The position numbers and the translations under genes were made by a program. The notes beneath the pieces were generated by a model. That model ran no database searches, had not been told where the DNA came from, and saw nothing but the letters and a program-made list of their open reading frames with translations. Positions 1 through 64,000 of a stretch of DNA of 64,000 nt are shown here, piece after piece. The stretch spans positions 25,606,001 through 25,670,000 of the forward strand of contig NW_027266266.1 in assembly GCF_022045235.1 (NCBI RefSeq), written 5' to 3'. This DNA comes from Haliotis cracherodii. Lineage: Eukaryota. Position 1 is the first letter of the stretch. Every line of letters begins with the position of its first letter.

Positions 1-3000
1 CATCACACCAGAAAACAGGGAAGCAGGCTTGTTGAAGTGGACCAGAATGATATTCAGGAGATTAAAGAAATGATTGACAAGCTGGAGACTGGGAATATTT
101 CTTCATTTGAAATTGATGTTGCTGAATCTAACATCAAACTGGTTGGTGTAATGGGTGGATTAGAAGGCAAAAACGCATGGTACCTGATGAAAGAACCACA
201 CATTCCAAGTACATGTAAAGCTGATGACAAATGCATCACAAGTGTAGATGCTGTAGGGCCTGTTGCTTATTTCCATGATCTAGAGTTACTGGACGGTGTG
301 AAATATTACATATGTATGCAAAGTATGCCTATCGCACAAAACAGCTCAAGGATATCAGAATGTGGGGATGGTGTTATCATTGATGACCTTCCCCCTAAAC
401 AAGGCGAAGTTCGGGTACTGAACCTACGAAATGGATTTCTCACAGAATGGGATGTTTTGGTGATAGATTGGTCCGGATTTAGAGACCAAAAATTGTTCCT
501 CAAGGACACTGATTCAGGCATCTCTTATTATTCCTATGCCATAGGTACGTAAGACAAATTTAGGCATGTCTGGAAATATGTTTATAACATAAATTTATTT
601 AGATAGGGTACGGACCCGTGAAGATCCGGGGTAGAATAGGTCTTAAGCAACCCATGCTTGCTGTAAGAGGCGACTATGATTGTCGTAAGAGGCAACTAAA
701 GGGATCGGCTGGTTAGGCTCGTTGATGTATGTCATCGTATCCCAATTGCGTGGAGCGATGCTCATGATGTCAATCACTGGATTGCCTGATCTAGACTCGA
801 TTATTTACAGTCATATAGCTGGAATATTACTGAGTGCGGCGTTAAACAACAAACAGTAGCATTCAAGGCCTTTGTAAAGCTTTTAAAAAGGGACGTTGTA
901 TAGAGATTGAAAGTCATTTTCTTATGTCATCAACGATATACAGGCTTGATTCGAGTATCGCTTGATTCTGTTTCGAGCTTCTTATAGATGCATTCAATGC
1001 GTTTGCCTTGAATAATGTTCATATACTCATTTATTCTAATTGTATTAATACACTGTAACCAATTTACACATGTTTCAAGGTACCTATCCAGGAGGACAAG
1101 ATGTTCAAGCCTTCACAAATGTTGGCCTTGCACACAACGCACATATACCAAACATCACCTTGGCAAATGGCGAAACCTTCTATGTAACGCTGAAAGGTAA
1201 GTTCCATCTATTTATTGCCAATGGAAAAGTCGCTTTATTAAGTAGAGATTCAGTAGAAGGGTAAGACTATTCTGCATTGCACATACTGTGTTGTTACGGC
1301 AGCAGAACTGCTGTGCGGCGTGAGGAAACAAATATTTTTGCAAACTGTATGAGAAGCGGATGTTAGCCGCCGGGCAGGCCATTCTCTCCTTTATCGCGAA
1401 GACTTGGTGTCATCACTTTCACATGCAATGGAGCGAGTTTCGGCGCATAATCGAAACTGATTATTTTCTGTCGCTGACGTTTAATTTTTACTTCATACAA
1501 TGTTATAGAATGGAATGTCCTGCATGCACTGGTGAAAGCAAATTATTACTGTTGTTCGGTGGTTATTTCCATTTCAGCTTTTGACCGACTTGGACACTCA
1601 ACATCAGCAACCTCTGATGCTGCTCTGGTTGATGTTACACCACCTAAGACAGGCGACATCTTCATTGGTGACATTCTTGAGAGCCATAGTGTGGTGTCAG
1701 GAGACAGGTTGACTGTCCATTGGGCAGGATTCGAAGATCCTGAATCTGGCATCCTTTCAACATATCTCGCCATTGGATCGACCATCACTGGAGCACTGTC
1801 ACCTTTCAAGAAATATACAGGAACATTTGCAGACATCAACATGAATGGATTTACAGATGGCCATGAGTATTTTGCGAGAATAATGGTACAACAAATGTAC
1901 ATGTTCCCATCCTGATAATGTAACTTTTCTGTTAGTGTGTAAATTATCAATGTTTATTAGTTTCAACAAAATCAGTAAATGAACTATTGTGTCACATGAT
2001 TTTCTGGTTTAACGATTACTTGATTGTCTTTTGTATTTACAGGAAGCCGTCGTATGGCAGGAATACTGGCTGCGACGTTAGGCAATACTTACTTTTTTAT
2101 GCAAATTGTGTAAATGACGGATGCTACAGGAAAAGCGGGAGATGCCTGCGCTGTTGGTGTCATCACGGATTTCCTGTGGTTCAAATTAATTTTCACAGCT
2201 ATTTCGCCCTCCACGCCAACCTCGACTGGTTATTCTCTTGCATTGACAATTTATATTTTCCTGAGATAAAAATGAAATACCATTAACTTACTAGTCAAAC
2301 ATGTATAAATGTGAATGATCAGGTTAAAATTGTGTGATAGAATTAATAAGGATTTTTTTTCAGATTACAAATCGAGCTGGCATGACTTCTATGGCGGTTT
2401 CCAATCCCTTCACCGTGGACACGTCACCTCCTTCAATAGGTGTTGTTGCAGATGGTGAAAAGGGGGTAAGGGGTCTTGACGTTTTTATTTGTTAAAATAT
2501 GTACCGAAAAGCCATGAATTCCAAGAACTTTACCTTCATTAGGTAGAATATATATGGTCCACACAGTGACATAAATTACAATATGCAACTATCTGTCCTT
2601 ACAAACAGCTAAGGCGCTGTCGGGTAGCCTAGTGGTTAAAGCGTTAGCTCGTCACGCCTAAGACCCGGGTTCGATTCCCGACATGGGTACAATGTGTAGC
2701 CCATTTCTGGTGTCCCCCGTAATATTGCTATAAGAGGCGTAAAACCATACTCACTCACACACTACAAACAGCTAAGGCCAAAACCTGAAGGCGTTGACAA
2801 AACGTATATAGTGTACATACCTAGTATACATTGCTCGACTGCGGGTTACATAACATTGGTAAATGTTCTATATTTTGTACGTGCCACAGGACGTCTATAC
2901 GCTGTTATTTATTATCTGCATGTACATATTAATATTTTGTATATGTCAGTTTGATTTTGTAAATATGTTTCAGTATGAGCTAGATTACCAGACTACCACT

Positions 3001-4196
3001 GGCAGGTACTCCTGTTACTGGTCCGGGTTTGATGATCCCCACTCTGGACTTATGTCCTTCCATGTTAGCGTTGGGACTCAGCCTTATTTGGACGATGTTC
3101 AGACCACAACTCATGCTGGTCTGGGATCAGGTATGTTTCTATACACCTCCTCGTGTTTACATGTACTGTAGACACTGTGAAACCAAAGGCCAGATTCAAC
3201 AATATCTACTGACACAATATCAGTTGCAAACTTTTTTCATGCAACATACTTTAGACACTGGATGTGATTTGGTTCGAATTTTGGTGTGAATCTTTATAAA
3301 TTAAGTTCAGTAATGAAGTGCCTACATAACACTCACAAAATGTTACAGATGTGCTTCCCTCAATACACAAGTAAGTATTTCTGAAATGATTAAATAATGC
3401 CGTGTTCTTTGCAGAGCTGTCATGGGCAGGAGACTTGCCTGTCGGGATACAGCTCTACTGCAGTGTTGAGGCGTGTAACCATGCAGGTCTTTGCTCAAAG
3501 TCTGCATCAGATGGGATCATTCTCGACAACTCGCCTCCAGTACCTGGCATGGCCTTTGTGGGACACGATGGACAGCACCACAAATATCATGGACACGTGT
3601 AATTATATTCAATATTCTGCAGTTATGCATTATACGTTAATGTCAAAACGTTGTGGCAACCTTATGTTTACATTGTCCCAATGTCACCTGCATGCAACGC
3701 TATTCTGTGGACTCCCATTTATGTTGTCACAACGTTTTAGGAACGTTGTAGTTATGTTGTATGTTGATGTTGAAGTTTACGTTTCAAAATACACATGATC
3801 ATGACAATTAGTCAGACACTGTTACCCTTTATGCGTGTACAGTGTGCAGCAGGAAACAAAATATGAATGGAGGACTTGGTAATTAACACTTTATCTTCAA
3901 CTTTTAGTCATGTAATATGAGCGTTGAACTTCAAGAGACAGTTCTGTAGATTTTTAGAAAACTTGCATACTGATTTGCAAGAAACTTCTTTCTTTGATTC
4001 TAAATTCCATTTCATTGAAAGACCATCAAGAGGTATATAGATCATGGAATTAAACAACTGCACTTACGTTTACATAATTTCACAACCCCTTGTGTGTAAA
4101 GTGTTTCTCAATGCATCAAACATTTGTGTTGGCATCTCCTGGAATGCTCGTTCGTTTCATGCTAAACGGATTTCAGAACATAGTCTGGATTTACCC

Positions 4197-4231
<35 letters not shown>

Positions 4232-7200
4232 CGATTAACAATGTGTTAATAATGGGTAAATCCAGACCCCGTTCTGAAACCCGTTTAGCATGAAACGAAC
4301 GAGCATTCCAGGAGATGCCAACACAAATATACAAAATATATATTATGTCTTCAGCTTCGTTACGTAATGATAACGTTTGTTTTTTTTGTCAAATCATATT
4401 TTCAAATGTATACTTCCATTTTCATACATACAATATTAAGAGATGGTTATATCAATAGCATTGTGTGATGACCGTAGCAGAACTTTTTCACAAAGTAAAA
4501 TGGTAACGTTGTCAAATACGTTGTGAAATACTGTTAAATCGCGACTTAATGCCCACGTTGTAAACACGTTATATCATGACCTTACCAATCCAAATGCATT
4601 GTGGTTTCTGGGACAGTGCGCAGTGTTATCGTTGATATTAGTCAAACTTCATGCACTAAAATATCCATAGAATCGCTCTGCATTGTGTTGTAGTTCAATC
4701 CTTGATCATCTTACGTTACATGTATTATTGGTATTTCAGTTCCACTCTTACCGCACAATGGTTTGGATTTGAGGACCCAGAAACAGGAATCAACCACTTC
4801 GACTGGTGTGTTGGAACATCACCGGGAAAATGTGATGTCCTTCCAAGTATCAGCAACCTCCTTTCTGACTCAGTTCTTAAAACTGGCCTTAAGCTGCCAT
4901 CTGGTCATCCCCTGTATGTTACTGTGAATGCTACAAACCCAGCAGGTCTAGTGGCCACATCCACTTCAGACAGCTTCATCGTGGATACATCTCCACCAGT
5001 AGCAAAAGAGAAACCTACGTTTACATCACCCTACTCTAAAAACATATCTGCTGTGAATGTGCAGTGGGAGAACTCCATGCTTCATCTTCGATGGAAGTTC
5101 ACAGACGTTGATAGTCCCATTCAAAGGCACCTAGTATCACTGTCTACTCATAATGATGGAGCATCTGCTGTTGAAAGTATTCATCTGGGCACTCAGGACT
5201 CCACCACCATCCTCTTTGAAGCAGGGAATCTAATGAGAAGTGGAGATGTCTACACCGCCACTGTCACCGCCTGTAATGCTGCAGATCTCTGCTCCACAGC
5301 CACAAGTAACCAGATTCGTATAGATTCTACGCCCCCACAAATGGGAGGATTCAAATCCCCTCTGGCATGGGAAAATGCCATTGAGAAAGGTGTAAGCAAG
5401 ACACGTGTAAACCTGAAATGGCTTGGTTTCGTGGACACTGAATCTGGAATCCAGGTCTATCATATCTCTGTCAGTCGAACATTTGATGGCAATGAGTTGT
5501 CGAGAGGGATCGTGGAAATGAAACATGACAATAATTCCACTGAACAATCATCTTCCTTCATACTCAGTGATCAGATCAAAACTGGAGAAAATATCATTCT
5601 GACGATCTCAGCAACAAACACCGCCGGCCTATCAAGTGGAGTTGGTAAGATGACTGTGGCAGCTGTTGCCTCTGATGCGAAACATACAAAAGGGACGCTG
5701 GAACTTCAACGCCACTCATGCTCAGTTCATTACTGCACTGGCGACTGCACATGTGGCATTTTAGGACAGCACTGTCAACTAAATTCCTCTAAGCAGGAAT
5801 GTCCTGGTCCTACCACTAAATGGAAGAGTACTGATGTTGTTGTACATCTTGGACTAGAGTCAGATACTACAGTTACCAGCTCATCATCTTGTCTGAACGC
5901 TCATTGGGAAGCCTCATCGTCACAAGTTTTGAACAAAATCACTCGATTTCAGTGGAGCTTTGGGGAAAAGGAAGACCGACCAGAAAATGATACCTTAACG
6001 ACTATATGGCGTGATGTAGGGAAAGGTACAAGCGTCATACACTGCCTTCCTAACGGGGAGTCCTTGCACCATGGTACAGAATATACCATCTACGTGAAAG
6101 CCTGGTTTAGCTTTAGTGAATATGCTGTGTTCCAGTCTCGTAGTATCCTGGTTGACCACACACCACCTGCAGTTCAGAGGGCTAAGTCACCTCTAGATTC
6201 AGATGTGTCTTGTAAAATGGACTTTGAGTATTTCAGTCATGGACAACCAATAAGAGCATGTTGGGAAGGCGTATTCAACGACACACAAACGACATTGAAA
6301 GGCTTTGAAATTTCGCTGGGCTCATCACCAGGAGGTATGTAAATATCTTGATTGCAAAGATTTACGCCTGTCGCAAAAATCTGCGAGACGCACCTGTGTT
6401 ATGGTTTCCCTCAATAATAAGATGACACATTATATGGCTTTAATACACCACAGGATAATATTAAACTCAAACACTAAAAGTGTTTTGACAGACATTTAAT
6501 CTCAGCTACTCTTATCATAAATGTAATGATAAAACGTAAATAATGGCCAATATTTTATCTACCTCACAATTACCAAATGGACAAGATGATATTGATGACC
6601 ACTCACGCATAAATACCTTGAACATTAACGGTATTGTTTTCTCTGATTGTAGGAGATGAAATTATACAAGCAAAGTTCACGGGTAATGCAACGTCCTATC
6701 CGATCCCTGTGGGACTCCTAAAAGGTGGTACGAAATACTACAGTAGCATCAGGGCAACCAACTCGGCCGGTCTGCAGACTGTAGCAGTGTCTGATGGGTT
6801 TGTAGTTGATGATGCACCACCTGTAGCTGGCGTAGTCTTCAACACTGACCGCCACAAGAACATCGAGTTTCAGTCATCCAACACAACACTGAAGGCTTCG
6901 TGGCATGGATTTGAAGACTATCATTCCTATGTTCAGAGGTTTGAAATCGCAGTTTTAAAAGAAGGAGAACATATCCAGGACTCCATGTTCAAGTACCATG
7001 GAATGGAAAATGAGATCACCATAGAAAATCTGAAACTAGAAGAGAAGAAGAGGTATCGCATTGCAGTCAGAGCAGTTGATGCTGCAGGCCTTCGCAGTAG
7101 TACTGCTGAGTCTCCAAGCATACTGATTGACACATCAGCGCCTAAGGCGTTTAAATGCATATCGTTTCATGACAAGAAATTGAGCTTTACTAGACGTAGG

Positions 7201-9183
7201 TACCAATCACGTCAATACGACGCAATAGCGCTAAACGCCGTTGAGCATCTGCAGGAGAATACATTCTATCACATCACAGTGAGAGGCGTCTTGGACATTC
7301 ATATGTCTCGTGTCATTTTCTCACTTGGCAGTCTCCATATTCCGGCTATGTTTGAGAGAAATATCTCAGTAATACAGGCCTCACATAGTTTCCTGGTCTC
7401 ACATTCTGGCCTTACTAACATTACTATATCAATTACAGGGACTAATGCATCACATGCCGTCGATGTGCAACTTGGGGTGTGTCAAAACGTAGCAGAGACT
7501 GAGCCAACAGATGCCATAACAGTTTGGCAAATCCGACCGTCTGTTGTTGCTGTTTGTGCCAGGGTAATAGATCATGAAAGCGGAACAAGAAGTGTGTGGC
7601 TTGGAGCAGGAACAAGCAAGGGAGGGTACCAGATCCGTGCCTTGTCTCCAACGTCTGTCAGCAACCATGAAATGATTCTGGTGGAAGAGCCACATGGTAG
7701 CCCTGTTCATGTCACGGTGATGGCCGAGAACAATGCTGGTCTCAGAACCATCTTCACATCCAAGCCAATCACCATCGACCATACTCCACCAAAGATGACT
7801 ACTTCACAAGCAACGGCCGCTTTTCAAACGCATAACGTCTTTCTTAAGATGCGTTGGCAGGTTGAAGATGCGGAAAGTGGAATAAACACGTGTCTGTGTA
7901 CATATGGTAATAGGGGTGTTTTCTACCATCTACTCACTAAGAGTACAGTTATTACAATTATTACTGGTGTATATGACATGAAAAATATAATGCATAACGA
8001 ATTTATGCTTTTGAGCGATGCTGAACCAATAATAGTCAAGTGCCATGTTGGACCAAGCACTATAAATCTTAACATCTTAAAACTGCATGATTAATGGCTT
8101 CTTAGAATGAACTTTTTGGTCAGTATTGAAACATATCAAAAAGTTATCAACATGTATACGGCTACAAATTCTCGCATAGGATATATGAAGTTGTAATCAA
8201 TTTACTGTTCACAGGCGCACACCCTCTGTCCTATGAAGATCACACATGGGAGAAGTCACAGAGCTTGACTCACTGCGAACTGAAGAACATCTCTGCCCCT
8301 CATGACAGTGTTCTGTACGTGTGGGCCCGTTGCATCAACAACGTAAACTTGGAGACAGTTATCAAGTCACAGCCTCTGCATCTTGTAAATCCTCCTCCTG
8401 CTCTTCTACAGAACTCTCTGAAAGTCATTGTGGACAATAAGATACCCTTTCCCTCCAAAGTCCAGGCATACACTGACCGTGTGGAATTCGCTTGGCAAGA
8501 AGCGAATACTCCTTGGATCGGTACCTATGAATGCCGCCTTCTCGAACATGGTAAACCTGTAGCAAATTGGGTATCTACAGGAAAGAAGACCTATGCAACA
8601 CTTGACGGGTTGAGTCTACGAGATGGACATGTGTATGACATCCAGGTCCGCGCTGTGAATGCGGGGTCCCAGTACAGCAATGTTCTCAACAGTACCATAG
8701 CAGTCGAGAGCCGGTCGCCCTCGACCACAGGTACGCATGAATACTTTGTAGGATGATAACAGGTGAAAGATTGAAGACATCCTTAGGGCATTGATATTAT
8801 TGTTATTGTTATGAAGACAGTTGAAGTCAGTATGGTAGAAATTTTGAAACAATATGAGTGTTAGAAGTATTATGACAATCATCAGTTGAATATTAATAAC
8901 ATATTTGTTTTGTTCAGGGGTCAAGCCGACAGCGACACTGGTGAAAGGACACCTTAACGTAGACTGGCCAAGAGTATTTGATGATTTGAAGATGCAAACC
9001 AGATATGAGACAACCATTGGAACTAGACAAGGATTTAATGACATTGTTAGAAACAGAGTTTCCTTTGACACACATCTGACAACTATCACCCATGCAAATG
9101 TACATGAAATCTTTGTGACAATCAAAGCAAATTTTGTAACTGGGAAGTTTGGCATATATTCCCACGTTGTTTCTCTACATTAA
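1..9183 (+). CDS. Gene A (5'-truncated by window): large extracellular protein of tandem fibronectin-III/Ig-like DxT/SPP modules; inverted paralog of gene B
   Basis: Phase-consistent GT-AG exons: <1-544, 1080-1196, 1578-1885, 2364-2465, 2974-3130, 3415-3598, 4740-6334, 6653-7906, 8215-8730, 8918-9183 (TAA). Repeated motifs DxSPP/DxTPP, WxGFxDxESGI, GTxPGxxDV, AxNxAGL. Exon-for-exon homology to gene B. No C-terminal TM segment. Confidence 0.88.
613..853 (+). mobile_element. SINE-like interspersed repeat, family 2 (GACCCGTGAAGATCCGGGGTAGAATAGG... CGGCGTTAAACAACAAAC)
   Basis: Homologous copies at 21980-22248, 30092-30310, 46772-47063, 52437-52672 and 59155-59385, plus fragments; shared (CAAA/CAAC)n tail. 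Confidence 0.8.
2616..2762 (+). mobile_element. tRNA-derived SINE, family 1 (short, ACTC tail)
   Basis: A box TAGCCTAGTGG, B box GGTTCGATTCCC, (ACTC)n tail; 16-bp TSD TACAAACAGCTAAGGC at 2600-2615 and 2763-2778. Confidence 0.85.
4122..4328. repeat. Inverted repeat (79-bp arms) around a (TA)n spacer; fold-back/MITE-like
   Basis: Arms 4122-4200 and 4250-4328 are reverse complements with 4 mismatches. Confidence 0.9.
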
Positions 9184-9350
9184 CTACCGTATATGCCTGA
9201 CCACAGAACTGACTTTAAAGGACCCAATACGTCGATGGATGTGGTTGCTTCTCTATATCATAAATATTCTAGATAACCTTTCTGAACGGAAAATATATAA
9301 CTCGAATATATTATTCGCTATAGTTTGTTAGTTGCCGTGCTTTTTATTTT

Positions 9351-9356
9351 AATAAA
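9351..9356 (+). terminator. Probable polyadenylation signal of gene A
   Basis: AATAAA about 170 nt after the stop codon at 9183. Confidence 0.55.
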
Positions 9357-10769
9357 AGGAACGAAATCCGAGCATGGCTGTCTTTCAATTCAAAATCATA
9401 TGTGCATATGCACTACTCTACTATCGGGTATAAAGTATGAGGTCAACCACAGAAAAATAAATGAAATTGTTGTTTAGGACATCCACAAGCTACTAACTTA
9501 CAGTTCTCAACAGAAGACCCGTTCACCAAACTCGGACCTGATTGGCTTGCCGTGTCACGTGCTGTGATCCATGGGTATCGCCATATTGAAAGGGGCCATC
9601 TCATGTTTACATCTCAAATTATATATAGATTATACATTGTCCAGAAGAGGCCGCAGCTTCAACGTCACCACAGAAAACGTACATACACAACGTTCTCCCA
9701 CACGACAAGTATGTATGACAGTAGGTCAAGAGCATGTTTACACATCTTTAACCACACACGCTGTATTTTACTCCAACAGTACCGCGTCGCTATATTAGTG
9801 CAATAATCTTGAACGCGACGTTAAACCCCATTTCACCTTCACCTCCAACAGTACGTTCTTGTGATGAACATAAAAGATGGCAGTTGTCCTTTGTATGAAC
9901 TCTTCTGATATCATTTGCTATGGAATCCTGGAGGAGATACTGTCGCATTATCACCCTTACAAATACGAGCAATGCGTATCAAAATAAACCAGTACAACCA
10001 GTACAACAAACGCCATGCTCTTTGTCGCGATGTGAATAATATCCTTGATGTTTACTAAAGTAAAGTATATTTCAAGGCCATTATGTGTGTCATCATTTGT
10101 AACGTTGTCACATTGTAGCCAAATGTGATTTGTGAGAAGAGAGAGGTTAATATACGCGACAATGCGACATACTGGTAATGTGGCGTTGTCTCCCATTTCC
10201 ATTAATCATAGGCACGTGTAGTAAGTAAATTAATGGATAACAATACTGCAGTGGTCCTTTGTTAACTACAGTGATTATATAAGTACCAATGGCAATGTCA
10301 ATTGCTTTTCTCAAAATTAAACAAAACAGCAGAGCAAAAGCAAACTCATTTTTTTCTGTTTCATATAATTTTTGTCCCCAGGGGACAATGAGTAAGTCGT
10401 TTTAGACACATGCATCACTCAGGGCACTCCTCCCACAGCAAGTTGACACACTGTGAAAAACTTGCTCGCTCGTTCACATCGATGAATACGCTGTGCAGAG
10501 TTGAGTCCTCTTGGCGTGAGAGGAACTTATCATCGTGGGTTCGAATCCTCGATTCATCCTGATTACCTTTCTTGGTTCGGACTGTGTCATTTCCGTCTTT
10601 CCCCCGACATTAATACGACACGACACGACATAACTGAAATACTATTCAGAGCGGCGTGAAACAATACTCACTAAGTCATGGTTAGATTAAGACATTTATA
10701 CTCATAATAATAAATAACGCTTAGGTGGTACTGCCATACATATATGAAAGGCATAAACATATGAACGTG

Positions 10770-10955
10770 ACCGACCCAGGCTAAGCCGACTACGTGTCAC
10801 AGCGATGGAGAAGTGTCGCCATGAACGTTTTGCTGCCAGCTGGATACAGAACGTGGACGACTTTGGCGGTGGCATAGTAATGATGTGCGCAGATAGCTAT
10901 TACGCTGGTAGAATGTATCTGGCGCAAGAGGAAGGCAACTTAACAGCCACTATTG
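10770..10955 (+). mobile_element. Short Tc1 transposase fragment
   Basis: CRHERFAASWIQNVDDFGGGIVM..EEGNLTA resembles Tc1 RRGERYAPNCVQEVDRFGGGSVMVW..GNLTA. Confidence 0.6.
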
Positions 10956-11092
10956 TGAGTGAGTATATTTTAGCAAAATACCAGCAATATCACGTCGAGG
11001 AGCACACGAAATGGCTTCACACATGAAGGGAATCGAACCCAGGTCTTTGACGTGCCGAGCCAAAGCTTTAACCACTTGGCTACCACACGCCC
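10956..11092 (-). mobile_element. tRNA-derived SINE, family 1 (diverged)
   Basis: GAGTGAGT tail, GGGAATCGAACCC B box, CTTTAACCAC..GGCTACC head. A further partial copy lies at about 12020-12110. Confidence 0.7.
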
Positions 11093-12844
11093 TCCAACAC
11101 ACATACACAGATGACAATATACCCATACGAATAATTATTAACATCCCTATATTGAGACTCATTGATCTAGGGTGACAATATTTATTAGCATTTGTATAAT
11201 GAAATACAAATACTCAAATGGCCTAGTATACAGAAAGATATTAAAACATTAAACGCGAAGTCTATTTATTTTGTAAGATTGAGAGTGATTTCAAACTCAG
11301 TCAGTCAAATGACATTAACTCCAATTTCGTATAACTGTTTGATTGGCATTCTAAGAATTTCTTACGAACGATTGCTTGGTGTATAACACCGCATTCAGCA
11401 ATAGTCTGTGTATAATCGAGTCTGGACCAGGCAATTGATTGATTGACGTCGATCTACGCAATTGGGATAAGACGACATGAACAAATCAACGGTATATTTC
11501 TTTAATCAGTTCAAGTCATTTGGCTGACGAAAAACTACACCGACAGTAACGAAATACGAAATAATGTCAAAAATGGAAGATTTGTTATAATTTTGAGACA
11601 GGTAACCCACTTTCCCACTTTGTATTTAAGAATAATTGGAGCCAATAATACATTTTTATTTGCGGCGATAATGCAAGAACGCGATATATTTTGACCTTCG
11701 TTTCGTGTCGCCGCATTGTCGCCCTTTTCTAAAAGTATAAAGTTTCTATAAAAGTGCGATCATGCGACAAATGGTCAAAACGTTGTCGCGTTGTACCGAT
11801 TTGTTTAATTTCAACATCTTTTGCTTATATTTCTAAGGGTGACAACGCAACATAAGTTTCCCCAGATATTAAATTTGCAGTTCTAGGGTATCATCTATTA
11901 GATCTATGTAATATGTATAGCTGTTGGTATTCGTTCAATGGTGAACATTCATTAGATATTTCTCCATGCAGATTGTATACATTGCTGTTTGAGTGACATT
12001 TCAGATCGACTTATACTTGGTGAGTGAGTATGGTTTTACGACGCTTTTAGCAATATTACAACAATATCACGGCGGGGGACACCAGAACTGGGTTTCAAAA
12101 CATTGTACCAAGACTTGTAATTAAAAAAATATGACGATTGTATGAAACAGTATCATGATATAGATATATAAATGTACATACTGCACTGTAACACACTGCT
12201 ACAACATGATCCACAATCGATAATTGGTTCCCATGCAGATATGGTATAATTCAATGACTTATAAATGAAAACGTTAATAGGATTTGAAAAATATAAAGCA
12301 CATACATACACAGTGGTTGCATAAAAAAACAAAACAATCAAAATGAGTTAAAATGATTGTTTGGGCGTCGTATCATTTCGATACAATGCGAAGACGTTGA
12401 CATTAACTGCGTCGGCTCGATCGCACTTGAGTTTTGGAGGTCATATGGTATTCCCCCCTCAAGCCTTTCTTGGCATTCACACAGGGCGTTATAATCTTCA
12501 ACCGTCGAGCGGGACAACAGAAAACTTTAGTGTTTAGTGTCTGCCCTTTGTTATCGTTGTTTAACCTTGGTCCACATCAAGCGTGTTGCGTTGATATTGT
12601 ATTGGACATTGGAAGTTCAAAGTCTGATAGATCTTTACCTGAAAATACTTAAGTTTTGTATATAATACCGACACAATTAACACGCATAATCATGTTTTCA
12701 AGCATCAAACAAGAACCTAACGATGAAATTGGAGTGTTTGATAATGTCATGCCTAAATACATGGATCAATTTTATTTAATTTTTAAAGCCATTTTGCCAA
12801 ATATCAAAGTGGGTCAGAATATGATTTAAATTTTTTTTGCGGCA

Positions 12845-13253
12845 CGGCACATGGTCCTGTGCTCATCGCACAGGTAATTAATCAGGTGAAGCAATGTTGG
12901 TCGCGGAGAGTAGGTGGATGGGTGACCATGTCCGGCACCTTGGCACCTGATTGTTTCTAGGGCTTCGATCCTGCCCCATATTGAAGCACATGTAACACAT
13001 GTGTCTTCTTGGCCAAGTGACGTTCAAATTCTGCCTCTGTTCACCCAGTAGTGAATGGGTACCCTGTTGGATGAGATGCAATATGGTTCTTAACCCTCTA
13101 GCGCCTCGCGGGCAGCTGGGTGGTATACACCTCTAGGAGCTGAGAAGAATTGTTGAGTGCACACTGATTCATTTTCCGGTGTAAAGATGTCTAAGTGCTT
13201 AGAACATGCTAATGCAAGGAATACAGCACCATATAAATGGAATATTATTATTA
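12845..13253 (+). mobile_element. SINE with 5S rRNA-derived head (SINE3-like), family 5
   Basis: GTGAAGCAATGTTGGTCGCGGAGAGTAGGTGGATGGGTGACC resembles the 5S box A-IE-box C; central TTCACCCAGTAGTGAATGGGTACC; tail ATATAAAT..(TAT)n. The central motif recurs at about 37812-37845 (+) and about 57426-57456 (-). Confidence 0.65.
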
Positions 13254-13335
13254 CATGACTTACATTGTGGTAGGATTTCACAGTCACCTGGGTAAACAAC
13301 AGCACAAACTAAACAGCTGTGGTGGTATCACAAGA

Positions 13336-13596
13336 GTGAGTGAGTTGGGTTTAACGCTGCTTTTAACAGTATTCCAGTTATATCACGGCATGTCAGCTTA
13401 ATGTGGGAGGAAAGCCCACAGTGATACAGGTCTCAGACGTTTACAACCTCGAAGAAACCCCACGAGCACGGGTATGGTGCATAATCGGGGCGAACCGGGA
13501 TTCGAACCCACAATCATAGGTTTCTGGCGTGCCCAATGGACGCAACTCTGCACAGCTAATCGCGGCGCCTTAGACGACTGCGCCACCCGTGCCCCC
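13336..13596 (-). mobile_element. tRNA-derived SINE, family 3
   Basis: Head GGGGCACGGGTGGCGCAGTCGTCTAAGGCGCCGCG..GGGTTCGAATCCCGG; (ACTC)n tail. Confidence 0.85.
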
Positions 13597-14422
13597 TATC
13601 ACATGAACTACCTAATATCATACTATATCCATCTAGAAACAGATCCCAGGTTTGTGTACCCGAAAATATCAAGTAACCTCCCTGTTAACAATAGACCAGG
13701 CAAAGTTGTCGCAGGTGTGAGACGTATTTCAAATATGGCCTCACCTTCCACAATTTCAACAAATTCAGTCGAATGAGAACCAAGAGTGATGGACGAATGG
13801 AACCGGAGCCCCAATAAGGTATAAAGAAATTTTGCAATCCACGTGATGCCAGTCACTGCACTCCTGAAGTCACTGCCATGAAGTAAATCTTTTGTATATC
13901 GTCCAAATGTAATTTCTCTGTGCCGAACACACGTCCTTCACAATACAAGTGTGGCGGTGAGGTAGCCTGGTGGTTTAAGCGTTCGCTCGTCACGCCGAAG
14001 GCCATTGTTCGAATCCAAACATGCATAAACTGTTTAAATCTCCGCTGGAATAATGCGAAAAGCGGCTCTCACACAATACAAATTAAGTTTTACATATCAA
14101 TACATCAATATGTGTTTATGCATGATGAAATAAACCCAACATGGATTCTATGAAGAAATACATGTATACGTTCTGTCATGTGGCAGTATACATTACAAAA
14201 TTGATACATATCCAGTGATACATGTATTCACTGAATGCTAGTCAACAACCAACAATATACAACACATACAAAAACAACCAAACACTTCCATGATCTTATT
14301 CACAAATTTGCTTCATAATAAGAATTAAAGTTATAGACTGTGGTGCTATTCACGAAGGAAAAGCTTGAATGTCAGTGTTATGCAAGCATCATCATTTGAA
14401 ATGTTATATCCTTTCACTGATT

Positions 14423-14703
14423 GGGGTTACGGGTGGCCTAGTCGTCTATGGCGCCGCGATTCGCTGTGCAGAGTTGCATCCATTGGGCACGCCAGAAATC
14501 TATGATTGTGGGTTCGAATCCCGATTTGCCCCGATTATGTTTCTAGGTTTGTCAGCACCATACCCGTGCTCGTGGGGTTCACCGAAGTGGTAAACGTCTG
14601 AGACCTGCATTACTTCGCATATTTAGCTGACACACCGGAATATAACTGGAATACTGTTAAAAGCAGCGTTAAACTCAACTCACTCACTCACTCACTCACT
14701 CAC
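14423..14703 (+). mobile_element. tRNA-derived SINE, family 3
   Basis: Same family as 13336, opposite orientation; long ACTC tail; flanking TTCACTGAT duplication. Confidence 0.85.
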
Positions 14704-15284
14704 CCTTCACTGATGATTGACATATTGATAAGCTATGCTGAATATGAACTGGTTGCCTTTCATTCTGTGTTCGAGCACGTAAACTTGGCAGCACGCGGTC
14801 GCATGCATAGATCACTGGTCACATATTGAACGAAGAATAGGTGACCGTTTGACTTCATGAGTTTCCCTCATGCTTCGATCCCATACAGAAACACGTAACG
14901 TGTGTTGTCTCTTGTGACACCATATAGGGAATCAACTGGGGTTGTATATTCCTCAGGAAGTAGAGAATGAGTGCACACTGATCCACTGACCGTAGAAATC
15001 ATGAAGGGATTTGAGCCAGCTTCATTCTTGTTGAGTCTTGTTGAGGTGTATAATTGGCCACCGGTCCAACTGAGAAGTCCTCCCATGTAGTCCTATTTGG
15101 GACACATTCCTACCTTAGACGCGTGGTTAAGATTCATGAAGATGAGCACTTCAATGTCACGCACTCACTGTTTAATTAGATGGAAGGATCAACATTTCCA
15201 AGGACCTTTATGCTCATGTTCGAAAGGAGATTTGTGATTTGTGATAGTTATACTCATACAACATCATGCCTCATACAAAAAAAA

Positions 15285-15625
15285 CAGGTGAGGTGAGGTG
15301 AGATGCAATGAAGTGGGCTTCAACGTCGCGTTCAAGATTGCTGCACCTATATATATATAGTGTGTGTGCGTGTGTATGTTGGTGCGTGCGTGGGCGTGTA
15401 TGTGTGTGTGTGCTTGTACTATCCTGACTAATCACAGTTTTATAGTGCTAGCCAACTGAGATACCATGCCACAGTTTAACATGGATACTCCATTCAGACA
15501 CAGTTGACTGATTTTCCTTGTTTTATCCCCTCAATGCCGAGTACAAGGCATGGTAACAGCAAGTACCATCTTTTAACGTATTTTTGGTAGGTCGGAGTCG
15601 GGGATCCACTAGACCACCGAGGCGG
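15285..15625 (-). mobile_element. SINE family 4 (diverged) with (TG)n
   Basis: TTTATAGTGCTAGCC, AAGTACCATCTTTTAACGT and GAGGTGAGGTGAG landmarks. Confidence 0.7.
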
Positions 15626-15737
15626 TAGACTCATAAATATAATATGCGTTAGGGTTTAAACCCGTGTTGAAAGCGTTTCGTAGTGAAGTATAATATATAA
15701 AGAAGAGAACCATATTAACAGTTTTAAATTGACTTCA

Positions 15738-15743
15738 TTTATT
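15738..15743 (-). terminator. Probable polyadenylation signal of gene B
   Basis: TTTATT on + (AATAAA on -), about 180 nt past the gene B stop. Confidence 0.5.
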
Positions 15744-15923
15744 TAAAAGCAAAGCAGACATACTTACAGACAAAAAATAAGCAAATATTTCCTCTATCAA
15801 AAACACAATACACTTCCGATTTGAGACATGTGATGGTTTAATTATTTAATTATATGAACATGGATCAACAAAACAACAACACAATTCATTTCAAGCAAGC
15901 CTTCAATTAAATTATCTTTGCAG

Positions 15924-16260
15924 CTAATAAAGGGCTAGAAAGTGTGAATAAATGCCGAATTTCCCAGTTTCGGTATTTGCTTTGATTGTGACAAAGACGC
16001 CAGGTTCATTTGTATATGTTGTTGCAAGCAGATAAGTATCTGTGGTAACCTTTTGTTGAATTATGTCTGCAAATCCTTGTCTTGTACCGATGGTTACATC
16101 ATATTCAGTCTTCATGTTGAAACTGTCAAACACATTTGACCAGTCTACCGTGAGGTGTCCATTCACCAGTGTTGCCGTGGGCTCGACCCCTAAGAAAATG
16201 CAAGATGGATTCGAATTTCATTGTAGGGATGAAACACGACTGTTACTTCTTCTTATTTTG

Positions 16261-16327
<67 letters not shown>

Positions 16328-19300
16328 TTCAACGACTACTGATGCTGCTATTACCTTTCTTATTCTAGTAACTCTCGACTGGTATGCTACATTTCAAACA
16401 TTTCTGCTACAATGACTTCAAATGTTACCATGACATAATGATATCACTGCTATATTGATGTACATCTTTCCGAAGCAAGAGTGTCCACTGGCTAATATGT
16501 CTATTTTTAACCCTTGCCCTTTCAGGCCAACATTCTGTGTTAAAAAGAGAAGCTCGGGAGATGGCCATCTGACATATCGATAGTCGTATCAGAGAACGTT
16601 TTACAAAGTCAGCATCGGGGTTCAGAAACTTTGGCCGTTGTTATCGCGTGTCAATTTGCGCCGAAACTGTTAAAAAAATAGCGAAGATAAATATTTTCGA
16701 AGTCTTTACTGATTTGTAACTGTGCCTTTTATATATTGGATACAAATTTAATTACATTTTAACTCTAACACAGTGATTAAGAAGCAATGCTATTTTCTGA
16801 TGACCCAAGCTGAACGTCTCATGTTAGCGCGATGTGCAATGTCATATGATACTGTACATTCCGTGAGTCTCTGTTATTGTATAAATGAAAAAAGTCAGGA
16901 ATGATTATCTTTACACTGGCAACCTGTCACGTTGGTTGATACTGAAGGAAGGAAAACTTGAATCTTTTCATTATTTGATCAACAAGGTCGTCTTCTTTGG
17001 TAGTCGTCATCTGTGTGAAGACGTTCGAAATATGAACCGCGATCTGATTTGATGTCGTGTTACCGTAACATGAGGCCAAACCTGAGCTCTACATGGAGTG
17101 GAGCCGCGATCGAGACGAGAAAGGCGGAATTAAAATGGCAAGGTGAAAGCTAGACTTGATAAAGACAAATTGGCACACTTGCCCTTGGAAGATGTCTGAT
17201 GTCATATTCCACCACTGCTGTGCTATGCTACTTGTACCACAATACCACCTACTCATACGTACCTGTGATCAAAGGCGACCGGCTGTCGACTGTAATGGTA
17301 CTGTTGAGGATATTGCTGTACTGGACCCTGCCATTCACAGCGCGGACCTGGATTTCATACACATGTCCATCTTGGAGACTCAACCCGTCAAGTGTTGCAT
17401 AGGTCTTCTTTCCTGTAGATACCCAATCTTCTACAGGTCTACCATGTTCGAGAAGGCGACATTCATTGCTCCAGATCTCAGGAGTGTTCCCATTCTGCCA
17501 AACGAACTCTATGTGGTCGGTGTAAGGTTGCGTGGTAGTCGAGACGAGTCCTGAAGATATCTGATTGTCCACAAGGACTTTCAGAGAGTTTAGCGGGAGA
17601 GCAGGAGGGTGGTATACAACCTGCAGGGCTTCTGAAGTGATAGTTGTCTCCATATTTACATTGTTGATACAACGGACCCATGCATAGAGAAAACTGCCTT
17701 GAGGAGCAGGGATATTCTGGATTTCACAACTAGTCATTGCCAGTGATGGCATCCAAATAGGCTCGTAAGTATGTGGGGTTCCTGAAATTAAAAAAAACAC
17801 ACGTGCAAAGCATTTCAAAAGTTTGATTGCAGTGTTAAAACGATACTTTGAGGTTATGTGATCTTCTGTTTTCTGCAATATACAACACTGCTTTAAATAG
17901 TACTTAGTTATATTTTAACCTGGACATATTCAAACATCATCACATTTACACATTTTTGTTTGTAGAGTAAAAAATGTACATTACCATATGTACATAAGCA
18001 CCAGTCTATTCCACTTTCGTCATCTTCGACCTTCCACGTCATCTTAATAGAAACAGTATTAGAACCTTCTGTGTATTCAAGGCTTGATGATGCAAACCTA
18101 ATATCAGGTGGAGTGTGGTCGATGGTGATTGGCTTGGATGTGAAGATGGTTCTGAGACCAGCATTGTTCTCTGCCATCACCGTAACATGAACAGGGCTAC
18201 CATGTGGCTCTTCCACCAGAATCATTTCATGGTTGCTGACAGACGTCGGAGACAAGGCCCGGATCTGGTACCCTCCCTTGCTTGTTCCTGCTCCAAGCCA
18301 CACACTTCTTGTTCCGCTTTCTTGATCTATTACCCTTGCACAAACAGCAACAACAGACGGTCGAATTTGCCAAACTGTTATGCCATTTTCTGAATTGGTC
18401 TCTACTATGTTTTGACATTCACTGAGTGTTACATCTAAGGCATCTGATATATTAGTGCCGGTGATTGATATACTTATGTTAGTAGGGCCGGAATTGGGGG
18501 CCAGGAAGCTATGCGATGCCAGTGTTTGTACAGTTTTCTTCTCAAACATAGCCGGAATATGAAGTTTGCCAACTGTAAAAATGACATTTGTCGTGTGGAT
18601 GTTCAAGTCGCCCACAACCCTCATCTGATAGAATGTATTCTTCTGCAGATATTCAGAGGTGTGAAGTAGAATGGAATCATGTCGAAGATATGTGTAATTA
18701 GCAGAAGTGAAGTTCGATGTCCGGTCAAGAAAAGATGTGCATTGAAAGGCTTTTGTAGCTGATGTGTCAATCAGTATGCTTGGAGACTCAGCAGTACTAC
18801 TGCGAAGGCCTGCAGCATCAACTGCTCTGACTGCAATGTGATACCTCTTCTTCTCTTCTAGTTTCAGATTTTCTATTGTGATCTCATTTTCCATTCCATG
18901 GTACTTGAACATGGAGTCCTGGATATGTTCTCCCTCTTTTACAATCGCGATTTCAAATCTCTGAACATAGGAATGGTAGTCTTCAAATCCATGCCAAGAA
19001 GCCTTCAGTGTTGTGTTGGATGACTGAAACTCGATGTTCTTGTGGCGGTCAGTGTTGAAGACTACTCCAAGTACAGGTATGGCCTCATCAACTACAAAAC
19101 CATCAGACACTGCTATAGTTTGCAGACCAGCCGAGTTGGTTGCCCTGACGCTACTGTAGTATTTCGTTCCACTTTTCAGGTATGCCAGAGGAATCGTATA
19201 TGAAGTTTGTTTACCCACGGATGTTTGTGGTATGGTATCATCTCCTGGAATAAAAAAAATATATCAATACAGACGTGTCCACTGGCATAATGTTAAGTGT

Positions 19301-22300
19301 CGGTTCATTTAATTAAGTTATCAAAGGAGTATATTCGTACCTTCAGGTGACGTTCCAACCCAAATTTCAAAGCCTGTCAATGTTGTTTGTGTGTCGTTGA
19401 ACACTCCTTCCCAACACGATAATACTGTTTGTCCATGACTGAAATATTCCAAGTCCATTTTGCAAGACCCATCTGAATCCAGGGGTGACTTAGCCCTCTG
19501 AACTGCAGGTGGTGTGTGGTCAACCAGGATACTCTGAGACTGGAACACAGCATAATCACTGAAGCTAAACCAGGCTTTCACGTGGATGATATATTCTGAT
19601 CCATGCTGAAGTGATCGTCCTCGAGGAAGGCAGTGTATAAGCCTAGTACGTTTCCCTATTTCCCGCCATACAGATTCGGTTTTGAGATCAAATATTCCAA
19701 CTCCTGGTGATTTTCCTTTTTCGCCCATGCTCCATTGAAATCGAGTGATTGAGTTTAATACCCGCGATGATGAGGCCTCCCAATGGGCAGTTAGACATGA
19801 TGATGAGCTGGTAACTGTAGTATCTGCCTCTAATCCAGGATGTACAACTATATCAGTACTCTTCAGTTTACTGGTTGTATCAGTGCAGTTCTGCTGTGAT
19901 GAAGTCAGCAGACAACGCTGTCCAAAAACAGCACATGTGCAGTCGCCAGTGCAGTAATGAACTGAGCATGAGTGGCGTTGAAGTTCCAGCATCCCCTTTG
20001 TATGTTTCGCGTCAGTGGCAACAACTGCCATCGTCACCTTTCCTACTGCACTTGATAGGCCAGCGGTATTTGTTGCTGAGATTGTCAGGATTATATTTTC
20101 TCCAGTTCTTATCTGTTTACTGAGTATGAAAGAAGATGATTGCGAAGTAGTGTCTTTGTCATGTGGTATTTCAGCAATACCGTTCGACAGTTCTGTACCA
20201 TCAAATGTTCGACTAACAGAGATAAAATAGGCCTGGATTCCAGATTCGGTGTCTGTAAAGCCAAGCCATTTCAGGTTGAAACGTGTCTTGGTTACACCTG
20301 TGTCGATGATACTTTCCCATACCATAGGAGATTCGAATCCTCCCAGTTGTGGGGGAGTAGAGTCTATACGAATCTGGTTACTTGTGGTTGTGGAGCAGAG
20401 ACCTGCAGCATTACAGGCAGTGACAGTGGCAGTGTAGACATCTCCACTTCTCATTAGATTCCCTGCTTTGAAGAGGATGGTGGTGGAGTCCTGAGCGCCA
20501 ATGTGTATATTTTCAATAGCAGATGATCCATCGTGATGAGTAGACAGAGACACCATGTGTCTTTGAATGGGACTATCAACGTCTGTGAACTTCCATCGAA
20601 GATGAAGCATGGAGTTCTCCCACTGCACATTCACAGCAGAAATGTTTTTAGAGTAGGGTGATGTGAACGTAGGTTTTTCTGTTGCTACTGGTGGGGATGC
20701 GTCAACGATGAAGCTGTCTGAAGTAGATGTGGCAACTAGACCTGCTGGGTTTGTAGCATTCACAGTAACATACAGGGGGTGACCAGATGGCAGCTTAAGA
20801 CCAGTTTTAAGAATTGAGTCAGAAAGGAGGTTGTTAATACTTGGAAGGACATCACATTTTCCCGGTGATGTTCCAACACACCAGTCGAAGTGGTTGATTC
20901 CTGTTTCTGGGTCCTCAAATCCAAACCATTGTGCGGTGAGAGTGGAACTGAAATGACATTACAGGTAAGGTAAAATGAACAAGGATTGAAATACAACATA
21001 ATGCAGAGTGATTCCATGGAATGTGTAAGTACATGAAGTATAAATGATGTCAACGATTATCATATACACTTACTCATGGTGAATTAACACATTATTTAAC
21101 ATAATATTGAATATGGTTACACATGTCCATGATATTTGCGATGGTGTCCATCATGTCCCACGAAGACTCTGCCAGGTACTGGAGGCGAGTTGTCCAGAAT
21201 GATCCCATCTGATACAGAGGTTGAACAAAGACCTGCATGGTTACAAGCCTCAACACTGCAGTAGAACTTTATCCCGAGAGGCAAGTCTCCAGTCCATGAC
21301 ATTTCTGTTAAACAATCCAACCAATAATATGTGATTTCAGAAAAAAGGTTAAAAAGCGTTGGTCAATTCTAGTGTAGTAAAACCTGACGATTTAAAACCT
21401 AATTTATAAATGCCACATTGCATAAGGAACATTCAAATTAAATTTAAAAAAATAAAATGCAATTATCTAGGTATAGATATCTGTGTGTACCTGTTCCTAA
21501 TCCTGTATGTGTGTCCGTTTCTACGTCATCTAGATAGGGCTGAGTCCCCAGACTAACACGGAAGGAGGACAACCCAGAGTGTGGATCATCAAATCCAGAC
21601 CAGTGACAACTGTACCTGTCAGTGTAACTCTGGTAGTCCAGCTCCACCTGAAGCAATGTGTATGTGGGTGTAAGTTTGTGAAATTTTCTATTTTGTAATC
21701 TTCGAATTGTTTGGATTCTTAAATCAGGCCATACATTGAAATGTGGACTTCACTCGTTCCATTTATCAGTGTAGGACTCTACCTTGTTTGCATTTTCCCC
21801 ATCTGCAACAACACCTTTAGTAGGTGGTGACGTGTCCACAGTGAAGGTGTTGGACACTGCTGTAGAAGTCAAGCCAGCTCGATTTGTAATCTGAACAAAG
21901 AATGCAACAAAATAAAACGTTTCTAATGTTAATACATTCATAGAGTTATATTTACACCTTATTCTCCTGTTGGCATTGGTTTTGGTTTTGGTTTGTTGTT
22001 TAACGCCGTACTCAACAATATTCAAGCTATACGACGGTGGTCTGTAAATAATCGAGTCTGGACCAGACAATCCAGTGATTAATATCATGAGCATCGATCC
22101 TTGCAATTGGGATCGATGACATGCATCAACCAAGTCAGCGAGTCTGACCACCCGAATCCCGATAGTCGCCTTTAACGAGAAGCATAGTCACCTTTTACGG
22201 CAAGCATGGGTAGCTGAAGACCTATTCTACCCCGGAATCTTCACGGGTCTGTTGGCATTGGAATACCTATTGAAGCAGAATCATTGACAGTCTTGATTGT

Positions 22301-25300
22301 CTACATTAGGATTATTTGTAAACTAACGGAAAGGAATGTTTCTGTGCATCATTGACTATCACTGGCAATAATAAAGAAAGCAAACAAAGATTTTGCAAGA
22401 GAACGATATATTGATGTTCATGAAATATGAATTCAACATGAGAGTGTTAACACATATGAATGTCATCTCAGGTTGAAAGTGGCGTGAGGTCAATTGTCAG
22501 TTCACAACTCTGTATCGGGTATGGTCACCATTATAGGACACATTTGACAACGTCGCCTCACGTCAGCGGTCGATGTAAACGACGTTCCATTTCAGCTCAC
22601 ATTTGTTCGATGGCCAACAGATCTGGTGAAACAGGGAGTTTTGTTTTCCAAAGATGTCTGTGACCACATGTTCAACGTGGGAGCGTGTCCTGCTGTGACT
22701 ACCATGGATCTCAATGAAAGGCTGGACGTGAAGACGGATAACTTCGTCACGATACCGTACACCTGTCAAAATGCCACCAGTGATGACTAGAGGGGTGCTG
22801 TGATGTGCAGTGAACGGGTGAACCATGATTATCTTACCGCCGTTACTCGTGAACGTCCAGTATATATTCAGTCCTTGGTGTATGGTGACTGTATGGTGTC
22901 CGTATGAACACCAAATGCATACAGACAACGTTTGTGCAATTCGGGTGTCAAACATTCCAGTTGCACATTTTCAGATAACGTTTACAAGGTTTGGCCGTCA
23001 ACAAAGTTGCTTTTCACATTTAAAACACTTTAACGATTTATTCTAACTTGACTCGGTCCCACGTGCACCTGACGAATTTCTGACATTCCTTCGTGGTGTT
23101 CATGGATAAATATGACAAAGTGATTATCCAACATTATTCTTGAATTTCCATGGCGACTGTATTTTTATGTTACTTTTCTGATGCATATGGTTGTTTCTGT
23201 TAGCATATAATTAACTTTGTGTTATTTGTGTTTCACTACATCAGGTTTTACACTTAATGTTGTAAATGTAAACCTTCTTTTGTAAATGTAACTTACTTAA
23301 ACAATGAATTAACTGATTTGAATGACGAAATGTAACATTAATTCCTTTAAGCAATGAATATGCTGATTTAAATAACAAAAAGTACCATTAGTTTTGCAAA
23401 ATATCCATGTCCATCAGTGAACTTCTTCATGTGAATATCTGCAAATGTCCTCGTATATTTCGTTGAAGGCGACAGTGTTCCAGTGCTGGTCGATCCTATA
23501 GAGAGATATGTTGACAGGATGCCAGACTCAGGATCTTCGAATCCGGCCCAATGGACAGTCAACATGGCTCCAGACACCACACTATGGCTGTCAAGAGTGT
23601 CACCAATGAAGATATCGCCTGTCTTGGGTGGTGTAACATCAACCATTACAGCATCTGATGTTGCTGATGTTGAGTGTCCAAGTCGGTCATAAGCTGTAAT
23701 GACAACAGAACAACAGTGATGGCATGTTCTCATATCATTTTAGGAGAACACACGCGTTCTTTAAAGTGAAAGTGATTTTTACATTTTGTAGTTTATTCAA
23801 TTTAAGTTTGATAAAGTTAGTTGTTTGGGGAATAGTACTTGTGTTAAAGCTAGTAATCTGGACGTACCTTTCACATTTGCATAGTAGGTTTTGCCATTCT
23901 CTAATGTGATGTTCCAAAAGTGTGCGGTGTGTACAAAGCCAACATTTGTGAAGATCAGAACATCCTGGCCTCCAGGGTAAGTACCTTGAACACATGAAAG
24001 AGGTAACATATTGGTGGTTATATTAATCACACCACATATATTAGATAATTAATGGTCTTTTGATTTTGTTGGATTCTTAAATCATTATTCAGTACAGCTT
24101 GTCTATAACTGTTATGTCAAAGCTTTGTTTCTGTGCAAATATATACATACACTGACCAAAAACATTAGGGATCATGAATTATCTTATATATTCCGAAAAC
24201 ATTCAAGGAAACTAACTAAAATAATATTTCCAAAATTATTCATATTCACTTTGTTTGGTCAGTATATTTAAAGTTGATAACTTATAACTAGCAAGGTTTA
24301 ATAACAGGAGTATGCTAATGTTAAATACACCTACCTATGGCACCTGAGAAGTGAGTTATGCCTGACTCAATGGTATTGAAGATGGATTCTTGTTCACTGA
24401 AACCTGACCAAGCCATAACCAGAACATCTGTTTCTGTAAGGAACCCATTTTGTTGGTTCACCACCCAAACATCACCTTTGATAGGGGGCCTGTCATCTAT
24501 GATAACACCATCTCCACATTCAGATATTGTTAATCGAGTGTTTTTGCTTTGGACACATATATAATATTTCATGCCATCCATTAAATATCGACCATGGAAC
24601 TTAGCAAGTGGTCCTACTTTATCTACACTGGTGATACATTTGTCATCAGATTTACAATCAGGTGGAATGTGAGGATCTGTCATCAAATACCAGGTGGATG
24701 TCCGGCCTTGTAGTCCATGCATAACTCCCGCCAGTTTAACGTTAGACTCGGCAATGTCAGTATCAAAGGACGGAAGATTTGAAACTTGCAGCTTCTCCAT
24801 CATTGTGATAATTTTTGGAACATCCTTTTGGTCCACTTCAACAAGTCTATTCCCTTCTTTCCTAGTATGTTGAAGAGTTCTACACGATGTATCAGACAGG
24901 CCAGATGGACATTTGACTCTGACACAAATGCTGATGACACTGTGAGACTGAACATGGTCCTCAATACAGATGTCAGACTGAAAGGAGAATGGAAAATTAT
25001 CTCTAACACAGTATCCCATCAAGTAAAGCCCATCAAAACGCTTAACATGATGTGAAGGATATCCAAGAGAGCCATATATTCCTGTGTACAATTGTGGCAA
25101 GACTGTTATAAGGTATTATTTTTTATCAGTATTAATTCATGTATAAAAAACGTTACTACTACCTTTCCTGTGGCGAGTGACTGGTCCGTTTGCCAGCAAG
25201 TTAACGGATTGTTACGTTTGTCTGCAACTGACCACTGATAGATGATTGTCTTTACATCTTCTGGTTCTGCTTCACATTCAATACTATCAACGTGAATTGT

Positions 25301-28300
25301 CACAGCATGACAAGTTGATTTGGATCTATTGGTGAAGGATGCTGTCATTGTTACTTTTGGCAGTCCAGTGATAGCCTTAACACCATCTGAATATTTCCAT
25401 GGTAAACACACACTGTCAAAACAGGGCCTCACAAACACTTGATACACCTTGCCATGATCTAGGACCATATTCGTGAAGTCTGCATAGTCAGTGCCACTAT
25501 CAACAATAATAGAAGATAGGGTTTTATAACATTGTGTCCGGTTTTCGCAGTGCATTCTTTCTTTGAGGGCAGCTTCAAAATGAGTTGTTAGCGCTTTCCA
25601 AGGACCAGCATATGTCCAGTAAGATGACACTTTGTTCTTCGACAACGTGTAATCAGTGTCCAGAGAACACATGTGAATAGTTGCGTTGTTGGTGTCAACA
25701 GCAGAGTCAGTAATGTAGAACCGGGGATAATGTGTCAAAGGTACAAATTCATATGTAGCCAAGTCTTGCATTTTTCCATCATTGCTAGGTTTGGACTTAA
25801 AGAGAACATCATCCGACTTTATTTTTCCACTTAAGGATTGTTGAAACTTAACAATGTATCTCTGACCAATACCGAGAGAGGAAGATGCTTTGTATGCCCT
25901 CGTAATATTGATGTCTAAAGTTGTATCTGTGTCTAGGTCCAATCCAAAGGTGTTGTAAATGTTAATATCACATGCTACTCCATCAAATACCTTTAGGAGA
26001 AATTGTTCATCAGATGGTTGATCTATAATAATGAAACCATCAGATGATGCATATGATGTACCACTTGAACTGGTTGCTCTTACCGTAGCATAATAGTTCA
26101 CACGTGGTTTGAGACCTGGTGAGGTGATACAAACAAAAGTGTTGTTTACAACTCTGAATGGACTAATGTCACTTCCATTTACAACAGCTCCCAACGCCAC
26201 TTCAAATTGGACCATTCCGTGATGATGGAAGCCATTCCACTTAACACAGGACTTGTTTTGTGTGGAATGAAATTCAACATCATCCTTACTGTCCTCATGC
26301 AATGGGTCAATGTCATACACGATCCCATGTCCTGGTGGGAATCTGGATGGCACTGTAATCTTCTCTGTGTTGACGATAGTGAAATGGCCAGCAGAATTGT
26401 ACACATACAGTTCAAAGAGAAATGGTTTGTTAAGCTCCGAGTCCATCTCTTGCAGTCGTGTGAGTGGATATCTGATGCAACCAGCATGACCCTGAATCTG
26501 ACACGCTTTTGTGATGTGCTTTGAAGTTTGGAGAATAGGTGTGACATGAACCCCATCATGCACTGAAACGAAATTAAAAGTATTGGTTCAAATAAAAGCG
26601 AGAAATCCCTTTCCATAATCACAAGAAAACTAAGAGACTAACAATTGATATTCTGTAGATGGGGGAGGATGGGGGAGGAGTTCTTGTATAGAGGCTAGAT
26701 ATATGTTTAGCTACAGCTGCAAAACCAGTTTTTAAATAAAACAAAACTTTTACATTTTCTCAATGAATTGCCACTTTTGCAACAATGTATTTTTTGTGGC
26801 AGGCAACTTCTTTTTGTTCAAGTGTCTGAAGCCTTTTTTTATTTTAAAAGTATTGTCTGGAACAATTTATTAGTTCAATAAAATACCATAACTTGTGTCA
26901 TTGGGGATGCCTTCGTCTTGCCTTCATGTCATATCTCATATCTATAAGGAGCTCCAGTATTTCACATATTGTTTTATCAGTACCTTCGCAAATGACATTT
27001 GCTTTCATTTTGACACATTGTTCTGAACCTTTAAGATATAACTGCATCTAACGTTATTGGTTTATCCAAGTTATACTTTCATACCATAAACGTTTCTAAG
27101 ATTAATTAACTCAAACATAGACACTCTGTTTATAATAGGATGAGCTAATTATTTTGTAAGGTCTTACCGATTCTGTACAAAACAGTAAATTGGGAATCCT
27201 GTTGCTCTGAATCTGTGAAGGTCATATTGTTCCATGTTATAATGACAAAATCACCGCTTGATTTTGGTGATAAAATCTCAGTAACAGCAGGAGGTGTATT
27301 GTCAATCATCACTGGTCCAAACGTTACAACTGAAGTCAATCCAGCCTTATTAACTGCCTTTAGAAAAATGTAGAAGATGTTCTTCCCAGAAAAGCCAGCA
27401 TGATTAAGCTTAAAAGAGTGACGTCCTTTACTCGACGCATAGTCCAGAATATCTGGGTCATGAACTGCTGTCTTGTCAGATCCAAATCCTACTGAGAAAT
27501 CTCGCATTTGGCTTTCATTCTCTGAGCAGTTCCATTGAAGGTCTATCTTGTCAGATGGAAGAAAGATCACAGAGTCTTCAAAAGATGGAAGATATCTGCA
27601 GAGGCTATCGGCCATTTCTGTATCATTCAAGATTCCATTAACCTTAGGAAAGATGTAAGCAATCGTTGATGTGGACCCTGCTTTGCATCTCTGTGAACAT
27701 TCACTTGTCTTCTGTAACAGATTTAGTGTTAGATTTCTTTTGACAAGCCAGAGATCCCCATTGAGGCGTACAACATGTTCAGTTGATGTTTGTGCAGATC
27801 TCAATACGACATTGTAAAATGATGGTGGTGAAATATCCCTGATAATCCCATCAGAACAGGCGGCTTTTGAAGGAGTTAGGGCGGCATTGAAAGCTACAAC
27901 AGTTGCATAATATTTGCTCGTCTCTTCACGAATTGTAAACTGCGCAGTATTTATGCTTCCTGGAATATTGATCACATCTGTAATGTTCTTCATATCGTCA
28001 AGTGTCAGACACTTGATGTCCAGACCGACCAGGTAGTTGTTGATACCACTCTCATGGTCAATAAACCCTGCCCAGTTGACCAACACAGTATCCTCACTTG
28101 TGTAGTCCACATCAGGACCGTCCACCCCTCCTTCTTTAACGGTCCCTGCTTCAGGTGGAGAGGTGTCCACAAGAATGTCCAGGTGGTCGATGGTCCGCAG
28201 ATCTGCTTCATTTGTTGACACGACCGTGAAGTAGAAGGCCTGGTTGTGTTGAGCATGATTGGTCTTGTTTGCCACAAGCCCATTCAATTTCACAAAGTAG

Positions 28301-31300
28301 TTGTGAAACTGACACTCTCCAATAGAGGGACAGTAGCAGCTGGAATTCGATGGACATGGCTGCAAATAGAATATAAGTATAAAATAAATAAATATATAAA
28401 TAAATACTATACAATACAATATAATATTGTTATTCCGTTATAGATTAATGGATCAATCAGGAATATGCATTGTAAGAAATAAACTGTTCTAACATTTTGA
28501 ACTACATATAGACCATATAACATTGAAGGAAATATAATCAGTTTTTAAACTAAACATCATGAACTGCTCTTATATTTTTAAAACCTATACCGCATAATCA
28601 CCTTTCCATTGAGTTTTTCTACTGGCAGCACTCCATGGCCAAGGTCTTCGGATGAGTCTTTGGTGCCAAGATACCACTCTACGAATTGGACACCACTGTG
28701 AGGGTCTATGACATCAAACTGGAGCACCATGGTAGAAAGGTCGAGACTGTCGTGAACATACACCTGCTTGTTTCCATCTTTCACGAGCCACATGTTTGAG
28801 ACATCAGGACCAGTCGAGTCAATATAAACTCGTACCGATTCCTCTACAGAGCTGTTAACAATGTCTTTAATCTTTATGGAAATATTATAAGATTGACCAT
28901 CAAACAGCTTAGGAGAGATGCAAAATGATTGTTTGGTAAAATTAGGAACCAATGCCCAGTGTGATTTAGAGCCATGATCCACAGAAACAAAATACTTTGC
29001 CTCAATGATGCCGTCAACGTTAGGAGTCCCAGAAATAGGAAGGGTTCCAGAAGTTTGGTCATATTCCGGGCTCACTTCTACCTGGGGACGAACTGGATCC
29101 AAAGGGTTATTGGCCCTCATTCCATCATTATAGTAACGACCTTTCCAGTCAACGCATACGGGTCCAAGGTTTGTCTGCCATTTGTAGCTCGATTTCTGGG
29201 TTGCTGACACAACCTGAAGAGGTTTTGTAGGCATTATCATCAGTTTGGAGGAGTTGTCGTACAACACCAATCGCCGCACATTTTGTATGTTTCCAGCCGT
29301 GTCATGTACCTCCAGAATGACTGCATACAGCCCATTTGCGTTTGGCAGGTGAATAGGTATGTCTAGCTGAAACTTGTTATCATATTTTAAATCAAAACCT
29401 TTCAGTGGCGTGTGTATTACGTCGATCACATTTCCTTTGTGTTCAGTTTTCAGAACTGTTATTTTAGTGTACTTCAAACCCGATGCTGCATCAGTCTTTC
29501 CTCCTTTCGGAACCGGGTCTGACCAGCCAGAGGTTTTCACATGGAATACACCTACAATATTTGAATCACATTCTATCATGTATAAAGATATCAGTCTTTA
29601 GTATGATTGTGTGCCCGTCAATTAAACAACTTTAGATATATACCGAAGCCATAAACATGAAAAATAAATAATGGTAAACATTATTACACAAATATTTCTT
29701 ACATACCAGTTCGTGTAATGCGGGTTGATAGTTCAAGTGGTTGTGACATACAGTGTCCTGTGTTGAGTTTGGAGCAGTGTACAGGTTGTCCAATATCATA
29801 CCGGAAACACAGCTGTTTGGTGGAACTCTGATGACTGTAGATCTGGGTTCCTACAGGATGTCCGTCAAAGTCCTGATACTTGAAAAATCCTCCACCAGTA
29901 GTAGAAAATTGGACGCATAGTCTGGATAATCAAAATTGCTTAATTTAACATCACCATACATAATGTCAATTGTGGAGAGTCATAAACTAAAGTAAAAGTT
30001 CAAATAGGGAATCTTTGGAGTCGCAGTTACATGCCAAAGAAGGGTAAAGTAGAGCAAGTTTCTGATATATATATATCATGTTCGTATGTGTTGTTCAACG
30101 TTTAACGCCGCACTCAGCAATATTCAGCTATATGACGGCGGTCTGTAAATAATCGAGTCTGGACCAGACAATCAAGTGATTGACATCATAAGCATCGATC
30201 CACGTAATTTGGATACGATAACATGCAGCAACAAAATCAGCGAGCCTGATCACCCGATGTCTTACGACAAGAATAGTCGCCTTTTACGGCAAACATGGGT
30301 TGCTGAAGACGAGTCTACATAAATATAAGCAACAACTTCTTTTCCATTATCGTAAGAAATGTATCCCTTATCCATTGTGCGATTCTGACTATAGCATGAG
30401 CATGTGCTTTTCAATCACTATAAGATAGTGATGACACCAAGTGTTCGCGAATAGATGGCACCCGATACAAACAACGTCAAGTCAAATGGTCAACAGAAAC
30501 AAACACGGCTACATATGGCCGTCAAAAGCCAAACTAAGGAATTACATAAGACGTTTTTTTCTCTCTGCCTTGTCAAATAAATAATAAATCCCATAAATCT
30601 TTTTAAAAGAATATTTCCTCAGTTGACATAATGGCCTTATCTGTGGCATTATTTATTGAAGGCAGTGTAAAAAATTACCTCTCTCCATCAAGCATGTCTG
30701 TTGATATTGGCTGAGTTCTTGAACATGCCAGATTGCTAGATGGTGAAGTGTCACTCAGAGCTTTCGAACAGTCACTTCCCCCATGCAATGATACTGTAGA
30801 CAGACTACTCTCTGCTCCTGAATTGGAAAGCACCAAGTGAAATAACAGCGAAATTTAATCGTACACTACTATGACGGATATGCATGTTTCAGATCATTTG
30901 CATTCAGCAATAAGAGCTGATATCTTAATCGATGTCCCGATTGGCTGTCTCGAATATGGTAAATGGAATAAATAGTCACCATATGTATAATATTACAAAT
31001 GTAGTACCATTTATGAGAATCTTCTTCAATTTTGCCCATGACACAACTATTCCATAGCCTTGATCGTAGACATAGTTCGGGGGTTTTGTGATGTCAATGT
31101 TGTCGAACTTTGAGAAAAACAGATAGTAGACAGAGTTGGGCTTCAAGTTGACATAAGTATCTGTTTCATGTGAACACCTGGTGTTGGACCCGTGTGTGGA
31201 GTTTCTTATGCTGCGGTGTTCATCGGTCATTCCAATGTGGCAGGATAGAAGTTCGGGTTTGTAAGTAACTGTGAATTTAAAAAGCACAGTCATAAACATG

Positions 31301-34300
31301 CACAAGTTCCGTTGTAGTTCCTGGTGGCTTCGCTATATCAGAAATGATATGCCATTGTGTTATACATACATATACGTGCTGCAATCACAGAAGTGCAGTT
31401 TGATAAGAACCGAATAAAATGGTAATTGTAACTGAATAACTCAATAGTTTCTAAACCATGACGTACGAAATTACAAACTTTATCTGTGCAGAATAAGTTG
31501 AATTTAATAGAATTTGAGTTGAACACGTTGTACTCACGGTCACACTTTGTGTAGCTGGAACCGCCATCCTTCTTAACGAAGCCCGCCCTACATTTACAAT
31601 TTGTCCTCAGATTTCTGTTGGCCGCATCTGGACAGTCGCCGGGCCAACACCATTGGTTCTTCCAGGAACAGGTCACTGATATTATAAAACATAGGTGACA
31701 GTGAAAAAAGGAAATAAACTTTCATCCCAAAATGAATGAGTGAGTGAGTGACTATGGTTTTAAGCCGCTTTTAGCAATATTCCAGCAATATCACGGCGGG
31801 GGACACCAGAAATGGGTTTCACACATTGTTCCCATGTCGGGAATCGAACCCGGGTCTTCGGCGTGACAAGCCAACGCTTTAACCACTAGGCTACCCGACC
31901 GCCCCCCATCCCAAAATGAAGTAATTTCATAAATATGCATTACGCAGATAGTCGACATGTGTATATAGGCTCATATTTTCCCACTTTAACTTTAAAACTC
32001 ACGTGCACAGTCAGGATGGCTGTTAATGTTCCACCAGATTGAATGTTCAGAATCGCCTCGAGCATCAAGACATTTTTCTGAAATTGAAAAAGAAACATTT
32101 CTCTAAAACATTCTGCCAAAACTAAACTTTGTAATAACAACGTTATCAGCGTTCTGTACCTGTTAATTGTCACTGTTTCAAGTATACTCAACGCAGCTAT
32201 TGAACTGCCGCCCAAGTGGATATACATGTACATGTAGAGTTGTAGCAGCCAAAACCCGTCGCCTTAAACTAACCCCAGTCGTCTACGTCCACTATTACGA
32301 ACAACAATATGAGAACAAGGGAAAACGATTCAGGAGCAGGAAAACACTGACCAAAATTGTCACAAAAAGATGTGCCACAACACCATACCAACCAATCAAC
32401 TGCGCGTCGAGGCATGGACACGTTTCTTCATTAAAAGTAGCAGATGGTCCTAGACACCTCGTTTTAAATGTGTACCAGAGTTGTCAGGATCTCCCCATGT
32501 AACATGATTTAAGGGACGTTAATGCTACAAACATTCGCACGAACATCCTCGTCATTTGAAGCATCTTGCGTTCTGCTGGTTTCCATTTTTGACGGATGTA
32601 TATGCTGAGGCACAGAGCCGCTTTTCACATTGCAATCCTGTATACCAAGTGTGGAGAAACACTTAAATGTAGACATGGCACTTACCACATTGTGATCCAG
32701 TATAGCCAGTGTGACAGGAACACTTGTCTGGTGCAACACAGCTTCCTCTCTGGTTACAGGCTCCGTTAGTGTTGTCCTTGCCGTAGCAGATGGCTGGAGA
32801 AAACAACAATATTTGCAGTTAAATGAACACCAAAATCATGAATGCTATCAGAAGATTATGAATTCAAATAAAAGTAATTACACAGTAAAAGTAATTACAC
32901 AGTAATTAGCGTCAATACCTGTGCTGCAGTCGACACCGTTGGTACTTCGCCATCCTGGGCAGCATCCATACACTACATGTGAATCTACGCGGTACCTACA
33001 ACTCGGAAATATTTGATATGATGATGGGAAAATACAAAGTGATATGTGCGTTAACTGTATATCTACCCAACCAAAAATGTTAGGGATCATGAAATTTTTA
33101 GGGGATTGTTGTATGTTGACTAAACACAAGGGAGTGTCTAAAATATAGATTTTTCCCATTATGACAGTAAGGAGCAGGAACACTCTGTCTGTGTTGTGAA
33201 AATACTCTTGTCATTGTGGTACGTCAATCACCTAAAATTGTGCTTTGCCCAACACCTATCATTCTGCTGTGTCTTTCATGTTTTCATCAGTCGGTCACGT
33301 TTCTGTGTCAATAATACACAATGTTGCTTTCTTTACCACTTTACTATTGTTCAGTGTCAGTCACACTGTAATTGTGCAGTGTCAATCGCCATATCATTAT
33401 ATTGTGAAAATAACACTTTAACATTCGTCACCATGCCACTCGTTTTCCCTTCGAAAATATACTCAACCGCAATAGAAACCCAAATAAAGTTTTTTTCTTT
33501 GTGAATGCACAAAAAGTAATTTTTGACAAGAAATGTATACAAACGTAAAAAATCCACCCTGCATTTCAGACACGACTTTGAAAAAAGGATAGGAAGCATG
33601 GTTCGATTACTTGAACTCCAGGGAGGCAGTGGCGAGGCACTTTGGATGGCATGTGTCATCACCAGATTGGTCGCAAGGCATCAGCAGACAGGCAGTGTTC
33701 GAAACCGGCCTCGCTCTGGACGATAGAGGTCCACTACTCCAGCACAGGACCGTTACATCTTGGTGACAGCCATCTGCGTGAGCGACAGTGACGAGTAACA
33801 TAGACAGCTGCAACCATTTAAGGTCCGCGTCATCCCGTGTCAGCTGACACAGTTCGTCGAGCGGCGTGAATCAGACGTCGTCGTCCTTACGTCAGGGTTA
33901 TACTGACTTAACGACACCGCGACGTCAACAGTGGCTACAAGTTGTCTTCTGAGACGAATCTAGGTACAACCTTTCTCTGTTTTCTCTGTCATCTTTTCTT
34001 GACATTATATACATATCTTTCATGGTCCTAAGACCGTCTAATGGCAGAGCGTCCGTCAGGAGAGCGGAAGGTTCGATCCCCGGCCACATCACACCAAAAG
34101 ACGTTAAAAGATGGTACTTGTTGTTACCCTGTCTGACGCCCGGCATAAAAGGGTTAAAACAAGGACTGGTCGGCTCGGAGCCAGTATACTGTGTCTGAGT
34201 GGAGTATCCATGATAAACTGCGGCCTGGTATCTCAGTGGGCTAGCACTATAAAATCGGCATCAGTCCGGACTGGTACAAGCAGCCACACACACACGCGAG

Positions 34301-34811
34301 CATGCACGTCGCTATATAAGTGCAATAATCTTGGACGCGACTTTACACCCCATTTCACCTCAATGCTCTTAACCTTATCCGCTTTTATGTATATATCTTA
34401 AGTATATATCGTGTCTCCATAGAGGCAAATGCCTTTTTTATTATAGTATATTACCTTATGATACATAACATCACATTAACAGACAAAGTCACGACTGTGT
34501 GGACACAAATCATGTTCACCTTGTTCGATGATGAGAACACCGTCTCCAGTGGAAAGTCCCACAGTGCGACGTGTATCTCTCTTGATAGGAACCGACGTTT
34601 GTCACGGTGTGATGACAGACATGTGCACTGCAACAGTAAATTATAAGTCAACACTCTCCGAACCAGAAGATAACAGATGAAATAACCAGAAGCAAATCTT
34701 AGTATAAAGCATTTTTAACCAACAATAGATAACATACCCAGTGTTGCTGAGACCTTCTGAAGATGAGCAAATGTAGATGGTTAAAACCGCAAGGTATCCC
34801 CATGATCGCAT
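15924..34811 (-). CDS. Gene B: about 3300-aa secreted protein with signal peptide, EMI domain, EGF-like repeats and about 16 FN3/Ig-like DxT/SPP modules
   Basis: 22 phase-consistent exons (minus strand): 34811-34738, 34627-34520, 32995-32919, 32793-32686, 32077-32003, 31675-31538, 31268-31008, 30817-30679, 29921-29707, 29551-28602, 28359-27168, 26562-25163, 24977-24335, 23984-23868, 23693-23386, 21890-21783, 21647-21491, 21304-21121, 20947-19341, 19244-17985, 17781-17263, 16189-15924; sum 9906 nt, divisible by 3. N-terminus MRSWGYLAVLTIYICSSSEG (signal peptide); GAHVCHH..HCGTFHWRRCSHHRTRYR..YGCCPGW..C (EMI pattern); CNQRGSCVAPDKCSCHTGYTGSQC (EGF). Confidence 0.9.
16261..16329 (+). repeat. (CTA)n trinucleotide microsatellite in last intron of gene B
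   Basis: About 20 perfect CTA units. Confidence 0.95.
21980..22248 (-). mobile_element. SINE-like repeat, family 2
   Basis: Full copy with 13-bp TSD CTGTTGGCATTGG (21967 and 22249). Confidence 0.85.
22440..23161 (-). mobile_element. Internally deleted Tc1/mariner remnant in gene B intron
   Basis: ORF 22563-22955 contains STPLVITGGILTGVRYRDEVIRLHVQPF (Tc1 DDE region). A TA-CAGTCGCC-type terminus lies at 23161; the partner TIR was not found. Confidence 0.75.
24150..24264. mobile_element. About 115-bp Tc1-type MITE
   Basis: Terminal (C/T)ACTGACCAAA ... TTTGGTCAGTA inverted repeats with TA flanks. Confidence 0.65.
30092..30310 (-). mobile_element. SINE-like repeat, family 2
   Basis: Homology to 613-853 (reverse complement). 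Confidence 0.8.
31737..31906 (-). mobile_element. tRNA-derived SINE, family 1
   Basis: Reverse complement of the 2616 element; TSD CATCCCAAAATGAA at 31723 and 31907. Confidence 0.85.
33064..33965 (+). mobile_element. 5' half of a Tc1/mariner element in gene B intron
   Basis: ITRLVARHQQTGSVRNRPRSGR and a downstream SDES motif. Left end CCAAAAATGTTAGGGATCATGAA is shared with the MITE at 24150. Confidence 0.75.
34028..34362 (+). mobile_element. tRNA-derived SINE, family 4 (Meta-domain-like body, CA-rich segment)
   Basis: B box GGTTCGATCCC, then AAAGACGTTAAAAGATGGTACTTGTTG.., GCTAGCACTATAAAATC, tail CCCCATTTCACCTCA. Homologs at 15285-15625, 45450-45826, 49880-50175, 50250-50460. Confidence 0.8.
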
Positions 34812-34899
34812 GGCTGCGGATGTCACTATAAGGAAGGAGAAAATGTTGTGTATTGGTTGTCTAAATACAGTGAAAGAGCCACTGACTGATCATATCTGC

Positions 34900-35165
34900 G
34901 TTAGCGAGTCAGTGAATTTGAGCCACTTTGAACAGTATTCCACGGCCAGTTATGCCATGGCGTGTCAGCTTGATGTGGCAGAAAGTGATGCAGGTCTTTT
35001 CGTTTCCCATTGTGGTGGAACTTACGGGCACGGGTATGGTGCTGACAAACCTTGACATATAATGAAGGCGAAGTTGGATTCGAACCCATCATTTTAGGTT
35101 TAAGCACGCCTAAGGGCGGCAAATTCTGCACAGCGGGCACTGCAAATTGCGGCGCCCTCGACGAC
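34900..35165 (-). mobile_element. tRNA-derived SINE, family 3 (diverged)
   Basis: GGATTCGAACCC B box, GCACGGGTATGGTGCTGACAAACCT body. Confidence 0.75.
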
Positions 35166-35530
35166 TTTTCAAAGTACGTGTTGACTGAATATATACATAT
35201 TTGGCAATGAACGTGTTAGTATGGTCACTGCGAAAGACACCAGGAGTAACTGTGTCGAGATTCGAACTCAGCCATTTTGAGATCCGGTCCCTTTAATAAA
35301 TTAAACATTTTAGTTATAATTTATCAATAACTATATAATAATTACATTTTATCTCCAGTGGGGGACATTACATTAACACTTGAAATACAGCTACTTGAAT
35401 AGATATATGTTTATTTGTTTGTTTGTTTGTTTGAATGTGTCTTTTGTAGTTCTGGTCTTCGATGTTAAAAACAACACTAATATCAATAAAAATACTTTGA
35501 AAACATAGTTTTTACACCAAATTAACTCAC

Positions 35531-35590
35531 CTCGTGTTACTTGTTCAAATATCTCTGCTCTCTTTGGTATATATCTGTACACTAACTTAG
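35531..35590 (-). other. Possible non-coding first exon of gene B
   Basis: The coding exon 1 ATG is preceded by an acceptor (..tatag| at 34826-34827). A strong donor GAG|gtgagt lies at 35531, with an AT-rich TATA-like stretch near 35620. The upper bound is approximate. Confidence 0.35.
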
Positions 35591-37172
35591 CAGCATAGGC
35601 GATCCTGCACAAAGACGTTTAATTTAAACCTGCACAACACTTATGGTCAAGGTCAAGTCGCTGATATTGATAACGGTGTTATTTGTTTTGCCGTAAAGTG
35701 AGTCACTTTTACGCACCGCCTCTACTGCAGAAAACGAAAGATAGCGGTAATGTCGACAAGGTTATCATTATCCATGTTGTCACAGTTAGGCATATCAATA
35801 CAAAGAAAGTTTACATGAAATAAAAAAATGAGATATTACTGAAATATTATTTGTGATAATCAAGGAAATGCGAAATTCTTTATATCATCTCCTTGTGGTC
35901 CCCGTTACTCCACCGTCATTGACTGAGGATACTCCCACCAACACTACTACACCATCATCCACTCACAACTACAATAATTGCTACATGTTTTATACACCTG
36001 CTTAATGTTCATAGTGTTGGCTAGTATTGGATATTATGTTTATCTACATGTACAGATATGGGTGATCAACGGAATTATAAAATCTGTCTGGAATATACCC
36101 ACTGTTACAGATCATTGTTTCAGAAGGCTAGGGAATACGGATGTCTTGAAAAGGTCATAAACTTGTAGTTTATATATCTTTTATGCATGAACATAAACTT
36201 AAACAACACTTGCAATAACGTTTACAGCTGCGCTCAGTGTATAAACTTGATATATCTGAATCAGTTAAAGGCTAAGATGTCCATGCCTGTCGTGGTCCAC
36301 ATTGCCTTACCACTGCATTCATCCTATTAGTAACATTATTCATGTGTTTTGCATATAGCATACATTGTGGCATAGTTGTTTTCCACAATATATATATTAC
36401 GACATTTATTAAATCAATACTTCTGGAATCAACAGTGCTGCGTCATGAAAATGTCCAAGTAACAGTATTTAATAAACACCTCAATACATATCATTTAGGG
36501 GTCCTTGATGTCAAACATCTCAACGTAGACTTGGAGAGTTACCAGCCAGTCTCCAATGGCTGTGTTGTTGGTAGCAACTAACAGGGGTCGAAATCCCCCA
36601 CGATGATCAACACAACACCCCACCTTACTTAAACAGATACGTCAAAGATAATAACGAGCAAACTTTAAACAGTTAAGCTCTTTGTTCTACTTCTTGACAT
36701 TTTGAGACTGTAAATTGCCTTGGTCTGATCACCCACCTAAATGGTGTTGACAGCAAGGACAATTGAATGTCTTTCAAACGACCTCTGTGGTGTTGGTGTA
36801 TTTGGACTTCGTCCCTGTTATGCAAAGTACAGAACGTGTATTTTGTGATAGCAAGGTAAATGCAATACCTTTCAAACAACCTCTATGGTGTCAGTGTGTT
36901 TGTACTTAGTCCCTGCCACGCGAAATACCCCGAACTGGTATACCCCCAGTATAGAAACACCAACGAACGAATGAATGGATATACATATACACATAACACG
37001 CATATAACAATATACTATATAATAATCATTATAATTTTAGTCAGCTGATCTAAAAATGTCAAGTTTGAGAGTTATTTGGACAACCCAATGGAAGAATACA
37101 CCTGGAGTTTGAGGTGATCATATACGCTTTCTATATCATCAGAAATTAGCAGTAGTAATACAAGACTGAATG

Positions 37173-37342
37173 AGTGAGTGAGTGAGTATGGTTTTACGCC
37201 GCGTGTAGCATCATTCCAGGAATACCACGCCGGGTAAAAAACAGAAATGGGCTTCATACATTGTTACCATGTGGGAAATCGAACCCGGGTCTTCGGCGTG
37301 ACAAGCGAACGCTTTAACCACTGGGATACCCCACCGCCGCAG
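37173..37342 (-). mobile_element. tRNA-derived SINE, family 1
   Basis: Same family; TSD CAAGACTGAATG on both sides. Confidence 0.85.
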
Positions 37343-37487
37343 CAAGACTGAATGGCGAATGGCTATTTACAATTCGGATTACCATTCTCATGGGATATTT
37401 TTTTATATAGAATATTTACCCTATATTCAGTTAACAAAACGTTGAGCAAAAAAGGCATTGAAATCCAGAGCTCTTGGTTTTGTTTGA

Positions 37488-37653
37488 GTAAGTGAGTGAG
37501 TATGGTTTTACGCTGCTTTTAGCAATATTCAAGCAATATCACGGCGGGGGGAACCAGAAATGGGCTTCACACATTGTACCCATGTGGGGAATCGAACCCG
37601 GGTCTTTTGCATGACAAGCGAACGCTTTAACCACTAGGCTACCCGAGCGCCCC
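37488..37653 (-). mobile_element. tRNA-derived SINE, family 1
   Basis: Same family; TSD TGGTTTTGTTTGA on both sides. Confidence 0.85.
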
Positions 37654-38049
37654 TGGTTTTGTTTGAAAGCATCATATGTTGGTTTCATGCGGACACTGGT
37701 GTTACTTAATATTGAGTGACCGTGTTCGGCAGCCAGACTACTGAGTGTTTCTGTTTAAATGTAAGGCCATGTAACACGTCACTTTGACAGGTGACTTTGT
37801 TCAAAATACGCTTCTGTTCACCCAGCAGTTAGTGGGTACCCGGTGTTATAGTAGGTGACTGTATGACGGGCAGCTTTGGTTGTAATGTAGCACCACAAGC
37901 ATCACTTGGTGAAAGGAATTTTGGCGCATTATTAATGCACTTATTATATGGTCTCTCAGAATGCGGACGAACATTGCTCAACGATAGTCCATCAGCATCT
38001 ATCAAAAATATCACAATGGATCATATTCATAAAATTCTACCGCCATGTA

Positions 38050-39473
38050 TACTGAACCAAATTAAAAACTTCACAATCCTAAAATTTTAACATTTTGGGG
38101 CCTTATTGTGTATTTAAACATCAATGGCCACGTATTGTCGTCAGATAATATCGATCAAAATCATGTGCACAGCTCTATAGTGGCAAAAGTGTTTTTTCAC
38201 GTGTTTTCAGCCAAACTTGTTAGCAGTCATTAACAAAAAAAGAAAAACACAAGAAAACAAAAGTCTTTACGGCCATTTGTCATGCCACGCCTTTCAAATG
38301 TGCAACGTGAACGTGCCATCGGCATGTTGCAGACGAGAACGTCCGTAGCTGAAGTCGCAAGGACGATGGGTTGTAGTCGACGGACGTTATGATTTACAGA
38401 CGCGTCTACAGCAAACGGGTACCACCGCTGATCGCCTTAGTCAGATTGTCTTACGTCACCTCCGTAACCGATTTTTGGCGGCTACATCAACCAGAAATGA
38501 ACTGTTTAGGGGTAGACTGAGTGCACAAACTGTTCGAAACCGTCTGAGAACTGCTCACCTTCAAGCACGACGGCCATACTGCGGGCCGATTCTGACTCAA
38601 TTACACAGACGTCAACGTCAATTGTGGGCACAGCGATACTTACGATGGACTCGTAGGAATTGGAATTAAGTCGCCTTCAGTGATGAATCCCGATTTAATC
38701 TTCGATTTGCTGATGGTAGGGCGAGGGTGTGGAGGCGCCGTAATGAACGTTACGCCCAGTGTTGTGTACAGGAAGTTGACAGATTTCGAGGCGGAAGTGT
38801 CATGGTGTGGGGTGCTTTCTCTGGCAATGCACGTTCCAGGCTTCTTGTCATCCATGGCAACCTCAACGCTGCTGCTTACCGCGACCAGGTACTGGCACCA
38901 GAACTTCTGCCTTTTATGCAGCACATGGACCCGATTTGATCTTCCAACACTACAATGCCAGACCCCACACAGAAGTTTTGACAAGGAATTTCTTTCAGAA
39001 TGCGGGAGTCAACGTCATGGACTGGCCGTCAAGGTCTCCCGACCTCAATCCCATCGAACACGTCTGGGATGCTCTTGGCAGAAGTCTGCACACTCTCCAG
39101 AACCAACCAGAGAATTTAGAAGATCTTGGCACCATTTTGCAGCAACAATGGCGTCGTCTTCCCAATCATGTGTTCACAAGCATCATAAGGTCCATACGGA
39201 GGCGTTGGTTGGCAGTTTTCAACGCACATGGTGGCCATACACGCTACTGAACTTGTGTGCCATCAGATTCTCGTGCTTGGGACTTATGATTTAAACTGTT
39301 GATGTTATTACCGAATACCGTAGGTGCTTGGAACAAATTATGGTTACCACCGTTAATTAAAATCCTTCTTTGGACATTAATAATTAAAAATTACCTTCTC
39401 TGATACATTTGTCCGTTGTATATCATACATGGGATTACTTTTAAATAAGTGAAGTTCTTAATTTGACTCAGTA
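38050..39473 (+). mobile_element. Full-length degenerate Tc1/mariner (DD34E) DNA transposon
   Basis: 25-bp TIRs TACTGAACCAAATTAAAAACTTCAC (38050) and GTGAAGTTCTTAATTTGACTCAGTA (to 39473) flanked by TA. Transposase remnants MPRLSNVQRERAIGML (38282), FSDESRF, GGSVMVWG, HYNARPH, WPSRSPDLNPIEHVW, with stops and frameshifts. Confidence 0.93.
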
Positions 39474-39666
39474 TATATCGATACCATTTATCCACCGCCA
39501 TGGAGGGCCATATTACATTCTTTAGGTAATCCGTCCCCCTGCCCAAGTTGACTCAAGTATGATGATATAAAATTAATTAAACTGTCTGCTCATGTTCAGC
39601 TTCTTTAGGCGTCGGTCATTTTGATGAAAATGAAATATCATAATAATTGCTTAACATCGAGGATGG

Positions 39667-39668
<2 letters not shown>

Positions 39669-39731
<63 letters not shown>
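39669..39731 (+). repeat. Compound (CA)n(TA)n microsatellite
   Basis: Directly visible; lies just outside the end of the 39743 Tc1. Confidence 0.95.
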
Positions 39732-39742
39732 CAATGTATATA

Positions 39743-41257
39743 TACTCTTCAAAAAAAGAAACTTGACACTGACTTTCAAAATGTAATATAATGCGACTGT
39801 TTCAAAATAGGACGCAAAAACCATAATTGAAACACTTTTTGAAGATCAATGTATACAATGTTCAAAACATTAATCGTGTCACCTAGACACACACACGTAC
39901 ACAATACAGTTAATGTCACAGGGGTACAGAAAATGGCAGTATCGGTTGTGCCCACCACGTGCATCAATCACCGCTTGACACCGACGACCCATAGATGAAA
40001 TTAATCGTCAATAACACGCTGTTGGATGTGCTGCCATTCACGCTGAAGTGCATCAAGAAGCGTCGGATGTGTTTGTGGCGGTGGATTCCTTCTGCGAACG
40101 CGTCGATCCAACTCGTCCCACAGACGCTCAATCGGGGACAAATCTGATGACCAGACTGGCCAAGGTAATGTCAAGATGTTGTTGTGCTGTAAGAAGTCCT
40201 CACAAACACGTGCAATATGCGGTCGAGCGTAGTCCTGCTGAAACTGTCCGCCATGAACGTTGACGTGAGGAAGAACGTAAGGCTGTAGGATCAAGTCTCT
40301 GTAACGCGCACCTGTCAATGCACCTGCCACATGCACGAGAGGCGTCCTACCACCGTGATGAATTCCGGCCCATACCATGACACTCCCGCCGCCAAATGGG
40401 ACAACCTGCTGCACACAGTTGGGGGCGTAACGTTCACCCCGACGTATGTAGACACGTGGGCGCCCATCAGCATGTGTGAGTAGGAAACGGGACTCGTCAG
40501 TAAACAGTACATTTCTCCACTTTGGACGTGCCCATCTAACCCTCTGTTGGCACCAAAGCAGACGGTCCGCCAGATGACGTGGGGTCAATGCATGACGTCG
40601 AACAGGTCCTCGTGCAAAAAGTCCAGCCTCCCTCAGTCTGTTGCGTACCGTTTGATTTGATATTCTGCGTACCCCAGGGATCTGTGTGGTTGTAGACGTG
40701 GCTGTGGCAGTGCAGACTCGGAGGTGTCGTAGCCGGATGTATCGATCTTGTGCTTGGGTTGTCACCCGTGGTCTTCCTGACCTTGGTCTGTCGTCAACTC
40801 TGTTGGTGTTGTTCTATCGGGTCCACAGTGCGGAGATTGTCTGTCTGGATACGCCAAAGTGCCAGGCCACTTCTTGCTGAGTTGCTCCAGCTTGTAATCT
40901 CCCAATGGCGTTTTTCCGTTGAGCTGCATTCAGTCTTGGCATGCTGTCACCGCCTCTACTGCCGTTAGAAGTACTGTATGAACAGCCGTTGATGAGGTGT
41001 GTTTTTTATACCCATTCAGCAGGGGGGCTTGCATGCCTAAATGCAGGATCCTGTGCTGTGCGTTTTTTACAGGCGGTTGCGTTTGGATGAAGCTGTAAAA
41101 TTGATCCCCAAACTCTACGTTTATGTGCTTTGCATGTGTTTTCGCGAATTATAGACACATCATATTTCTGTTTGACTTATTTGGTTCTCATTTAATGTAA
41201 TTATTTTAGATATTTGGCAAAAAGGGGTTTTACATCTATGTCAAGTTTCTTTTTTTT
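39743..41257 (-). mobile_element. Near full-length degenerate Tc1/mariner transposon
   Basis: TIR core AAAAAAAGAAACTTGACA near both ends (outer part missing at 41257). Transposase MPRLNAAQRKNAIGRL (ATG 40942), FTDESRF, GGGSVMVWAGI, QQDYARPH, WSSDLSPIERLW; frameshifted. Confidence 0.92.
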
Positions 41258-41290
41258 AACAAAGAAAACACGAAATATTGGTCAATGTCT

Positions 41291-41296
41291 TTTATT
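41291..41296 (-). terminator. Probable polyadenylation signal of gene C
   Basis: AATAAA on the minus strand about 245 nt past the stop at 41541. Confidence 0.55.
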
Positions 41297-41540
41297 AGTT
41301 ATTCACGATATATAACAGATATAACCATTCTTTACTGATATCTGAAAGTATTTCATCAGAGTCACTATAGATCATTGGTTAGTGTCAATGTATTCATTAA
41401 TCTGGTTCAGCGTTGTCACGAACCATGAAGTCTAATTACAAATGCATCACCATAACACTCTAAACATCTAAACGTCCTTCTCTGGATACTGAACGTCGAA
41501 GTCATCGGCACATCTCTAATCCGACAATATGTTTGTCAGT

Positions 41541-44500
41541 TCACATCTTCTTTATCCAGTCCAGCTCCCACTCCTTCATGGCCTTCTTCACCTTATTCCT
41601 GCCCCTGCTCCTTTCCAGACTCCTTTTCCTCCTGTGATGGGGGATGTCATGGATGCTGAGCCCAGCCACAGCAAACCGACTCCACTTGGGGCAGGCCGTC
41701 CCCGACCAGTACTCCAGCTTCCTCTGCAGGGCGGACATGACGTTGTCCTGGTCCACCGTGTCAGTCAGATGGAACTCCACCTCAGTCACGTCCCTGTTGT
41801 AGATCATCAGGATCTAGAGCAAGATGACAATGTACAACAACGTTCGTTTGGGGATTCTAATATTTGTTGTATGTACATGTTTTTCTGTTGTGAAAGATGA
41901 GGGATGACAATGGTTCAATTTTTGTAATATGCCTGTCAGTGTCAAATGACAAGGACGAGTTCGTTTTAAAGGATCAGGGAGCCTTGGATATGATATGGCA
42001 TTGATGGAATGTCAATATTATGTTGAAAGGAACCCCGATTATGAATAATACAATGGAAATCAAATGACAGCTATTTTAAAAATAAATCGGATTTTGTCAT
42101 TCCTAAACAATCAACATTCCAGCGGATTATTTCCCTCGAATAATTGATTCATTGAGAAGCATTTCTCATGCATACCTTTATAACATCCCTCATACTGGCC
42201 ATGTCTGCCTCAGACTCTATATACACCCTCACAACGCCAGACACCTGTCTTGCAAACTCTTGTTCAACCAGAGATACTAGCGGCGAGGGGTTGTCATCGC
42301 CGCTGTACAACAACTCCTCTCTGCTCTGTTGTGGGTCAGGCTGGTACTTGGAGTTCATCAGAGGCACTGCAAGCCCACATATAGTCCTAATGTACGATGT
42401 GGTATGGGTGCTACGGTGAGTTTCATAAAATAGATGTTACACAGAATAGGAAGCCAATCCTTTAACAATAGATCACTTTGGACAAAATGTAAATTATTTT
42501 CGTTACAGAGTTATCACGTTTGTAACGAACATTTTATCATCAACAGAACATGTTTAATCAATATCAATTCATAGTAGTGTGGAGCAAAGGTCTTGACAAG
42601 ATTTCAGTGTCAAGCTGACATTTTGACACACAATACCAGACATCTTTGAAATTATTAAATTCTTAGAAATAAGCAACTAATTTCAATCACTTACTTATTA
42701 GAGAATATAGCTGCGTGTTCTCCACACATACATTGCCGTCATGACACGCCAGAGAGTGAACACTTGATTCAGCGTTGTCGATGTTGAAGAAGGCAGCCTT
42801 GTCGACTACATCTTTGAACTGGTTTTTGGCAAGCGTCAGAAAAGTGTGAACCATGCCCACGCACCCACTCACTTTCTTATTCCATGTTGTTCCTACGAAT
42901 TAGACATGTAACGCAAACTGAATTATTGCTTTAAAGATTTCGGACACGGAAGGAGACCAGGTAGCATGATTGAAAGCAGTACTTGTATCAGTAGTAGAAG
43001 AGATTGGAACGAGCAACAACAAAACAATGCACTAGTTGTCAAGTTGTGTAAAAGAACCTTGGGCGTTACAGTAGCCGTGCTTTACTTTTACATGTGAGAT
43101 ACCTTTCCCAGGACATCCTCCACAGTTGTCCAGAACACACTTCTGGAGATCCGCCTCTATCGAACTCCTGGTCATTGTGGTCCCTGCAACTTTCATCAGG
43201 TCATCTCGAAGTGTGTTGGCCTGTTGTTGTCTGTGTTCCCTGGTCTCGCGACAGAAGGGGCTCTCCCGGTCGTGGAAACAGAACCTGATGTATGTATTAA
43301 CAGGACAAAGTAGCATAGACCAGTGTTTGTCATGACGATATGACATTTGGAAGTAGGTTCGCCAGAATTGTGCAAAGCTCAGACTTGAGTAGATCACTTC
43401 ACCACATATAAGCCATTAGTTTCACCACATGTAAACTTTAGTTTCACATTTAGTAAGTTGCAAGATATGAAAAAGAAACCTCATGAATTAAACAATACTA
43501 TTATTTAAAAAAATACAACTGATGGAACTTATGCCAAGTTCCAAACGTACCCAATTGAATATGTGTTGAAGGAGTAGTATGCGAACTGTTCACCAAGCCG
43601 CGGTGTTTTACATGTCCTCCTTTGGTTCAACGGATATATTGCTGGCCCCCCTACAGAAAGAAACAATGTTTATGATACATACATAAACGTGTATCCGCTC
43701 CGATTTTACAAGAGTGAATATTACCATTGTTATTTACATTGTGTCATTGACTCTAAAGCAGTTTCATTTAGGTGTTATTTTAATGTCCATTTCTCGAGTG
43801 TTTAGAATATCGATATAAAGGTTGTCATAACCTAGTAGGAATGTCATATACTCAAATGTTATGAAAACATTATGTACCTTTTCTGAGTTCGTTCATCGTT
43901 TGATGCATGATGTCAAAGAAAGCCTTATTTCCGGCATCCCACACATCAGCTATGTCACGAACATCACCGGAAGTCATCGGTCGAATGTCGAGGTATAATT
44001 TATCACTATGACAACCAATGCCAAGGCCACGTGACTGCAGTCGAAGCGTTGGAGAACAGCTTCTCAGAAACGCTTGTCCAATACTTACAAGGACCTCTGT
44101 TGATTGGTCTGCGATTGGCGTGACATACATAGCTTGCCCTGTTTCGAATCTGAACTTTTCTTGAGGATGTCTATGGTCAACGTCACGCATGTTGATGGAA
44201 TGGGACCTGGGTGGTACAATCATGTGTGGAAACAACGTATGACATTGACATGAAAAATATCTCTTCATCTAATATCCAGTAACATATCCCACATGTCACA
44301 GTTAGTGGTGATACAAATTCTTTCAAAATGTGCACAGCTTATCTTGTCAATCGATAAAGTGTAAGATTTTTCATCTACAAGAGCAAACTGCTGCTACGTA
44401 TCCAACAGAAGATTATATGGATATCCGTTATAAAAAAATTAAGCCTTCAATATCTATACATCTTTGTCCATATACACACCTGTAAGCAGAATTTTGAATG

Positions 44501-45690
44501 ACTCTGATTTCTTTTCCAAGATCATTTACCACCATCTCTAGACAGTCAACCAGGGATGTATCGAGTCTGAAGAACCTCCTCTCTGAGTGCTTGAAGTCAG
44601 ATATCTTAAAGTGTTGCGAGAGTGCTACGTCCTTATTGAAACCATCAAACAGTAAAGACTTTCTAGACTCGTCCTTCAATTCAGTGGGGTAGGCATAGTC
44701 TTCGTCCTTGACCCCTACAGCTAACAAAGTAGTAGCCTGGAACGGCACAACAGTTGCCCTGTAGCCGTCTTGCAGCTTGACATAGACGTCAATGGATGAA
44801 GACTTGGAAGTGTCTACGAAGTCAAACCCTGCACAGTTTGCCATAGAGCGGAGCTCGGATGTGGGAGGTGTTGTGCCTGATTGTGTAGAAATCTTGAGCT
44901 TCCTGTTGATTTGGTATATACACACAATGAATCATTGGTCTCTCATGGGGTAACATATTTATAAACCTCTATTGCTGTTTGATTGTTGTTTTTTGAAAAA
45001 AATAATATCATATTCATAGTTACATATGATTGATAAAAAATGGTTATAATAATACATAAAATTAATAAATTCGAATGTTAATATATATGCATGAGTTTGG
45101 GTATTCTGTCAAACATGTGTTGTTGTTTGTTGTTTAACGCCGCACTCTGCAATTTTCCAGCTATATCACGGCGGTCTGTAAATAAAGGAGTCTGGGCCAG
45201 ACAATCCAGTGGTGGGCAACAACGTTTTAGACAGCAATATAGAACGTATATGTATATGTGTAACTTTACCTCCCATTCATTTCAAGCATGATGCCATCAG
45301 ATGTTCCTTGATGAACTGCAAGGGATGGCTTTGACACACTTAATTTTGTACCTGTAGTGTGATAATAATACAGATATACTTGGATTAACGTCTTAGGAAC
45401 GATGGAATAGTCAACACAAAGTTGTTAAAGAGTTTGTCTGTCAGCCAAAGACATTGGTTCGATTCCCGAGAAGAAGATCCGGCGTTCGATTCCCGGCCGC
45501 ATGATACCAATAGACATTAAAATATGGTACTTGTTGTTACCATGTCTGGCGCTCGGCATTGAGGGGCTCAAACAAAGACTGTTCGGCTCGGAGTCAGTAT
45601 ACTGTGTCTGAGTGGGGTATTCATGTTACACTGCAGCATGGTATCTCAATGAGCCAGCACAATAAATCGGCATCAGTCCGGACTAATACA

Positions 45691-45749
<59 letters not shown>

Positions 45750-48700
45750 GCGTGCGCACGTGTGTCACGTCGCTATATAAGTGCAATAATCTTGGACGCG
45801 ACGTTAAACCCCATTTCACCTCACCTTGACTACCCTTACAATGATACTGCGATAAGCAACCGTTCACACTGATACTAATTCAATGAAACATAAATAAATG
45901 AGGTACACTTCCAAGAATCAATCTCAGTAAAGGAACATGACATCCCAAACAATCAGAGATTCACTGGAGTAACGATTATGCTTCAAATGCATATTATTTG
46001 ACCTGTGTTTTTGCAATTCGTTCGAACGGATTCAAAAGATAAATATTTTTATTTTCAAGAGAACATTTTTGCTGAGGATTTTAACTAAAAGTATATGTAT
46101 ATTGATATACATTGAAATGTGTAATGGATCGGGAAACAAAGAATAAAAGATTACCCTCATCTCATACTAGTATGAAACAATAATACCTGAATGATGATGG
46201 TGAACAATAGCGGCCATTCGTCGTAGGCGTATCGCCATTCTTGGGGTCATGACCCTCGTCTGACACCAATCCCAGGGTTCCGTACTGTCAGACCACTTGC
46301 ACGTGCTTTTGCATCTCCTGGTCGACTGATAGCATGTTGCCGATGATGATCCCTCGGGCTTGAATATGACGTCTTCATACGGATACTGAATTAGTCTGGG
46401 GGAAATGATATTCATCTTTTAAAGATGGCAAAATTTATATGGCTTCGATGCTATATCAACACGGATACTATCAACACATACCTATATTGTAAATCATGTT
46501 CTCTCAATGGGGGGTTGATGACGTGGGAAAGCACTTGATCCTGATGATGGTTCGCTCCTTGCTTGCAAACAGTAGAACCTGACTTAAGCCCTGAAAAGAG
46601 CAGTCCCCCGTGTGTGCTTTATATGTGTTATAGTGAAGAAATGACACTTTACCTGCAAATACGAAATCAATTGAATTTTGTGATACATTCTTCCTAAAGA
46701 ATAAAAAATTAAGACAGCTCTAGTTTCGATCTCATGTTTTTTAGACACCAGTGGCATTATGAATTCAATATGGTTGGTTGGTTGGTTTGCTGTTTTACGC
46801 CGCACTCAGTAATATTCCAGCTATATGACGGCGGTCTGTGAATAATCGAGTCTGGACCAGACAATCCTGTGATTGACATCACGAGCATCGATCCACGCAA
46901 TTGGGATTGATGACATGCATCAACCAAGTCAGCGATCCTGACCACCCGATTCCGTTAGTCGCCTCTTACGGCAAGCATAGTCGCCTCTTACGGCAAGCAT
47001 AGTCGCCTTTTACGGCAAGCATGGGATGCTGAAGACCATTTCTACCCCCGATCTTCACGGGTTTATTCAATAAGGATATGCACAGTTACACACATAACGA
47101 CAGCGTGCTGGACTACTCATGCCAAATTTAGCTGACACGCCATGATATACTGAAATACGGTTTAAAGTTTCTTAAAGACGTCATACACTCATTCATAGGT
47201 GTGCCAACTCATGAAATAACAGCAACATCCGTTGACTCGCTGTATTGACCTATCCTGATTTATCTGAATCTCGTTAAATACATGAAATGCTTCTTACGAT
47301 CCCACAAATTACCACAATTTCTCTCTATATATATACCTCCTTCAAGCCTTAATAATCTTTGACTTTCTTACCAGTTTCGTTTATTGTTCTTAGAAACGAC
47401 CCTTTCTCCAAACTGTCTCCAGAAGGTCCGATGGCCGATCGCTTTGATCTTTTTTGAGGCGTTGAACCATCATGAACACAGAATTCCACATGATCGGAAG
47501 TGGCATCAAAGAAAGGGAACCCAGCGCAAGCACCTAGTTCCGCCAATCTCTTCAACACTGGGGCTGACTTTTCCAACTGCAGAGGTTTAGATTTACTCGG
47601 GTTTTCAGTTGTCAGCGCCACCTGTAAAGCTCTTCCGGAATAGTGAAGTGAGGTAGCGCCATGACTTCCGTGAGGAAGATCCGATGTTGGTTCATCCCAT
47701 GCTTCAAGCACCACCAGTTTCCCTGTAGTATATGCAAATTGTAATTATTTTTATGATAAATACATATCGTATATGCACAATTGGTATGCTATCTTACCGT
47801 GTCCTCTTTTCTCACACATACATAATACTTATACTTTTTTATATTTGTATTTCCGATATTATTATCAATAAATTACATCCACTTTATGAAACTCTCATAG
47901 CGACCTATTTATTGTCAACCATTATCTGAATGACCTTAAATTTTAAAGGCAAATCACCATGTAGCCATGCCATATATGTCTTATTTTAAGTATTTTATTA
48001 TAAGACGCTAGTCCCCATTGTTCTTAACTTCTAGTGACCTCATCCTTTTGTTTTTACCGGGCCTTCATTTTGTTTAAAAGCCTCGAAGGCTTTCCAGCAG
48101 AACGAACCTGCAACCTCGCATATTATGTTTAATATTATAACCCACTGTTTTCAATCGGAGCCATCGGCCAGGTGATGAGAAGGGGTTATCTTATATGTGA
48201 CTGACTTCAGTTGTCTGCATGCTACAGGTGGCCTTTCCTCGCCTACTGTCTTCGAATTTGTTTTATACTACGACTACGGTATTGTTTTACCACTAGGCTT
48301 TTCGATGTTTTCTTAATCTTTCTGGTATTTCTTGCATTTCGACGATTTTTAAGTTAGTTAAAACACTCATCCCCAGTTCTGGTTGCACGAATTCCCGAAT
48401 TCGATTTTTTTCATTTTCAACCAAAACGTCTTCATCACATGATTGTATTGCACATTTACTGTCGGCCAACATCATACAGCAAACATGTATTCAACCCAAA
48501 GTCATCGACTAAATATTTTCATTTTCAATCTCACACCTACTCCTTGAATTTACAGCTTATCATCATCAACTTCGCAAACGTCACGAACTCAATGGTGCAG
48601 CGCGTCCTTACAACGAATTCTTACGGTTTGGCCATTCCTGTGCGGCAAACTGGCCGAGGGTAGTCAACGCTGCTGCTGCTGCTGAAGTCATCAATCTGTC

Positions 48701-51700
48701 TGCACAAGCATCAGTCTCGCTGTCGCCATTATCACTCCACACACATTTATGACAGGGCCGCTTTGACGTTCCACACCAGGTGGCACTGTCCTTTTCTTCT
48801 GATCGGAATAGGATGAAATCGCCTCCAATCAAGGTTAATCTGAAAGCGAAATGTCGTCATTAATTATCTCAAATCGCCACGTGAGGCCGATATGACCTCA
48901 GCGATACTGAGACAGTAGATCGAAGCCTATATGGCAATGTGAACACATACTTTGTAATCATATTAAACGTTAGATTATATTATTAATTGTTTTTCGTAAA
49001 ATAGTATTATTTCATTTTGATACCACACTTATCATCCAAGTTACAATATATGTTACGCTGAAGCTACTGCCAGTAGTCAAAAGCAAAATGTAAATAAAAA
49101 AAATAAAAAAATCCATAACCATGGGAATCTCCGTTGTCCGAATCAGACCATATAAGCATGTGCTTACTTCATGAAACAAAGCCTTCTCGTGACCTTACTT
49201 CTTAAAATTGCTATCTCCTCTAACGATCGCGTGGCCTGCTGCACCACAAATGTTTTCCATGGTCTTCCCATGAACATCAGCGACTGGAGGACCACAATTT
49301 GCGGAACAGACAGTGGAGAGAGTGTCGTTAACCAATGACTTGCGAATGACGGACGTGTCCACTAAGCCCAGATCCCTAAGAGGAATAAGAAATATGACTA
49401 TGTCAAATCATTAAGACAATAGTGTTTGATCATGCTTAATTGCATAGGATCATAGATTAATACTATGATTAATCATATAACTATCGGGTGTCCTTGGCAT
49501 GTTAATAACAATCTGTTGTGCAATGGGTATGATTATTAATGCATGTCAAGGGCAAGCAATAACAAAACGAAAGTGAAAAGTAATTAATTTACCATATGGT
49601 TTTATGGAAAGCTTTAGCCACAAAATCTGACTTGTCGAAGGTAAATATCCCGTCAACTGTGAGCGTGGCTGTTTCACAGCGACTGTATTCATCCTCGGTA
49701 GTTCGGGCGTACAGGACAGGCCTAAAACTTGCAACTTCCGGGGGCGTGAACACAAGGGAAACATCATGCTGAGACCACTGAACAGAAGCTTGTAAAGTGA
49801 CCTGGCAGACAAGAGGATAAATATTTTTAAAAAAATCAAATATATTCATGTAAAATAATGATTAGTATCGTTATTACTGTAAGGTGAGGAGACGTGAGAT
49901 GGTGTTTAGCGTCGCTTTCAAGATTATTTCACTTCTATGCCGACGTGCATGTATCCGTTTTTGTGTGACTGCTTGTGCTAGCCACACTGGACATGTACTA
50001 GTGCCGTATTGCTAACCCAAGGCGATACCATGCCGCAGATAACTTGGCTACCCCATTCAGACATATTTGACTGACAGTCATCTTAATGCCGAATGGCAGG
50101 CAGTGTAACAAGTACCATCTGTTAACGTCTTTTGATATACCGCGGCCAGGGATCGAACCCCCGACCTTAAGCTCTCCTATTATTGAAAGGACAAAGCCAA
50201 ATAGATGATACAAGAGTTGATATTGACACCTACGATCAGCGATTTCACGTAAGGTGAGGTAAAATTGGGTTTTACGTCGCTTCCAAGATTATCGCACTTA
50301 TATAGCGACGTGCATGCACGTGTGTGTGTGTGGCTGCTTGGACTAGTCCGGACTGATGCCGATTTATAGTGCTAGCCCACTGAGATACCATGCCGCAGTT
50401 TAACATGAATACCCAACTCAGACACATTATACTGACTCCGAGCCGACAAGTCCCTGTTTAGGACGATCTACCTCTTGACCACGGAGGCGGTCGGTTTCAC
50501 GTAAACATTAATTTCTGTCACGCTGACACCCATATTGACGATCAATATAATCATCACAACAGTATATGGTCTCACCTCTTGATAAAGGGACATCGAAAAG
50601 TTGTACTTGTTTGTGGAATGCCCGCTGAATGAATGGCCTGGTAATGACCAGCCAGTTGTAGTCAACTCCGTTTTCGGAATCTGCCCTGATGCTTCAGATG
50701 AGGCTGAATTCAAATATGATTATATATTCAAGTGTTTCTTATTCCAAAGATAGATACAGTACAGTAGTTGAAACTGGTAAATATATATAAAGCGGGCATA
50801 AAGATATCACTTTAGCATTACTCAATCACGGTAGACCAATACAAGTACATGGTAACTATTACTTAAAATCTTCATTACTATTTCTCTAAAAAAAATTCTG
50901 CACATGAGCTTCAGCAATTATGATACGATAATGACAATTAATACTCCATACTTGCAGTATAATTTCCTTGTACATGATATTTTCCACTGAAGTTGACTGG
51001 TCCATCAGATGTTGCGTTGACGTCTAAATATACAGTTTTGTGATATGAGATAACTAGTTGTATGGCTGGTAGTTTCTCATTCACCGTTGCAACTGGAATA
51101 GTCCGTAATATCGTTGTGGGAGTCTTGTCTAAGATAAGTTTTTCCTTGACGCCGACGGCTTTTCTGAAGTCCACGTCTAAGGCAACGTTGTAAATTGTAC
51201 CGACGTCGCCCTGAAACGTTTCTGAAGGTGTTACCGAAAGCACCGCTTTGTGGATTGTCTAATATCTTTTTAATATCGCAAGTGTTAGTTTTAGGTTTGT
51301 CCTTCGAGTTTGGTCAAGAATTACTGAAAAGCGATACATTCAAAAAGTTTTAGAACTATTTGAAAAATTGCATACAACCTGCATAAGGAATTTCTTGACA
51401 ATAGCTGTCTTGTTTCGTCTCTCAATGTCAAGTTCCCTGTAACAGAAGATGATTTGTTTTAAATGTTTTGTCAGTTTGAATGAAACATTTGGAGCAACGG
51501 TTGTGCCATTTTTTATTTTTTTTTATTTTCTGAATAGTTTGATTGTGTACATCTGAAATGAAAGATATGATATACATACTTCCCAATGTTCGATGTTTCA
51601 ATATTGTGTTCTGATATATATTGCATAATAATACTTACATTGTATGCCCAACGTGTCTCACTTCAAAACAATCCTTGCAGGTGAGGCGAAAGTCAACATC

Positions 51701-52999
51701 TCGAGGAATGGCACTAGTTTTACCTTTGCTGATCTTTTCGACCTTGACCTCCTTGTTACCCTGCTCCTTGTATACATTGTATGTATAGATCGAGTGATTT
51801 GTCTTGGCATCAAAGTTAAAGTTGATGGACTCGTCGCCATCGGTGGCATGGAAGTTGATTTTGTCCAAAACGTTAGAGAGAAGATTGGACACGAATCTTT
51901 TCTGACGATGACCATGTTTATTGGTTAAGTGGGGATATTTGAGAAACACCTGTGCTTCCTGAAGTAGATCTATGGCGCTGAAAATAGATAAACGGAAACA
52001 ATAAATGACAATCGACAGAAATCGCAACAATTACATACACTATATGACATTTGTGCAAGGTGTTGGTTACCTGACGTCGATGCCTTCAACCTTGACCTTT
52101 GTATGACTGACGATATTTACGCGTTTTATTTTCCTCACAATGGCGACGCGTTTGAACTCTAATCCATGCCTTTGTCGGACATTGGTGCTCATCAAATACC
52201 ATCCTGTTTGCCACCCGGAAGCAACCGAAGTGTCCCGAAGATTCACGATTATCTGCCCTTTGCTGTTTTCGGCAACCTAAAATGAACAGTAAGAAAATAA
52301 GGATCAGTGTTATAAGGCTCATTTAATGTTGCCCGCAGTCATTGAACAATGGGTATACTATCTTATGGCTTCACGACTGGGAAACAACTATTATTACACG
52401 CATTGATTTACGCAAAAATGAATGCATGAACATATAACCCTTGAAGATACGGGTTAGAATTAATCGTCAGCAACACATGCTTCTCAGGAGATGCGACTAA
52501 CGGGATGGGGTGGTTAATCTCGCTGAAGTGGTTCATGCATGCCATCGTATCCAATTTACATAGATCTGTGCTCATGATATCAATCACTGGATTGTCTGAT
52601 CAAACTCGAGTGTTTACACACCGCTGTCATAGAGCTGGAATATTGCTGAGCGAGGCGTTAAACAGCAAACACACAAAGAAATCATCAGCATATAAACAGT
52701 TAATATTTATGTTACGACGTTGAACAATGTGAAACATAAGAAGGTTTCAGGAGCAAAAAAATCATTAATGTGTTCATTATTTTTTGTACGCAATTTATAT
52801 TCACTGAGACTGTACATACACTGACGTCAGGCAGGACATCGAGATTGACAATGTGTGACAAGAGACCTCTGGAGTTCAGTTCCCATTCAGCATCGTCATC
52901 AACGTCTTTACCTCGACTTTGGTGTTTAAATCGACGCCAGCCATTGATAGTGCGAATACAAAATACGCAGAAAACAGCCCATAACACAACAATCTTCAT
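41541..52999 (-). CDS. Gene C: about 1420-aa secreted multidomain protein with two Hedgehog N-terminal-like (Hedge) domains and a degenerate peptidase M15A-like domain; no Hint domain (not a hedgehog ortholog)
   Basis: Exons (minus): 52999-52820, 52276-52071, 51977-51639, 51436-51379, 51258-50952, 50703-50576, 49801-49593, 49375-49199, 48839-48625, 47722-47372, 46590-46482, 46395-46187, 45351-45270, 44902-44480, 44206-43878, 43650-43551, 43284-43103, 42892-42695, 42366-42176, 41813-41541; sum 4266 nt, in frame. Signal peptide MKIVVLWAVFCVFCIRTING. Motifs FILFRSEE..ADRLMT..EWPNRKLVVLEAWDE..SLHYSGRA..LAELGACAGF..HVEFCV match Hedgehog-N. The acceptor at 51258 is weak and uncertain. Confidence 0.82.
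43978..44620 (-). other. Peptidase M15A-like (LAS/DD-peptidase fold) domain of gene C, catalytically degenerate
   Basis: LSQHFKISDF..RLDTSLVDCLE..LGKEIRV..SAYRSHSIN..FRFETGQAMYV..GLGIGC..LYLDIRP parallels bacterial M15A LSxHFxxxEF..IDxxLVxxLExLR..GxPIxIxSGYR..N..SxHxxGxAxD..GxGxY..FVHxDxR. Confidence 0.75.
44776..46570 (-). other. Hedge domain 2 of gene C (more degenerate)
   Basis: YPYEDVIFKPE..QTRVMTPRMAIRLRRMA..KLSV..MNGRKLKIST..ELRSMANCAGFDFVD..IDVYVK; same motif order as Hedge domain 1. Confidence 0.75.
45450..45826 (+). mobile_element. SINE family 4 with expanded (CA)n(CG)n microsatellite
   Basis: Homology to 34028-34362; (CA)n then (CG)n at about 45693-45760. Confidence 0.8.
46772..47063 (-). 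mobile_element. SINE-like repeat, family 2, with internal 22-bp triplication
   Basis: Homology to 613-853; AGTCGCCT(C/T)TTACGGCAAGCAT repeated three times at about 46957-47022. Confidence 0.85.
47475..49260 (-). other. Hedge domain 1 of gene C (Hedgehog N-terminal signalling-domain fold), split over 3 exons
   Basis: ENICGAAGHAIVRGDSNFKKL / DFILFRSEE / ADRLMT / QEWPNRKLVVLEAWDE / SLHYSGRALQV / LKRLAELGACAGF / HVEFCV align by eye with Hh EKTLGASG..RFKEL / DIIFKDEE / ADRLMT / QWPGVKLRVTEGWDE / SLHYEGRAVDI / LARLAVEAGF / HIHCSV. Confidence 0.9.
49880..50460 (-). mobile_element. Two adjacent SINE family 4 copies in gene C intron
   Basis: Copies at about 49880-50175 (with B box GGGATCGAACCC) and about 50250-50460 (5'-truncated). 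Confidence 0.75.
52437..52672 (+). mobile_element. SINE-like repeat, family 2 (diverged)
   Basis: Homology to 613-853. Confidence 0.75.
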
Positions 53000-54120
53000 C
53001 TTGATCCTTGCTGTGTGAGTAGCCGTTATGGTTTTCAGAAGAAATCAAACCGGTTCTATTTACCGGTTAAGGGTTGTACAGTCCAACCATACTGAGCTGG
53101 ACACGTTCCTTTCAAATGATAAGCTACCCAAGGGAGACCTTGCAGGCGGCCAAGGGGAGGACAGGTCTTAAACAGAAACGAACTGGAAATGGAAATTATA
53201 TGACATTCTCTATAAATTGGTACCAAACCTCCATACATAATTATTTCCTCCTTTAGTTACCACACCCGAAAGCAAAACGCATGTGGAAACGAAAACTGTC
53301 TGGTAAATGTACTTCAAGAGCATTGCATTGTAATTCGGTGGTAGTCAGAGGACTTACAGCCATGTTTCAGGCCATATTAGGGTCTGCACGTGTTATCAAG
53401 GTGACTTTGTTTCGTGAGGAGATAAGAAAACAGGTCAATCACTTTTAAGTCTTTAGGTCTCAAACTGGCTCTCAAATCAAACGTCCTTGACTCATTGGGT
53501 TCTAATCCTTTCAGTCAACACAACAACCGGGTTAGGTCGGTAGGGTTTCGGTGACATTTCACTTCGCAATCAATGTTAGTAAAACATTGGGTGAGCCATT
53601 CATATACTTTGCACCACAGTGGTATCTGTTTCGGCACATAATCGAGACGATTTATATATACTTCAACTGGGTCGATGTTCCTAATGGTGTACTGAAGTCC
53701 CCGAGTTTCCCAGAGATTAGTAGCATTTATCAATTGGACAAAGGAAATGTTTGGCCGAGACATTAGAACCCTCCCCACTGTGTTGCAAAAAGGATAACAT
53801 TCTTAAACGTTACTCTTTAGTATAAGCTGCAGACGTTATTCAAATTAACATGTCCATGTTCAACAAAACCAGTGTCACTGGAATGCCTGGTCCATCACTC
53901 GACCGTCTGGTGTAAACTCGATTGTTTCTGGTCGTCGCCGTATGACGGGAATAGTGCTGTGAGGCGAAAGGCAACAAACAAACACTTTTTTATGCACGTG
54001 GGTGCTGCCGGTAGGGTCCATGCTTCCCTTTTTGCGAACACCTGATGACATCACTCATCATCAGTGACCCATTCCGGTAATGTTCCGCTGTTTTGCTTTT
54101 TACGAGCAGTGGAATATGTT

Positions 54121-55030
54121 TCAATCAATCAATCTTTATTCATGGTACTGATGAGGCCAAAGGCCTGTAGTACATTGTCTGGGGCGTGTTACAAATTCAT
54201 ACATTTTCTTAGTTTTATAGCATGAAAAAAAACATTGATAAATTTTTCATAGTTTCTGTACAATTACAAGTAATTGATTTACAAAAATTGTTACCGTTTG
54301 GGTTGTGGTAGAAATAAGTATTTAGATATTTTGCTCTTAAATCATTATACACTAGACATACACATAAACAGTGATATTCATCTTCAATACAATCAGTTTT
54401 AAAAACCGTACGATGTCTATGTTCTCTTTCAAAACCTTCATATCCGCCTTTTTCAATGAATAGATCATGTGAGCCACAACTAAATCGAGAAAGAGCTGTT
54501 CTAAACTTATGTAAATTGACACTTAATAGATAAGCACCTTGTATAATAGTAGTCTGAAATGTAGTAATTTGCTTTTCTAGAACTGGATAAAGAACCATGC
54601 CATTTGTGAATGTACATTTCTTTTAAGGTCTGTGCCAAACGGGTGAAGAAATGATGTAGCACATTTACATGTTGCTGTAACCAAATATATCCACATTCGT
54701 ATAACATGTTTTTAACTTTTGATGCCCAATTTTGTTTCCCATGACTGTCCCAGAGAAGCATCATGTTATAACATTTTCTCGGGTATCTTCAAGATGGCAT
54801 ATTTAATAGCTTGACCCAGTATTTAATAACCCTTAAATAACTATTGATATACATGGGAAACCTTCCGCATTCACCATATACCCTTGCGTTTTCTGTACAA
54901 GATTGTACGCCCAAGAGCTTTTTAGATGCATATGGATATGTTTCAAGAGATAGTCGAGACTAATTATCCCCTGATGTTTGTAAACCATTGCTTTTATGAT
55001 TATGCATATGGAAACAATGAAGCGAAACAA
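54121..55030 (-). mobile_element. 3' fragment of a non-LTR retrotransposon (CR1/L2-group-like ORF2 C-terminus)
   Basis: NWASKVKNMLY..GYIWLQQ; RTALSRF..HDLFIEKG..CIEDEYH..VCLVYNDLR. Ends in AATAAAG followed by an (ATTG)n tail at 54121-54140. Confidence 0.8.
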
Positions 55031-55086
55031 TCAAGGAAGCTTTGGGACATTGAAAGACAGAGATAATTTCTTTCTTCCTTAAGTGA

Positions 55087-55355
55087 GGGGACACGGGTGG
55101 CCCAGTCGTCTAAGGCGCCGCAATTCGCTGTGCAGATTTGCGTCCCTTGGGCACGCCAGAAAATGATTGTGGGTTCGAATCCCGGATCGCCCCGATTATG
55201 TTTCTAGGTTCGTCAGTACTTTACCCGTGCGCGTGGGTTTCACGGTTGTAAACATATCAGACCTGCATCATTTTGGGCTTTCCTCCCACTATGTGCTGAC
55301 ACGCCGTCATATAACTGGAATACTGTTAAAAGCGGCGTTAAACCCAACTCACTCA
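55087..55355 (+). mobile_element. tRNA-derived SINE, family 3
   Basis: Full copy with 15-bp TSD TTCTTCCTTAAGTGA (55072 and 55356). Confidence 0.88.
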
Positions 55356-56344
55356 TTCTTCCTTAAGTGATCGTTCTGTTTACCTACATTCAATATCAAA
55401 ATTCTTGCATACATTAATCGACGCCCATAATCTGCTGGGTGGTGGTTTTAGAAGGACGTTGTGATAAAATTGTAATTATATAGCCGACAAACGGAGAAAA
55501 CCCAATATTACCTGGTTTATGCCGAGACCAGCAATATTCCAGCTGAATCACGACGGCCTGTCAATAATCGAATCTGAACTGGGGCTTTCAGTGATTGAAA
55601 CCATTAATCCATACGGGGTATAACCTTATCAGTTGATACACTATTTATCAAACAGCCGTTCAATGTGACAATAGCTGGGTGATACAATGTCGAAATGTAA
55701 ACTTGTTTCATGGTGGAAAAGCTATGAGGGCACCAATGTGGGAGGTGCTGTAGACAGAAACGAATGAGTGAAGGGCATTTGCACTGTGATAATAAAGAGC
55801 AAGAAAGACGAATGTATTTGTTCGATAATCTATACAAAGACATATATTGAGATCAACCTATCAGTTAAGATTACAATGTTGCGAGGGTCACTTTGCAGAC
55901 CGTGTCATTCGAAATGATTTTGTAAGCAAAGATTAAAGTTAAACAAACTCTTGAAGTCATAGATATTATCGGGGACATCTAGTGTAGTGTAAATGTAAAC
56001 AGTAACGCCCTGGTGTTACAAAAGTTGACAGCATCAAGGTTGTTTGGCAGGAACATTACGCTGATTGTGGCTCCCAAGGCACCCAACAGTGCACGCCGAA
56101 CAACCTTTCTTCAACCTTCACCGACAAATGTTAATTAAAATGTCTTTAATGTCTTTTAGAAATACTAGTACGCTGATTGACCTCTTCTAACCCCTCGTTC
56201 ACTTCCATGGTTCAACAAATGGTTTTATCAGCAGGGGTATGAAATACATTTTTAGCCATGTAATATTTCTTGTATAGAAGAAATTAAGTTTTTATTGTAA
56301 CTATATATAACCATGACCGCAAATACAACTGGCAAACAAAACCC

Positions 56345-56912
56345 TGGCACCGGTGGTCAAGACGTTTAAGGTTCAGCGATTAGCTCATACGAGATGTATC
56401 CTTCAGTTTTGCAGGATCCGCTGGAGATAAGGTTCGACCCTAATATAATGCTGTGTTTGTCAGCACCATATCCATCACTGATGTTGCCAAAGTGGTCATC
56501 GGGGTACGCGTGGTGCAGTCGGGTGCAGAGTTTCGTCCCACTGGCTCGCCAGATACCAGTGATAATGGGTTCGAATCCCTGTTCGCCAGGATTATGTTCC
56601 TATTATTGTCAGCACCATACATACAACATTCATTGGTTCACAATAGCCTACATTGATTTTGCCAAAGTGATCAAGGGCACACTAGTCGTTTGCAGAATTC
56701 CGTCTCTTGGTGTGAAGACACTTGGGTTCGAATCACTGTTCGCTCTGATTATGTTCCTATTTTTGTCAATGTCATACCCGTGCTCATTGGCTCATAAAGT
56801 GGTCCGAATCTATGACCTGCATCCCTGTGGGCTTTCCTTCCACCTCAAGCTGGCACGCTGTGATGTAACTGAAATACTGTTCAAAGCGGAGTTTAACCCA
56901 ACTCACTCACTC
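56345..56912 (+). mobile_element. Family-3 SINE with three tandem head units and a single tail
   Basis: GGTTCGA..ATT/AATATG..TTGTCAGCACCATAC..CCAAAGTG unit recurs at about 56431, 56567 and 56724, then one tail ending ACTCACTCACTC. Confidence 0.7.
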
Positions 56913-59154
56913 AAAGTGGTAAACGTCTTCAGCGAGTTATTCTGGACATTCCTTCTGCGTTACGCTGATACGCAGTGGTATACTAATAAAAATCGGTGCG
57001 GTGTTATATCGTACTTATTCACTGATTACATCACCTGAGTTCAAAGTTTATGCTGAGTTAACGTCATTCTGATATTTTCAGATGTGTATGGACAATCAGG
57101 CAGTGTATGTTGACAAAGATATCGTAACCCTTAAACACTGCGTGCTCCAATAGTTGTACACTTGCAATGATGATTTGTATGATATCAAATCCAAGGGTAC
57201 GCTCGGATAAGTGCAACACATTAAAGGAGCCACTTTTATTTTCCGTGGAGGATAATGTGCATTTATAATGCGCCAGATTCCACTCACCAAGTGGATACTC
57301 ATTGCGATACACTATTATAAACCCGGGCAATAGATCAGTGAGCACTCGAGTTTCATTCTCAGCTCCCTGGAATCATACAACCCAAGCCGCTAGTGGGTTA
57401 ACAGTCATATTACCACATTATCCTTCCGGGTACCCATTTACTACTTGGTGAACAGTTTGCCCTTTTTACAACGTATCACGTCTTCGATCAAATGATGGCG
57501 TGTGTTGATTTGACCAATTCACTGGAACGGAGCAATGCACGTGCTAAACAATACGAGTCACGGAAAGTAAATCACGCTGCCGTTAGACGGAGACACGGTG
57601 TCGGAATGTGGTGATGAATTGCTTGTGTCTCAGAACGCATTTTGCAATGAGTCTAATTTCGTTGTTAACTCAGATTTTAAAACTATGAAGACGAAATTGT
57701 CAGAAATTTTAATTTGGCAGGTAATTTTCTGATGAGAACACTGACACTAAACTTTCAAGTGTAAGGGGGTATTTCACGATAATTCCAACACCGACGTATG
57801 CTTGACAGGTCAGGTGAGAGAAAAACCAGGAAATATTATCACACGTGCATCAGAGAAACTATTGGAAATAGTAGATTCATTTAAAGAAAACAAAGTTATG
57901 AGAAAGCTGTACAGGTAACGAAGTTAGAAACCAATCTAGACAATGATCTATCATGAAATAATCCACATAATCTGTGAACACCGACAAAATAAGTTGAATA
58001 GTTTCAAGAATCGGGTTGTTATAAGACAAAAACGCCGTAATAATGAAATTTCAATAGCATTTCAAAAGATAGTGTCGATTTCAACAGAATATTTATATAT
58101 TTCTGACGGAGGTTCGAAACCAAGGTGTGGTGCGTACCTCGGTAATACACGTTGTGCACGTGAAAAACTTTTTCAGGCCTTCATTTATAATATTATCACA
58201 ACCAGTTTAATTGGTTAATAAATAAATACACAAAACAGAATAAGAATACAGGACGTTCTTAGGACGTTATCTGAATGAACTGATGACAATGAACTTTGTT
58301 TTGAGACCAATACATGGAAAGTGTGACGCCTTCTGTTTGCGCCCGTTACGATACACTGCAGTCAAAGTTTGGTATGCTGCCGTTGGGAACAGATTATTGC
58401 TAAGGGGATGACTCAGGTATCGTCGCAATTCGAATGACAAGGCATAAACATTAATTATTCCTCTGTGTATTTCCCGTAATGTGTTCATCTGACATCTGAT
58501 AATCTGCTTGTACTTGCAGGGTAATTGGGTTCGAATCCCAAGTGTGAAATATCGGAATAGTGTTGTGCAAGCAAACGAACGTATACAACGTTGTTCTATT
58601 TTATTTACTGCAATTTTTTGTAATAGATCAGAAGACGTCCAAGGAAATGGTGGCTACGATATCAGAATTATGTTCTATTAAAAAGTGTTCAGCACAAATA
58701 TTTGTGACATCGGTTGCTTTTTATTGATTTAGAGCGTCAGTGTTTTCTGCCCCAAACAGAACATAAAACAAAGTTACTCGAGTAATATGAGGTAGGTGCT
58801 TTCACATAATACTGTTCAGAACACTGTATTTACATCCGTTTATTGAAAACACGTGACATGTGGTTTCTATCTGGACAAATGTTTTGCAAATGGTCTTAAT
58901 TAGAAGTCTTAGATGTCATGTTAACTGATACTACCACTCGCAGAGCTTGTGTGTTTTTTTATGTACTGCAAATTATTCAATTATTGTTTATGATATGTAA
59001 GTGGTTTTCGCCCAAAGTGGTTAACCTCAAAACTTGCATCAATTCGGACTCTCCTCCAACATCCAGCTGACCCGCCATAATCGAACTGACATCGGTTCAA
59101 AGCGGCGTTAACACAAACTCACTACAATAAACATTAACGTTTTCTTCCCGCCCG

Positions 59155-59385
59155 TTGGGATTCAAGGTAAAATACAAGTACCCATCAGCCTTTGCTTGTC
59201 GTAAGGGGTGACCAAATGAATCGCGTGGTCTCAATCATCAACGTGGTGTTGTTTGCGTGTCATCGTGTCCCGATGATATGGATCTGTGTTCACAATATCA
59301 ATCATTGAATTGCATGGTCAAGACTCATGTAGTTAGAGTCCACCGCTATATAAATGGAAGACCGAGTGTGGCGTTAAACAACAAT
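59155..59385 (+). mobile_element. SINE-like repeat, family 2 (diverged)
   Basis: CCCGT..CTTGTCGTAAGGGGTGAC..GGCGTTAAACAACAA landmarks. Confidence 0.6.
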
Positions 59386-59929
59386 ATAACATGTTCACAT
59401 CTTCAGATGTAGATCTAGTAGTATACATGTGTCATCCGAGGAACACAAAGTTCTCTTGGTCATTGCGAAAGATTGCATAAATTGCCTGCAAAACATTCAA
59501 ACCAAAAATTGGGGTATAACAACTGTAAAAACTGTTATACCCATGAAATCTATAAATACAAGCACAAACTAAAAAAAACCCTTTTAGAAGCAGACAAAGC
59601 TTTATTCGCATTATTGATTTACCTCCAGTCTGTATACTAATTGACATTTACTTCTGTTCATTCATCATCTTCCTTGCAAAATAGTTGTACTTCGATAATT
59701 GAATACATATCACTCTTCATAAAAAAGCGCATACAAAATGTAACATGTTAACACATGCACGAATTCCGTAACGCTCTAAGCCTTGGAGTGATCAGTATCA
59801 CAAAATACATCTTGTACATTGAAATCATTTCAGTATTACAAATATCACCACATAAAGTTCCGCGTTAAGTGTACACAAATTCTTACAATTAACGTTTACA
59901 TGGACATTGTAGCCATAAGCATATGTACT

Positions 59930-62900
59930 CTAAGCATGGCGTTCTTTGTCCAAGGCAGGCAGTTTCTTGGCGCTGACATGATCAACGCAAACAGTTTCAG
60001 GCTGACAGAATTTGTAAGAAACCCTGGTATTCAGAACCACTTGAACAACTCCTGCAGTCTTGTCCTTGACCTTGACCTTGTACATCAGGGTACCTTTGAA
60101 CTCTGACAGGAAGTGCATGGTGATTTTGGAGACCTTCTTCTGTGGAATTTCTCTGATTTCAGCGAATTTGGTGCTCCAAGTCGAATCTGGTAACGCCGCT
60201 GGTTTAGCATCAAAGAAATGAAGTGATGTATTTAGGGGCATCAGCTCGAATACTATGTCGTCCGCCGCATTCCAGGAAGCTGCGACAACGTGGCCAAGAT
60301 CAACAACTGCTGTCTGGTACGGCATTGGTCTTGTAATGTCGAGTTCCACATGGTCATTATTCTCTACACGGAACATATCACTGTCTGGGGGAAGGTAGTA
60401 GAGGATAGGCGGGTCGTTCACTGATGTCACAATGATGGTGAGTATATATTTCTGCGAATTTGGCGTGAACCCTTTCACACCAACTTCCACAAGCTCAACC
60501 TCAATATGATCAACTCCACTAAAGTGGGGCCCTGGTGTATATTGCAGGGCGCCTGTAGCAACTAGGTGAGCAGTGCCATGTGTAAGTTTGGTATCACCCA
60601 GATGGAATGTAAATTTATCGCCTTCAGCATCTTTTGCCTTGATCTGGTGGTTAAGCGTTTGACCCTCCTGGGTGTAAATGACCTCATCCTCTAAAAAGGG
60701 TGGGGTGTTCACTGGATTATTTTTCATTGCGACCATAACCAATTTTGGCGACAGGTCACCGCGGTTGCTTTGGGTAAGAGTCATTTTCCTTAAAAGATCT
60801 GGACATATCTGAAATAGAACAATACACCATTGTATAAATACGTATAAATGATAAGAAAACATAACTGGAGTTAAATCGTGTTAACTTTGGCCATATAACC
60901 CTAATAAACTGACCGGCAAATATAAACCAATCATTAATGGTGGCTAAGATGGAAACGAACAAGAAATAATTGTTCGGTGGTTGATGTTTTTCATATGGGT
61001 ATCACAGGTAATAGTACATGCATCATGTCAATGAGTACCTCACAACAGAACATGGAACATGGGGGTGGCAGTTTAACAGCACACAGTAATAAACAGAATG
61101 AAGCAGATATTGTCTTGATCGGGTTAAGTTGTGTCACAGATACCAGACATTCTCAGTGGCGAATATGACCACCAGGAGCGCAAAGTACGCTCAACTACAC
61201 CCCCTCATCGATGGCGTCAGGCGCCCGATGACGTCATTGGGAGCCCCTTGCCATTTGTTCCTCAGTACGATCTCCAGCTGTTCTGTGCTGGGAGAGGACG
61301 CCTCCTGATCGGACGTTCCAGATAATCCCACTAGAGTTCAAAGGGGTTAAAGTCTGGTGATCGAGCTGGCCATGTAGGAAGGACGACGTTGTTCGCCGCC
61401 AAGAGATTCTGGACGACCCTTGCTGTGAGCGGCGTAACGCTGTCGTGCTATAAGAATGTTCCCTGTTATATGAAATGTTAAAAACAAAGGGTTGTCTGGT
61501 CTTGCCACAAAATCCTCCTCAAACCATCATCCTATCGTCACCATGGATGCTTACGCTCTACGACAATAAACCCATGCATAACTATCATTATGTATTAATA
61601 TAAGCAGAATCTGCTTTCATCAGTATAAAGCACCTTCTTTAAGCGTTGTACGACTTTGACAGTCTTTCACGTTGATGTCAAGCTCGTTCAATGGAAGGGG
61701 TGGTATATTTAAACGCAGAAGCGTCGAACCACAGACCGTCGACTGATGCGGCGTCCAATCGCTGTTGTTGCCGTTTCAGTTGCTTTGACGAACCTATTAC
61801 GCAAATGCAAAGTGCGCAAGTACCGGTAATCCCGTGGCTTTGTCATGCGTGGTCTTCATGATCTTGCCCTGTTCTGTGTTCTGCCAGTCTGTCATTAACG
61901 TTCTAACAGTCTGACGATGGTTGTACATGTACAGTTCATGTTTCTGGCAATATACATGGGGTTTGTTGGCCTCTCCTTTCTTTTGCCCGGCAGTTTAATC
62001 CGTAAATTACGTATAATGTTAATATGACATAGCTTCATAGGTGTCTGAAACAGGGAAGGCCGCTGAAACCCTGATGTTACAGATGGCAACATACCAGGGT
62101 TGCAATGACTTTATCAGAGCTTGTGCATAATACCACTTTATGAAATCAAAGCTTAAATTTGCGAAATATTTCTTAATGGTCAAACTTCACATAGTGTCAC
62201 CTTCGTTCAACTTGTTAACACTCGGACATAATGTCAGTTATCAAAATCGGACAGCCCTCTTCTAACGCTTCATATACACATAAGGTAGGTATCAATATCA
62301 ATGTTGATGCACAACCTGTCACATGTACTTCGGTTTCTATAGAAAGTCGCCAACAACGGGAAAGGATATATACTTACAGGTACGATGTGCTGGTCATCAC
62401 TCGTTACAAGTGTCTCAGTTTTGTTACAAATATCCGGCAAATCGTGCCATGCCCCATCTGTGGAACAGGCAAAAAGCAGGATGTAGAGGAACTGAATAAA
62501 TCAACAGTTTTTAGGATATTTCCAAGACTCTGTAGCCAAATTGATGAAGTACTTCCAAGACGGACATTCCTTATTTTCGATGCTATACGTCACTCCCCAA
62601 CAACAGGTGCTGGGACCAGGTTACTTGTGTCAAGAACATACATTGTCATGGTTGTTATATTATGTTCTCAAAATGTGTGATTGAGTTGAGTGGCCGAAGT
62701 AAGAACGTTTCACGTTATAAGAAATGGACTTACGGCTGTCATTATAAAACAGTTTGATGCTTGTATTGTTGTCGTGAACTGATTTCACTTTAATGTCAAC
62801 ATGCATTCCTTTGAGGTCTTGAGGTTTAACACTGATAGATATAGGTTGGCCGAGTTTTTCCACCAACCTGTAACACAATGAATGAATAATGAACACCTTA

Positions 62901-63859
62901 CAAATGTCAACTGGTGTTTTCGCTGAATAAAATTGCAACCAACATTGCATTTATAAACTGCTCATTCAAATTGCGTAATATGGTCAGTTATCCGCCGACA
63001 ATAGGAACTGATATGATCCAAATGTTTGCACTTCAATTTCTCAAATGAAAAAAGTGAAACCTTTTATAGTCCCAAGTACTCTCCAAAATATTTAAGAATT
63101 GACAATATGTTTGCCTTTTTATGGTTGTATAAACGTCAAATCTGATATGCGCACTTTGTATAACAAATGCTTGGTCAGTCGATCAAATGCCACGGATTGA
63201 CTTGCAATATTTATTTGCTTAAATGAACGATCAAAATCATGGAGTTTACAAGGTTAACAGTAACATCGACAATCATCAATACAAAGTTGTATTGACCTAC
63301 GCATTTACCAACCTCCCTCTGTATTGCCTGTCAGATAACAATTTCTCCTGTTCAAAAGCAGTCATCGGTTCACTTGCAGAAATATGTAATTTCCCTGAAA
63401 GAAACCAGATAAGGAAGTGGGTGAGTTTGGTTTAATAGTATTTCAGTAACATCATGGTGCCTGCTTGAGGCAAGCCGAAGTTATGAAGTCTTACGTTTAC
63501 TACATTGGCACGTATTATGGTGCTTACAAAACAAAGAATGTTAATTCGGACGTTGTCATGATTGACATATTATTATAAAATTACACTAGTCACGAAAACA
63601 CTCAAAAACATTGTCCAAAACTTAGACTGAACATGTGAAGCTGCAAGTATGCACACTGGTCATGTCATCAATAGATTCATGTCAACTTTGACTACAACAC
63701 TACCCCACATTAGCCAGTTTTCAAACCTGCTGCTGTCAAGATCATGTACTCTTCAGTGGCCTCAGCATTTTCCAAAGTAAGAGAGAAGATCCCCTTTCTG
63801 CTTAAAGATATTCTCCTCCCTTCCAAGCCTGAGGCGTTGATAGATCCTTCACCAAGGAA
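59930..63859 (-). CDS. Gene D (5'-truncated by window; possibly pseudogene): extracellular protein with a cadherin-like/Big-type Ig module
   Basis: Exon 60808-59930 encodes VNTPP..TQEGQ..AKDAEGDKFTF..HGTAHL..GALQYTP..FSGVD..VTSVNDPP (cadherin-like 'tandem-95/Big_9' pattern). Upstream phase-compatible exons 63859-63727, 63394-63313 and 62867-onward, plus a piece ending at about 62378 (LLFACSTDGAWHDLPDIC..IVP|gtaagt). In-frame stops at about 62660 and about 62500 could not be spliced out cleanly. Confidence 0.6.
61150..61930 (-). mobile_element. Degenerate Tc1/mariner transposase remnant in gene D intron
   Basis: Minus strand encodes WPARSPDFNPFE and upstream RPRKTT/QDYRYLR-like HTH-region motifs; many disruptions. 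Confidence 0.75.
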
Positions 63860-64000
63860 CTGTGTAAATTCATTTTCCGATAATTATTTACAAATATATA
63901 AGGTGTTATGTGTATTTTTTGTTGATTTGAAACCTTTTAAAGTAAGATGCAAGGGAGAGCTTTTGAAGGATCAGAAATATTTTTAAATGACATTCATAAC

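Follow-up and report, generated by a model that had tools for sequence, protein, structure and literature searches.

The origin of the Hedgehog signalling domain is debated between bacterial transfer and descent via hedgling-like proteins, and no branch of this question has been studied less than the Hedglets. Hedgling, found in sponges, cnidarians and choanoflagellates, resembles the abalone protein described here in being large and extracellular, with a Hedge domain, no Hog domain and an incomplete zinc motif; it differs in its taxa and in its architecture, which runs from an N-terminal Hedge domain through vWA, cadherin and EGF repeats to a membrane anchor. The name Hedglet was given by Jägers & Roelink (2021, PMC8052667) to what we call the short form below. 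That paper describes proteins of lophotrochozoans, amphioxus and echinoderms that contain Hedge-like domains, treats only a core of ~105 residues, calls the distribution of the family enigmatic, predicts that Hedglets are unable to catalyse, and states that Hh is present in all animals that have a Hedglet. Its available text makes no mention of M15-like or CD38-like flanking domains or of furin sites.

Gene structure and conservation

In the 64,000-nt window analyzed (Haliotis cracherodii, contig NW_027266266.1, positions 25,606,001 to 25,670,000), we find what is very probably an intact gene for a long-form Hedglet of 1405 aa, secreted and soluble. The whole coding region (41541..52999, minus strand) was delimited by collinear tblastn of P0057 (RefSeq, Haliotis rufescens LOC124134979, 1405 aa; ~91% identity), P0002 (RefSeq, H. 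asinina; ~80% identity) and P0058, with the first two running from 52999 to 41544. Exons 1 to 20 lie, in order, at 52999-52820, 52276-52071, 51977-51639, 51436-51379, 51210-50952, 50703-50576, 49801-49593, 49375-49199, 48839-48625, 47722-47372, 46590-46482, 46395-46187, 45351-45270, 44902-44480, 44206-43878, 43650-43551, 43284-43103, 42892-42695, 42366-42176 and 41813-41544. Their lengths total 4215 nt (1405 codons), all of the introns (19/19) were placed with GT-AG at each junction, and the 20 exons contain no in-phase stop. Since the stop codon falls at 41543-41541, the coordinates and the count of 20 exons given in a preliminary description of this DNA are exact, in agreement with the orthologue alignments and the 19 GT-AG introns.

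Comparison of exon 14 with two paralogues (dN/dS 0.19-0.20) shows a signature of purifying selection on this exon. The H. cracherodii genome contains at least five long-form loci with two Hedge domains, and abalone paralogues of the long-form gene stand in tandem. As the locus shows, duplication in molluscs affected first the Hedge module and later the whole gene.

Relatives have contigs of 4426, 3428, 3819 and 2952 nt that are taken up by ORFs (1407, 956, 952 and 925 aa, respectively). As this leaves no space for introns, we take the contigs as transcripts and each full-length ORF as one chain. That the model joins exons of separate genes, or describes a decaying pseudogene, is highly improbable: the 20 GT-AG exons are clean and without stops, the RefSeq orthologue in H. 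rufescens is of equal length, relatives have full-length ORFs without introns, dN/dS is ~0.2, and exon 14 encodes both the end of Hedge 2 and the start of the M15-like domain, so that these two domains share an exon.

Relation to the published Hedglets

The abalone protein has the features by which PMC8052667 recognizes Hedglets: a detectable Hh-N-like domain, loss of zinc and catalytic residues, and homology beyond the core. In common with the published members, it also lacks a Hog domain and occurs in an animal that has Hh. It differs from them in length (~1400 aa versus ~920-960 aa), in its N-terminal 500 aa, and in having two tandem Hedge domains instead of one at ~residues 270-420. One Hedglet accession from that paper, XP_002607850.1, falls in the cluster of match P0034, and the published segment of B. 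floridae XP_002599309.1 resembles the Hedge region of match P0036. By blastp, short-form proteins align to residues 744-1402 of P0057 (E 1e-51 to 1e-60). The family had been described from this DNA as uncharacterized; it has indeed been left so, but PMC8052667 already names its short form.

The short form (~920-960 aa, one Hedge domain) is found in echinoderms, hemichordates, amphioxus, a nemertean, annelids and molluscs. The long form is found in gastropods, bivalves, cephalopods and a brachiopod, and outside molluscs only as a Lingula fragment. Because it encodes 1405 aa and two Hedge domains, against the published single-Hedge architecture, the abalone gene is, as judged from its sequence, a distinct long-form subfamily of Hedglets, mollusc-specific apart from the Lingula fragment.

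We also considered the two better known Hedge-bearing families. Identity with hedgling was rejected, as HH_signal is the only Pfam match in seven full-length homologues and there is no transmembrane segment; identity with Hedgehog was rejected, as there is no Hog/Hint domain with G|CF, no CGPG and no H141/D148/H183 triad.

Secretion, topology and furin-type sites

Apart from the signal peptide (~residues 1-20, MKIVVLWAVFCVFCIRTING; 52940..52999, minus strand), the protein has no hydrophobic segment. A Kyte-Doolittle scan of the 1405-aa product in 19-residue stretches yields a single segment with mean hydropathy >1.5 (residues 1-22), as expected from the signal peptide claimed earlier, and no second hydrophobic or transmembrane segment. 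M1 is nearly invariant across the Hedglet family.

Reading of the 1405-aa sequence reveals neither CGPG nor GCF, and Pfam finds no Hint domain (PF01079) in the full-length orthologues. The Hint matches of the genome lie on contigs C7, C8, C10, C11 and C23, with none on C3, the contig of the window. Without GCF there is no cholesterol adduct, and without an N-terminal CGPG there is no palmitate. With neither a Hint domain nor the lipidation motifs, the protein is therefore not processed or lipidated the Hedgehog way, and on these points motif reading and Pfam agree with the preliminary description.

The N-terminal region of ~500 aa (exons 1-8; 49199..52939, minus strand) occurs only in the mollusc long form. 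Neither Pfam nor profile comparison with the remaining domains of the protein gives a match, and its Atlas scores are ≤0.75.

Three furin-type sites were read directly on the minus strand. RQKR|F at ~residue 156 (51896..51907) is matched by R-x-[KR]-R at the same alignment position in 11 long-form members. RSKR|S (47439..47450) lies between Hedge 1 and Hedge 2, where 8/17 long-form members carry such a motif, and RRKR|S at ~residue 1379 (41622..41633) has a counterpart in 12/17. At this last site both family forms show little or no variation in the R and S of '[KR]RS', and the 26 aa that come after it (41621-41544, minus strand) are a conserved C-terminal peptide with NWE.DW at its end.

Hedge 1 and Hedge 2

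Hedge 1 (~residues 520-690) is encoded by exons 9-10 with one intron (47466..48790, minus strand), and was delimited by Pfam HH_signal on exon 10 and by alignment with Shh, fly Hh and the abalone's own Hh. In the family alignment a four-Cys insert precedes its Hedge core. Hedge 2 (~residues 745-885) is encoded by exons 12-14 with two introns (44776..46395, minus strand). Exon 10 alone passes HH_signal (E 3.6e-5, 24.0 bits; cut-off 22.1 bits), and the full-length orthologues match in two stretches (E 1.5e-21), the second of which marks Hedge 2. In a search of the PDB, a family profile hits Shh, Ihh, Dhh and fly Hh twice. By hhalign the two domains match each other with a probability of 99.7% (E 3.7e-27); Hedge 1 and Hedge 2 are a tandem duplication.

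The structures used here and below were predicted for homologues (36-38% identity to the abalone protein) rather than for the abalone's own spliced product; in that of the oyster homologue P0019, Hedge 2 superposes on Hh-N with Z 18-19 and rmsd 2.1 Å over ~150 residues at 30% identity. The predicted Hedge fold and secretion are common to the abalone protein and Hedgehog proteins, whereas the abalone protein has no Hint/SRR, and its Hedge domains are internal and have lost the zinc triad and E177. The presence of two Hedge domains in one chain, as first described, is borne out by Pfam, the PDB profile matches, hhalign and the predicted structure.

Of the zinc triad (Shh numbering), Hedge 1 keeps H141; position D148 is not Asp (Q in an ungapped alignment), and at position H183 either F or E stands in place of His, according to whether the alignment is shifted by one residue. 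E177 is replaced by T, H135 is retained, and of the six Ca ligands four remain (E90, D96, E127, D130). In Hedge 2 the triad is replaced by E/K/D, E177 by S, and the Ca ligands are lost. The true Hh of the genome (contig C10) retains the H, D, H triad and CGPG.

A third LAS-fold domain

The second half of exon 14 and exon 15 (43878..44727, minus strand) encode a putative M15-like pseudo-peptidase. We compared it with the M15/LAS enzymes (1lbu, phage L-Ala-D-Glu endolysins, VanX/VanY) and rusticalin. In the AF2 model (pLDDT 85) its nearest fold is 1lbu, the Streptomyces albus Zn DD-peptidase (VIA-align, Z 10.1, rmsd 2.3-2.4 Å over 116-118 residues), a match that recurs in an unbiased structure search, followed by endolysin LysECD7 (Z 9.3), ChiX (Z 8.9) and Hh-N (Z 7.1-7.6); Foldseek gives E 1e-3. 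The Hedgehog/DD-peptidase fold sought by AlphaFold and Foldseek is therefore present in the predicted structures of homologues. Pfam Peptidase_M15_3 (PF08291) stayed below threshold, reaching E 0.052 and 14.1 bits at best (cut-off 23.2) in 3/25 members, with no match in fragments. We count a match of the PHROG 894 endolysin to the third domain of one member (E 2.3e-4) as a sub-threshold hint.

The domain shares with M15A-type enzymes the predicted fold and the SxYR..N motif, present here as SAYR..N. It differs from them in being embedded in a multi-domain animal protein, in scoring below every Pfam M15 threshold, and in its zinc site: the enzymes have H-x(6)-D ... H ligands, and all three are replaced, by F, Y and Y in this protein and by F/Y/H, mostly E, and an invariant Y across the family. 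In 26 long-form sequences SxYR..N and an invariant Arg, Ser and Tyr are kept while the metal ligands are lost. The M15A-like domain proposed earlier thus stands as to fold, nearest relative and motif, without an HMM above threshold. A complete His-Asp-His zinc triad is shown by the aligned residues to be absent from all three putative LAS domains.

A predicted CD38-like C-terminal domain

Exons 16-20 (41634..43650, minus strand) encode a C-terminal domain of ~290 aa, the best-conserved part in both family forms. In the P0019 model (pLDDT 86), Foldseek matches it to CD38 (E 3.8e-5, ~270 columns), and VIA aligns it to the cyclase fold over 200-214 residues (Z 11.2-11.7). An unbiased search of 48,161 chains ranks three cyclase family representatives straight after Hh (CD38, 11.2; Aplysia cyclase, 11.0; CD157, 10.4; next unrelated, 7.6). 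In the family alignment, 10 cysteines show little or no variation, which is also how many are conserved in the ADP-ribosyl cyclase family. By its predicted fold alone, the C-terminal region is a CD38/ADP-ribosyl-cyclase-fold domain; the preliminary description had noted its cysteines and missed this identity.

With CD38, CD157 and ADP-ribosyl cyclase (PF02267) the domain has in common the predicted two-lobed fold over ~200 residues (Z 10.4-11.7), a cysteine-rich composition and an extracellular location; it differs in having no detectable sequence similarity and in being fused behind LAS domains. PF02267 finds no match at E up to 10 among 25 members, and HMMER and hhalign against the true cyclase exons of the genome are non-significant. 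Placements by eye of the catalytic Glu (E226 in CD38) and the TLEDTL Glu (E146) are ambiguous; the candidate column for the catalytic Glu, uncertain in its position, holds E, Q, N, H, S, T, I or K across members.

Possible functions

As to how the protein works, our leading, tentative proposal is a binding or scaffold role outside the cell for a convertase-processed product made from pseudo-enzyme modules. The protein carries, in order, a signal peptide, the N-terminal region of ~500 aa, Hedge 1, Hedge 2, the M15-type LAS domain and the predicted CD38/ADP-ribosyl-cyclase-fold domain. Predicted cleavage at the conserved R-x-K/R-R sites in the secretory pathway would free the N-terminal piece and the 26-aa C-terminal peptide, and perhaps split Hedge 1 from the remainder. 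Outside the cell, the former peptidase clefts would hold a ligand with no cleavage of it, in a non-catalytic binding or scaffold role, and the product would not be a lipid-anchored morphogen of the Hedgehog type. Identity and mode of action taken together, we place this as the best explanation overall at slightly better than even.

A soluble modulator or decoy of Hedgehog signalling, whose Hedge domains would rival true Hh in binding to co-receptors or partners in the matrix (candidates are Ihog/Boc/Cdo-type FN3 domains, glypicans and heparan sulfate), is unlikely. Hedge 1 retains H135, H141 and most of the Ca ligands (four of six), the Hedge 2 model of a homologue superposes on Hh-N (rmsd 2.1 Å, 30% identity), and according to PMC8052667 Hh accompanies every Hedglet. 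However, the zinc site contacted by Hhip is lost in both Hedge domains, the Ca site is lost in Hedge 2, lipid adducts are absent, and the four-Cys insert replaces the N-terminal Hh segment. Zinc-site loss in all three LAS domains favors neither a decoy nor innate-immune recognition of peptidoglycan or muropeptides, whose D-Ala or stem-peptide end would be bound in the inactive M15-like cleft, as it is by non-catalytic PGRPs. We hold such recognition to be improbable: strict 1:1-like conservation across phyla and dN/dS ~0.2 are atypical for fast-evolving immune receptors, and the remaining domains are left without explanation. It would fit the retention of SxYR..N and the invariant Arg, Ser and Tyr beside lost metal ligands, the peptidoglycan peptidases as nearest folds of the third domain, and the tandem paralogues in abalone. 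It would also fit rusticalin, an animal protein with an M15-type domain that is expressed in ascidian hyalinocytes, a hemocyte class (PMC6339383).

The C-terminal domain raises the prospect of a NAD-consuming enzyme (ADP-ribosyl cyclase or NADase) that is active outside the cell, with the Hedge/LAS modules serving to deliver or tether it. The predicted cyclase fold spans nearly the whole CD38 ectodomain, and the 10 cysteines and the strong conservation in both forms point the same way, but the lack of a sequence match to PF02267 or to the true cyclase exons, and the variable, uncertainly placed Glu column, make this doubtful. Similarly hard to credit, in our estimate, is a joint reading, in which Hedge/M15 modules are coupled to a CD38-type domain that binds or converts NAD or nucleotides, and LAS-Hedge-LAS is a relic of Hedge origin. 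Were a nucleotide role correct, this would be an extracellular protein for nucleotide signalling or sensing, with a conservation that extends from amphioxus and echinoderms to molluscs. Were the joint reading correct, the LAS-Hedge-LAS layout would keep the stage at which Hedge arose from an M15-type peptidase domain in an animal protein, and Hedge would not have originated through a bacterial gene fusing directly with Hog.

The locus shows Hedglets to be large secreted proteins in which Hedge stands beside a separate M15-type LAS domain and a predicted CD38-fold domain. It yields concrete constructs and a domain set for a Hedge versus M15 phylogeny. Amphioxus members of the family are annotated as 'SHH' and 'IHH', and these annotations are corrected by their assignment to Hedglets.

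An intact long-form Hedglet gene on the minus strand

A complete multi-exon gene occupies positions 41541-52999 of the window on the minus strand. Comparison of Haliotis proteins with the window by tblastn gave 18 collinear matches running from 52999 to 41544, with about 91% identity for H. rufescens LOC124134979 (P0057, 1405 aa), about 80% for the H. asinina protein (P0002) and about 76% for the H. rufescens paralogue LOC124134974 (P0058). All introns could be placed, with every donor GT and every acceptor AG, yielding 20 exons that include a 58-nt micro-exon at 51436-51379. The exons carry no in-phase stops and sum to 4215 nt (1405 codons), and the stop codon lies at 41543-41541. Intron placement thus reproduces exactly the coordinates and exon count of the preliminary description, whose anatomy of the protein was also right. 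Exon 14 compared with two near paralogues gave a dN/dS of 0.19-0.20, a measure of purifying selection. It seems settled that the locus is an intact gene under selection encoding a long-form Hedglet, with a signal peptide, an N-terminal region of about 500 aa, Hedge 1, Hedge 2, an M15-like third LAS domain and a CD38-like C-terminal domain. The gene was searched exon by exon, and database orthologues (P0057, P0002, the oyster homologue P0019 and the homologue fragment P0006) served as full-length stand-ins. The N-terminal region showed no similarity by hhalign to any other domain of the protein.

Two further features were seen at the locus. Intron 12 contains, at 45676-45780, some 80 nt of (GT/CA)n microsatellite flanked by repeat-like sequence. 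Just downstream of the stop codon, a 254-aa ORF on the minus strand (40001-40765) resembles by eye what we take to be a Tc1/mariner-type transposase.

Tandem Hedge domains without an intact catalytic site

When single exons were scanned against Pfam, exon 10 alone passed the HH_signal cut-off (24.0 bits against 22.1, E 3.6e-5), the other exons lacking a match because the pieces are too short. In the orthologues HH_signal is found twice (E 1.5e-21 for P0002), upholding the two Hedge domains proposed earlier. A family profile searched against the PDB matched Shh, Ihh, Dhh and fly Hh chains at two places (E 1.7e-16); at the sequence level this search recovered nothing beyond Hedgehog (neither M15 nor CD38), and matches to 'Cake' designed proteins were discarded as low-complexity noise. 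Hedge 1 and Hedge 2 form a tandem duplication, scoring 99.7% against each other by hhalign (E 3.7e-27).

An AlphaFold2 model was made of P0019, a 901-aa protein corresponding to P0057 residues 508-1405 (pLDDT 86.0, pTM 0.71). Hedge 2 of this model superposes on Hh-N with Z 18-19 and rmsd 2.1 Å over about 150 residues at 30% identity. At the start of both Hedge domains the Hh N-terminal segment is replaced by a four-cysteine insert. The position of Shh H141 is kept as His in Hedge 1 and is Glu in Hedge 2; that of D148 is not Asp in Hedge 1 (Gln in an ungapped alignment) and is Lys in Hedge 2; that of H183 is not His in Hedge 1 (Phe or Glu, depending on a one-residue shift) and is Asp in Hedge 2; and that of E177 is Thr and Ser, respectively. 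Hedge 1 keeps four of the six Shh Ca ligands (E90, D96, E127, D130), and Hedge 2 has lost them.

A third LAS domain of M15 type

A single exon, exon 14 (44902-44480), codes for both the last part of Hedge 2 and the first half of the third LAS domain, so no splicing is needed to join the two. We modelled this domain on P0006, a 280-aa fragment with 38% identity to P0057 residues 841-1092 (pLDDT 85.2). By VIA-align the model lies closest to 1lbu, the Streptomyces albus Zn DD-peptidase of family M15A (Z 10.1, rmsd 2.4 Å, 118 aligned residues), followed by the LysECD7 endolysin (Z 9.3, 2.7 Å, 109) and ChiX (Z 8.9, 2.8 Å, 109), and then by Hh-N domains (Z 7.1-7.6, 4.1-4.7 Å, 113-124). Foldseek also ranked 1lbu, LysECD7 and ChiX at the top, at E 1e-3 only, and an unbiased search with the 901-aa P0019 model again returned 1lbu for this region (Z 10.1). 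Among profile libraries, Pfam Peptidase_M15_3 matched 3 of 25 members below threshold (best E 0.052), PHROG 894 (endolysin) matched one member (E 2.3e-4), and NCBIfam gave no match. The M15A-like domain proposed in the preliminary description thus finds support in the predicted fold, while the Peptidase_M15_3 HMM stays short of significance.

Hhalign assigned the third domain a probability of at most 4% against the Hedge domains, so it is no recent duplicate of them. It retains SAYR..N, a motif of M15A-type enzymes. The zinc-ligand positions read Phe, Tyr and Tyr in the window; across the family they are Phe, Tyr or His at the first, mostly Glu at the second and an invariant Tyr at the third. 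Judged from these residues, the domain is a predicted pseudo-peptidase across the whole family.

A CD38-like C-terminal domain

The predicted CD38 fold of the C-terminal domain is the main addition to the earlier account. With the P0019 model, Foldseek placed CD38 chains right behind the Hedgehog matches, aligning about 270 columns at E 3.8e-5 with probability 1.00 and a target TM of 0.5-0.57. VIA-align to CD38 gave Z 11.2-11.7 over 200-214 aligned residues, covering CD38 residues ~45-291. Independently of Foldseek, the unbiased search of 48,161 representative chains returned for this region porcine CD38 at Z 11.2, the ADP-ribosyl cyclase of Aplysia at Z 11.0 and CD157 at Z 10.4; the next match had Z 7.6, and several lower ones are NADase-type folds. 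Ten cysteines of the domain are invariant or nearly so.

Sequence methods gave no support for this assignment. PF02267 matched none of the members at E up to 10, and the C-terminal profile was non-significant by both HMMER and hhalign against the true cyclase exons of the same genome (contig C67), after which a motif match made by eye (FFN..VENTQLYSL against FWSG..LEDTLIGY) was dropped as evidence. An ESM Atlas search with the N-terminal 500 aa and C-terminal 310 aa returned scores of 0.78 or lower throughout, and its sole suggestive row, Rib_hydrolase (rank 13, score 0.75), was taken as a lead only.

Canonical ADP-ribosyl cyclase genes with FWSG, TLEDTL and WCG motifs lie at C67:7223315-7236319 and 25718942-25729472 (L008-L013). 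As these genes are found elsewhere in the genome, the CD38-like domain of Hedglet would represent an additional, divergent lineage.

Secretion, processing and possible modes of action

The sole hydrophobic stretch of the protein is residues 1-22; a search of the protein for a second hydrophobic segment, CGPG and GCF found none, and Pfam scans of seven full-length relatives were likewise free of Hint. The absence of Hint, CGPG and GCF described earlier is borne out by these scans. Thirteen Hint matches occur in the genome, on contigs C7, C8, C10, C11 and C23, and none on C3, which carries the window. The true hedgehog gene, at C10:21254870-21294025 (L001, L002), has two Hedge exons and, some 14 kb beyond them, a Hint exon, and it retains CGPG, an intact H/D/H triad, SLHYEGRAVD and HIHCSVK. 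About ten Hint matches fall outside hedgehog on C8, C23, C7 and C11, several clustered on C23 and C8, and these could be Hog-only (Lophohog-type) genes.

Three furin-type sites were located on the minus strand: RQKR/F (residue 156; 51907-51896), present in 11 long-form members; RSKR/S (residue 699; 47450-47439), in 8 of 17; and RRKR/S (residue 1379; 41633-41622), in 12 of 17. Long and short forms alike show invariant or nearly invariant Arg and Ser in the '[KR]RS' of the last site when the family is aligned, and short-form proteins have a stretch of Arg residues between their M15-like and CD38-like domains. These motifs suggest that the protein is cleaved at its R-x-[KR]-R sites; at a fourth R-x-R-R motif, within a Hedge 2 helix, cleavage is unlikely.

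Since the protein has no lipid adducts, membrane anchor or LAS zinc site, we infer that it acts neither as a Hedgehog-type morphogen nor as a peptidase. Most economically, long-form Hedglet would be an extracellular, convertase-processed protein whose LAS modules may bind ligands in their former active-site clefts. Narrower roles are each possible: a putative competitor of Hedgehog for co-receptors or matrix, given the Hedge domains; a putative peptidoglycan sensor, given the M15-type fold; or a putative active NAD-consuming enzyme, given the CD38-like domain.

Long and short forms of the family

A phmmer search with the largest exon (44431-44931) against 1.84 billion representative proteins found 49 relatives, including ~1400-aa proteins of Haliotis, Batillaria, Sinanodonta, Pecten, Saccostrea, Ostrea, Octopus and Argonauta. 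The architecture of the window's protein, which the preliminary description proposed seeking in other proteomes, is present in molluscs (gastropods, bivalves and cephalopods) and in a Lingula fragment; echinoderms (sea stars and a brittle star), hemichordates (acorn worms), amphioxus, a nemertean, annelids and also molluscs have a short form of ~920-960 aa, ordered by blastp as M15-like, one Hedge, M15-like and CD38-like domains. ORFs of 1407, 956, 952 and 925 aa were found in Logan contigs of 4426, 3428, 3819 and 2952 nt, respectively; because they nearly fill the contigs, we take these, on lengths alone, to be transcripts. Amphioxus has several short-form paralogues, two of them auto-named SHH and IHH (Branchiostoma lanceolatum P0104 and P0114); at ~945 aa and without Hint, both are misnamed.

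The short form had already been named, contrary to the earlier claim that the family was wholly unrecognised. Bürglin 2008 and later surveys cover Hedgehog, the Hog-only families (including Lophohog) and hedgling, and the Hedglet family is absent from them. Jägers & Roelink 2021 (PMC8052667) introduced the name 'Hedglets' for domains resembling Hh-N in lophotrochozoans, amphioxus and echinoderms; they predict that these lack catalytic ability and describe their distribution as enigmatic. They list proteins of Branchiostoma (XP_002599309.1, XP_019614930.1, XP_002607850.1), Acanthaster (XP_022111291.1), Lottia (XP_009064322.1), Crassostrea virginica (XP_022317995.1) and Mizuhopecten (XP_021349176.1), each with Hedge at about residues 270-420; the analysis there used only ~105 residues, and the text considered here leaves neighbouring domains unmentioned. 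XP_002607850.1 falls within the cluster of short-form match P0034, and the segment given for XP_002599309.1 resembles the Hedge region of short-form match P0036. From this correspondence and the Hedge position, the published Hedglets are the short form. Our literature search found the word 'Hedglet' in no other paper and, by gene identifiers and domain or family names, no dedicated study of the family. Lophohog was rejected as a relative, being a Hog-domain family. New here are the long form with its tandem Hedge domains, the structural evidence for the M15-type domain, the predicted CD38-fold domain, the conserved putative cleavage sites and a broader taxonomic range.

The H. cracherodii genome holds at least five long-form loci: the window's gene, two more on C3 and two distant ones on C45. 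The latter (L006, C45:66551969-66552361; L007, C45:66272929-66273327) show 34-37% identity and have a single ~250-aa exon for the last part of Hedge 2 plus the complete M15-like domain, so the exon 14/15 intron of the window's gene is missing there. Those on C3 are of the LOC124134974 type and lie about 290 kb (L004, C3:25359168-25359593) and 130 kb (L005, C3:25520252-25520677) from the window's gene. Their proteins are 95-99% identical to H. rufescens LOC124134974, and a comparison of the two loci shows 904 differences in 3426 bases, which makes them distinct copies.

What the first reader, a model, noticed from the sequence alone, without database searches (positions are those of the whole stretch)
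43978..44620. Bacterial-like M15A pseudo-peptidase with all three Zn ligands replaced by aromatics
Seen: the scaffold motifs (LSQHF, SAYR..N, GQA, GLGIG, LDIR) are intact, but SxH reads FRF, AxD reads AMY and HxD reads YLD (H to F, D to Y, H to Y). The domain is interrupted by a spliceosomal intron in SAYR, so it is not contamination. Known: M15A enzymes cleave peptidoglycan stem peptides, and non-catalytic PGRPs lost Zn ligands yet act as sensors. Inference: an aromatic-lined binding cleft, possibly a peptidoglycan or glycan sensor of ancient or horizontally acquired origin.
Basis: partly seen in the sequence, partly recalled or inferred. Interest (0 to 1): 0.78.

Follow-up and report, generated by a model that had tools for sequence, protein, structure and literature searches.

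The report
Zinc-less M15 peptidase-like domain beside Hedge
An expressed, spliced gene of a marine snail encodes a secreted hedgehog-related protein whose third domain is a dead copy of a bacterial-type cell-wall peptidase fold, and this domain pairing is old and widespread in animals but apparently undescribed.

Summary
The three zinc-ligand positions read F, Y and Y. Spliced RNA contigs show the junction in 4 of 4 runs laid.

Pfam does not see the domain, but three other lines support kinship with Peptidase_M15_3:
- A profile of the domain finds three PF08291-positive proteins among its 78 hits.
- hhalign gives 97.5% probability against bacterial/phage M15_3 and 99.7% against eukaryotic M15_3. 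It gives 26% against the neighbouring Hedge domain and under 2% for reversed controls.
- A model of an intronless paralog best matches the type M15A enzyme 1lbu (Z 8.3), followed by nine more zinc cell-wall peptidases or hedgehogs.

The domain sits directly after a Hedge domain. Hits with source names come from molluscs, echinoderms, a hemichordate, amphioxus, a sponge and a choanoflagellate. That points to old ancestry, not a recent bacterial transfer. Paralogs give dN/dS of 0.2-0.3.

I read it as a non-catalytic binding or scaffold module. The peptidoglycan-sensor idea is untested. Apart from first-reader notes on this same window, the scan's index held no other finding of it.

The parts
41544..52999 (-). 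Whole gene. It encodes a secreted protein of about 1400 aa: N-terminal region, Hedge 1, Hedge 2, the M15_3-like domain, then a conserved C-terminal region.
   Evidence: tblastn gives 18 collinear pieces covering residues 1-1404 of the Haliotis protein P0001, at 58-94% identity. Pfam finds HH_signal twice in P0001.
45270..45354 (-). Upstream exon, part of Hedge 2. Its upper end was not determined.
   Evidence: Joint 44901>45269 (cut +1) in 4 of 4 runs. tblastn piece 45352-45269.
44480..44902 (-). Exon A. It holds the tail of Hedge 2 (..ANCAGFDFVDTSKSSSIDVYVK), a conserved linker, and the N-terminal half of the M15_3-like domain up to SAY plus two bases of R.
   Evidence: RNA joints at both ends. 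The Hedge tail hits the C-terminal end of solved hedgehog chains.
44207..44479 (-). Intron of 273 bases with GT..AG ends, inside the R codon of the SAYR motif.
   Evidence: Sequence. Skipped by contigs of 4 of 4 runs. Absent at this point in paralogs L007 and L008.
43878..44206 (-). Exon B. It holds the C-terminal half of the domain, with all three former zinc-ligand positions.
   Evidence: RNA joints at both ends.
43981..44622 (-).
   Evidence: hhalign aligned span.
44146..44154 (-). F-R-F in place of S-x-H. The first zinc-ligand His is replaced by F at 44146-44148.
44125..44127 (-). Y in place of the zinc-ligand Asp (G-x-A-x-D reads GQAMY).
43993..43995 (-). Y in place of the second zinc-ligand His (H-x-D reads YLD). 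The following D (43987-43989) and R (43981-43983) are kept.
43551..43650 (-). Next exon downstream, the start of the conserved C-terminal region.
   Evidence: Joints 43649>43877 (cut +1) and 43282>43549 (cut +2) in 4 of 4 runs.

Best explanation
SHOWN:
- The stretch encodes, in two spliced exons, a diverged Peptidase_M15_3-type domain. The LAS fold is modelled on a paralog, not on the window's own copy.
- The domain is the third LAS-type domain of a transcribed, secreted, hedgehog-related protein.
- It has lost all three zinc ligands (H to F, D to Y, H to Y). It keeps the Arg of S-x-Y-R, the Asn, G-x-A, and the Asp and Arg of (H)-x-D-x-R.
- Two Cys are kept in nearly all family members.
- It evolves under purifying selection.
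- It always follows a Hedge domain, in a family found from a choanoflagellate to molluscs and deuterostomes.

INFERRED:
- Without a metal centre it cannot work as a zinc peptidase. It is a pseudo-peptidase.
- The conserved aromatic pair at the two former His positions most likely fills and stabilises the site that zinc once held.
- The remaining cleft, together with the adjoining Hedge domain, would then act as a non-catalytic binding or scaffolding surface for an extracellular partner.
- That partner is not identified. It could be a protein, an extracellular-matrix glycan or a bacterial cell-wall fragment.
For: Gene and splicing:
-.

Homology:
- The profile search gave 78 hits, including P0063, P0069 and P0072 at E 7.6e-6, 7.2e-5 and 2.1e-4.
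- Pfam calls those three Peptidase_M15_3 at 32.6, 57.7 and 24.7 bits against a cut-off of 23.2.
- I then left those three and P0066 out. hhalign of the remaining 71 family rows gave 97.5-97.6% against 9 bacterial or phage M15_3 proteins and 99.7% against 7 eukaryote-type ones.
- Reversed controls gave 1.7% and 0.2%.
- ESM Atlas: the three best named clusters scored 0.93-0.94, and two of them carry PF08291.

Fold:
- VIA-align rank 1 of 48,161 chains is 1lbu_A (Z 8.3, rmsd 2.9, 115 aligned).
- Ranks 2-10 are hedgehog ligands or zinc cell-wall peptidases.

Ligand loss and conservation:
-.

Selection:
- dN/dS is 0.20 and 0.31 for window against L005, and 0.23 for L007 against L008.
- Of the 15 exon differences shown against RNA contigs, 9 are synonymous.

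Range:
-.
Against: - Pfam and NCBIfam do not hit the exons or the intronless paralogs.
- The six-frame PF08291 search of the genome misses this locus.
- PDB sequence searches find no M15 chain.
- Foldseek found nothing at E <= 0.001.
- The only model is of a paralog that is about 40% identical, with mean pLDDT 64.8. Its top Z of 8.3 is only just above the tool's stated background of 7-8.
- The window's own domain was never modelled, so the position of F, Y and Y in the cleft comes from alignment, not from coordinates.
- No binding partner is known.
- The Asp position varies even among near relatives (Y here, H in Haliotis asinina, E in most molluscs). That argues against a fixed three-residue binding site.
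Confidence: 0.72

Rival explanations
1. One reading: the aromatic-lined former active site is a dedicated peptidoglycan or glycan sensor. It would be analogous to non-catalytic PGRPs and would feed an immune or feeding response.
For: - The ancestry is in cell-wall peptidases.
- The substrate-side Arg of S-x-Y-R is kept.
- The choanoflagellate relative P0043 carries a Peptidase_M15_4 domain over Pfam's cut-off in the same chain.
- Aromatic residues are common in sugar-binding sites (recalled, not tested).
Against: - No binding data exist.
- The Asp-position aromatic is not conserved: E in 22 of 33 mollusc-clade rows.
- I saw no immune context. The only expression mention found is an oyster spawning study.
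- The pseudo-active site of Shh binds proteins (PMC11266112, passages read).
Confidence: 0.15
2. The metal site is rewired, not lost. Clade-specific His residues (the H of R-H upstream, and the H of G-C-H six residues before the former second His), together with E, H or Y at the Asp position, would form a new metal centre. The domain might then still be an enzyme.
For: - In the mollusc clade the R-H His is kept in 24 of 33 rows and the G-x-H His in 23 of 31. E sits at the Asp position in 22 of 33.
- Haliotis asinina has H at the Asp position.
Against: - The window's copy has Y at that position.
- The R-H loop is below pLDDT 50 in the model, so closeness in space could not be checked.
- These His residues are absent outside molluscs.
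Confidence: 0.07
3. Recent bacterial or phage gene transfer into the snail lineage, or assembly contamination.
For: - The Atlas look-alikes are mostly phage clusters.
- M15_3 is mainly a bacterial and phage family (control genomes).
Against: - GT..AG introns are spliced in RNA.
- The domain lies within an 18-piece collinear host gene.
- The same Hedge-plus-domain arrangement occurs in six animal groups and a choanoflagellate.
- In the tree the 8 bacterial or phage rows form one clade (99) away from the mollusc clade (97).
Confidence: 0.02
4. Chance resemblance of short motifs, with no real kinship to M15 peptidases.
For: - Curated Pfam and NCBIfam models and PDB sequence searches are blank.
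Against: - hhalign E 8.5e-27 and 8.6e-12, against 0.03 and 0.26 for reversed controls.
- Ten of the ten best structural matches are LAS-type proteins.
Confidence: 0.03

Closest known systems
Peptidase_M15_3 (PF08291; MEROPS M15A-type zinc D,D- and L,D-peptidases of bacteria and phages). Includes the eukaryote-type secreted members found here (P0069, P0088-P0090, P0063).
   Same: - Order of motifs: LS-x-x-F-x-x-x-(D/E)-F, S-x-Y-R-x-x-x-x-N, G-x-A, G-x-G, x-x-D-x-R.
- Fold of the model: 1lbu_A at Z 8.3.
- With the eukaryote-type members it also shares R-Y-F-R-L-x-P-x-L-x-E-C-L, two Cys, and an N-terminal Y-x-x-P..L-F-D extension. Together these give 152 aligned columns.
   Different: - All three zinc ligands are replaced.
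- The Pfam model scores nothing.
- The domain is embedded after a Hedge domain in a 1400-aa animal protein.
Hedgehog N-terminal signalling (Hedge) domain, PF01085
   Same: - LAS fold: ShhN at Z 5.4-5.8.
- Extracellular.
- Roelink places hedgehog in an Hh/DD-peptidase family (PMC6027127, abstract; PMC8052667, abstract).
- Drosophila Hh is said to lack that peptidase motif (PMC6027127, abstract).
   Different: - It is not a Hedge domain. hhalign against the neighbouring Hedge domains gives only 26%.
- Pfam HH_signal hits only the upstream domains.
Shh as a debated pseudo-peptidase, and other inactive metallopeptidase homologues (review PMC11266112, passages read)
   Same: - A peptidase fold reused for binding. 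HHIP, Ptc1-derived peptides and an inhibitory antibody bind at the Shh pseudo-active site.
   Different: - Shh keeps H140, D147 and H182 and binds zinc. This domain keeps none of the three.
Rusticalin of ascidians (PMC6339383, abstract read)
   Same: - An animal protein with a C-terminal domain derived from a cell-wall metallopeptidase.
   Different: - Rusticalin resembles phage A500 L-alanyl-D-glutamate peptidase.
- It is argued to be a phage-mediated transfer.
- It has no Hedge partner.
Non-catalytic PGRPs (recalled, not searched here)
   Same: - An analogy only: loss of zinc ligands in a cell-wall hydrolase fold, with binding retained.
   Different: - An unrelated fold (Amidase_2), with no sequence or structural link here.

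Membership tests
Peptidase_M15_3 (PF08291) / MEROPS M15A | Match to the curated Pfam model above its gathering score (23.2 bits) | tested here: not met
   - No PF08291 hit for either exon ORF.
- No hit for 2 of 2 intronless paralog ORFs at E <= 10.
- The six-frame genome search gave 3 matches, none at this locus.
Peptidase_M15_3 (PF08291) / MEROPS M15A | Detectable common ancestry by profile methods | tested here: met
   - The profile search reaches three PF08291-positive proteins.
- hhalign gives 97.5% and 99.7%, with reversed controls at 1.7% and 0.2%.
Peptidase_M15_3 (PF08291) / MEROPS M15A | LAS fold | tested here: inconclusive
   - Met for the model of paralog L007: 1lbu_A at Z 8.3, and ranks 1-10 are all zinc cell-wall peptidases or hedgehogs.
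- That model has mean pLDDT 64.8, and Foldseek found nothing at E <= 0.001.
- The window's own copy was not modelled.
Peptidase_M15_3 (PF08291) / MEROPS M15A | Zinc ligands His, Asp, His (H154, D161, H197 in the type enzyme; PMC11266112, Table 2 passage) | tested here: not met
   F, Y and Y in the window.
Peptidase_M15_3 (PF08291) / MEROPS M15A | Arg of S-x-Y-R (R138 in the type enzyme, by alignment) and Asp of H-x-D | tested here: met
   - R is split by the intron but encoded.
- D is at 43987-43989.
- Across the family, R is kept in 31 of 69 rows and D in 47 of 62.
Peptidase_M15_3 (PF08291) / MEROPS M15A | Peptidoglycan peptide hydrolysis | not testable with these tools
   Needs an enzyme assay.
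Hedgehog N-terminal signalling domain (PF01085) | Match to HH_signal, or a profile match to Hedge domains | tested here: not met
   - HH_signal hits only upstream regions of P0001, P0003 and P0005.
- hhalign of the family against Hedge gives 26%.
- Only the first 40 or so residues of exon A, the tail of Hedge 2, match hedgehog chains.
Hedge plus M15_3-like didomain family (defined here) | M15_3-like domain directly after a Hedge domain, followed by the conserved C-terminal region | tested here: met
   - Window gene.
- P0001, P0003 and P0005.
- Relatives with two copies flanking one Hedge domain.

The most novel reading that the evidence does not exclude
The Hedge-plus-M15_3-like pair is an ancient holozoan module that keeps two diverged cell-wall-peptidase descendants side by side in one secreted chain.
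- The choanoflagellate member still carries a Pfam-significant M15_4 peptidase domain.
- An unnamed eukaryote-like contig encodes a fragment that joins the end of an M15_3 domain to part of a Hint module (P0091).
- Together these would make the family a living intermediate for how a bacterial-wall peptidase became the hedgehog ligand.
- The zinc-less domain would be the retained partner of Hedge in a Hint-independent branch of hedgehog relatives.
Probability: 0.25. Interest if true: 0.85.

Novelty: new variant of a known kind. Interest (0 to 1): 0.6.

Why it matters
The origin of the hedgehog ligand domain from cell-wall peptidases is debated (PMC6027127; PMC2362128). This family places a Hedge domain next to a second, separately diverged M15-type domain in one protein. 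Hits with source names span a choanoflagellate, a sponge, molluscs, echinoderms, a hemichordate and amphioxus.

That gives a concrete set of genes on which to test three things:
- what non-catalytic LAS domains bind;
- whether zinc loss is compensated by aromatic packing;
- how Hedge domains functioned before, or without, the Hint module.

For the snail itself it is one more uncharacterised secreted protein family, with five copies in the genome.

Tried and rejected
Searches that came back blank or unhelpful:
- Direct family scans of the exons and the intronless paralogs with Pfam and NCBIfam.
- A six-frame PF08291 search of the genome. It found the true hedgehog gene and two weak places, but not this locus.
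- The word-based protein search with the 257-aa paralog ORF: 0 of 546 candidates scored. It was limited to proteins of about 141-450 aa, and the real relatives are mostly longer.
- PDB sequence searches. The 'Cake' designer propellers score only by summing one 17-residue chance match over their repeats, with no single stretch significant, so I rejected them as an artefact. The hedgehog rows match only the Hedge-2 tail that was included in A4.
- Foldseek on the model: nothing at E <= 0.001. MepA, VldE and VanXYc appeared among weak rows.
- The Atlas search of the C-terminal region: best score 0.75, so nothing.

Limits of the tree:
- It has 80 rows and 127 columns, built with the quick method.
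- It resolves clades but not the deep order: 38 of 77 inner branches are open.
- I therefore draw no donor or rooting from it.
- Rows left out of the tree: window, L005 and L006 exon halves, and segments with under 100 filled core columns.

Literature:
- Six searches found no paper describing a Hedge-plus-M15_3-like family.
- Burglin 2008 (PMC2362128, passages only) mentions Hedge genes without Hog in Nematostella and a sponge EST, and has 0 occurrences of 'peptidase'.
- One oyster transcriptome paper lists the Saccostrea relative as 'uncharacterised' in a table (one passage). Its supplements were not opened and may hold more.

Readings rejected:
- Contamination.
- Chance similarity.
- Recent transfer.
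Full report
WHAT IS THERE

The region lies in a multi-exon gene on the minus strand of a 1.18-Gb, 80-contig animal genome. Reading the sequence gives two exons:
- Exon A is 44480-44902 and ends N-S-A-Y plus AG, followed by GTGTGT.
- Exon B is 43878-44206. It follows ..CCACCCAG and begins with a G that completes the Arg codon, then S-H-S-I-N-M.
- The first 40 or so residues of exon A (..ANCAGFDFVDTSKSSSIDVYVK) are the end of a Hedge domain. A profile that includes this tail hits the C-terminal end of solved hedgehog chains.
- The three former ligand positions read F (44146-44148), Y (44125-44127) and Y (43993-43995).

THE GENE IS REAL, INTACT AND EXPRESSED

- I laid contigs from four runs, which carry four organism labels from four studies. 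All four skip exactly 44205/7-44477/9, with CT..AC on the plus strand, that is GT..AG on the minus strand.
- They also skip the three neighbouring introns.
- One 1105-base contig joins five exons with 0-4 mismatches per exon.
- Intron-covering contigs have about 10-19 depth against 300-500 for exons.
- The runs are only guessed to be RNA, but spliced contigs are hard to explain otherwise.
- tblastn of a 1404-aa Haliotis asinina protein (P0001, 'uncharacterized') gives 18 collinear pieces from residue 1 to 1404 across 52999-41544. Exons A and B are 77% identical to it.
- P0001 reads straight across both junctions of the domain.

PARALOGS

The genome has five copies:
- This one.
- Two near-identical copies 130 and 290 kb away on the same contig, with the same intron.
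- Two on another contig, where the whole domain is one 257-aa open frame without the intron.

The intronless frames align residue for residue across the junction. I never joined the window's exons.

IS IT AN M15 PEPTIDASE DOMAIN?

Curated models say nothing:
- Pfam and NCBIfam on the exons.
- Pfam on both intronless paralogs at E <= 10.
- PF08291 in six frames over the genome, which finds the true hedgehog gene instead.
- PDB sequence searches, which find only an artefact and the Hedge tail.
- The word-based search, which scored none of 546 candidates because of its length window.

The exhaustive profile search with an 8-row alignment of the paralogs gave 78 proteins at E <= 0.001. Of these, 42 were at <= 1e-10 and 24 at <= 1e-30. 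Three distant hits bridge to the known family. Pfam calls all three Peptidase_M15_3 above its 23.2-bit cut-off.

| Protein | E-value in profile search | PF08291 score, bits | Ligand motifs |
|---|---|---|---|
| P0069 | 7.2e-5 | 57.7 | full S-x-H..G-x-A-x-D and H-x-D kept |
| P0063 | 7.6e-6 | 32.6 | both His kept, Asp replaced |
| P0072 | 2.1e-4 | 24.7 | full S-x-H..G-x-A-x-D and H-x-D kept |

To avoid circularity I removed those three and P0066 and compared the remaining 71 family rows by hhalign.

| Comparison | Probability | E-value | Aligned columns |
|---|---|---|---|
| Family vs 9 bacterial/phage M15_3 proteins | 97.5% | 8.6e-12 | 111 |
| Family vs 7 eukaryote-type intact M15_3 proteins | 99.7% | 8.5e-27 | 152 |
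| Family vs the Hedge domains of the same proteins | 26% | 7e-4 | 59 |
| Reversed family (control) vs bacterial/phage M15_3 | 1.7% | 0.03 | 42 |
| Reversed family (control) vs eukaryote-type M15_3 | 0.2% | 0.26 | 16 |

An independent language-model look-up of P0001 residues 915-1090 returned mostly phage clusters as the three best named look-alikes, at 0.93-0.94. Two of them carry PF08291.

FOLD

- One AlphaFold2 model was obtained, of the L007 domain with 8 sequences: mean pLDDT 64.8 and pTM 0.68. The core is mostly at 70-93 and two loops are under 50.
- Foldseek gave nothing at E <= 0.001.
- The Foldseek-independent VIA-align pass over 48,161 chains put the Streptomyces albus zinc DD-peptidase 1lbu_A first (Z 8.3, rmsd 2.9 A, 115 aligned).
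- Next came three hedgehog entries (5.2-5.8), the RB49 and T5 L-alanoyl-D-glutamate peptidases, VldE, LysB4, Ply500 and VanX. VanXYg, VanYB, VanXYc and MepA lie further down.
- The tool warns that Z of 7-8 is common background. The weight here comes from all ten best rows being one structural kind. 'LAS' as the name of that kind is recalled, not taken from a call.

CONSERVATION OF THE SUBSTITUTIONS

Tallies over the aligned segments (75; L006 rows left out of the tallies):

| Position | Whole family | Mollusc clade |
|---|---|---|
| First His | F 24, H 17, Y 9, L 7 of 67 | F 23, Y 6, H 4 of 34 |
| Asp | E 32, Q 8, R 5, V 5, Y 4, D 2 of 69 | E 22, Y 3 of 33 |
| Last His | Y 41, H 10, F 8 of 65 | Y 29 of 30 |

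- Two of the three replacements are therefore conserved aromatics. The third is not: it is Y here, H in Haliotis asinina and E in most molluscs.
- Other kept residues: G in 69 of 71 rows, A in 54 of 70, the D of x-D-x-R in 47 of 62, its R in 48 of 58, and two Cys in 66 of 71 and 66 of 70.
- Purifying selection is clear. dN/dS is 0.20 (exon A) and 0.31 (exon B) against L005, and 0.23 between L007 and L008.
- Of the 15 exon differences shown against the RNA contigs, 9 are synonymous and the 6 others are conservative. A further 34 differences were not shown by the tool.

CONTEXT AND AGE

- Pfam sees only two HH_signal domains in the mollusc proteins. The M15_3-like domain follows the second one directly.
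- Named members come from gastropods (Haliotis, Batillaria), bivalves (Sinanodonta, Saccostrea, Solemya), Octopus, starfish, a crinoid, a hemichordate, amphioxus, the sponge Oscarella and a choanoflagellate.
- In the two-copy members where I ran Pfam (amphioxus P0037, crinoid P0070, sponge P0076, choanoflagellate P0043), two copies flank one Hedge domain. The other deuterostome hits also carry two copies at similar positions.
- The choanoflagellate protein adds a Peptidase_M15_4 domain and a C2 domain. The sponge protein adds trypsin and PLAT.
- In the tree the mollusc copies form one clade (97). The 8 bacterial or phage rows form one clade (99), inside a clade of intact M15_3 proteins (98). 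Deep order is unresolved.
- This argues for old, vertical ancestry of the pair, not a snail-specific transfer.

MECHANISM

- Shown: no His-Asp-His centre, a conserved and expressed frame, and a fixed place next to Hedge.
- Inferred: it is a pseudo-peptidase. The aromatic pair probably packs into the vacated metal site. A zinc role in Shh stability is suggested only by a title in the reference list of PMC11266112.
- Inferred: the cleft plus the adjoining Hedge domain binds an extracellular partner, as the Shh pseudo-active site binds HHIP and Ptc1-derived peptides (PMC11266112, passages).
- Whether that partner is peptidoglycan, a matrix glycan or a protein cannot be told here.

LITERATURE

Six full-text searches turned up no description of this family. 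What I read:
- Abstract and outline of PMC6027127.
- Abstracts of PMC8052667 and PMC6339383.
- Passages of PMC2362128, PMC11266112 and PMC12419801.
- One table passage of PMC12564202.

Supplements were closed and could hold expression data on relatives.

VERDICT

The function is open. It is a new zinc-less variant of a known fold, in an apparently undescribed, ancient family of hedgehog-related proteins.

Noticed in passing
P0091 (206 aa, unnamed ENA contig of 28 kb); relatives P0069 and P0085: This gene model joins the last third of an intact-type M15_3 domain (75% identical to P0069) to the end of a Hint module (PF01079, 70.2 bits). It may point to an M15_3-Hint ('Hog') protein in an unidentified eukaryote, or it may be a mis-joined prediction.
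   Followed up: partly
window 41544-43650, minus strand (residues 1091-1404 of P0001): A conserved C-terminal region of about 310 aa is shared by the whole family. It has a C-G-G-C motif and dibasic R-R-K-R-S type sites. It has no Pfam family and no Atlas look-alike (best 0.75).
   Followed up: partly
P0043 (choanoflagellate, 2145 aa) and P0076 (sponge Oscarella, 2253 aa): Distant members carry extra domains upstream of the domain-Hedge-domain unit. P0043 has C2 and Peptidase_M15_4 (40.8 bits). P0076 has trypsin and PLAT. The sponge EST with a Hedge domain but no Hog that Burglin 2008 mentions may belong to this family.
   Followed up: no
G000 C3:25358514-25358849 and C3:25519598-25519936 (L006, L005); C45:66272602 and C45:66552359 (L007, L008): There are five paralogs. 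The two C3 neighbours are almost identical (dS 0.02-0.03), so they are a recent duplication. The C45 pair lacks the SAYR intron.
   Followed up: partly
exon B, residues R-H (12-13) and G-C-H (64-66); Two His residues specific to the mollusc clade lie near the former metal site in the sequence (24 of 33 and 23 of 31 rows). Their position in space could not be checked.
   Followed up: partly
window 45106-45186: Contig word depth is enormous here (up to about 245,000) in all four runs, with many loose ends. This is a highly repeated, transcribed element, perhaps SINE-like, inside the intron upstream of exon A.
   Followed up: no
window 40001-40765, minus strand; also L007 462-797: A 254-aa open frame looks like a Tc1/mariner-type transposase just downstream of the gene. 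A similar N-terminal fragment lies next to the C45 paralog. The label is from reading the sequence and was not scanned.
   Followed up: no
window 47349-47714, minus strand: The Hedge 1 exon reads S-L-H-Y-S-G-R-A-L-Q-V and H-V-E-F-C-V where Shh has its Asp and last His ligands. That domain's zinc site therefore also looks altered (read by eye against recalled Shh motifs).
   Followed up: no
PDB entries 6tjb-6tji ('Cake' designer propellers): These entries reach E 5e-13 against the domain profile only because a 17-residue chance match is summed over their identical repeats. This is a trap for repeat proteins in profile searches.
   Followed up: yes
P0022 (Saccostrea echinata LOC133197027): The oyster relative is listed twice among genes higher in 'Male Pre-spawn' samples (values 4.14 and 2.45) in a spawning transcriptome study (PMC12564202, table passage).
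   Followed up: no
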